A stretch of 32,053 nt of DNA from a virus. Shown here piece after piece: positions 1 to 32,053 of this stretch; positions within the stretch are counted from its first letter, which is position 1; each line of letters starts with the position of its first letter. The notes below the pieces were generated by a model, which ran no database searches, had not been told where the DNA came from, and saw nothing but the letters and a program-made list of their open reading frames with translations. Where the stretch lies: the UHGV virus genome UHGV-0252067. One strand, written 5' to 3'. Both the position numbers and the translations under genes were made by a program.

Positions 1-6
1 CCTCCT

Positions 7-1305
7 TTAGTTCAGTCTGGAAAGGGAAAGCGCTTGCGCCTGCTGTACCATCGCAAACAGGTCTTCAAAGCCCAGAGCATTATAATCTCCACTTATGAAG
101 ATTGTCTTCTCATCAGTTGTTGCCATGAATATTCCATGCCCATACACAACTCTTTGGGGCTTGAAAGGTTCCCCTTCCTGTATGGAAGGATGCCATTCTG
201 TAAAGTCTTTTGACGCATAGAACTTTCCTCCATTAACATCGCAAATGACATACCGCCCATTTCCATAGGCCACATCTGAATATGAATTACCTGTGAGCCC
301 TGGAATGGCGTTCCATTTTATACCATCGACGGAATACATGGCAGCACTCTCACCTGGGCCGGAGTGCCCTACAAGGATGAATTTCCCATTTAGAAATTGG
401 ATGTCGTTTAAAGTGGTGATTGGGATGTCCACCTTTGTCCATGTGGATAAGCTTTGGTCGGACACCATGACACTCTTTGAAGATAATGCCACGATGATCC
501 CATTCCCACAGGCCAATTTATGGCAAGCGATTTCACTTTCAAATTCGCCGGCATCGTTCCATGTAAACCCATCCAGAGATGTCTTTATGGTATAGGTGTA
601 TCCAACACCACTTATTACTGAAGGGCTCGTAAGCGCAATATATACTTTTTCCCCCAGAATCGTTCCGTAGGTGGTGAAGCGTGCCAAAAATCCCCCATCT
701 AAAAAATCCATGATATCTTTCCAGTTTAACCCATCATGGGAATACATCCAAAACAAAGCTCCTTTACGGCCAATGCCGCAAACTATAAACCGATCGTGGC
801 AAAATTTCAAGTCGTATAGACCTATACTTGAATCTGTGAATCGCTCTGTCCATCCACTTCCATCTTCTGAACTAAATAGGGTTACACCGCCTGAATCAGC
901 TTCTTTTGCAAGTACAAACATGCCATTTCCATAGGCGATCAAATTGGTTGCCCCAAATATGGAGCTGGAATTGGGATATGTCTTCTTCGTCCAAGTTATA
1001 CCATCGGCTTTGCTAGGAATGTTCATACTGCCAGTAGTATCAACTTTGACAAGCCCATCTCCTTTAACACCGCCAAGTATTTTATCTGTAGCAACTGGAA
1101 TTGTGCTAGATGACATTTTAGAATCTACATACCCCTTATTGGCAGCATCTTCCGCCGCCACAGGGGTTGGCACCTTCAGGGCCCCAACCATGGTGTCGCC
1201 GGATTTTTTAATAGTTTCCCGTTTAAAATCATCTAGCTCTTGGACGGCTTCATTCACTTTCTGGGCTAGTTCGATCGGAGTCGGTGTGACGGTCAGTTTC
1301 TCCAT
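7..1305 (-). CDS. Tail fibre / receptor-binding protein with C-terminal BNR-like beta-propeller repeats
   Basis: N-terminal fibre motifs (KSGDTMVGAL, DAANKGYVD, LGGVK), followed by repeated S-x-DG-x-x-W and AYGNG-x-F motifs. Last gene of the tail module. Confidence 0.75.
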   Translation of the reverse strand: MEKLTVTPTPIELAQKVNEAVQELDDFKRETIKKSGDTMVGALKVPTPVAAEDAANKGYVDSKMSSSTIPVATDKILGGVKGDGLVKVDTTGSMNIPSKADGITWTKKTYPNSSSIFGATNLIAYGNGMFVLAKEADSGGVTLFSSEDGSGWTERFTDSSIGLYDLKFCHDRFIVCGIGRKGALFWMYSHDGLNWKDIMDFLDGGFLARFTTYGTILGEKVYIALTSPSVISGVGYTYTIKTSLDGFTWNDAGEFESEIACHKLACGNGIIVALSSKSVMVSDQSLSTWTKVDIPITTLNDIQFLNGKFILVGHSGPGESAAMYSVDGIKWNAIPGLTGNSYSDVAYGNGRYVICDVNGGKFYASKDFTEWHPSIQEGEPFKPQRVVYGHGIFMATTDEKTIFISGDYNALGFEDLFAMVQQAQALSLSRLN

Positions 1306-1317
1306 ACTTCCCCTCCC

Positions 1318-2019
1318 TTAGATCACCAGTAAATATCCCTCAAATTTATCTATGGAACTCACTAAAATATTGACCCCTTGAATTTCAATCCCTGCTCCTG
1401 CCAACAGATAGGAATCTTCTCCTTTACGGTATACCCCTATGGGGCTTTTCCCGTTTCCTACTAATGTTATGGTATATTGATTTCCCGCCAATACGCCCCA
1501 GCGGCTGTCTGTAGCAGTAAAGTCTATTCTTTCTACACTTGCCCCCTTTTCTGGGGTAGGGGCTGTAAGGGTACCATCCGTATTGATGGTTACATTTCCG
1601 CCATTCTTAACGCCGCCCAAAGCCTCCCCTGCCACTGGAAGAGTGTAGTTTTTCAGGTTTGCCAGCTTACTTTTTTCCTCCGTAGTGTAATCATTGGAGG
1701 ACAAGCCTTTCCCCACCTCTTTATCTACCTTATTTCCTAATTGGGAAGCTATAGTAGTGGCAAAATTGGGGTCATTTCCCAAGGCCTCAGCTAATTCCCG
1801 CAGAGTATCCAACGCTTCTGGGGACGAATTTACAAGGTCTGCAATAGCCTGGGCCACTTCAGAAGCTGTTTGATATTGTCTGTCATTTTCCAGTTGGCTC
1901 ACCCGCTGGGGGATATCTTTTGTATTGGCCTTGCGGCTCTCTAGATCGGAAAAGTTGTCATTGGCAGTTTTGAGGATATTTGCTACAAAATCTCCCAATT
2001 TGATGGTATTTAGAGACAT
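1318..2019 (-). CDS. Tail fibre-associated structural protein
   Basis: Motifs common in phage fibre proteins (PEALDTLRELAEALGNDPNFATTI, KVDKEVGKGLSSNDYT, LGGVK) and position in the tail module. Confidence 0.7.
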   Translation of the reverse strand: MSLNTIKLGDFVANILKTANDNFSDLESRKANTKDIPQRVSQLENDRQYQTASEVAQAIADLVNSSPEALDTLRELAEALGNDPNFATTIASQLGNKVDKEVGKGLSSNDYTTEEKSKLANLKNYTLPVAGEALGGVKNGGNVTINTDGTLTAPTPEKGASVERIDFTATDSRWGVLAGNQYTITLVGNGKSPIGVYRKGEDSYLLAGAGIEIQGVNILVSSIDKFEGYLLVI

Positions 2020-2020
2020 G

Positions 2021-2737
2021 TTATACTCCTTTCAACACAACTCGACCAGCAAAAGCCTGATCCGACTGCACAGACAGACTCCCATTTGGCAGCCAAACAG
2101 TTTGGCACAGTATATTTTCCCACCCGTTTTCCCCCTGGCGGACCAGCTCCATTACCACCACGTTATAACCTAGATTATGGTTGGATGCAGGGATTAGCAA
2201 CTCCCGGTGGATTCCTCGGTCAATCCAGTCCTCTGGATCGAAGGTCTGTAGGTAAAGTGGGGTTCCCTTGTCACCTTCACTTCCTGCAATATATACCTCA
2301 TTCCCCACTGGGGTACCTTCGCAGAGAAGCTGTAGCCGGCCATTTTCATACCGTAGCCCATCCGCTTTGCTGGACAATTTCTCTAAAATTTTATCATAAG
2401 CATCTGGTGTTGGGGGATGGGGTGGCTGCCCTTCCATTAATCCGCTGGGAACTACCTTGACAGATGCCCGGTTCGCTGTAATCCGATTCCCACCAAAAAC
2501 CGATACTGTGAATTTAGGGCTCTTTATAACTTCCCAGGGTACCAAGCACCTATCGCCTTCATCCAATAGCGCATGTACTGTGTCTTCCCCATGGGAGAAT
2601 ACCGCTGTCTTTGATGCTTCCGCCCAGTCATCGGTAAATCGGAACTGGGCATGCAAATAGTTCCGGCTATCCGCTACGACATAGGTATCTCCGCCAGCTT
2701 CTATATGCTGGTGGTTCACACAAAAAATAATATCCAT
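2021..2737 (-). CDS. Baseplate-upper (BppU-like) / tail tip protein
   Basis: N-terminus VVADSRNYLHAQFRFTDDW..KTAVF resembles BppU-type N-terminal domains; position in the tail module. Confidence 0.6.
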   Translation of the reverse strand: MDIIFCVNHQHIEAGGDTYVVADSRNYLHAQFRFTDDWAEASKTAVFSHGEDTVHALLDEGDRCLVPWEVIKSPKFTVSVFGGNRITANRASVKVVPSGLMEGQPPHPPTPDAYDKILEKLSSKADGLRYENGRLQLLCEGTPVGNEVYIAGSEGDKGTPLYLQTFDPEDWIDRGIHRELLIPASNHNLGYNVVVMELVRQGENGWENILCQTVWLPNGSLSVQSDQAFAGRVVLKGV

Positions 2738-2738
2738 G

Positions 2739-2978
2739 CTATCCTCCTATTGGATATTCTACGATATAAGCCCCACCGACTTTAGCTACCTTTACCCTCT
2801 GACCAGGGCTAAAACTGGCAGATTTGTTAAATTTGTATTTTTTCTGCCTTGCCTCTGTTTCGCCATCAAATTTCAGGCGGATGCCATCAGAAGCGACCGA
2901 ATACACCGTAGCCAAAAAATCTGTTTTGGGCTCTTTACGGAGGTCTTGCTGCCTTTCTTGGTAGCTGCCATACATCAT
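2739..2978 (-). CDS. Small tail tip protein
   Basis: 79-aa ORF translationally coupled between tail genes. Confidence 0.6.
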   Translation of the reverse strand: MMYGSYQERQQDLRKEPKTDFLATVYSVASDGIRLKFDGETEARQKKYKFNKSASFSPGQRVKVAKVGGAYIVEYPIGG

Positions 2979-4015
2979 GTCATAAACACCAACCTTCTCG
3001 CCTTATGGGTGTATTCACCACCAAATCCAGTTACCAGCTCCCATTCAGTTTCTTGATAAATGCCATTAACCGCCTTTGTCTGCAAAGCCACAATTTCCCC
3101 TACTTGGTGAGAGGGGATTGGGGCCGTTGAAAAAATAACGGTTTCAGTGGAAAGCATGGATTCGTTTTTAAGGTTGTCCACATAGTCCTGTAAGGTATCC
3201 TGATTGGCAATGTCATCTACATATTCCACAGGTGCGTGGATTCGCCGCCCACGGTTTACTGTCGAAATAGCAGACATCGGGCTGTCATTGACTGCGGTTG
3301 CCACCATCATACTCTTATCCGGCGAGGAGACGATCGCTGTGAACACATTAGCGGCTGTATAAGTATCCATTTCAGTGGTTACCCCATCCTTGATAATTGA
3401 GTATTGGTTTTCCTCATATTTTTGGGTCGGAACACTGCTAGATGCCGTTTTCTTCTTCCCCAAGCGCGCAAAACCGTTTTTGTCAAACCAGAGAGCCTCA
3501 TAATTCATTTCGGACAGCAAGGTGTTGACGATAGAGATGTAACTTGTGCCAATGCCCCAGTCCTCTCGGTCGGTGGATATAACTAAGTCGCTAGCTTCCT
3601 CAATCTCCCGTGTAATGCCGCATTCGGTGAGGATCGCCTTGATGGCGTCCAAGTACTTTGTCCCTTTGGCGATGTGGAACGTCTGGCCAGTGGATGCTTG
3701 TTGTAGCAGGATGGTTTGGTCATATGCTTCAATGTTAAGTCTAGCCCCACCCTGACCGGATACTGTGGAGACTGTAGTGGCGATGAACTCCCCCACTGGG
3801 TACTCTACACCGTCCACAATTTGTATAACGTGAAGTCGGTCACTAAGCAAATCAATATCGGGCTCAGCTTCAATAGTGCAACTCAACGAGGTCTTGATCT
3901 CAGCCTTTTGCACCATATGGATTCTCATATTTCCCTCTACTCGGAGAGATTTCTTTTTCGCACCATTGCGGTATAGATCAAGGCGTTGGGAGATAGCCAT
4001 CTCGTTATAGATCAT
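2975..4015 (-). CDS. Tail hub / Tal-like minor tail protein
   Basis: Second gene after the tape measure gene; motifs YPVGEF, IEAYDQTILL and LWFDKNG resemble siphophage hub proteins. Confidence 0.65.
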   Translation of the reverse strand: MIYNEMAISQRLDLYRNGAKKKSLRVEGNMRIHMVQKAEIKTSLSCTIEAEPDIDLLSDRLHVIQIVDGVEYPVGEFIATTVSTVSGQGGARLNIEAYDQTILLQQASTGQTFHIAKGTKYLDAIKAILTECGITREIEEASDLVISTDREDWGIGTSYISIVNTLLSEMNYEALWFDKNGFARLGKKKTASSSVPTQKYEENQYSIIKDGVTTEMDTYTAANVFTAIVSSPDKSMMVATAVNDSPMSAISTVNRGRRIHAPVEYVDDIANQDTLQDYVDNLKNESMLSTETVIFSTAPIPSHQVGEIVALQTKAVNGIYQETEWELVTGFGGEYTHKARRLVFMT

Positions 4016-6077
4016 AGCATATCGCCTCCTCGCCTGTTTCGGTGATAGTAAATCCCAGTTCCAGATAGCGGGAGCCTGATTGCTGGATGTCCCCCAGTAC
4101 GCCCAAGGCTACATCACCATACAGGTCTTTATAAACAACCCTTTTCCCTAACAGTTGATTGACCTCCTGCATCTTCCCCCGCTCCTGTTGTTGGAGGGAG
4201 AATTCCAAGGTGTGTATCCTGCTTTTGAACTCCGCTACCTCAGCCACTGGGTAAACCCGTCCAGCATAGGATTGGTAGTTTACTTGCCGGGTGGTGGAGA
4301 TGGAGTGGGTAGGATTCTGGCCGATCTTCCCTCCCAGTTCAATCCAAGAGATAGGGCTGACCGTAGAGAGAAGATATCGCTTAACTTTAACCGTCCCGGC
4401 GATCTCATTACTCATAGAGTAGTTCCCATTGGCCAGCGCCCCACGTACCCGGTACTGATGGGTTCCATTGCTCAAATAGTCGGTATAGACCCGTTCGGTG
4501 GTCTTCCCAATCAAAGTGCCGTCTCGGTAGATATAGAACATTGTAAATGCTTCATTCTCAGCTTGTGATGGGAAGGAAAGCTCCACTCCATTGTTGTGCT
4601 GCGCCGCCGTTACCTGTAAGGACGGCCCAGGTGCGTTTTGGATGCTGATCGTTTGCTCTGCCCACTTGCTCCAAAGCCCCAAGCTGTTTTGTACCCGTAT
4701 ACGCAGCGGATACTGTCCATCCTCAAAATAGGCATTGGTTGTGTGGGATTTTTCTGTCCCAAACGTTTGGTAATGGTAATCTCCGATTTCCAATTCATAG
4801 GCTTCTTGGCCAGTACTCTGCCACCGAATGGTAGGACGAGGAGTTTCCTTGATATCAAAAAAGATGGGAGCCGGCCCCGCGGCATACACAACAATAGGGG
4901 CTGCTTCGCTCCAAGGCCCTGCCACTCCATCGGTGTTATAAGTACGCACCCTCCAAAGAATGCTGCCTCCCGAGAGGGCGTCAGCTGGGACAATCCCGGT
5001 CTGGCTTTCCCCTTCAAAAGTGATTAAATCCTGCCAAGATGTACCCCCATCGGCGCTTGTTTGCAAATCCGCTCTTTGCTGCTTCGTTCCAGTAGAGTTT
5101 GAATGGCCCCATGTAAAGGTGTTTGCTTCAGTGCCATCGATGTAAGTTGAAATAGGTGAGATAGCAGTTGCGGTAGACAATGTGTCCACAGTAGACGCAG
5201 TCGCCCAGTCACTTGTTGTCAGGACTCCAATAGGTGTCTCGGTTGCCCAGCGATACTCTATCTCATCATCTGTGAAAGTACCTGCGGGCACATACATAAC
5301 TCCGCTTGCCCAATGAGATCCGCCATTGCCTTCTTGGATATATTCATGATACTCGGTCTCCCCTGGCTTTCTCCACTGAATGCGCATCGTTTTTTGGTCT
5401 AATTTTCCTGTTTCCCCATTAAATCCTATCACTGCGGGCGGAAGCGATACATCCCAAGAAAATCTATTCTCAACATTTTTGGGAAGAATTGTTCTTGGCG
5501 GAGGCTGATTGTCAAATGAAAACTTAGCGTCCTGATATGTTAAATCCGCATACGGTCTCATACTGCCACGAGATGAGTGAAAATACGCTTTTTTTTCGAC
5601 TGAGCTGGCATTTGCCGGCCCCAAAACAATAGTTGAAGCAAGGCCTCGTAAAAACTTTTTATCGTTCTCCGGGCTATTCCCTCCACTATTGTATAAAAAA
5701 TTGACATATGTATTTGCCGTGGCAGTAACTCGAAATTCAGAGCCCCACAGCATTGAAAAATCTCTAAACGGAAGATTATTATATGTTACTTCATTTGATA
5801 TCCATTTTCGAATATCCATTGTTAATTCTTTTGCTGCGTATAGCCAGAAAGATGTTGCTATATGACTCGATGGCAACGTAGAATAAGCTAGTGAAAATGA
5901 GCTTGGGGAAATTATCTGTTTCCCTTCAAGCCCTACCAAATCAAAGGTTAGTACAATGTAGCTGGAGCCCCCAGAAAGAGATCGGAGCTCTAAGGTTGAT
6001 GCTGTGCCGCCATTGATATCTGGCGAACCAGCAAATATTGCCGCACTTTCCTTGGCATACACTCGTTTTGTTGGCAC
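4005..6077 (-). CDS. Minor tail protein (evolved distal-tail-like; Fn3/Ig-like repeats, possible N-terminal carbohydrate-binding domain)
   Basis: Immediately follows the tape measure gene; Fn3-like motifs WRVRTYNTDGVAGPWS and IRVQNSLGLWSKW. Confidence 0.65.
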   Translation of the reverse strand: MPTKRVYAKESAAIFAGSPDINGGTASTLELRSLSGGSSYIVLTFDLVGLEGKQIISPSSFSLAYSTLPSSHIATSFWLYAAKELTMDIRKWISNEVTYNNLPFRDFSMLWGSEFRVTATANTYVNFLYNSGGNSPENDKKFLRGLASTIVLGPANASSVEKKAYFHSSRGSMRPYADLTYQDAKFSFDNQPPPRTILPKNVENRFSWDVSLPPAVIGFNGETGKLDQKTMRIQWRKPGETEYHEYIQEGNGGSHWASGVMYVPAGTFTDDEIEYRWATETPIGVLTTSDWATASTVDTLSTATAISPISTYIDGTEANTFTWGHSNSTGTKQQRADLQTSADGGTSWQDLITFEGESQTGIVPADALSGGSILWRVRTYNTDGVAGPWSEAAPIVVYAAGPAPIFFDIKETPRPTIRWQSTGQEAYELEIGDYHYQTFGTEKSHTTNAYFEDGQYPLRIRVQNSLGLWSKWAEQTISIQNAPGPSLQVTAAQHNNGVELSFPSQAENEAFTMFYIYRDGTLIGKTTERVYTDYLSNGTHQYRVRGALANGNYSMSNEIAGTVKVKRYLLSTVSPISWIELGGKIGQNPTHSISTTRQVNYQSYAGRVYPVAEVAEFKSRIHTLEFSLQQQERGKMQEVNQLLGKRVVYKDLYGDVALGVLGDIQQSGSRYLELGFTITETGEEAICYDL

Positions 6078-6089
6078 CCTCTCACCCCC

Positions 6090-8024
6090 TTACCCAATGT
6101 ATCCCATACGGTAGCTTTGCCGCTCGCTTTCTAGCATCCTCTGAATTTTGATATATGTTCCGATGTCGTCCACTTTGAAGGTATTGTTATTGATAACAGT
6201 GGTGCCCGTTACCGTCGCTGCGTGTCCTTGTCGCCCCAAAGGCTTCACAATGGCCCGTCCTCCCCGCACTTCCATCAGCTCCGGCCCTTTTTCCCCTACA
6301 ATTGCCCGGCCAGAAGAAACAATCCCGCCTTTTGCCAGCAGGGGAATTTCCGGGATTGTGCCAATGTTAAAGCCAAAGGTCTTCCCCCCCAGGAAGGGGA
6401 TCCAATCTGGCACATCGATTTTGATGGAGTTCAGCCCTTCAATCAAGCTGTTGATCCCCCCAATAGCTAGGTTTAAAAACTCAATGATGACATTGATGGG
6501 AGCCTTAACAATTTCAATCAAACTGTTCCAGATTCCAACAAAGAAGTCTTTCATCTTTTTTAAAGCTTCTGGGATTTTTTTGGTGAATAGTTCCACAAAA
6601 AAATCTCCGACTCCCTTGAAGAAATCCATCAACCCGTCAAAAATCTCCAAAACCCCGTCCCGGAAATCCTTGTTAGTAAGAAGGAGAAGGGCCAGCGCTG
6701 CAACTACCGCCGCAATGGGGTTAGCTGCAATGAAAGAAAACGCCTTTCCTAAGAGGCCAACATCGCTAGTGAGAGTCTTGATCATTGGCCCCAGTTTTTC
6801 TCCTAGCCCCATAATGCCAGAAATTCCTGCACTCACGCCTCCGATGGCCAGCAAAACCGGGGAGAGCGCCGCTGTGATCAATAGGATGGTAGCCAAAAGA
6901 GATATGGTGTTGTCATCCAGGGAACCGACCACACCGGCGATCTTTCCCAGCAAATCGGCGGCAACCTGCATCACCTTGGAGATGATTGGTTCTGCAATCT
7001 CCCCCAGCTCCGCCCACGCCTCGTTCATGTCAAACTGGGCGTTGGCCGATTCAATCAATGCCGCATTGTTCTCCCGGTACCGTCTGTTGACTTCCGCAAG
7101 CCCAGTCTTGGCTAGAGTGGACATGATGTACTTTTGCTCCTGGCCGTTCCTGGAAGCCCGTTCTAGCCCTGAATTGAAAGAATCGAGATTATATCCCAAC
7201 CGTTCCAAAAGCTCTCCAAACTGCCCTGTAGCCTTTCCTGTGGCCAATGTTTCCTGTAGGCTGTCCGATAAGCTTTCGATTTTCAAAGTGTCCGGGAACT
7301 GGATCACCGCGCCGGATAGGGCATCCACCGCTTTTTGCAACTCGTTGCCTTTTAGTCCCGCTTTCAGCAGGTTGGATAGGGCCTCTATGTTGGAGTCGCT
7401 TTCCCCTGTGATGGCATTGAGATCCCGCAGACGGTCTTTGACGTCCGACAAACTGGCCCCGGCCACCTCCACGTTGGTTTTTAGCTTGGATAGGTCTTGC
7501 CGGTACTCCCGAGTACTGACTGCTGCTGCTGCAAACCCGCCAGCCACTGCCGTTGCCCCCGCAGACAGCGGTGCCATGGCTTTTCCTGCCTTGGTTGCGT
7601 TGTCCCCGAACTCCTTAAAGGCTTTGGCTGCATCTTTTGGCGCTTCCTCCAAGGATTTTGCCAGTTTTTCTGCCTCAGCCTGGGTCTTTTTCAAAGCATC
7701 TTTTGTGGTTAAGATTTCGCGGGCAAGTTCCCGCATTGCTTCTTCCGAAATATCCGCCCCGCCGATAATGGCTTCATTGGCTTGCTGCTGCACCTGTTTC
7801 AGGCTATCAAGTTTTGCACCCAAGTCTGCTGTGTTATTCGCCAGTAATTTCTGTTTTTGGGCAACCATCTCGGTATTCTTTGGGTCGAGTTTCAGCGCCC
7901 GGTCCACTTTTTTAAGCTCTGCCTGGGTAGCGTTGATATTTTTGTTGACACTTTTTAAAGCGCTGTCAAGGCCGCTGATATCGCCTCCAATGCTTAGAGT
8001 AATGCCCTTGATGTAATCTGCCAT
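6090..8024 (-). CDS. Tail tape measure protein
   Basis: N-terminus IKGITLSIGGD..LKLDPKNTE, Ala/Leu-rich helical repeats, C-terminal LAKGGIV..VGEKGPE; follows the tail chaperone. Confidence 0.93.
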   Translation of the reverse strand: MADYIKGITLSIGGDISGLDSALKSVNKNINATQAELKKVDRALKLDPKNTEMVAQKQKLLANNTADLGAKLDSLKQVQQQANEAIIGGADISEEAMRELAREILTTKDALKKTQAEAEKLAKSLEEAPKDAAKAFKEFGDNATKAGKAMAPLSAGATAVAGGFAAAAVSTREYRQDLSKLKTNVEVAGASLSDVKDRLRDLNAITGESDSNIEALSNLLKAGLKGNELQKAVDALSGAVIQFPDTLKIESLSDSLQETLATGKATGQFGELLERLGYNLDSFNSGLERASRNGQEQKYIMSTLAKTGLAEVNRRYRENNAALIESANAQFDMNEAWAELGEIAEPIISKVMQVAADLLGKIAGVVGSLDDNTISLLATILLITAALSPVLLAIGGVSAGISGIMGLGEKLGPMIKTLTSDVGLLGKAFSFIAANPIAAVVAALALLLLTNKDFRDGVLEIFDGLMDFFKGVGDFFVELFTKKIPEALKKMKDFFVGIWNSLIEIVKAPINVIIEFLNLAIGGINSLIEGLNSIKIDVPDWIPFLGGKTFGFNIGTIPEIPLLAKGGIVSSGRAIVGEKGPELMEVRGGRAIVKPLGRQGHAATVTGTTVINNNTFKVDDIGTYIKIQRMLESERQSYRMGYIG

Positions 8025-8038
8025 GGTTCCCCCCCCCC

Positions 8039-8233
8039 CTAGAACTGGTCAAAATCCTCTTGTGTTGCGATATATTCCGGCTCCACCGTGTCGTTGAGCT
8101 TTTCGGTGAACATGTCGTTGACCAGTCCCACGGTCAACAAATCTAAATCTGAGATGGAGATTCCTAACTCCACTGCCCGGAGCAAAAACAGTGGGGTTGT
8201 TAGCTCCCGACTTGTTTCTTCAAGTTTTTTTTT
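8039..8233 (-). CDS. Tail assembly chaperone -1 frameshift extension (gpGT-like)
   Basis: Slippery GCA AAA AAA AAC (A9 at 8225-8233). The -1 frame reads LEETSRELTTPLFLLRAVELGISISDLDLLTVGLVNDMFTEKLNDTVEPEYIATQEDFDQF* and stops at 8039, just before the tape measure gene. Confidence 0.88.
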   Translation of the reverse strand, partial: KKKLEETSRELTTPLFLLRAVELGISISDLDLLTVGLVNDMFTEKLNDTVEPEYIATQEDFDQF

Positions 8234-8580
8234 GCCTCAACTGTGGTCTGCTCGCTCAGGCACCAGAGTTCCAACACCTGTGGCATGACCTCATAGATGG
8301 AGAAAAGCGGGAAATCGTCCAACCACTCATCAATGTCATCCTTGGTATTTTCGGGGTCAGCATGTTTTGCCATCATATAGGTTAAATTTTCAAAAAGCTC
8401 CAGATCATCCAGTTCAAATTCATTACCCTCCGCCTGGTTTTTAAGGTAGGCCCCCTTGAGCTTTTGCAGGTCCACAAACATGTCCCGGCCAAATTTTATC
8501 CGGTACAGCCGGGGGAGGGAGGCGGAGGCCCGGAATTTTACATCCCGGTCCCCCACATGGATTGTTGCTTCCATCCGCAT
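8200..8580 (-). CDS. Tail assembly chaperone (gpG-like)
   Basis: Lies between the major tail and tape measure genes. AGGAGG precedes the ATG at 8580; ends ..AKKN at the slippery site. Confidence 0.88.
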   Translation of the reverse strand: MRMEATIHVGDRDVKFRASASLPRLYRIKFGRDMFVDLQKLKGAYLKNQAEGNEFELDDLELFENLTYMMAKHADPENTKDDIDEWLDDFPLFSIYEVMPQVLELWCLSEQTTVEAKKNLKKQVGS

Positions 8581-8591
8581 ACTTATCCCTC

Positions 8592-9161
8592 CTAATTTTC
8601 GCCAGTCCAAACTTTGGTGAACCAAGCATTATAGATCTCATCTGATGTTTCTGGGGTGGTCTTGGCCTTTATTCGCCCATCGCTCAAAGGCCGGGCGGTC
8701 AATGTAATGGTCTCCGTTTTCACTTCAATACTGGATCCCTTAGTGCTACCTTCAATGTTAGGGCGGGTTGCCTTGACATTGTACAACACATGCCGGGTTG
8801 CCTTTTCATCGCCGGTAAACTCGAACAAAAATGCAAAGTTCTTCGCCAATGCTTTGGAGTTTTCTACCATTACCTTATCGGTAGTGGACATTTCCTCTCC
8901 CAGCGCCTGGGATAAAAACTCATCTGGCAACAGCGCAAATTCTGCCGTGCCGTCGTAGCCATTGTTGGCGATTGCCGTAAAATATTCGATGTCGTCCGCA
9001 TAGAACGAGGTTGTGTCGCCCACCGGCGAGAAGGATACCGACACTGCGCCAGGGATTCGAATAGGAGCTCCCCAGCTATAAGCGCCGTCCTCCCCTTCAG
9101 TCAGCATGGCAAAATAGGCGTTATTCAGCCCGAATTTGATCTTGTTCTTTTTTCCTGCCAT
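8592..9161 (-). CDS. Major tail protein (phi13-like family)
   Basis: Motifs KFGLNNAYFA, IPGAVS, FYADDIEY, NNGYDG, RHVLYN..ATRP. Confidence 0.92.
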   Translation of the reverse strand: MAGKKNKIKFGLNNAYFAMLTEGEDGAYSWGAPIRIPGAVSVSFSPVGDTTSFYADDIEYFTAIANNGYDGTAEFALLPDEFLSQALGEEMSTTDKVMVENSKALAKNFAFLFEFTGDEKATRHVLYNVKATRPNIEGSTKGSSIEVKTETITLTARPLSDGRIKAKTTPETSDEIYNAWFTKVWTGEN

Positions 9162-9163
9162 CC

Positions 9164-9481
9164 CTATACCTCACTTTCATAGATTGTCTGGTGCATAAAT
9201 TCTTCATCAATATAAGTTTCCGACTTTTCATAAGCCAGCCCATGCACTTCCAGGATGGCTTCCAATATTGTCTCTGCCACTGGGTCTTTTCTAGACGTAT
9301 ATAACTCTATTTGCAGATGTTTGATCTTTGTGTGCACCCTATTGTCTGCAAAGAAATGAAATTCAAAGGGGACGGTATAGGCAATGTAGGGCATAGCCTG
9401 AGGCTCCCGGAAGGACTGGTACGCCACCGGATACCCAGTTTCCTCTAGCATTGCGTCAATTTCGCTGAGCTCCAAGCTCAA
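9164..9481 (-). CDS. Tail terminator / completion protein
   Basis: Position before the major tail protein; motifs PVAY..F, FFADN, IELYT..KD. Confidence 0.75.
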   Translation of the reverse strand: MSLELSEIDAMLEETGYPVAYQSFREPQAMPYIAYTVPFEFHFFADNRVHTKIKHLQIELYTSRKDPVAETILEAILEVHGLAYEKSETYIDEEFMHQTIYESEV

Positions 9482-9860
9482 TCGCCTCCTTCACCTTACG
9501 GGGCAGTTCCTGTTTGGCCATCTGTTCCGCTGGCCGAATATGGGGTCTTGCTTTGGTTTCCCCAAATGTCCGGCCAGTGCCGTTTTTGATGGTATGCCCG
9601 TATTCCAACAGGTGGGTCAGTTGGTAGTGCTTGGGGTTGTACACCCGAAAGCGCACATTGTCTATGTCCTCAAACTCTTTCTTGACTTTCCAGCCCTTCG
9701 CATATTCCCCAGTCCTCTTGGGGCTTTTGAGAACAATATCTTTCTTCGCCTGCTGGGCTACCTGCCTGCACGCCTCTTTCACCTCTTCGGCCACCTCGGT
9801 AGAATACCCCTCCAAAATGTCCATCACCGCTTTGGACAGGTTATCTATTTTGACTTGCAT
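9456..9860 (-). CDS. HK97 gp10-like neck protein
   Basis: Motifs SPKRTGEYAKGW, LTHLLEYGH, RPHIRPA. Confidence 0.85.
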   Translation of the reverse strand: MQVKIDNLSKAVMDILEGYSTEVAEEVKEACRQVAQQAKKDIVLKSPKRTGEYAKGWKVKKEFEDIDNVRFRVYNPKHYQLTHLLEYGHTIKNGTGRTFGETKARPHIRPAEQMAKQELPRKVKEAIELGAQRN

Positions 9861-10156
9861 ATGCCTACCCTCTCTTCCAGATAGAGCTCCACCCGTTCTT
9901 CCTCCTGGTTGAGATAGCTTCGGTAGACACGGAAACGTTTTCCTTGGTACTCCACCTCTTCCTCTCCGTCGTAGTCAAACATAGAGACTTTCAGCTGGAG
10001 CCGGGGTTTCAAACCTGACTGTGCAGCTTTGTGGAACTCACCCTCAAAGATGGAGCCCGCCGAGACAAACACCTCCCGCAGAGACTCCGCCGGCGTGGGC
10101 ACACCGATGGAGTCCGCGATATAGGTGGTTTTCACTAAAACTGCCGTCCCATCCAC
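9845..10156 (-). CDS. Head closure / head-tail joining protein
   Basis: Position, size and motifs EFHKAAQSGLKP, DYDGE, VELYLEE. Confidence 0.78.
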   Translation of the reverse strand: MDGTAVLVKTTYIADSIGVPTPAESLREVFVSAGSIFEGEFHKAAQSGLKPRLQLKVSMFDYDGEEEVEYQGKRFRVYRSYLNQEEERVELYLEERVGICKSK

Positions 10157-10429
10157 TTAACCACGCCCCCTCTGGCCGAATAAGCGGTTGTTGATAGCAA
10201 GCCGCAGCATCCTGGGCATGCCGCTGTCACCATCCTTTCGCCGCCGGTACAGATAGGCTGCATACATACGGATCAAGTTGTCATCTTCCACAGTCCCCTC
10301 AAGGCGGATTCCCGTACCTTCCAACATGGTCTCCGCCCCGTCGAGTATCGACACGAGCAGGTCATCAATCTTGTCCGATGTGATTTGCAAGTCGATTTTG
10401 AGGAGCTTGAGCATCGTTGTATCCGCCAT
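10157..10429 (-). CDS. Head-tail connector (gp6-like)
   Basis: Follows the capsid gene; LKIDLQI..D and YAAYLYRRR motifs. Confidence 0.8.
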   Translation of the reverse strand: MADTTMLKLLKIDLQITSDKIDDLLVSILDGAETMLEGTGIRLEGTVEDDNLIRMYAAYLYRRRKDGDSGMPRMLRLAINNRLFGQRGRG

Positions 10430-10440
10430 AGGCAGCCTCC

Positions 10441-11817
10441 TTAATTCTCAGCAAGGGTGTTGGTGGCATCATCGGCAAAGGTGATGTTGGTCGCAGGAGC
10501 CGCACCGATTCCCATAACCACAAAGCCCTCGGGGATGACTGGCATACCGTCGTAGCGGGCAGTACCCTTGAATACAGTCTGGTCCTCCAGGAAACGGACA
10601 TGTTCGCTCTGTGACAGAGCAGTGCCCGCCCGTTCAGCCAGAAGATACAGATCTCCATAACCGCCGATGATGGTATTGTCAGGGATAAAGTCCAAAATCA
10701 CAATCTCACCGCCCACTACAGGCATAGTGCCAAGCTGGCCAGAAGTGATGGCGCCAGCTGCATTGATGCTCATCGCCTCGGCCATCAGGGTGGTGTAAGT
10801 AGCGTCGCTCATTGCCCAGAATTTCCCCCCACGGGAGTATTTCCCCTTGGCTGCGCCGGAGTTTTTGACGATGCTTTGGAATAATTTCACCCCAGTTGCG
10901 CTGGCTGTTGCAATAGTTAATACGTTGCTGGTATGCAGATCCGCCCAATCTCTTGCATTGGCCGGATAATCGGAGGGCGCTTCTGTCTGGGCCAGACGAG
11001 TCACAATGCCCAAAGGCATCTTCGTGCCGGTACCGAAAAGGATTGCCTTATCCAGCGCATAGCCAATGGCCTGCCCTAATGCTGAGATGATCTCGGATGC
11101 GAGGGCAATGTCGCTGTCCTCCAGGGTGGCATTGCAGATAGCGATATATCCGCCAACTTTGTAGCCGTCCACTTCCACCTGGTTAAAGGTCAGGTCGATT
11201 TCATTGAGCTTGGCACACATCTCTGTCCAAACCGCCTCAGGGATGGTACCCATGATATTTTGCCGCGCCTTTCCGGCCACAGTCCGCAGGTTGACCTTGG
11301 AAATCAACTTAGAATACTTGGCGATATTTTCTCGGATCACCTCCAGCATCACTGTGGGGATGAGCAGCTCAGAGCCGCTAACCGTCCGTTTCTCCTGCAT
11401 CAGGCCCCGCGCACGCTGCAAAAAGCCCTTTACTTCTTCGTTGGCGAAAAAGGCATCTCGCTGCTCCATGTCCATGTCGAAGAATTTGGCTCTAGTTTCC
11501 ATCTTGTCTGTCTCCTTTCGCGCCACTGGAGTGGCAGTGGGTTTGTTTCTCTCTTCAATCTCTGCGATTTCGCTTTCAATGTCAGTGATTTCCTGGATAA
11601 GGTTTCTCTGCTTTTCCTTATTTCCAGCTTTCTCCAACTCCAATTCGGTAATGGAGGTTTCCACAGTCTCCTGCTCCTCTTGGGTCGTTGCCTCGCCAAT
11701 GGCGGCTTCAATTTCTTTTTCGCGGATTTCAAATCCGCTTGCGGCAACCCGTAGACTCTCTAATTCAGCCTGTTTATCGGTGAGTTTTTTACGTAGCATC
11801 AATACTTTTAGTGCCAT
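10441..11817 (-). CDS. Major capsid protein, HK97 fold with N-terminal coiled-coil delta domain
   Basis: Likely start MALKVLML at 11817; motifs LLIPT, AVWTE, LDKAILFGTG..MPLGI, RFLEDQTVFKGTARYDG. Confidence 0.95.
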   Translation of the reverse strand: MALKVLMLRKKLTDKQAELESLRVAASGFEIREKEIEAAIGEATTQEEQETVETSITELELEKAGNKEKQRNLIQEITDIESEIAEIEERNKPTATPVARKETDKMETRAKFFDMDMEQRDAFFANEEVKGFLQRARGLMQEKRTVSGSELLIPTVMLEVIRENIAKYSKLISKVNLRTVAGKARQNIMGTIPEAVWTEMCAKLNEIDLTFNQVEVDGYKVGGYIAICNATLEDSDIALASEIISALGQAIGYALDKAILFGTGTKMPLGIVTRLAQTEAPSDYPANARDWADLHTSNVLTIATASATGVKLFQSIVKNSGAAKGKYSRGGKFWAMSDATYTTLMAEAMSINAAGAITSGQLGTMPVVGGEIVILDFIPDNTIIGGYGDLYLLAERAGTALSQSEHVRFLEDQTVFKGTARYDGMPVIPEGFVVMGIGAAPATNITFADDATNTLAEN

Positions 11818-12395
11818 TCTGTTTCCCCTTTCAGCTTTGTTTTCATGCCTATGCGCCATTGTTCCAGTTTCCGCTCCCTCGCTTGCTGATAGTCTTTTTT
11901 CCTCGCCTGGACGCTGGTCTGTTCGTAAGCCGGGAAGGTGACTACTGAGACCTCGTACAACTTCACTTTTTTGATCCTCCACTGTACAACCCCTGCGCCA
12001 GGGCCTTCCACCATCTCCTCATCCAAAATGTCAAAGCCAAAGGAGCATTGATCCACATCTTCACGTTGAACTCTGTGATACAAATTCATGGCATCAGCGT
12101 CCTGCTGGTTGATGCGAATGCGACCAAATAATCCCTTCTCATCCTCCTTGAGTTCCAAAGTGCCTGCCTTAGTCCTACCCAGTACAAGCCGTGTGTCGTG
12201 GTCTACAAGTGCCCGAATGTCATCATTCAATGCCTCTCGGAAAGCCCCTGGCAAAATGGTTTCTGTAGCCCCCGGCCACATCTCATAAAGGGCACCAAAC
12301 ACTGCAAAATACCCCTCAACGTACAGCTGGCCTTCTGCCTCCCGAGTCCGGAATGTCCCTGCTGCTGTACGGGTCTGCCTCATTTGCCTCTGCAA
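11808..12395 (-). CDS. HK97-family prohead protease
   Basis: Motifs EGYFAVF, ALVDHD..VLGRTKAGTL, CSFGF, LYEVSVVTFPAYEQT. Confidence 0.95.
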   Translation of the reverse strand: MQRQMRQTRTAAGTFRTREAEGQLYVEGYFAVFGALYEMWPGATETILPGAFREALNDDIRALVDHDTRLVLGRTKAGTLELKEDEKGLFGRIRINQQDADAMNLYHRVQREDVDQCSFGFDILDEEMVEGPGAGVVQWRIKKVKLYEVSVVTFPAYEQTSVQARKKDYQQARERKLEQWRIGMKTKLKGETEWH

Positions 12396-13574
12396 TTATT
12401 TACCGCCTCCCGCTACCTGATTCAATTTCTTTTGTTCTCCAATCATCCCAGCGGGGATGTAGTTTTCCAGAATTACCCGCTCATCGAGGCCGTCCAGCGG
12501 TGGCATGTTGAGCCACCCGCGCACCTCGTTCCCAGTCATGATTCCCCTCACATAAAGTTGCTGGCCCACCTCGGAAAGCTCCTTGTTGTCATACGAATAC
12601 AGCGACCGGGGCGACTGCCAGAAGTACAAATCACCGGATAACAGCAACTTGTGGGTCATTTCCTGGCAGATGGACTGAGAGATAGGCATGATCACTGTGT
12701 TAATAAAGTTCCGATGTTCCTCCACTCTGTAATCCCCGGCCCCCACTACATATGCGGGAACCTTGAAAATGGCTGCCACCGTCTTTTTATCCAAAGTGAC
12801 CGACTCGTTGATGGCCAAGTCATTGAGAGAAAGGGGCTTGATCTGCTCCACCTCAAACTGCTCCGCAGGGATCATCCAAGGTTCCCCCGCCTCGCTGGTG
12901 CTGAAATACCCTTCCAGCAGCTTTTTCCGGCCCTCCTCACTGGAAAATTCCTCGGTCAAGGCGTCTACTTTCACGATAATTGACGGCTTCCATTTGCTCC
13001 CCATAAACCCCTTTTTAGTTGCCGCTGCCTGCCGAAGGTTGGCAGTGACATCCTTGAGGATCGCTTGGTACCCCATTCCCCGCCATGGGCATTGGGGATC
13101 TGGATTAATGGAGAAGTGGAGCATTTCATCCGGTGAAAATTCTTTACCCTTATATAAAATCCGGTATCCATATCCATCTTGTACCGTCTGGGCCATCCCC
13201 GGGGGAAGAGGTATCAAATCCTCAATTAACCCTCCGTGGGTGATAGGGAGGACAAACTGATTCCCTGTCAACAGCATATTTTTGACAATATTAGTCATCC
13301 AGTTTTTCCGGGTGGTGTACTGACAAGGGTTGATATCCACCTTTTTGGCGAGACCATCCTTCACCCGAACATCCCCATTGGGCGTGTTGCGCATCAAGTA
13401 GATGGTCATAGAGCCAATCAGCTCTGCTATGTAATTTACCGCCATTTGCACCTCAGGATTGTCTGACAACCGGCTGTAGCCGGAGACACAAAGACTGTCA
13501 TACGCCTCATCAGAGCACATCCAGGCTACACAAGGCGACCGGCTGCGCCGTTTCCATTTGTCCATTAATCCCAT
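12396..13574 (-). CDS. Portal protein, HK97 family
   Basis: Lies between TerL and the protease; motifs LLTGN, MLHF, VAAIFKVP, GIMTGNEVR..LNMPP. Confidence 0.95.
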   Translation of the reverse strand: MGLMDKWKRRSRSPCVAWMCSDEAYDSLCVSGYSRLSDNPEVQMAVNYIAELIGSMTIYLMRNTPNGDVRVKDGLAKKVDINPCQYTTRKNWMTNIVKNMLLTGNQFVLPITHGGLIEDLIPLPPGMAQTVQDGYGYRILYKGKEFSPDEMLHFSINPDPQCPWRGMGYQAILKDVTANLRQAAATKKGFMGSKWKPSIIVKVDALTEEFSSEEGRKKLLEGYFSTSEAGEPWMIPAEQFEVEQIKPLSLNDLAINESVTLDKKTVAAIFKVPAYVVGAGDYRVEEHRNFINTVIMPISQSICQEMTHKLLLSGDLYFWQSPRSLYSYDNKELSEVGQQLYVRGIMTGNEVRGWLNMPPLDGLDERVILENYIPAGMIGEQKKLNQVAGGGK

Positions 13575-15317
13575 TTATTCATCTCCAAACCATCTCTTCG
13601 CCTTTGACGAACGCTCCAGGCTTTCCAGCTGTCGAACACAGGCAAACACCGCAGCGTCAAAAATATCGATCCTCTGTTCTGCCTGGATTTTCTCGTATTG
13701 AATCATATCGTCGGTCTTTTCTACGGCGCACACATTTTCCACACAGTATTCAAACGCCTCACTGTGTAGATAATATAGGGTTCCGTCCTTCGCCTGCTGT
13801 TCGATGTGACGGAAACCCTCCGACTTTTTATAAAAATATTGGGGCTGGTCGATGACTTTGAACCCAGCAGCTTGCATCCCCACGAAATACTCCCGGCAAA
13901 ATTTGCGGTCGTGCCCAATTTGTCGGATGTGGAAGCCCTTCTTGCGCATCATCACAAACCAGTTGATCACATCTGCCTGGTTGACCGTTGGAGAATTACA
14001 CATGGTCAGCCATCCATTGTCTCGCCACCCAAACAAAGGGATGCTGTCCTTGTCCGCCTTTTCGTGGGCGGCCACCACTGGGAACCAAGCATGGGTAACG
14101 ATGATGTCCACTCCTTTGTAACGTCCATAGAGCGCAGCGGCGGTCAGGTCGTGCATCTTGGACAAATCCGCCCCGCCATACCAGTCGATTGGAAATTTAG
14201 ACAGCTCTTCCAGCGTCCAGCTATACTTCTGGTCAGAGGCTCTAAATTCGGCCAAATTAAAGTAAGACCTCATGGAAGATGTGTATACATTCAGCGACTT
14301 GGATAGGAAGTCCTTTCGCTGCTGGGGGTCGTTCTGTGCCTGTAGAGCATCGTTCATGATATCCGCCTGGCGGATGGTCACCCCATAATTGGGGTTCGCT
14401 TTCTCATGCTGGATGGGGTCAGTAAAATCCACTTCCCCCTTCTCGCCCTCGTCTGCCTTGGCAATGAAGCAGAATAAGCTCTCATCCTGTACCGTCCCTT
14501 GCAAGACCTTCTGGCAATACTGGAGACGGCGGTAACAAAAGCTGTTTACGTTGTCCCCGGCGGTTGTAATCCCGATCATTAATTTGTTGGTGTAGGCTTT
14601 CATGGCCTCCTTGATGATATTGTATTGTTTGGGGCTTTTGTAGGCGTGAAGCTCATCTGCGATGGCGATGTTGCAGTTGAGGGAATCCTGGGTATCTGGG
14701 TTTGCGGCCAGTGCCTCAATGCGGATAGAACCGGTCTCCTTTCCGCTGCCATTAACGAATTTATAAGAGATGCTATGTTCGCTGTTGTTGTCCAACACCC
14801 GGAAATTCTCTATTTCACCCATCTCCCGTAGATTAAACAGGATGATGTTGAAACTTTGGAGGGCTTGTCGCAGTGCAGCCCCTACAATATAGACAGTCGA
14901 CCCTGAACGCCGTTCTAAAAGGGCCATCGCCCAGGCTAGAGCCGCCATAAAGGAAGTCTTTCCATTCTTTCGGGGGATGTAGATAAACGCTTCTTTGTAA
15001 CGCCTCTCGTTTGTCCCAGATAAATAAAAGCCGAACAGGTTGAAAACAATGAATTTCTGCCATACTTCTAGCTGGAATGGCCTTCCCTTTAACGGGGATC
15101 CATCAAGAGCCTCTCCTTGTTGATGGACAAAGGTTTGCTCGATGATTTTTATGACAAATTCCGGGTCTTTGGCTCGAAATTCATACCTGTTATCTTTTAG
15201 GTCTTTGTTGAAGCGGATACAAGCCAGCAATAGCTCCCGGCCAGCAATCTTTTCCCCCGCTATGATTGATGCCGCGTACCCCTTGACTTGTTCCAGGTTT
15301 GAAGATACCTTAGCCAT
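13575..15317 (-). CDS. terL: Terminase large subunit
   Basis: Walker A PRKNGKT, Walker B IADELH, ITTAG coupling motif, nuclease motifs [12 protein letters not shown] and RIDIFDA. Likely start MAKVSS at 15317. Confidence 0.96.
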
Positions 15318-15678
15318 TTTCAATTTCCTGTAGGGCAATTTCAAGCTTGGATGCTGGGGGAGGGCCTTTTACACTCATAGAATCGAATGCCTTAGGGTTT
15401 AGGCACAGTCGGTCGGAGTAGGACAAAATGTCTTTGCGGAGGGCTTCCAAGGTTGCAACGATGGGGGCTTTCTTCATCCCACCCTGGGCCGACTTGGTTT
15501 GTATTTTATATTTGGATTGCTCAAACCGTTCCGTCAACACTCCATACTGTTCCCGTAATTCGGCATATACTTGGATGGTGGAGTCATATTCCGGGCGATA
15601 TACCCCCAGGGAGACCATTTTCTCCACGGTGTCCTCCACAATAACTTCCACTTGGCTCTCCCTGCCTTTGACTTGCAT
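15310..15678 (-). CDS. terS: Terminase small subunit (P27 family)
   Basis: Directly upstream of Ter[29 protein letters not shown] motif. Confidence 0.88.
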
Positions 15679-15699
15679 CTCCTCGCCCTCCTCTCAAAA

Positions 15700-15790
15700 A
15701 AATTTTTTAGATGATGCCGCAGTTGGAAATAGTTCCCCCCTCCGGTCCCCACTATGCCAAACATAGCCGTAGGGGGTGGGGGGGATCACT
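15700..15790 (-). other. Putative cos packaging site region
   Basis: Non-coding gap between the HNH gene and terS, with C-rich (CCCCCCACCCCC) and G-rich (GGGGACCGGAGGGGGG) tracts and an A/T tract. This is the usual cos position in HNH/P27-TerS/HK97-type phages; the exact cut site was not determined. Confidence 0.6.
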
Positions 15791-15840
15791 CCCCAGACTT
15801 TCCCGGTCTACTTCCACGTCTAATTTCATGCTCATTGGTT

Positions 15841-16101
15841 TCATGACCCATACCTCCTTCTGCTTCCAGCTTTTTCGGGGTGGGCTTTATTGTGACACTG
15901 GGCGCACAAGCTCACCAAGTTGTCATCTGCCAAGGCCAGTTCTGGGTACTCCTCCAACTCCTTGATATGATGGACTGTTACTGCCTGGGTAGTCCTCCCA
16001 TACCTTCGGCACTCTTGGCATTGGTACCCATCTCTCCGGAGGATGGCCGCCCGTTTCCGCTTCCATGCTCTGGTCTTATAAAATGGGTTTTGCTCTTTCA
16101 T
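15841..16101 (-). CDS. Terminase-associated HNH endonuclease (HK97 gp74-like)
   Basis: Motifs FYKTRAW, RDGYQCQEC, VHHI, NLVSLCAQCHNKAH; lies upstream of terS. Confidence 0.92.
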   Translation of the reverse strand: MKEQNPFYKTRAWKRKRAAILRRDGYQCQECRRYGRTTQAVTVHHIKELEEYPELALADDNLVSLCAQCHNKAHPEKAGSRRRYGS

Positions 16102-16270
16102 CTGGCGGCACCTCCTCAAAGTATCCCAAGCTGTTTAGCCGGAAATTTGCCGCATGCCGGATATCTTCCGTAAACGCGCATGGGCTTCTTCCACAGTGCT
16201 CGCAAGCCCTCTTGTCACATAGAAAAAAGATCCGCCTTTGCTTCTTGGAGGTTAAGTCGTTGTCCCTCAA
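16076..16270 (-). CDS. Small Cys-rich hypothetical protein
   Basis: GAGGAGG precedes the start; C-x3-C-x2-C-x4-C pattern; overlaps the HNH start. Confidence 0.6.
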   Translation of the reverse strand: MRDNDLTSKKQRRIFFLCDKRACEHCGRSPCAFTEDIRHAANFRLNSLGYFEEVPPDERAKPIL

Positions 16271-16286
16271 ATTATCGCCTCCTCAT

Positions 16287-16351
16287 TGATGGAAAGAGCA
16301 GGGACCGAACCTGCATCGTTTCAACGGTCTTACCAATTAGACGATCTCTCC
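16287..16351 (-). ncRNA. tRNA-like RNA with truncated anticodon arm
   Basis: GGAGAGA/TCTTTCC acceptor stem, GTCT-AATTGGTA-AGAC D arm, GCAGG-TTCGGTC-CCTGC T arm. Only CGTTGAAACG-AT lies between the D and T arms; ends A-TCA. Confidence 0.7.
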
Positions 16352-16414
16352 ATATGCGGCTCATCGCCGCAAGTTGTTTTGATGCCCGGTATACTCCGGG
16401 ATGGGAAACCCCAT

Positions 16415-16488
16415 TGGAGCCCATGACGGGGGTCGAACCCGCCCTTCCGGCGTGGGAAGCCAGTGTCCTGCCGCTGGACCACATGGGC
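16415..16488 (-). tRNA. tRNA-Gly (anticodon CCC)
   Basis: Full 74-nt cloverleaf: GCCCATG/CATGGGC acceptor stem, GTCC/GGAC D stem, CTGGC-TTCCCAC-GCCGG anticodon arm, GCGGG-TTCGACC-CCCGT T arm, U discriminator and encoded CCA. Confidence 0.93.
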
Positions 16489-16552
16489 ATGGATGCCGGT
16501 CTTTTCCCGGCTGCCAGGGCGGATTGGGTCCCCTCCGCCCAAGGGGTATGAC

Positions 16553-16588
16553 AAAAAAGGAGGGCAGGGAAGCTACTTCCCCACCCTC
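16553..16588 (-). terminator. Intrinsic terminator-like hairpin at the early/late boundary
   Basis: GAGGGTGGGGAAG-TAG-CTTCCCTGCCCTC followed by CTTTTTT. Confidence 0.75.
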
Positions 16589-16806
16589 ATGATACCAAGT
16601 TCGTGTTCCGATTCGTGCGATGATTTTTGAAGGATAATATCTACCCCCATGCGTTGGAGTGCAAATAGGGTATTGTAATCCAGAATAAATGGCAGTCCAT
16701 TGGCCATCCGATAAATCTTGTCGTTGCTTAAGCCCGTTTTCTTGCGGATTCTCCTCGCCGGGATACTGCTCATAATCTCGGCAATGTCGTCAAAAATCAC
16801 CGGCAT
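16573..16806 (-). CDS. Small HTH-like protein, possible late regulator
   Basis: Likely start MPVIFDD after AAAGGAGGG; ARRIRKKTGLSNDKIYRMANG is HTH-like; last gene before the late leader. Confidence 0.55.
   Translation of the reverse strand: MPVIFDDIAEIMSSIPARRIRKKTGLSNDKIYRMANGLPFILDYNTLFALQRMGVDIILQKSSHESEHELGIMRVGK
16589..16617 (-). promoter_or_regulatory. Candidate activator-dependent late promoter
   Basis: Extended -10 TGGTATCAT preceded by two CACGAA direct repeats 12 bp apart; no consensus -35. Confidence 0.45.
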
Positions 16807-16928
16807 CCCTCCTTTCCCGCCTGCCTCCGGATAGAGGCCCACACCTGCTGGAACCACTTCCGCCACAGCAGGCAGTCCGCCCGGAAGCAGCCTTCCTTTT
16901 CCGGGCATGTATTGCAAGGGGATTGCAT
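16797..16928 (-). CDS. Small Cys-rich hypothetical protein (43 aa, not in the ORF track)
   Basis: MQSPCNTCPEKEGCFRADCLLWRKWFQQVWASIRRQAGKEGCR*, preceded by AAGGAGG. Confidence 0.6.
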   Translation of the reverse strand: MQSPCNTCPEKEGCFRADCLLWRKWFQQVWASIRRQAGKEGCR

Positions 16929-16930
16929 GG

Positions 16931-17140
16931 TTATCCCTCCTTTTCTTCCATTTGGCGAAGGGCCTTGCACGCCAATTCTGCGGCCTCATATTCCAGCCAG
17001 CAGTTTTTCAGGACATTATAGTGATCTATGGGCAGTCCCAATGCCTCTGTTGTCTCCCCATATTTTTCTAGGAGTTTCATCTGCTGCACCAGTAGCATAT
17101 TGCTGTCTTCTATAATGCGGATGGCTTCTTTCGGCGTCAT
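16931..17140 (-). CDS. Hypothetical phage protein
   Basis: Coupled ORF with MTPKEAIRII..ACKAL pattern typical of early accessory genes. Confidence 0.7.
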   Translation of the reverse strand: MTPKEAIRIIEDSNMLLVQQMKLLEKYGETTEALGLPIDHYNVLKNCWLEYEAAELACKALRQMEEKEG

Positions 17141-17436
17141 CTCTCATCCCCCAAATCCATTTTCGCACCGCAGTTGGGGCAGTATCTACTGCTTATTGGG
17201 TTGTCAGCACCACAAATCGTACAATCGCCAAACTCGCAATATAACTCATCATACCCAGTACTTACCAACCTCCCATGCCTCACCGGGGCAACGTCGGCGG
17301 TTTCAAGATCGTTGATAACATTCTCGGCTTCCAGTTTGAGCATCATGTTTTCGGTAGATATTTGATCTTGAAAATATCCCTTGTATGCCCGGATTGCTTC
17401 AATTGCTTCCTCCCGTTCAATGTACTCCTTAGCCAT
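17137..17436 (-). CDS. Zinc-ribbon hypothetical phage protein
   Basis: EYIEREEA..ADVAPVRHG..CTICG..YCPNCGAKMD pattern. Confidence 0.8.
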   Translation of the reverse strand: MAKEYIEREEAIEAIRAYKGYFQDQISTENMMLKLEAENVINDLETADVAPVRHGRLVSTGYDELYCEFGDCTICGADNPISSRYCPNCGAKMDLGDER

Positions 17437-17474
17437 TGGCATCCTCCGCCAGGCCGCCGATCTCCATGCAGATT

Positions 17475-17756
17475 CTAAGCATTTTCATCCAAACCCCTCC
17501 ACTCCCAATTTTCTCCCCGTTTGCAGGTGACACATACCGCAGGGTCAAAGCCTGTCAAACGGTCGTGCTTACAGCTGCTGCAATCCCCTACATTTTTGAG
17601 ATCTTCCAGCATGGCCTCCAGCTGGGCGCCCGCCTCCCGGATGATTCGGCATCCCTGGGTAGAGCAGTTATGCTCCCGCCCACAGCCCAGGCAGGCAAGG
17701 CTGCCTGTCTGGACTTTTAGGTTTTTCAAGGCTCTGATTAGGTCGGTGCTATTCAT
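17475..17756 (-). CDS. Cys-rich hypothetical protein
   Basis: AAGGAG RBS; several CxxC motifs; NWEWRG ending. Confidence 0.7.
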   Translation of the reverse strand: MNSTDLIRALKNLKVQTGSLACLGCGREHNCSTQGCRIIREAGAQLEAMLEDLKNVGDCSSCKHDRLTGFDPAVCVTCKRGENWEWRGLDENA

Positions 17757-17770
17757 CGGCTTCTCCTTCC

Positions 17771-17903
17771 TCCGGCCCTCTGCCGGGTGCCAAAATCTCG
17801 CTTCATCGGTGCTGGTACCACCTCCACTTGACTTTGGTTCCCGAACGAACAGGAGAATGTTTTCGGGTGGGACAAATCAAAAACCACCCGGCAGAAGGCC
17901 GGA
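17771..17903 (-). repeat. 133-bp intergenic element bounded by 19-bp inverted repeats (candidate structured RNA)
   Basis: TCCGGCCCTCTGCCGGGTG (17771-17789) and CACCCGGCAGAAGGCCGGA (17885-17903); the single mismatch is a G-U pair on the minus strand. Confidence 0.7.
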
Positions 17904-17963
17904 ACTTACTATCTCTAACTATCTCTAACTCGCTAATCCTCCGGCGGCTCTGGCAGCGGCATC

Positions 17964-18515
17964 TTATCTAGCATTTCTATACCCCCACACACCATACTGG
18001 TTTTTAACTGCAACCGGCCTCCTCCTGTTGTTTGCCTGTACAATCCAATCTGCCCACCTGCAATTTGAAGGTTCATAGTCCCCATTGTAGTCAATACGGT
18101 CAATAGAAAGATGTTCTGCATATCCGTTTTCTTTCGCCCATTGCAGGAATTGGAGGAATCCGCTTTCGCTGTTAGCCCATTCCTCGCAAACCGTTATTCC
18201 ACGGCCACCATAGTCAGGATAGCTTTTACTTTTTGGATCAAAACAGCGTGACCGCATGGATTTCCAACATGTATACAAACGCCTTTCTTCTGTTGACAAA
18301 CCGTGATACTTTTCGTTTGCACGCTTGACATCCAAATTGAGGCAACCGCAAGACTTGCAATTTCCATTTACAAGGCTCCTACCGTGTGTAACCTTCTCTG
18401 CCCCACAATCGCATTGGCATCTCCACAGGATTTTGCCATAGCCGTCATGCCCAGCTTGCTCAATGACTGTCAACCGCCCGAATTTCATTCCTGACAAGTC
18501 CTTAAATTTTCCCAT
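17964..18515 (-). CDS. HNH-type homing endonuclease-like protein
   Basis: Motifs DLSGMKFGRLTVI, WRCQCDCG, KSCGC, YGGRGITVCEEW, SIDRIDYNGDYEPSNCRWA..QANN. Confidence 0.85.
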   Translation of the reverse strand: MGKFKDLSGMKFGRLTVIEQAGHDGYGKILWRCQCDCGAEKVTHGRSLVNGNCKSCGCLNLDVKRANEKYHGLSTEERRLYTCWKSMRSRCFDPKSKSYPDYGGRGITVCEEWANSESGFLQFLQWAKENGYAEHLSIDRIDYNGDYEPSNCRWADWIVQANNRRRPVAVKNQYGVWGYRNAR

Positions 18516-18624
18516 TCCAGTCCTCCTTGACGCTGATCCACCGGGGCCTCAGCTTGTCCATGCACCCGGCGCACACGCAGTACAGCACCGGCTCTTTCTT
18601 CCCGCAAAACTTACAGCTTGCCAT
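18502..18624 (-). CDS. Short Cys-rich ORF, probably a truncated 5' part of a DUF551-like gene
   Basis: MASCKFCG..CAGC..RWISVKEDWNGKI*; AAGGAGG RBS. Confidence 0.55.
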   Translation of the reverse strand: MASCKFCGKKEPVLYCVCAGCMDKLRPRWISVKEDWNGKI

Positions 18625-18922
18625 TTGTTTCCTCCTTCTCCATTTCACAGAGAAATGCCATATTGCAGGCCATGTGCTTGTAGTGGGGTAGGCCAGATTC
18701 GGCGTCCAACCCCTTTGGGTCCTCCAGATAGGCCAAGGTGTGGCGCAGGAGGGCATCCAGATACCGTTCCTTCTCCACCCGCCGCCAATTGTCTGGATCG
18801 CCATACTTCTCACATCCATACATCCGCACCTGGGCGATGTCCCGGATGATCTGGGGCGGCACAAGGGAGAGCCGCAACTTCCCCCCATCCGCCTTGATGG
18901 TTTGGTCATTCGTTGTCAGCAT
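18611..18922 (-). CDS. dATP/dGTP diphosphohydrolase-like protein (DUF5664 type)
   Basis: Signature KADGGKLRLSLVP..YGCEKYG..NW..YLDALLRH..DAESGLPHYKHMACNMAFL. Confidence 0.85.
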   Translation of the reverse strand: MLTTNDQTIKADGGKLRLSLVPPQIIRDIAQVRMYGCEKYGDPDNWRRVEKERYLDALLRHTLAYLEDPKGLDAESGLPHYKHMACNMAFLCEMEKEETNGKL

Positions 18923-19223
18923 TGGCTTTCCCTCTCCCCGCCTGGATCAGCGCTTCCACCGACACCGGCAGCAGGTGGATGTCCCGCTCCAGGATGGCAT
19001 CCGCCTCATCCTCCCAGGTATCGTTGCCCTGGACTTCCGTGGCCAGCTGGTCAAAGGCGGTGAAAAACTCCATAATCCGTTTCTCCCCCCACCCCAGGCG
19101 GCGCAGGGTGAGGAAAGAGAGTTTCAGCCAGCGGACGGTGTACTCCAGCGGCTGCCGCTCCAGCAGCGCCCGCAGGGCCCCAATCTCCCGCCGCAGCAGG
19201 ATGTTTTCTTTGGCTGGGTTCAT
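18906..19223 (-). CDS. Hypothetical phage protein
   Basis: Likely start MNPAKEN after AGGAAAGG; LGWGEKRIMEF motif; coupled to neighbouring genes. Confidence 0.65.
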   Translation of the reverse strand: MNPAKENILLRREIGALRALLERQPLEYTVRWLKLSFLTLRRLGWGEKRIMEFFTAFDQLATEVQGNDTWEDEADAILERDIHLLPVSVEALIQAGRGKANADNE

Positions 19224-19423
19224 CGGCCTTTCCTCCTTTCCCCATAGCTGCAAAAGTCGTGGTCCTGGGGGTCCGGGAGGCCCAAGGTGTGCTCGCAGAC
19301 CCAGCTCTCCACTCCCCGGTTCTGGGGGTAATAATATTTGCACTCCCGGCACTTGACCACCAGCCCCAACAGTTCCGGCCTGTCCGGGATATGTATGGTC
19401 ACTTGTTCCATGGTGATCTTCAT
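19220..19423 (-). CDS. Small Cys-rich hypothetical protein
   Basis: VVKCRECKY..DFCSYGERR pattern; coupled ORF. Confidence 0.75.
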   Translation of the reverse strand: MKITMEQVTIHIPDRPELLGLVVKCRECKYYYPQNRGVESWVCEHTLGLPDPQDHDFCSYGERRKGR

Positions 19424-19845
19424 CGGTCTATTTCCTCCTTTTTTGCCCTCTCCCCGGCCTTTTGGCAGAGCTTTGGGAAGGCGTCCTCCCCGGTCATGGC
19501 GGCGATGCAGTCCAAGCAGAGGGGCAATATCTCCTTTGCGCCCTTCCCCGCCTGGAAGGCCAGGACAATCTCCGACTTCCTCGTCCCCGCCCGCCGGATG
19601 GCCTCTTGGTATTGGGCATAGGCGGCCCGGGAAAGGTTCCGCTGGCGCTGGGCCTCGGCATAGGCTTTGGTGAGATCCCGCTTGCGGCTTTTGGCTGTCT
19701 CCTCCGGCAGAAGGCCCGCCCGGTGGAGCTGGTACACCCCCCGCAATGCCTCATAGCACAGCAGGGCGCAGGGGTCCAGTCCTTTGGGGGCGGGGGCGTT
19801 CTGGTAGGCCAGGGCAGACAGTTCATCCATCGTCACAGCCATCAC
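19420..19845 (-). CDS. Hypothetical phage protein
   Basis: Fills the gap downstream of the primase-helicase; has an RBS and ATGA coupling. Confidence 0.7.
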   Translation of the reverse strand: MMAVTMDELSALAYQNAPAPKGLDPCALLCYEALRGVYQLHRAGLLPEETAKSRKRDLTKAYAEAQRQRNLSRAAYAQYQEAIRRAGTRKSEIVLAFQAGKGAKEILPLCLDCIAAMTGEDAFPKLCQKAGERAKKEEIDR

Positions 19846-19848
19846 CCC

Positions 19849-21642
19849 CTAAAACGGCAGGTCGGGCAGGAGGGGTTCTTCTTCTGGGTTGACCTCCCAG
19901 CCGTAATGGCGCAGGCTGCTCCCCTTGCTGGAGATCCGCTTGGTGGAGGCGCTGTAAAAGAGCTTCACTTCCTCCCCTTTTCGGGTCAAGCGGCCAAACA
20001 GCCGGTTTTTGGTGACCCGCAGGAGGCCGTCGCAGTCCGCCCCCTCCTCCGGCCGGGCGTAGAGCAGCACCGTGTCCACCCGGTTGGTGATGTCCCCCGA
20101 CCCCATGATGGTGTCGTTGTCGTCCACCGGGGCGCCTTTCTGCTGGGCGCTCCCTTTCCTCTGGTGGGCCACCAGCACCACCGCTACATCCTGCCGCACA
20201 GCCAGCAGCTTCAGGCGGTGGACAAACTGGCTTTGCTGGCGGTAGAGGTCGCTTTTGGGGTCGTCGCTCATGGCGGTCATCAGGTTGTCCAGGAACACCG
20301 CCTTGATGCCGTACCGCTTCACCGCCTTCTCCACCGTGTCCAGCAGGCCCTCCAGCTCGTCCCCTTCCACCGCGTTGTTGTCGTAGAGGTACGCCCGGCC
20401 CCGGTACCAGCTGTTGATTTTCTCCACCGTGGAGGCGTCCAGGGAATACCGGGGCTCCCCGTAGGCGTCGAAGGAAGTCCTGACCCAGTCCGGTCCGGCC
20501 ACCTGGAAGTCCAGCCACCGCTTGAAGTGGTAGTCGGTCAGCTCGCCGGAGTAGACGAACACCGGCCAGCCCTGTTCCAGGCTTTCGGCCACCAGCTGGC
20601 TCATGAAGGTGGACTTGCCCTCCCCCCGCTTGCCGGTTAAGAGCGCCACCTGGCCGGGGAAGATCCCCCCGATGAGCTTGTCCACCTCCGGCAGACTGGT
20701 GCGGATGCGGGGCAGGCTGTTCAGGTCCACCGCCTTCACGTCGCAGAGTTCCTTGACTTTGGGCAGCGGCGCTTCCCGGGCGTTTCCCACCGCGGTCAAG
20801 AGGGCCTGGGGCCCGTATTTGCGCAGAATGTCGTTGGCGTCCTTCTCCCCCAGGTAGTCCTCCGGCCGCACCACCTTCACCCGGATGGGGGATTTTTTCT
20901 GCATCTCGGCGGCCAGGGTGATGGTCCCGCCCTCGTTGTCTCCGAAGACCACCACCTCGCTGTAGGCCTCTAGAAAGCCCCAGCAGGGGCCCAGCCAGGT
21001 AAAGCCATTCTTCCCGTTTGGCACGCTGACAGCGTTTTCTAGGCCCGCCTGGGCCAGCGAGAGGCTGTCTATCTGGCCTTCGGTGAGAATCAACCTCCCG
21101 GAGCCGGTGCACCGGTCCATCCCGAACAGGATGGGCTTGCCGTCCTTCTCGCACCACTCCTTGTTCCCCTGGCCTGGCTGATGGCGGGTGTTACGGTACT
21201 TAATGAATTGCATCACCCCGTGCTCGTCGTAGAAGGGGAAGGCCAGGATGGAGGGGTCGTCCCTGCGGCAGGTGACCCGGTACTTCCGGGCGACCTCCTC
21301 CCCGATGCCCCGGGATTTCAAATACTCCACCGCTGGCTCCCGGACCTCCACCGGCTTCTGGGGGAACTTGCGGTACTGCTTGCCCTGCTTCTCCCCAAAG
21401 TCCAAGGGGTAGCCGAAGTCCCGGCACAGCTCCACAAAGTGGCCCTTTTTCCCACAGCCAGAGCGGAAGCAGCTGAACGCCCCCGATTTGAGGTTCACCG
21501 AGAAGGTGTCCTTGTCCCGGCTCTCACCCCCGTGGCAGTAGGGGCACAGCTGGAAGAACAGCTCCTCCCCACGCCGCCGCACCGTGGCTCCCACCTGTTG
21601 GGCCAGGCCATATACGTCCGATTCCCGCAGCTCGTAGCCCAC
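19849..21642 (-). CDS. Bifunctional primase-helicase (T7 gp4/Twinkle-like)
   Basis: N-terminal Zn finger (CPYC..C..C), TOPRIM motifs (TEGQID, GDNE, KDAND), SF4 helicase Walker A GKRGEGKST, FLDNLM, LVAHQRK, KNR; acidic DLPF tail. Confidence 0.92.
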   Translation of the reverse strand: MGYELRESDVYGLAQQVGATVRRRGEELFFQLCPYCHGGESRDKDTFSVNLKSGAFSCFRSGCGKKGHFVELCRDFGYPLDFGEKQGKQYRKFPQKPVEVREPAVEYLKSRGIGEEVARKYRVTCRRDDPSILAFPFYDEHGVMQFIKYRNTRHQPGQGNKEWCEKDGKPILFGMDRCTGSGRLILTEGQIDSLSLAQAGLENAVSVPNGKNGFTWLGPCWGFLEAYSEVVVFGDNEGGTITLAAEMQKKSPIRVKVVRPEDYLGEKDANDILRKYGPQALLTAVGNAREAPLPKVKELCDVKAVDLNSLPRIRTSLPEVDKLIGGIFPGQVALLTGKRGEGKSTFMSQLVAESLEQGWPVFVYSGELTDYHFKRWLDFQVAGPDWVRTSFDAYGEPRYSLDASTVEKINSWYRGRAYLYDNNAVEGDELEGLLDTVEKAVKRYGIKAVFLDNLMTAMSDDPKSDLYRQQSQFVHRLKLLAVRQDVAVVLVAHQRKGSAQQKGAPVDDNDTIMGSGDITNRVDTVLLYARPEEGADCDGLLRVTKNRLFGRLTRKGEEVKLFYSASTKRISSKGSSLRHYGWEVNPEEEPLLPDLPF

Positions 21643-21646
21643 GGCC

Positions 21647-22180
21647 TCACCTCCTCAGATACGCGATGTATTCTTCCTCGCTCACGAACCCCTCCGGCAG
21701 GCCCGAAGGGCTCGCGGCGCAGCCGCTGTTTTCTTCTTTCTTTTCTTCTATATTCTTATTATTCTTTAACTGTTGTTGGACGCCTGTTGGAAGGTTGTTA
21801 GATGGCTGTTGATCGCCTGTTGTGGGACTGTTGGGCGGCCTGTTGTCCGATTGATACCTGTCGTAATTAACCACTGTAATAATGCGGACTTTTGTGTCGT
21901 GCCAGTCTGTTAGTTCCCCTGTTGATTTTAGCCGGTTGAGGGCTGTGCGGATGTTCTGGACAGACAGCCCTAACTCTACCGATAAAGTAGACAATGAGGT
22001 GATGAATTGGCCCCGCTGGTACGCATATCCATGCCATTTCCCCGGCCTCCATTTGGCCTTGAGCAGGCAGTGGATAAACAGCGCCCGGGTATTGGGGTCG
22101 GAGTACCATTCCCACTTCAAAATTTTCCGGTTCAGTTTTATATATTCCCGTTGGCTGTACTCAAAATCGGTTTGAACCAT
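21647..22180 (-). CDS. Phage replication initiator-like protein (winged-helix N-terminus)
   Basis: YIKLNRKILKWEWY..LFIHCLLKA..RGQFITS..L..ELGLS..IRTAL..L..IITVVNYDRYQ pattern; contains internal iterons; likely start at 22180. Confidence 0.78.
   Translation of the reverse strand: MVQTDFEYSQREYIKLNRKILKWEWYSDPNTRALFIHCLLKAKWRPGKWHGYAYQRGQFITSLSTLSVELGLSVQNIRTALNRLKSTGELTDWHDTKVRIITVVNYDRYQSDNRPPNSPTTGDQQPSNNLPTGVQQQLKNNKNIEEKKEENSGCAASPSGLPEGFVSEEEYIAYLRR
21729..21845. repeat. Putative replication origin: phased iterons plus AT-rich tract
   Basis: YTGTTR at 21773, 21784, 21795, 21806, 21817, 21828 and 21840 (11-12 bp period), next to the AT-rich stretch 21729-21770. Confidence 0.75.
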
Positions 22181-22704
22181 CAAGTCTCCCCCTCCAATCT
22201 CACTTTCAGCGCATACCGCAGGATTTTGTGAAGCAGCACCCCGGTGGTCTCCCGCCGGCAGAAGATCACCCGCAGGTCGTACCGCTCCTGCCAGGCCAAG
22301 AGGCTGGCCAAGAGGGCCGCCGGCTTCATCCGGCTGCGGTAGCGGCCGGTCAGGACATCCTCCCAGCTGGCGTTCTCCACCAACAGGTAGAGCCGGGCCC
22401 CCGCCTCTTTGGCCCGCCGGAACTCCCGCTCGAACCGGCCCCGGTCCTTGCCAAAGCAGAGGCACAGCTCGTCCAGGGACATCTTCCGCTCAATGGCCAC
22501 CACACCGGCCAGGGACTGCTCCTCCCCGTCCTGGTCCACATAGGCGCAGGAGTAGTCCCCAAAGTCCAGCTTCTCCCGCCGGTGGGGCAGGCCGCAGGAG
22601 CGAAGCCGCTCCCGCAGGGCAGGGGTGTCCTGTTCCCTTGTGTCCACCAGCAGGGTGAGGCTGGAGAGGGCCTTTTCCAAGGCAAATGGGCTGTACTTCC
22701 CCAT
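22180..22704 (-). CDS. ERCC4-domain nuclease (putative resolvase)
   Basis: Motifs VDTREQ, KLDFGDY, IERKMSLDEL, RFERE, LLVE. Confidence 0.9.
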   Translation of the reverse strand: MGKYSPFALEKALSSLTLLVDTREQDTPALRERLRSCGLPHRREKLDFGDYSCAYVDQDGEEQSLAGVVAIERKMSLDELCLCFGKDRGRFEREFRRAKEAGARLYLLVENASWEDVLTGRYRSRMKPAALLASLLAWQERYDLRVIFCRRETTGVLLHKILRYALKVRLEGET

Positions 22705-22707
22705 GGC

Positions 22708-23277
22708 TTAAAACGGCAGGTCGCCGTCGTCCGGGATGGGCAGGTAGTCGTTTGCCGGGGCCGCAGGGGCTGCCTTCTGGGCCAGGGGCTTGGGCTTGGG
22801 CGTCTGGAAGCTGCCCGCCCGGATGGAGGCCGCGTCGGTGAAGGCGCAGCACTCGGTAAACCAGCCGGTGTTGCCGTTTATCTCCCACTCTTTTTCCCGG
22901 TACAGCACCCCCACCAGCTTGCCCTTCAGGCCGGCCTCGTTCCAGTCCCAGTGGTACCCTTGGTTGGAATTTTCAATTGCCCACATGGCCCCGCCAAAGG
23001 TCCGCTTGCTGCGGCCGTCGTTCTCGCTGCCGTCGTCCTTGGGCACGGTGAGCCGGTAGGTGCCACGCCACTTTTTGTCCTCCTGCTGCTGGCTGCGGTA
23101 GTCCGCCGCGAAGAACCCCTTTTTCTCCCCCTCCGCGATATCGAAAGAGACCACCAGCACCCTGCCCCAGCTGTATTCCACCTCTTTGGCGTCCTTGATC
23201 TCCGCCACGTACCCACCTGCGGGAAGGTGCTCCCGGGGGGCGGCTTTCTCCGCTTTGTATCCGTTAAATGGTTTCAT
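22708..23277 (-). CDS. Single-stranded DNA-binding protein (DUF669-like)
   Basis: LPAGGYVAEI motif, acidic DDGDLPF C-terminus, follows the Sak4-like ATPase. Confidence 0.7.
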   Translation of the reverse strand: MKPFNGYKAEKAAPREHLPAGGYVAEIKDAKEVEYSWGRVLVVSFDIAEGEKKGFFAADYRSQQQEDKKWRGTYRLTVPKDDGSENDGRSKRTFGGAMWAIENSNQGYHWDWNEAGLKGKLVGVLYREKEWEINGNTGWFTECCAFTDAASIRAGSFQTPKPKPLAQKAAPAAPANDYLPIPDDGDLPF

Positions 23278-23294
23278 TGTCTCATTCTCCTCTG

Positions 23295-23939
23295 TTAAAA
23301 TTCGTCCAAGGCTTTGAGTACCTTGGCCATGTCGTTGTCGATCTCAAAGGTTTCAAAGGCCCCCATGGGGGATTTTGCCGTGCTGTTCTTGGCCTGGGTT
23401 TCGAACACATACCGGCCGTCCTCGGTGCGCTTGGCCAGCAGCACTGTGCCGAACAGGCTTTCCAGCACCACCTTTTCCAACTTGCGCCCATTGGTCTTGA
23501 TCCGGGTGAAGCTGTATCCGAAGTCATCCCGGATGGTCTCGCTGTGCATTACGATGAGCACCGTCAGATCCTCCCGCAGCTTCCCGGCCAGGCTACACAC
23601 CTCCCACACAAACTGGGTCAAATCCACCCATTTCCCATAGCCGCCGTTCTTCATCTCCTTGATCTCGTGATCCAGCATGCAGGTGTTCAGGGTATCGATG
23701 ACCACCGTTTTCACCTGGGGTGCTTTGTCGCTGATCCCAGATAAAATCCCTTGGATTTGCTGGATATCCCGCACCTTTTTGTAGTTTTTGTGTTCGGCGT
23801 TGTAGGCGGTTTTCCAGCCTTTCCAGGCCAGGCCCTTGCCATCGCAGTCGATGTAATAGGTCGTTTGGGGGTCCAGTGTCCGCATGGCTGTGGTTTTGCC
23901 GGAACCGCTTTCCCCCATGATGCAAATCACCTTACTCAC
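23295..23939 (-). CDS. Sak4-like / AAA_24 P-loop ATPase (recombination)
   Basis: Walker A GESGSGKTT, YIDCD, Walker B VVIDT, TAKSPMG; likely GTG start at 23939. Confidence 0.82.
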   Translation of the reverse strand: MSKVICIMGESGSGKTTAMRTLDPQTTYYIDCDGKGLAWKGWKTAYNAEHKNYKKVRDIQQIQGILSGISDKAPQVKTVVIDTLNTCMLDHEIKEMKNGGYGKWVDLTQFVWEVCSLAGKLREDLTVLIVMHSETIRDDFGYSFTRIKTNGRKLEKVVLESLFGTVLLAKRTEDGRYVFETQAKNSTAKSPMGAFETFEIDNDMAKVLKALDEF

Positions 23940-24159
23940 TCTCTTCACCCCCTGGGAACTCCACTGGGCACTCATTGCCCCGCCCCTGAAACGGGTACAC
24001 CAGGTATTCATCGGTGAGCAGGCACTTCCACCGCTTCAGGCTGTCCTCGTTCCGGCAGAACCGGCACCACTGGCACACCACACGGTTTTCCGGGAAATGG
24101 ATTTCCAGGGTCACCCTCCCCGTGGTGTAGTACAGCACCGAACGCTCAACCCCGGCCAT
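23932..24159 (-). CDS. Small Cys-rich hypothetical protein
   Basis: CQWCRFC..C..CP pattern; coupled ORF. Confidence 0.7.
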   Translation of the reverse strand: MAGVERSVLYYTTGRVTLEIHFPENRVVCQWCRFCRNEDSLKRWKCLLTDEYLVYPFQGRGNECPVEFPGGEESE

Positions 24160-24367
24160 ACAGCTGATCCTCCGTGTAATACCCCTGGTCGTTGAGCCAC
24201 TCCCGGATGGAGAGCCGCTCCTCGTCTAAGGCTGCTCTTTCCTCCATGATCTCCTCATACCGGGCGAAGGCCAAGCCTATGCGGGGATTTTTGGGTTCCG
24301 GCGGCTCTAAATACCGATCCGAATTCAGCACCCCGTGGGGATCGTGGTTAAAATGGTCACAGAACAC
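24146..24367 (-). CDS. Hypothetical protein
   Basis: GTG start after GAGAGGG; YLEPPEP motif; coupled to the next gene. Confidence 0.6.
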   Translation of the reverse strand: MFCDHFNHDPHGVLNSDRYLEPPEPKNPRIGLAFARYEEIMEERAALDEERLSIREWLNDQGYYTEDQLYGRG

Positions 24368-24457
24368 TTGCTTTTTCCCTCTCTTTCTGGTATCCTAAAG
24401 ATGGTTTATTATCCTTTGCGCCTCTCCCGGTCTTGTCCACCGGTGGGGCGCTTTTTT
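24368..24457 (+). ncRNA. Antisense small-RNA unit in the early operon (promoter plus terminator)
   Basis: TTGCTT-17-TATCCT with TG extension (24368-24396), followed by hairpin GCGCCTCTCCCGG..CCGGTGGGGCGC and T6. Confidence 0.6.
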
Positions 24458-24762
24458 ATGCCCATCTTGGTCATCCGGGTGGATATGGCCCCCACGGTGC
24501 GCCCGGGGAAATGGCTGGCCAGTTCTTCCCTTGTGAGCCCTTCCTGGGCTAATTGGAGGAGCAACCTGTCCTCTTCCGGGCTCCAGGGCTTCCCTGGGGT
24601 GCGGGGGATTTTGGGCTTGGGGGTATACATCCCATGCCGTTCCAAGATGGCCTCTATTTTCTTCCGGCCGCAGCCGTAGGTCTGCCCCAGGATGGGGATG
24701 ATTTTCTTTTTGCTTTTGGCCAGCCGGTAATCCCGGACAACTTCCAATTCCGGCACATTCAT
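24409..24762 (-). CDS. DNA-binding protein with HTH-like and Myb/SANT-like segments
   Basis: PWSPEEDRLLLQLAQEGLTREELASHFPGRTVGAISTR resembles a Myb repeat. Confidence 0.65.
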   Translation of the reverse strand: MNVPELEVVRDYRLAKSKKKIIPILGQTYGCGRKKIEAILERHGMYTPKPKIPRTPGKPWSPEEDRLLLQLAQEGLTREELASHFPGRTVGAISTRMTKMGIKKRPTGGQDRERRKG

Positions 24763-24881
24763 GGCCGCCTCCGCCCCCGTTCCTCCAGCCACTCTAGAAT
24801 GGCGATGGGCACCAGGCAGAGCATGGTCGCCCCCCAGGGCAACGCCATAACGGCTACAAAATCGGCTAGGTTATTGGCCAT
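24759..24881 (-). CDS. Small membrane protein (40 aa, not in the ORF track)
   Basis: MANNLADFVAVMALPWGATMLCLVPIAILEWLEERGRRRP*; GGAGGT RBS; ATGA overlap with the next gene. Confidence 0.65.
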   Translation of the reverse strand: MANNLADFVAVMALPWGATMLCLVPIAILEWLEERGRRRP

Positions 24882-25725
24882 CTATGACCTCCCCTTTCCC
24901 TCGAGAATTTTCCAGGAGGGTTTGCAGGGCTTCCTCCTTGCCTTGCCGTTTGGCCCGTAGTTTCTCCAGCTGCCGTACCTTCTCTTTTATCTGCAAGTCC
25001 AATTTTTCAATCTGGTACCGCAGCGCCTCCGCTTGCTCCTGTTTTGCTGGGCTGAGGGGCTTGGGCGGACGGCTGGGCGGGTTCTGTTTACGGATCGCAC
25101 CACGGATGGCAATATCCACTGCCTGGCGGGATACCCCGTACTGCTCTGCAATCTCTGCGAAGGTCTTTCCTTGCAGACGCAGGGATACATAGGCCGCTTG
25201 GGTCTCGGTTAGCTGAGATAGATCCAGCCCGCCCAATTGGTTCAGCAAACTCGCTTTCTTTTCCGCGGCCCTTTGCTGCCGCTTCCACTGGGGTTTGCAC
25301 TGAGGGCAGATTCCATCCCAGGCGCGGGTAAACGCCCCGCATATCTTGCATGGCTGGGCCGTTGCCATCGGGGTTCCCCGTTCCAGCGCCCGCTGGATGT
25401 TTTCGGTACGGGTTGTCCAGCACAAGTTCTCCACCCGGTTGTCCCACAGATCCCCATTTTTATGGCCTACTTCCCGCTTATTTTCCGGGTTAGGGAGGAA
25501 GGCCGACGCCACAAGCCGGTGGACATAGGCGTGCTTCTGCACCCCTTGATCCCGGTAGGTCACCACCGCATACTGCCGGTTGGAGCCACCGCTGCTGATC
25601 TGCACTGGCACCCGTTCCCCTTTCCGCAGCCGGTATACCTCCCCTGCGGTATTCACCACAAACCGGCCCCCCAGCACAATTTTTTCCTCCAAAACCTCCT
25701 GAGGGGACCTTTGGTTATTGGCCAC
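24871..25725 (-). CDS. HNH endonuclease fused to Zn ribbon, sigma70-region-4-like HTH and coiled coil
   Basis: VHRLVASAFLPNP..VGHKNG..DNRVENLCW..EN; CKICG..CPQC; LTETQ..LRLQGKTFAEIAEQYGVSRQAV. Confidence 0.82.
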   Translation of the reverse strand: MANNQRSPQEVLEEKIVLGGRFVVNTAGEVYRLRKGERVPVQISSGGSNRQYAVVTYRDQGVQKHAYVHRLVASAFLPNPENKREVGHKNGDLWDNRVENLCWTTRTENIQRALERGTPMATAQPCKICGAFTRAWDGICPQCKPQWKRQQRAAEKKASLLNQLGGLDLSQLTETQAAYVSLRLQGKTFAEIAEQYGVSRQAVDIAIRGAIRKQNPPSRPPKPLSPAKQEQAEALRYQIEKLDLQIKEKVRQLEKLRAKRQGKEEALQTLLENSRGKGEVIDGQ

Positions 25726-25957
25726 CGCTTCTGCCCCCTTTCGGGATGGATGGTGGAAAGTATTCCAGCGCTTCCCCGACAGGGATGCTCAAAAGTTTAC
25801 ACAATACATACACATCATCCACGGTGAACGCCCTTCTTCCAAGCATCCGATCCGTCACGTAGGGCTCTGTGCGGCCGATCTTCTTGGCGAGGTATTTTTG
25901 GTTGATCCCACATTCGGCCATTCTGGCTCTCAGTTTCCCCATATAGACTGTCTGCAT
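25715..25957 (-). CDS. XRE-type HTH protein
   Basis: KLRARMAECGINQKYLAKKIGRTEPYVTDRMLG..FT..LCKLLSIP pattern. Confidence 0.8.
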   Translation of the reverse strand: MQTVYMGKLRARMAECGINQKYLAKKIGRTEPYVTDRMLGRRAFTVDDVYVLCKLLSIPVGEALEYFPPSIPKGGRSGGQ

Positions 25958-25972
25958 GATCTTTCCTCCCCT

Positions 25973-26170
25973 CTACTTCTCTTTTTTCTGGGCCACCAGC
26001 TCATCCAAGGCGGCATGGAACCGCTCCTTCGCCCCCTTGGGCTCCCGGTGGCCGTTGAGCACGGCGCTCACATACTTGGGGTTGTACCCTAGGCAGTCAG
26101 CCAGCTGTTTGCAGGTGATGCCATTTACATGCATTTCGCCCAGCAATTTACCAGTCCATTGTGCAGGCAT
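25973..26170 (-). CDS. Cro-like HTH protein
   Basis: First gene divergent from the repressor; AAGGAG RBS; ITCKQLADCLGYNPKYVSAVLNG HTH. Confidence 0.82.
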   Translation of the reverse strand: MPAQWTGKLLGEMHVNGITCKQLADCLGYNPKYVSAVLNGHREPKGAKERFHAALDELVAQKKEK

Positions 26171-26200
26171 ACAAAAATCGTCTCTCCTTTCTTTTTTATG

Positions 26201-26229
26201 TTGAATTAAGTAAGCGTTCATGTTATTAT
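26201..26229 (+). promoter_or_regulatory. Putative lysogenic promoter (towards the repressor)
   Basis: TTGAAT-17-TATTAT with TG extension; AGTAAGC box in the spacer. Confidence 0.6.
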
Positions 26230-26309
26230 TAATTTGTCGAATTAAGAATACACACTAAACGCTTACTTGGGTTACCGATTAGCTTACTTTTATCGGCTTC
26301 CGTGATTTT

Positions 26310-26338
26310 ATTATAGACGATATTGGTAAGCCAGTCAA
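26310..26338 (-). promoter_or_regulatory. Putative lytic promoter (towards cro)
   Basis: TTGACT-17-TATAAT; GGTAAGC box in the spacer. Confidence 0.8.
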
Positions 26339-26397
26339 TGGGATAAGCAGAAAAAAGTAAGCTTCTGTGTAATGCACAAAAATAGGGAGCTAATTTT

Positions 26398-26826
26398 ATG
26401 TTTTATGACCTATTCTGCCAGCTTTGCAAAGAGAAGGGGGTCAGTCCTACAAAAGCGACTGTAGATATTGGCTTGAGCCGTACCATTGGCACAAAATGGA
26501 AAAACACTGGTGCCACCCCTCAAGGGGAAACGCTATCAAAAATTGCCCAGTATTTCGGTGTCTCGGTAGATTACCTACTGGGCAATGACAAACCCTGGGA
26601 AGAAAAAACGCCCGTCCTCACAAAGAAGGACGAGCGGGATATTGCCAAGCGGCTGGACGCCATTTTGGGTGAGATGGAGGGCGGCGGCAAAGACGGGCTT
26701 ATGTTTGATGGGGAACCCCTGGACGACGATACCCGGGAGCTATTGCGGGCCAGCCTACAAAACCAGCTGGAAATGGCAAAGCGCCTGGCCAAGCAAAAGT
26801 ACACCCCTAAAAAGTACCGCAAATAG
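26398..26826 (+). CDS. CI/ImmR-like repressor (XRE HTH)
   Basis: HTH ending LSKIAQYFGVSVDYLLG; C-terminal LMFDGEPLD..KYTPKKYRK; no S24 peptidase domain. Confidence 0.92.
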   Translation: MFYDLFCQLCKEKGVSPTKATVDIGLSRTIGTKWKNTGATPQGETLSKIAQYFGVSVDYLLGNDKPWEEKTPVLTKKDERDIAKRLDAILGEMEGGGKDGLMFDGEPLDDDTRELLRASLQNQLEMAKRLAKQKYTPKKYRK

Positions 26827-26837
26827 GAGGTCATCGC

Positions 26838-27278
26838 TTGCGTATCACCGAAACAGTGGAACGGCTTTGCCGGCGATACGGCACCCGGGACCCTTTCGAG
26901 ATAGCTGATCAGCGCCGCATCCTTATTATCTTTGAATCTTTGGGGGAAATTCGAGGCTATTGCAGCACCGCCTACCGGCAAAAATTCATTCACATCAATC
27001 AGGACCTCACCGAGGAACAGCAGCGCTTTACCTGCTGCCACGAGCTGGGGCATATCATATTGCATCCCGGCCTCAACACCCCTTTCCTGCGGGAAAATAC
27101 GTTGTTTTCTGTAAGCAAGCTGGAAACCGAAGCCAACCGGTTCGCCATCTGTATGCTCTGCGACCAAGATGTCGCCCAGGAGATGATTCAGGGCGGCCGC
27201 CAGGTTTCCGACATCCCCGCCCCTTGGCGTGATCTGGTGCAGTGGCGGCTGGAACAACTCCCTTGTGGAAAAAAATGA
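26838..27278 (+). CDS. ImmA/IrrE-family metallopeptidase (anti-repressor)
   Basis: Motifs TRDPFEIA, IHIN, RFTCCHELGH (HExxH), ETEANRFA; directly follows the repressor. Confidence 0.93.
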   Translation: MRITETVERLCRRYGTRDPFEIADQRRILIIFESLGEIRGYCSTAYRQKFIHINQDLTEEQQRFTCCHELGHIILHPGLNTPFLRENTLFSVSKLETEANRFAICMLCDQDVAQEMIQGGRQVSDIPAPWRDLVQWRLEQLPCGKK

Positions 27279-27294
27279 ATGGAGGTGCAGCGTC

Positions 27295-28350
27295 TTGTTT
27301 GGCCTTTCCATGGAAGAAATGGTTCTGAAAGAACTGGATGAAATCCGCCAAGAGCTTTCCATCTCTCTCATTCCTCCCATGCGGGAACTGGCTTCCCAAA
27401 CAGATACAGTGGAGAAAGCCAAAGATACGGCCGCGTCCTTCACCGCCATGCTGCGGCAAAGCCTGCTCGAGGAGGTAACAGCGAAGATTGCAACAGCCTC
27501 CCCAAAAGTGCAGCAGCGGTTCCAAGAGGCTATGGCCGATCCTTCCCTGGCCGGATTGCCAGTGCCCTTTATTCCAGGATTTGGGAACTTATACGCCGTC
27601 TGGCTCTATGCTCTGGGCCATACGCCATCAGATAATAAAGGGTTGGCTTGTACTGCGGCGTTGGAGATGAAATTGATCACCACAATTGATGAGCAAATTG
27701 GGCCTTATTTTCCTTGGCCCAAAGAGCCGGAGGATGCCCCATCGCCCCAGCCCGCTACCCCGGTAGAACCAGTTATCCCCGCAAGTTCTGAAGCTGCCCC
27801 TTCTCAGCAAGCACCCAAAGCCCGGATCAAGGTGCGGGTTAAAGAAAAAAGTGTTTCGGCAACCCCAATTCAAGAGGATCTCCCTTCCTCCAAAACAACT
27901 CCCACTGTTCCGGTGGCGCCACCTGCAAACAAACGCTCTCCCTTAAAAATCGCTTTAACCAACTTTTTGGGTGTAGCTGCTGGCGGGGTATCTTACATTC
28001 TTCTTAGCCTACTCACCGCATGGGTTTTTACGTTCATCGGCCAATTCCCCCTTCTTACCAGTATCTTATATTGGCCTTCTTCCTATTTTTCCACTGCATT
28101 GGTCACCATGAACGCTATTCCCCTGATGGGATCTATCTACATATCTTATTTTATATGCGCTCCTTCGGCCAATAACCGGCGTTACGGGTTGGTTGCATAT
28201 GGGATAGCCATGATCCTCTTCACTTTGCTTCTGGCAGTATTCAGCGGACAGTTTGGCCTGATGGATGGGCTTATAGTATATGGGCTCCATCTATTTGCCT
28301 CAGGCATAGCTATTGCCGTCGGCTTAGACAAAAATCAGTTTAATACATAA
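27295..28350 (+). CDS. Lysogeny-module membrane protein (soluble N-domain, Pro-rich linker, ~4 C-terminal TM helices)
   Basis: GGAGGTG RBS before TTG at 27295; hydrophobic C-terminal third. Confidence 0.75.
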   Translation: MFGLSMEEMVLKELDEIRQELSISLIPPMRELASQTDTVEKAKDTAASFTAMLRQSLLEEVTAKIATASPKVQQRFQEAMADPSLAGLPVPFIPGFGNLYAVWLYALGHTPSDNKGLACTAALEMKLITTIDEQIGPYFPWPKEPEDAPSPQPATPVEPVIPASSEAAPSQQAPKARIKVRVKEKSVSATPIQEDLPSSKTTPTVPVAPPANKRSPLKIALTNFLGVAAGGVSYILLSLLTAWVFTFIGQFPLLTSILYWPSSYFSTALVTMNAIPLMGSIYISYFICAPSANNRRYGLVAYGIAMILFTLLLAVFSGQFGLMDGLIVYGLHLFASGIAIAVGLDKNQFNT

Positions 28351-28459
28351 AAAATCCCCCACCGGCGGCAACCGGCAGGGGATTGTAAGATAGCTTACCC
28401 AATGTGGATAAACCATCTGTCAGCAAGATGATTGTACCACCTTTGGGCAGGCTTGTCAA
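28349..28459 (-). ncRNA. Antisense small-RNA unit upstream of the integrase
   Basis: TTGACA-17-TACAAT with TG (28459-28431); 14-bp hairpin and 12-bp terminator hairpin plus T-run. All non-Watson-Crick pairs are G-U on the minus strand. Confidence 0.75.
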
Positions 28460-28485
28460 AGTGTGCCTTAAAGGAGGTATTTTTT

Positions 28486-29568
28486 ATGGGAAAACGAGTG
28501 AATACAGCTGTTTGGATGGAGAAACAAAGCCGCTGGCAGATCAAAGTCCAGAAAGATGGGGTGCGAAAGACCTTCTACTCCTCCAAGCCTGGCCGGACTG
28601 GACAGCGGGAAGCCAATGCCAAGGCGGACGCCTGGCTGGATGATGGCATCCAGGGCGGGAACCTGCGGGTGGAAGAGCTTTTTGACGCCTATGTGGATGA
28701 TCTGAAAAAGACAACCAGTCAATCCAACTGGCGTAAAATCGAATGGTATGGAAGAGTGTGGCTGAAACCTCAGATCGGGGCCAAACGGATTTCCCGAATA
28801 ACCGAGGATGATTTTCAGCAGCTCATCAACAAGATGTACCAGAAGGGCCTCTCCAAAAAGACCCTCCTCTGTTTCCGAGCAATGATTTCCCAGTTTTGTA
28901 AATACTGCCGTCGAATAAAAGCCACCACCCTAAGCCCAGAATTTTTGGAAATCCCCAAGGGGGCTCCCACAAAACCCAAGGCCATTCTCCAGCCGGAGCA
29001 CCTTTCTGTCCTGTTTTCATCTGACCAAACCACATACCGCGGGAAAACCGTCCACGATCCATTGGTTTACGCATACCGCTTTCAAGTCTTGACCGGCCTG
29101 CGCCCAGGCGAACTAATCGGGCTGCGATGGGATGATATAACGGGTGATGTAGTCCATATCCGTCGGTCTGTCAATGTACATGGGGAGACTACCAATGGGA
29201 AAAATGAAAATGCCCATCGCTCCTTCCTTTTGACCAAATCTGCCCAATCCGTATTGGATGACCAGCGTCGGAACTCTTTGTCCTTTGCCGGCCCGGTCTT
29301 CCCTATCCGGAAAGAGCCCTATTACTATGACCGATGGAAAACATATTGCAGAGCCAACAATATTCCACAAATTACTCCCTACGAGCTGCGCCACACCTTT
29401 GTTTCCATGGCCAAAAACCTGCCGGAAGGCCAAGTAAAAACTCTCGTAGGCCATTCTCAAAATATGGATACTCTGGGCACCTATTCCCATGAAATGCATA
29501 AGGATATGGAGCGGACCGCAGATGCCCTCGAATCTGTGATCCGTGACATTTTGGCCCCCAACGAATAA
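28486..29568 (+). CDS. int: Tyrosine integrase
   Basis: TGLRPGELIGLRWDD, GKNENAHR, YELRHTF, LVGHS, GTYSH catalytic motifs; AAGGAGGT RBS before ATG 28486. Confidence 0.95.
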   Translation: MGKRVNTAVWMEKQSRWQIKVQKDGVRKTFYSSKPGRTGQREANAKADAWLDDGIQGGNLRVEELFDAYVDDLKKTTSQSNWRKIEWYGRVWLKPQIGAKRISRITEDDFQQLINKMYQKGLSKKTLLCFRAMISQFCKYCRRIKATTLSPEFLEIPKGAPTKPKAILQPEHLSVLFSSDQTTYRGKTVHDPLVYAYRFQVLTGLRPGELIGLRWDDITGDVVHIRRSVNVHGETTNGKNENAHRSFLLTKSAQSVLDDQRRNSLSFAGPVFPIRKEPYYYDRWKTYCRANNIPQITPYELRHTFVSMAKNLPEGQVKTLVGHSQNMDTLGTYSHEMHKDMERTADALESVIRDILAPNE

Positions 29569-29790
29569 CCCATTTTATAACCCACTTTTTCATAAACGAA
29601 GAAAACATCCGTTTTCTTTAACTGATTTGATTATCAAAAAACAGCTTAAACAAGCCATTTTCCGCAGCAATAACTTTTCGTTTGTTTTTCGCTACTCATT
29701 CGAATCCAGTCGGGCACACCAACGAAACCCCGCAGGAACATGCCGTTCTTGCGGGGTCTTTTTTGTCTATATAACCCACATAATAACCCA
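29565..29790 (+). other. attP: tRNA 3'-end core flanked by paired arm-type repeats
   Basis: Core TTCGAATCCAGTCGGGCACACCA (29699-29721); ATAACCCA at 29565/29577 and 29771/29783. Confidence 0.9.
29727..29764 (+). terminator. Intrinsic terminator after the att core
   Basis: ACCCCGCAGGAAC-ATGCC-GTTCTTGCGGGGT followed by CTTTTTT. Confidence 0.85.
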
Positions 29791-29829
29791 CTTTTCCAAG
29801 AGCCGTTTTTATAAACTTTTGAAAACATC

Positions 29830-29933
29830 TTGCACTTTCGCTGTCATCTGATATAATTTAAATGAACACTATCCAATATCAAGGGAAAGCCCCTGGCCAG
29901 GTTCTATCGCCTGACTGGGGGTTTTTCCTTTTT
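29830..29933 (+). ncRNA. Orphan small-RNA unit (promoter plus long terminator hairpin)
   Basis: TTGCAC-16-TATAAT with TG extension (29830-29857), ~18 nt unpaired, then a ~21-bp hairpin ending in a T-run. Confidence 0.6.
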
Positions 29934-29964
29934 CCAGTAAATAGCCAACAAGTTGCGAGCAGAC

Positions 29965-30001
29965 AAACTACCCCCGACCCTCCTAAATGGAGAGCCGGGG
30001 G
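29965..30001 (-). terminator. Terminator, copy 1 of the direct repeat
   Basis: AAACTACCCCCGACCCTCC-TAAAT-GGAGAGCCGGGGG, downstream of the RHH gene. Confidence 0.8.
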
Positions 30002-30007
30002 AAATTT

Positions 30008-30214
30008 CTATTTTCCTGGCGTTGCTTCCCGCCTCATGCGTTCTTCCACCGCCTTGCGGACATATTCATTCAGCGTCTCTCCCTGGGCTTCTGCGGCAGC
30101 TTTGATCAACGCTTTCATTCCTTTTGGAAAGAGAACCTCAACTCGATCTGAGTTTTTCGCACGGCTGGCCTGAACCTGTGCGGGATCGCTTTTTCTCTTT
30201 TTGGATTCTTCCAC
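30008..30214 (-). CDS. Ribbon-helix-helix (Arc/CopG-like) DNA-binding protein
   Basis: DRVEVLFPKGMKALIKAAAEAQGETLNEYVRKAVEERM; GGAGGTGA RBS; extended -10 TGTGCTATACT upstream. Confidence 0.85.
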   Translation of the reverse strand: MEESKKRKSDPAQVQASRAKNSDRVEVLFPKGMKALIKAAAEAQGETLNEYVRKAVEERMRREATPGK

Positions 30215-30254
30215 GGTGTATCACCTCCAAAGAATAGTATAGCACAGTTTTGAT

Positions 30255-30362
30255 TAACCGGATATATACAAATCCCATATGAATAACCGGATATGTTTGT
30301 GCAAAATAGACCGAATATAATTCGCTAAAACGCTTGACATAACCGGTTATGTATGGTATAAT
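30255..30362 (+). promoter_or_regulatory. Consensus sigma-A promoter with three palindromic operators
   Basis: TTGACA(30334)-17-TATAAT(30357) with TG; perfect palindrome ACATAACCGGTTATGT (30337-30352); variants TAACCGGATAT at 30255 and 30284. Confidence 0.9.
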
Positions 30363-30388
30363 AAAATCAAAGGAAAGGAGGTGACACA

Positions 30389-30511
30389 GTGGATGACCTA
30401 AAAGATTGGCTAGAAATAGCAAAGGACTTGCTCGAAATCCTCGTCCTGGTTTTGACAGCCCACCAGCTGGTCAGAGGCAAGAAAAAGAGCAAGTCCAAGC
30501 GGAGGGGATAA
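30389..30511 (+). CDS. 40-aa amphipathic/hydrophobic peptide with basic tail (type I toxin-like; not in the ORF track)
   Basis: AAGGAGGTGA RBS; MDDLKDWLEIAKDLLEILVLVLTAHQLVRGKKKSKSKRRG*. Confidence 0.78.
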   Translation: MDDLKDWLEIAKDLLEILVLVLTAHQLVRGKKKSKSKRRG

Positions 30512-30568
30512 CCCTCCGCCCCCTCTTGGGGGTATTTCTAGTATACCACATCCACTGCCCAAATGAAA
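30482..30568 (-). ncRNA. Antisense RNA unit overlapping the 3' end of the peptide gene
   Basis: TTTCAT-17-TATACT with TG (30568-30540), followed by an 8-bp GCGGAGGG/CCCTCCGC hairpin and CTCTTTTTC. Confidence 0.6.
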
Positions 30569-30727
30569 GATTATTCTATCCGCATCCTATTGATCGGTTT
30601 GGTTCTGCTCAACCTATTGGATGGAGATTTTCAGAACCCCAGCACTTTGGATTGGGTCAAATTCTCTCTGCTGGCCCTTTGCCTGATTCTCTCGTTTTAT
30701 CGGAAAGGAGCAAAAAACAATGGATAA
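30563..30727 (+). CDS. 54-aa two-TM membrane protein (not in the ORF track)
   Basis: MKDYSIRILLIGLVLLNLLDGDFQNPSTLDWVKFSLLALCLILSFYRKGAKNNG*; its end overlaps the next start codon; no adjacent SD. Confidence 0.7.
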   Translation: MKDYSIRILLIGLVLLNLLDGDFQNPSTLDWVKFSLLALCLILSFYRKGAKNNG

Positions 30728-30924
30728 CTCCCCTTTTGACGGCCTCCTCTCCTTTGGGGAAGCCACCCAGCTGTGGGGCCTCCACGAAAGCACCTTACGC
30801 AAGGCTGTTGCCTATGGCAAGTTCCAGGAGGGCCAGGACATAAAAAAAATTTGGCAAACAATGGGTCATCACCCGCGCCGCCATGGAGCGGGTATACGGC
30901 CCCCAACCGGACCCCAAGGATTAA
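30720..30924 (+). pseudogene. Small HTH protein gene frameshifted in an A8 run
   Basis: SFGEATQLWGLHESTLRKAV HTH. Removing one A at 30842-30849 gives ..DIKKFGKQWVITRAAMERVYGPQPDPKD* (67 aa), ending exactly at the terminator. Confidence 0.78.
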
Positions 30925-30961
30925 AACTACCCCCGACCCTCCTATTATGGAGAGCCGGGGG
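30924..30961 (-). terminator. Terminator, copy 2 of the direct repeat (possibly bidirectional)
   Basis: AAACTACCCCCGACCCTCC-TATTAT-GGAGAGCCGGGGG between the convergent HTH and amidase genes. Confidence 0.8.
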
Positions 30962-30970
30962 TGTTTCTTT

Positions 30971-31618
30971 TTACTCCAGGGTGATGTGATAAATCCCGTA
31001 CTGCTTGAGCATCTCCCCCAGTTCCTGGATGGAGATGGTTTTGGTGTCGGGGTTGGGCTTTTTGTCCTGAAAAGGAATCCCCAGGCATTCCAGCACCGCT
31101 TTGGCATAGGCTTGTCCAAAGGCTTGCTGCTCTTGCTCTGTGTCGATAATCTCCCGGTCTTTGCTGTCCAGGAATGCCCCCTCACAGAGCACTGCCGGGC
31201 ACTGGTTCAGCCGCAGCCAGCCGAAGTAATCCTGGCCGGTGGCCATGAGGCGGGTCTTAATCCCCCGGCTGTTCTGGCCGATCTGCTTCACCTGGGCCTC
31301 CATAAGCCCGGCCAGTTTCCGGGACTGCTCCTTGTATGCGCCGGTCTGGACATACACCTCAAACCCATCCCCGCCCCCGGCGTTGTTGTGGATCTCCACC
31401 GCCAAATCCGGGGCAAAGGCTTTGGCTTCCCGAAGTTCCTCCTGGAGGGGATCGTTCTCATCTGCTGTCCGGGAGAGAGCCACCTCCACCCCATGCCGGG
31501 TGAGAATCTTGGCCATCTCCAGAGCCATAACCAGGTTGATGTCCTTCTCCTGCAATCCACCGGCCACCGCCCCAGGGTCTTTTCCCCCGTGGCCCACGCC
31601 GATGAACACTTTACTCAT
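30971..31618 (-). CDS. Endolysin, N-acetylmuramoyl-L-alanine amidase (Amidase_3)
   Basis: Zn-ligand motifs GHGGKDPGA, EKDINL, EIHNNA, PAVLCEGAFLD. Confidence 0.95.
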   Translation of the reverse strand: MSKVFIGVGHGGKDPGAVAGGLQEKDINLVMALEMAKILTRHGVEVALSRTADENDPLQEELREAKAFAPDLAVEIHNNAGGGDGFEVYVQTGAYKEQSRKLAGLMEAQVKQIGQNSRGIKTRLMATGQDYFGWLRLNQCPAVLCEGAFLDSKDREIIDTEQEQQAFGQAYAKAVLECLGIPFQDKKPNPDTKTISIQELGEMLKQYGIYHITLE

Positions 31619-32045
31619 GGGTGATATCCCCTTTCTCCTGCAATTGGGCCAGCACTGTCTTGAGGATGGGCGGGATGTTGTTCCCCAGCTTGCCGTAGTT
31701 TTCCAAAATGCTCAATAATTCCCTCGCTATGTAAAACCAGATTACCGCTGTGCGGATGTAAGGCTCCCCGGCTCCCAGGAGGCTGTCCAGGAGGACGCCT
31801 ACCCCCACCAGGCCCAGGACCAGCACCTTATTTACCCCGCCCCAGAACATCACCTGGCTGTCGGTGGTGTGGTTTTTGACGCTGGCTGCAAACCCCAGCA
31901 CAAAATCCAGGGCCATAAAGGCGATGAGGGCCTGGACCATCAGATCCCAGCCGCCCAGGAGCCAGTTTAGAGCCGTGCCCGCCGCCGCGAAGCAGCTGGA
32001 CACCCGGAGGCCGAAGCTCCCGTAGTTGTTGATTCCCAAATACAA
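31611..32045 (-). CDS. Holin (toxin secretion/phage lysis holin type)
   Basis: LGGWD..L..FMALDF..G, KVLV, ELLSILENYGKLG..IP..L..VLAQL motifs; overlaps the endolysin start. Confidence 0.92.
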   Translation of the reverse strand: MYLGINNYGSFGLRVSSCFAAAGTALNWLLGGWDLMVQALIAFMALDFVLGFAASVKNHTTDSQVMFWGGVNKVLVLGLVGVGVLLDSLLGAGEPYIRTAVIWFYIARELLSILENYGKLGNNIPPILKTVLAQLQEKGDITHE

Positions 32046-32053
32046 TTCCGATT

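Follow-up and report, generated by a model that had tools for sequence, protein, structure and literature searches.

The operon yonT-yoyJ-yonU of SPbeta comprises two toxins controlled by one antisense RNA, the 100-nt SR6; decay of yonT mRNA depends on RNase III, the second toxin is weakly translated, and two toxins under a single antitoxin are called exceptional in the accessible part of the report (PMC5848175). An earlier note on the DNA analysed here held that type I loci are normally stand-alone, which this published operon shows to be too sweeping. YonT is classed among the 3'-overlap families in the available portion of PMC8594479, and YhzE-2 of B. subtilis has an antisense RNA and encodes a peptide that is not toxic, according to the available portion of PMC2887945. 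In Clostridioides difficile, the prophage pairs CD0977.1-RCd11, CD0904.1-RCd13 and the CD0956.2-RCd10 group help to maintain the prophage, as far as the accessible parts of two reports go (PMC7699646, PMC6563280). Among regulators of acr-aca operons, Aca14 is a ribbon-helix-helix (RHH) protein that represses both its own and the neighbouring operon, according to the accessible text of a preprint (bioRxiv 10.64898/2026.07.27.740549).

The cassette described below matches the layout of yonT/SR6/yoyJ, and its peptides do not belong to the YonT family by sequence. Its conserved core consists of the peptide gene pepA, a predicted structured antisense RNA of ~115 nt, the peptide gene pepB, and one interchangeable third gene.

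Setting and boundaries of the cassette

The window, by which is meant the whole 32,053-nt stretch of DNA analysed (UHGV-0252067), belongs to a temperate phage with annotated terminase, portal, capsid, repressor region, tyrosine integrase (28432-29568), amidase and holin. The cassette is located between the integrase side and the lysin (the amidase, 30971-31618, minus strand) and is bounded by two near-identical 37-bp direct repeats, both of which form minus-strand hairpins resembling intrinsic terminators: the left copy (29965..30001) is predicted to end the RHH transcript, and the right copy (30924..30961) follows the amidase gene. No exact copies of this repeat were found in the viral contigs searched. 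At least half of the sampled words of the cassette are present in eight public runs, most of them labelled gut.

On the integrase side, a stretch (29699-29721) that we take to resemble the 3' end of a tRNA, a resemblance matched by no tool, is flanked by repeated ATAACCCA(C/T)TTT boxes (29565-29798) that are likely the arm and core sites of the integrase in attP; thus, the cassette would lie close to one prophage end once integrated. A promoter-like TTGCAC-17-TATAAT and a hairpin (29829-29925), without a clear ORF, separate this region from the cassette and possibly specify a small RNA. Elsewhere in the phage, a 373-aa membrane-tailed protein of no Pfam family is encoded between an IrrE-like peptidase and the integrase (27229-28350), and its gene is replaced in several runs. 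In several runs most of the amidase gene (31061-31630) is likewise substituted by an unrelated stretch of similar length, which is lysin catalytic-domain swapping. The phage also carries a tRNA-Gly(CCC) (16415-16488).

The two peptides

Both of the small peptide genes proposed in the earlier note were located. PepA (30389..30511, plus strand, 40 aa) has one short hydrophobic helix, a basic K/R tail and a strong Shine-Dalgarno (SD) sequence. PepB (30563..30727, plus strand, 54 aa) has a hydrophobic segment on either side of an invariant DGD loop and lacks an SD sequence; an SD core of at least 4 nt precedes it in just one of 33 modules, and so PepB is probably made at a lower level than PepA. 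The two genes are presumably co-transcribed. Neither peptide has a family in Pfam, PHROG, NCBIfam or PADLOC; none of the four cassette proteins matches a PADLOC 2.0 protein model at E<=0.01, Rfam offers nothing credible for the cassette, and the ESM Atlas returns unnamed clusters only.

The pairing of the peptides is close to strict. Among 41 non-redundant loci (window included), 35 encode both peptides, four PepA only (one truncated by a contig edge) and two PepB only (one truncated likewise). PepB accompanies PepA in 25 of the 27 loci retrieved by PepA, and PepA lies upstream in 7/8 distinct PepB-retrieved loci that have upstream DNA. A PepA profile search yielded 59 clusters at 50% identity, a few of them probably spurious, and strong PepB matches occur in 6 of about 1,100 sampled Clostridia genomes (three seeds aside), many of these assemblies being incomplete. 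Matches to PepB under 33 bits (L092, L098-L102, L105-L108), most of which fall in long open frames, were dropped, and 9/12 matches of a PepB pattern are without a PepB hit.

Both peptides are under purifying selection, with median dN/dS of 0.36 for PepA (145/496 pairs usable) and 0.18 for PepB (16/561 pairs usable), and nucleotide identity is lowest at the third codon position in both (0.65/0.76/0.50 for PepA and 0.52/0.72/0.36 for PepB at positions 1, 2 and 3); close PepB pairs are less clear-cut, amino-acid changes often being as many as silent ones. With fewer than 60 residues, a hydrophobic segment of modest hydrophobicity, a charged C-terminus and selection on its coding sequence, PepA is a candidate type I toxin whose family has no model in the libraries searched.

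The predicted antisense RNA

The convergent antisense promoter that the earlier note placed inside the operon is present as a predicted extended -10 (30540-30549, minus strand) within a promoter (30540..30568) whose -35 overlaps the PepB ATG. This geometry is conserved in 32/34 modules, the minus-strand extended -10 being located 22-25 nt from the PepB ATG, so that the antisense -35 falls on the start codon. In both modules with pepA lost or broken (L090 and L096), the antisense -10 is degraded. Thus arranged, the promoter would yield a structured RNA of ~115 nt with three stem-loops (about 30418..30533, minus strand, predicted ends) over the 3' part of pepA, the arrangement of type I loci; the fold predicted for 30420-30533 has a z-score of -4.9. 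The pepA leader is short and its SD sequence weakly paired, unlike those of many type I toxin mRNAs.

The final helix of the RNA (10 bp, 30424-30433 pairing with 30487-30496) brings together the KDLL codons and a motif close to the stop codon, and it covaries. In an alignment of 19 of the 34 modules, from which near-duplicates, a long-spacer group and three divergent modules were excluded, and with the structure taken from the fold of the window itself, 90.5% of the helix positions are paired, changes on both sides occur at 5/10 pairs, and there are 23 compensatory cells versus 7.0 +/- 2.4 in shuffles (attained in 0/500 shuffles; slid controls <=5). The antisense strand has the lower folding energy in 31/33 modules, the sense strand often has the stronger z-score, and the covarying pairs are mostly Watson-Crick, so that the helix could serve the mRNA instead. 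A plus-strand promoter in the antisense -10 region, feeding PepB, was also considered. The RNA runs consist of unstranded contigs, whose breaks match places where a DNA run also breaks and were for that reason discarded as evidence. A 14-nt stretch in the HTH_59 gene (30743-30756) is complementary to the pepA SD region (30368-30381), which may be chance.

The RHH gene and the operon promoter

The divergent gene at the left of the cassette (30008..30214, minus strand) encodes a 68-aa Arc-type RHH protein (phrog_13890, PHROG match E 1.6e-13). Its structural model (pLDDT 85) has the strand-helix-helix fold of the Arc/MetJ repressors; the best Foldseek matches, Arc and AmrZ, have probabilities of 0.97-0.99 but E of 0.33 or more, and the PDB profile match is to Arc (E 0.014). 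Fourteen close homologues are 89-100% identical, the nearest named relative (96% identical) being from Merdimmobilis hominis, and a viral search with the protein found no relatives among 55 candidates.

Three TAACCGG(A/T)TAT boxes, one a palindrome inside a TTGACA-17-TATAAT promoter, had been noted previously beside this gene, and all were confirmed. Box 1 (TAACCGGATAT, 30255..30265) overlies the predicted -35 of the RHH promoter, which has a predicted extended -10 (TGTGCTATACT, 30235..30246, minus strand) and an SD sequence (30222-30228, minus strand); box 2 (TAACCGGATAT) is at 30284..30294, and a degenerate fourth box with three mismatches is at 30308-30318. Box 3 lies in a 16-bp palindrome (ACATAACCGGTTATGT, 30337-30352, p=0.004) within the operon promoter, a TTGACA-17-TG-TATAAT of sigma-A-type consensus (30334..30362, plus strand, 12/12 hexamer positions). 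Across the whole window, exact TAACCGGWTAT occurs only at 30255, 30284 and 30339/30340, and with up to one mismatch there are five occurrences versus 0.63 expected, a number that 0/100 shuffles reach. Three repeated boxes are also found upstream of 5/8 RHH relatives (40-57% identity; 0/40 shuffles in each case), the remaining three relatives being downstream genes of operons. The RHH protein is predicted to repress both the operon promoter and its own promoter.

In L111, L112, L114, L115 and L116 the three-box regions are divergent control regions whose box sequence differs with each RHH protein, and the genes to their left encode small proteins of no known kind. A DNA pattern search for double boxes gave 19 loci, none of which was entered into the results.

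The regulator slot and its probable takeover

In the 32 relatives whose gene after pepB could be classified (in a further one it could not), nine families are distinguished: three XRE groups, HTH_59, an HTH_17-like family, three RHH-like groups (Pfam RHH above cut-off in one, weak in one and absent from one) and one beta-rich family without assignment. This last, a 64-aa family with a KPIKLSP motif, is the commonest third gene (8/33); it has no Pfam or fold assignment, a fold search having found nothing, and is a candidate new DNA-binding family. It occupies the regulator slot in L020 (3333-3527), L023, L036, L078, L090 and L095, mostly with a TACG-type spacer palindrome. Upstream of the L096 module, in which pepA is broken and the antisense -10 absent, the minus strand carries an RHH gene whose product has an acidic tail and, after it, an ORF that is presumably PIN-like by its motif.

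The promoter spacer co-varies with the third-gene family. Among pairs with PepB identity under 70%, spacers agree at 11.3/16 positions within a family (43 pairs) versus 6.8 between families (437 pairs), and 0/2000 permutations match this association, although the relatives are not independent and kinship inflates the significance. Well-supported peptide clades contain mixed regulator families, and module 1 of L034, which has different peptides, has an RHH family and a near-identical palindrome in common with L030. Significant palindromes are present in 17/33 spacers, both HTH_17 modules being without any. The motif TCAC-N6-GTGA is found in the spacer of all four PepA-PepB-HTH_59 loci and of 16/18 unrelated DUF2442-HTH_59 operons, which are closely related to one another. 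In the latter (L047-L064, for example L049:2755-3198), the DUF2442-HTH_59 fusions stand behind a short gene, which we take to be DUF4160-like, antisense among phage structural-type genes; the first gene of the operon has been lost in L048 and L052. These operons and module 1 of L034 serve as two checks that do not depend on PepA and PepB.

The third gene of the window itself is HTH_59 (PF20038, 30720..30923, plus strand), a family found in this slot in just 4/32 classified relatives. Its broken reading frame, which the earlier note attributed to an error of the ORF track, is a true frameshift in a poly-A run (30842-30849): read through the run, the gene encodes a 67-aa protein about 70-75% identical to its intact relatives. 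Seven runs cover the site, with the A8 allele of the window in four (one of which may be the window's own source), A9 in two and the in-frame A7 in one, so that the gene is out of frame in 6/7. TCAC-N6-GTGA, the predicted HTH_59 operator, is absent from the window. The HTH_59 gene, which the earlier note counted as a working part, is thus likely an orphaned former autoregulator in decay. Phase variation of the poly-A run as a purposeful switch ranks low, because the predicted operator is missing from the window.

A divergent RHH homologue is present in 0/27 PepA loci examined, and the palindrome of the window sits in a three-box region like that upstream of five of the eight RHH relatives. These comparisons suggest that, in this lineage, the promoter was exchanged for an RHH switch, which left HTH_59 an orphan. 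In the in-frame A7 run, one contig matches the operon from the -10 onward and differs upstream, which fits regulator replacement, the two contigs possibly being separate molecules. The type I-like peptide and antisense RNA of the earlier note gain support from the purifying selection and covariation; co-conservation of its four ORFs and a functional HTH gene are not borne out.

Genomic positions and mobility

Placement at a prophage end, which the earlier note assumed, is not a fixed site: relatives also occur beside terminase and among tail genes. In the 27 modules scanned, the neighbours are terminase or a late regulator in nine, lysis genes in five, tail genes in three, integrase in two and HicB in one, with no assignment in seven. 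The cassette is thus a moron, inserted at several different junctions. Four amidase relatives (52-60% identity) have no such cassette. A contig in one run joins 29813 to 30949, leaving a single terminator-like copy, and in another run different DNA occupies the slot; the deletion in this sole empty-site contig extends past the left repeat and so gives no indication of excision from repeat to repeat. Locus L034 (2230-4100) has, next to a HicB gene, three peptide-antisense-peptide-regulator modules in a row, divided by three identical terminator repeats, each module having its own regulator; modules 1 and 3 encode a different peptide pair in which the second gene has an SD sequence.

Possible functions

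The cassette is, on balance and by a slender measure, probably a doubly locked, two-peptide accessory operon of type I toxin-antitoxin character in a temperate gut phage. One lock would be the predicted ~115-nt antisense RNA: by annealing to the greater part of the pepA coding sequence, it would set off decay of pepA mRNA. The other would be the divergent RHH protein, acting as repressor at the strong promoter of the operon and at that of its own gene. Together they would hold PepA low in the lysogen. Upon loss of the prophage, or shut-off of the host by stress or by another phage, the locks would lapse, and growth of the cell would halt as PepA arrived at the membrane; the prophage would be stabilised in this way, and infections by rival phages might be aborted. 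PepB, lacking an SD sequence, would be a second, weakly made membrane peptide that takes the place of YoyJ in the layout. Relatives would encode the repressor in their third gene, whereas here the promoter has likely given way to an RHH switch with its own operators, leaving the resident HTH_59 gene to decay.

A more tentative possibility is a membrane effector released in a burst at phage entry, by the logic of acr-aca operons. As both the repressor and the antisense RNA are missing from a naive cell, the unchecked consensus promoter would drive synthesis of PepA and PepB in a pulse until the two locks close, and the pulse would block superinfection, counter host defence or dampen the host. 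The near-consensus promoter, small genes, terminal HTH/RHH gene and spacer palindrome are the acr-aca layout, and self-repression together with repression of the adjoining operon by an RHH protein has the precedent of Aca14 in the accessible part of the preprint (bioRxiv 10.64898/2026.07.27.740549). A dedicated repressor would be superfluous for a classic maintenance toxin, and the three L034 modules with a regulator each, beside HicB, accord with entry expression as well. However, the cassette has no Acr, anti-defence or PADLOC match among the libraries scanned (Pfam, PHROG, NCBIfam and PADLOC), the sampled modules are located at late-gene junctions and not in a leading region, and the pattern of a basic-tailed peptide gene overlain by a covarying antisense RNA is that of type I toxin-antitoxin loci. 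A wider and still speculative form of the same idea makes the cassette an undescribed modular class in Clostridia phages, whose timed pulse of membrane peptides on entry excludes rivals or blunts defence and in which a regulator swap is under way here; swapping repressors would stop the modules of co-resident phages from silencing one another.

It is improbable that PepA and PepB are subunits of a small membrane complex, or that PepB is an immunity factor for PepA, with the RNA only setting their ratio. The near-strict pairing in both directions, the invariant DGD loop of PepB and the similar pairing of different peptides in the two other L034 modules would suit such a partnership, but L070, L071 and L026 have PepA and the RNA helix and no PepB, L090 has PepB and no PepA, and PepB, without an SD sequence in 32/33 modules, is probably made at a lower level than its partner. 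A PepA-PepB complex prediction (score 0.03) weighs neither for nor against such a partnership. That the family functions elsewhere and the copy in the window, a chimera of two inserted modules, is decaying and has no role now, as the frameshifted HTH_59 and the related phage contigs with an empty or otherwise filled slot might indicate, is very improbable, given that the RHH gene, boxes, promoters, peptides and RNA helix are intact, that the covering contigs have no indel in them, and that the RHH protein has its 14 close homologues.

Comparison with known systems

The type I toxin-antitoxin reading draws most directly on yonT/SR6/yoyJ, which, in the accessible part of its description (PMC5848175), has in common with the cassette a sigma-A promoter, a short leader and a strong SD sequence; a first peptide with a hydrophobic helix and basic tail; a convergent antisense RNA of ~100 nt (predicted in the cassette) that starts from an extended -10 and runs across the 3' end portion of the first gene; and downstream a second, poorly translated membrane peptide followed by a third small gene. 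SR6 overlaps the annotated ribosome-binding site of yoyJ, whereas the PepB start lies in the antisense -35, outside the RNA, whose predicted start (near 30533) is ~30 nt upstream of the PepB ATG and reads away from PepB. The same part of PMC5848175 mentions neither a dedicated repressor nor an operator for yonT, whereas the third gene of the cassette is an exchangeable regulator.

Comparison of the PepA and PepB profiles with the single sequences of YonT and YoyJ gave no homology (14% and 0.5% probability, one aligned column each). The best 19-residue hydrophobicity mean is 1.56 for PepA versus 2.29 for YonT, and the net charge is +4 versus +17. In BLASTn of the cassette against 50,697 phage records, the matches are confined to 41-47 nt in two SPbeta-like phages, weak (E 8e-3) and falling on the -10 and SD sequence of yonT. 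Four PepA/PepB motifs are absent from the supplements of PMC2887945 (eight files searched, file 3 excepted). In L066 (1762-1791) and L065, both SPbeta-like, a second in-frame yoyJ ATG without an SD sequence is located 29 nt past the SR6 -10, near the position of PepB, and may be the real start.

The C. difficile pairs, compared by description alone from the accessible parts of PMC7699646 and PMC6563280, likewise combine a clostridial prophage peptide that has a hydrophobic N-terminus and lysine-rich tail with a 3'-overlapping antisense RNA; they differ in being under sigma-B or c-di-GMP riboswitch control, and neither a second peptide nor a co-encoded repressor is described there. Acr-aca operons, as set out in the available text of the preprint (bioRxiv 10.64898/2026.07.27.740549), place small cargo genes behind a strong promoter that contains an inverted repeat and encode an HTH/RHH repressor that can be exchanged, as does the cassette, in which co-variation points to a match between inverted-repeat promoter and co-encoded regulator; the cargo differs, consisting of membrane-type peptides and a cis antisense RNA, and so does the host group. 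The PeSL cassettes of T4-type phages resemble the cassette in that repeated terminator-containing elements bound accessory genes, but PeSL are promoter-terminator elements and the repeats of the window contain a terminator alone, on the available portion of PMC2839356. Neither a PepA/PepB pair nor a type I operon with an exchangeable autorepressor is described in the titles and opening abstract text of a mainly non-subscription literature.

If PepA is toxic, it represents a type I toxin family of commensal gut Clostridia that is unlisted in Pfam, PHROG, NCBIfam and PADLOC; the two-peptide layout of yonT/yoyJ, called exceptional, recurs widely with unrelated peptides; and a type I layout acquires the transcriptional autoregulation typical of type II systems and acr-aca operons. 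If the peptides instead act at phage entry, the layout would be a means of finding new membrane peptides for exclusion or anti-defence. The comparison also gives operator predictions for several uncharacterised small regulators, such as TCAC-N6-GTGA for HTH_59, and the window offers a natural case of regulator replacement, a probable takeover. The SD-less start of PepB in the antisense -35 is a reason to revisit yoyJ homologues judged non-functional for want of a ribosome-binding site. The layout is that already known from yonT/SR6/yoyJ, and what appears new is the peptide families, the exchangeable regulator-operator pair and the probable takeover by a new regulator.

Follow-up and report, generated by a model that had tools for sequence, protein, structure and literature searches.

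How is a conserved phage gene translated when it has no Shine-Dalgarno (SD) sequence of its own, and what is the role of a strand before its start codon that is complementary to the start codon of the gene upstream? The question is raised by a small cassette in the window, as the whole analysed stretch of 32,053 nt of the virus genome UHGV-0252067 is called here, which has the content of a temperate phage. A sequence-only reading of this locus had suggested that the two strands form a helix, here termed P1, through which the SD of the first gene (ORF1) could also serve the second (ORF2), such that one ribosome-binding site (RBS) would have two mutually exclusive products; plain sequestration of the toxin start codon was offered as a simpler explanation. 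The evidence presented here comprises the complementarity itself, its covariation in relatives, the missing SD of ORF2, the selection acting on ORF2 and the placement of the helix. By a modest balance of probability, P1 would both hide the start of ORF1 and lend its SD to ORF2, forming a split RBS that loops out a whole gene.

Organization of the cassette

The cassette sits between the integrase and the amidase/holin genes, flanked on both sides by a 37-nt direct repeat. The features of the region are as follows.

28432-29568: integrase, upstream flank of the cassette
29965..30001: left copy of the 37-nt direct repeat; GC hairpin, minus-strand terminator-like, 3' of the RHH gene
30008..30214, minus strand: RHH-like protein of 68 aa, divergent from the cassette, likely regulator
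30255..30352: TAACCGGWTAT repeats, likely operators
30334..30362, plus strand: promoter TTGACA-17-TG-TATAAT, perfect sigma70/sigmaA-type (12/12)
30374..30384, plus strand: SD1, extended Shine-Dalgarno AAAGGAGGTGA, -13.2 kcal/mol to the anti-SD motif
30387..30395, plus strand: P1 5' strand, across the GTG start of ORF1
30389..30511, plus strand: ORF1, 40 aa, hydrophobic core and basic C-terminus, putative type I toxin-like
30409..30418, plus strand: inner helix P1b, 5' strand, pairing with 30533-30542 in the predicted fold
30424..30433, plus strand: P2 5' strand, partner 30487-30496, covarying in the window's family
30480..30533, minus strand: predicted antisense RNA, placed by the promoter motif and by where SR6 is annotated in an SPbeta-like phage, both ends approximate
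30499-30519, plus strand: hairpin P3, with the ORF1 stop inside the loop
30520-30531, plus strand: hairpin P4, predicted fold
30540..30568, minus strand: antisense promoter motif, -10 TATACT (30545-30540) with TG extension and weak -35 TTTCAT
30549..30557, plus strand: P1 3' strand, ending 5 nt before the ORF2 ATG, inside the antisense promoter spacer
30563..30727, plus strand: ORF2, 54 aa, no SD, two hydrophobic stretches flanking a conserved DGDF
30720..30924, plus strand: ORF3, DNA-binding (HTH_59) with an SD of its own, frameshifted at the 8-A run 30842-30849
30924..30961: right copy of the 37-nt repeat; GC hairpin, minus-strand terminator-like, 3' of the amidase gene
30971-32045: amidase and holin, downstream flank of the cassette

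The SD AAGGAGGTGA (30375-30384) lies upstream of the ORF1 GTG at 30389, and the antisense -35 TTTCAT overlaps the first codons of ORF2. The window thereby presents a two-ORF operon with an antisense promoter motif between the ORFs, aimed at the 3' end of ORF1. The two repeat copies (29965-30001 and 30924-30961) differ by 2 nt, located in the loop; such flanking repeats may be the mark of a unit gained or lost through recombination. The RHH-like protein has weak matches to TacA1, HicB and Arc, all below the cut-off, as is its match to NF041551 (E 1.6e-5).

The last TAACCGGWTAT repeat lies inside a palindrome (30337-30352), which occupies the promoter spacer and runs into the -35 box. A different palindrome occupies the -35/-10 spacer in each of the cassette promoters of L004, L008, L012, L015 and the window, and the third gene varies among cassettes as well (RHH_1, HTH_3, HTH_17, HTH_59 or unassigned). 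The two kinds of variation suggest a swappable repressor-operator pair carried on a type I-like cassette. Both frames of ORF3 match PF20038, and its frameshift at 30842-30849 may represent an assembly error, a true pseudogene or a slippage site. An Rfam scan of the window gave no family at gathering score except one tRNA, whose gene lies mid-phage (16418-16488, minus strand, 57 bits).

ORF1 and ORF2 as genes

Neither ORF matched a family in Pfam, PHROG or NCBIfam. ORF1 is a conserved small (<60 aa, here 40 aa) hydrophobic coding sequence, with a dN/dS of 0.36. For ORF2 the value is 0.28, and it is below 1 in all 20 usable pairs out of the 465 provided by the 31 members of the window's family, in whose alignment synonymous sites are mostly saturated and the DGDF motif and start position are kept. 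The alignment indicates that ORF2 is a real gene under purifying selection in this family; its product may act in immunity, as a second toxin or in exclusion. The predicted complex of the two proteins scored 0.02, which speaks neither way.

As had been seen from the sequence, ORF2 lacks an SD: its pairing with what we take to be the anti-SD motif is 0 kcal/mol, while -5 kcal/mol or better is reached by 21 of 26 other hand-picked ORFs in the window. The same absence is found in 58 of the 73 clusters of related loci described below, the other 15 of 73 having an SD of their own before ORF2; the third gene of the operon has one in 57 of 63 clusters, a count somewhat inflated by best-start choice. 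An SD-less gene under selection is unusual in these phages. The distance from the ORF1 stop to the ORF2 start codon (ATG2) is 31-103 nt across clusters, which exceeds the stop-to-start distance of about 20 nt at which E. coli and Haloferax all but lose reinitiation (PMC10666635).

P1 in the window and in its relatives

The strands CAGTGGATG (30387-30395) and CATCCACTG (30549-30557) are exact reverse complements over 9 nt, and the second stops 5 nt before the ORF2 ATG (30563); both statements of the sequence-only reading were thus borne out. P1 is present in the MFE and the centroid folds of 30369-30600 (z -5.2, 0/200 shuffles), with a mean pair probability of 0.996. In shuffled 200-nt stretches, a 9-bp match between any pair of sites >60 nt apart arises by chance in 1.6% of cases, and with positions fixed in 0.12%. 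The match alone is therefore only moderately rare, and the case for P1 depends on covariation in relatives.

An alignment search with ORF1 gave 33 loci. Further relatives were collected with DNA patterns composed of SD1 and the antisense -10, combined with either the promoter -10 or the first bases of ORF2, which left the variable helix bases unspecified and yielded at least several hundred more loci; these patterns dictate how strong SD1 is and which three bases follow the -10 box, so that neither feature carries evidential weight. A fixed rule applied to 440 sources produced 163 distinct modules of ORF1 plus antisense motif, of which 154 had a hydrophobic ORF2 of at least 18 aa and formed 73 clusters, the 9 without one being left out. 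The clusters are partly non-independent by descent, and the statistics ignore the tree. Across these relatives, ORF1 and ORF2 comprise many unrelated-looking peptide families, and two loci have named relatives, namely phages of Streptococcus and Bacillus. When 401 genomes of one class were searched by pattern, 10 matches came back, most of them a different thing from the cassette, and locus searches of viral contigs with ORF2 alone and with the RHH protein alone found nothing.

The ORF1 start region pairs with its own 26 bases before ATG2 at a mean of -11.5 kcal/mol over the 73 clusters, compared to -6.0 kcal/mol with permuted partners (z -21, 0/20,000 permutations), so that the covariation of the two 9-mers, proposed as a check by the sequence-only reading, is strongly upheld. 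Within the window's family the cognate duplex averages -11.1 and the permuted one -6.8 kcal/mol (27 loci, z -10), the strands themselves differing between loci, as in GGATATGG/CCATATCC of L007 and GTGGTTG/CAACCAC of L016. The cognate strand is the single best partner in just 14 of the 73 clusters. P2 covaries too: in 14 sequences, 90% of cells are paired and both bases have changed in 5 of the 10 pairs. P1 and the hiding of the ORF1 start codon are, with near certainty, conserved features.

Sequestration of the ORF1 start and position of the helix

In the predicted fold the start codon is the hidden part, the ORF1 GUG being paired at 1.00 in the full-length RNA and at 0.2 in the shortened one. 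Opening the RBS of ORF1 costs 4.4-4.6 kcal/mol when the RNA 3' end lies at 30512-30548, before the P1 3' strand, and 12.6-14.7 kcal/mol once that strand is included; opening the split site (SD1 and ATG2) costs 4.5-6.2 kcal/mol in the window. The loci in which ORF2 has its own SD often pair the ORF1 start at long range as well (median 0.77), from which sequestration emerges as the general function, to which sharing would be an addition.

Such observations suit the simpler reading, whereby P1 only shuts the toxin start, much as 5'-3' pairing does in other type I toxin mRNAs, and an open, A-rich stretch allows weak SD-less initiation at ORF2; A makes up 51% of the six bases preceding ATG2 (177/348). 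The helix would then lie near ATG2 because the antisense promoter spacer is the sole free space, and the usual -10-to-ATG distance of 15-19 nt alone leaves 5-10 nt after a helix of 7-12 bp. A 217-nt monocistronic yonT RNA is also known in the comparable SPbeta system (PMC5848175). As a full account this reading is nevertheless doubtful: start-codon sequestration itself holds, yet the position of the helix is left unexplained, and ORF2 would be an atypical gene for such phages, selected but SD-less.

The position of the helix is related to both the SD and the start codon of ORF2. The duplex has a median of -13.45 in the 58 SD-less clusters versus -3.9 in the 15 own-SD clusters (p 1.4e-5), a contrast that persists with 60 clusters (p 3e-4), with 44 clusters (p 2e-3) and under an SD-blind start rule (p 6e-5), and that could be in part a packing effect, since the 15-25 bases that an SD would use are also those of the P1 strand. 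When partners were sought everywhere downstream of the ORF1 stop and on into ORF2, the one pairing best with the ORF1 start stopped 3-13 nt before ATG2 in 39/58 SD-less versus 3/15 own-SD clusters; uniform placement would put 10% of best partners there. The distance from the antisense -10 to ATG2 ranges from 5 to 31 nt, and the helix end tracks ATG2 (rho 0.67, n 47). At loci where this distance is at least 21 nt, the helix shifts along with ATG2, a gap of 4-11 nt being kept in 12 of 13, which argues against sequestration alone. The helix thus follows the ORF2 start codon and not the antisense promoter. Its gap to ATG2 is 4-10 nt (10-90%), with a median 3' spacer of 7.

The SD itself is mostly spared, P1 covering the GGAGG core in just 6/53, whereas known type I toxin mRNAs are said to hide the SD by an anti-SD (PMC8594479). 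SD1 is often paired in predictions (median 0.51), mostly with ORF2 codons, yet no better than in synonymous randomisations (mean z +0.36), and a specific pairing of SD1 with ORF2 codons was rejected on these grounds. A conserved anti-SD directed against SD1 was likewise rejected, pairing above 0.5 being found for P3 in 0/58 and for the pre-ATG2 strand in 1/58.

Some individual loci vary in their arrangement. In L100 and L170, two of the 15 own-SD clusters, the start is probably a mis-picked internal ATG; at the first ATG neither has an SD, and the helix ends 8 and 10 nt upstream, respectively. L323 and L342 are SD-less ORF2 candidates without P1 near the chosen start, being either mis-assigned starts or exceptions. 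In L018, three cassettes share a 3-kb locus: ORF2 has an SD of its own and no P1 by ATG2 in two of them, and is SD-less with P1 in the third. CCTCC precedes ATG2 in only 2/73 clusters (L055 and L437), where that strand could pair with SD1. Longer 5' leaders, with two tandem SD-like motifs split by a small hairpin before ORF1, occur in L008, L017, L023, L024 and L026. The Streptococcus phage phiARI0923 (L038, 160-470) has an unannotated cassette of like layout downstream of the lysin, in which ORF2 has an SD-like GAGG.

Possible joint silencing and the predicted antisense RNA

P1 might also silence both genes at once, whereby a ribosome starting ORF1 would melt the helix and free the entry to ORF2, giving a joint output. 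A helix 5-10 nt upstream of an AUG falls inside the usual ribosome footprint. Joint silencing would also suit the report of YoyJ as a second, weak toxin (PMC5848175). However, the freed strand holds no SD (for most of the 58 clusters the value is 0 kcal/mol), P1 covers the ORF1 start but stops 4-10 nt (10-90%) short of ATG2, and 31-103 nt that include stable hairpins separate the genes, all of which renders such coupling improbable.

The antisense RNA is predicted from a promoter-like motif, an extended -10 on the minus strand (30540-30548). The motif is present in 14/14 aligned family loci, all found by protein search alone, and a terminator-like antisense end occurs in 27 of 73 clusters. The predicted target includes the P2 3' strand, P3 and P4 within the loop, and a rigid duplex in the loop lies outside the model of the folding program, which leaves some room for the earlier idea that this RNA opens P1 and switches the output from ORF2 to ORF1. 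This idea fared poorly, in that forcing 39 to 124 nt of the loop, including the target, to be single-stranded left the probability of P1 at 0.99. Furthermore, the annotated SR6 begins short of the helix 3' strand, and SR6 gives yonT mRNA a shorter half-life via RNase III, an antitoxin role (PMC5848175). A toggle is thus very unlikely; since P1 is unmoved, the antisense RNA would more probably act in the manner of SR6, as an antitoxin by which ORF1 RNA is destroyed.

Comparison with known systems

The SD region gave a weak blastn match (E 0.007-0.3), which led to yonT of SPbeta. The yonT-yoyJ/SR6 system (PMC5848175) resembles the window in its extended -10 promoter, very strong SD and GUG start, in the small hydrophobic ORF with a basic tail followed by a hairpin, and in the antisense promoter over the start of a second membrane ORF without a good RBS. 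It differs in that the window has as third gene an HTH protein in the same operon. Neither protein pair is homologous: NF047537 matches SPbeta YonT (E 4.5e-32) but not ORF1 (hhalign 4.9%), and YoyJ and ORF2 have an hhalign probability of 0.1%. The window cassette thus works like yonT-yoyJ/SR6 without being a member of it.

The same start-codon helix is predicted in SPbeta yonT-yoyJ, with 8 bp, and stops 9 nt short of yoyJ's third in-frame ATG. In phi3T the yonT start is likewise paired in the fold with an 8-bp strand, 9 nt before the ATG of the 64-aa YoyJ, a frame matched over its full length in 24/24 SPbeta-like records. The three in-frame yoyJ ATGs in SPbeta (L440, 339-590) give 83, 71 and 64 aa; the first, from which the 83-aa form would start, lies in another frame in phi3T (L037, 1432-1682), and the helix predicts the 64-aa form.

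Reif et al. (2018) gave yoyJ an upstream start, and the accessible part of their report does not describe the start-codon helix (PMC5848175); a 2019 review called the structure of yonT mRNA undetermined (PMC6562991). In the former report, yoyJ translation was barely over background and no product was obtained in vitro; according to its primer table, the yoyJ fusion contained the upstream ATG only and the yoyJ templates started after the yonT SD (PMC5848175). Faint translation in such constructs fits SD borrowing. Transformation nevertheless suffered from a yoyJ plasmid made with an upstream primer that leaves out the yonT SD (PMC5848175); this implies some YoyJ effect independent of a borrowed SD and fits borrowing less well.

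A helix between SD and AUG is tolerated in T4 genes 38 and 25, where a hairpin cuts the spacing from 22 to 5 and from 27 to 11 nt (PMC3014915), and E. coli thrS has a helix-bridged split RBS (PMC3936740). In these cases a local hairpin acts for a single gene, whereas the helix proposed here would span a loop of ~150 nt with a whole other gene, whose start codon forms one helix strand and whose SD is the borrowed one. As in a split RBS, no SD stands at normal spacing before the AUG in the window and in 58/73 clusters. The helix that would bridge SD and AUG is conserved by covariation; the summed spacer (SD1 to helix plus helix to ATG2) is 10 nt in the window, with a median of 12 (8-16, 10-90%), as compared to 5-11 in T4. 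The mRNAs of type I toxins (Hok, Fst, AapA and others; T1TAdb, PMC8594479) share 5'-3' long-distance pairing with the cassette but are said to hide the SD by an anti-SD, whereas here the start codon is hidden and the SD mostly spared; unlike in those mRNAs, the helix 3' strand is here the leader of a second gene.

In the dual start of the lambda S holin/antiholin, RNA structure steers one initiation region to either start codon; those starts lie two codons apart in one frame, and the present ones 174 nt apart in two genes. A search of the literature, largely open-access, found no report of one SD common to two genes through a long-range helix. The sources available to us thus suggest that helix-bridged RBSs (T4, thrS) and 5'-3' pairing in type I mRNAs are known, and that an SD shared by two genes via a long-range helix may be new.

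A proposed model for SD lending

In the proposed mechanism, P1 buries the ORF1 start codon and likely brings the free SD1 beside the SD-less ATG2, such that the full-length mRNA would likely yield ORF2 and not the presumed toxin ORF1. The 30S subunit would pair with SD1, the looped-out 153-nt domain would remain outside the mRNA channel, and 5-10 unpaired A-rich bases would guide the ORF2 AUG to the P site. The ORF1 product would arise only from nascent or 3'-shortened RNA without the P1 3' strand, and either nascent transcription or processing may be the source of such RNA; a sense-strand attenuator preceding the P1 3' strand was rejected as a conserved feature, being found in 15/73 clusters. 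The antisense RNA would clear the ORF1-competent RNA by duplex formation, as SR6 does on yonT, with P1 not opened.

Spacing stands against this proposal. The median summed spacer of 12 nt (10-90%: 8-16) compares with 7 nt for ORF1's own RBS, and the SPbeta core helix gives 17 nt, although a value like the normal SD distance is seen if the 3' spacer is taken by itself (median 7). Compensation between the two spacers was sought and rejected, both by rank correlation (rho +0.13, p 0.40) and by permutation of the sum variance, which was not below expectation (p 0.96). In addition, pairing of the start with the pre-ATG2 strand is below 0.5 in the whole-RNA fold of 10/58 SD-less clusters. The SD sharing first conceived for the window is hence supported in part: the helix replaces the SD of ORF2, keeps a fixed short gap to ATG2 and leaves SD1 mostly free, but the spacer is longer than in a normal RBS and shows no compensation. 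On balance, SD lending is the best single account of both the helix position and the missing SD of ORF2, and we lean towards it, if only slightly.

Whether the principle extends beyond the window is an evenly balanced matter: a widespread Firmicutes phage cassette may use one SD for two genes, the toxin and a membrane protein encoded downstream, through a helix that loops out the toxin ORF, with products mutually exclusive per mRNA, and yonT-yoyJ/SR6 may do likewise, YoyJ then being a 64-aa protein read from an overlooked ATG. If this is true, a bacterial ribosome combines the SD of one cistron with the start codon of the next, 180 nt away, and the start codon of the skipped gene serves as the hinge, giving an either-or output from a single binding site and a new initiation logic. 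It would also provide a reason for the SD-less look of some conserved Firmicutes genes, and would explain a puzzle in B. subtilis, where yoyJ translation is barely detectable in constructs without the yonT leader. Even if P1 acts by sequestration alone, the covarying helix would be the missing structural control for yonT, and would define a large, apparently unannotated family of two-peptide cassettes.
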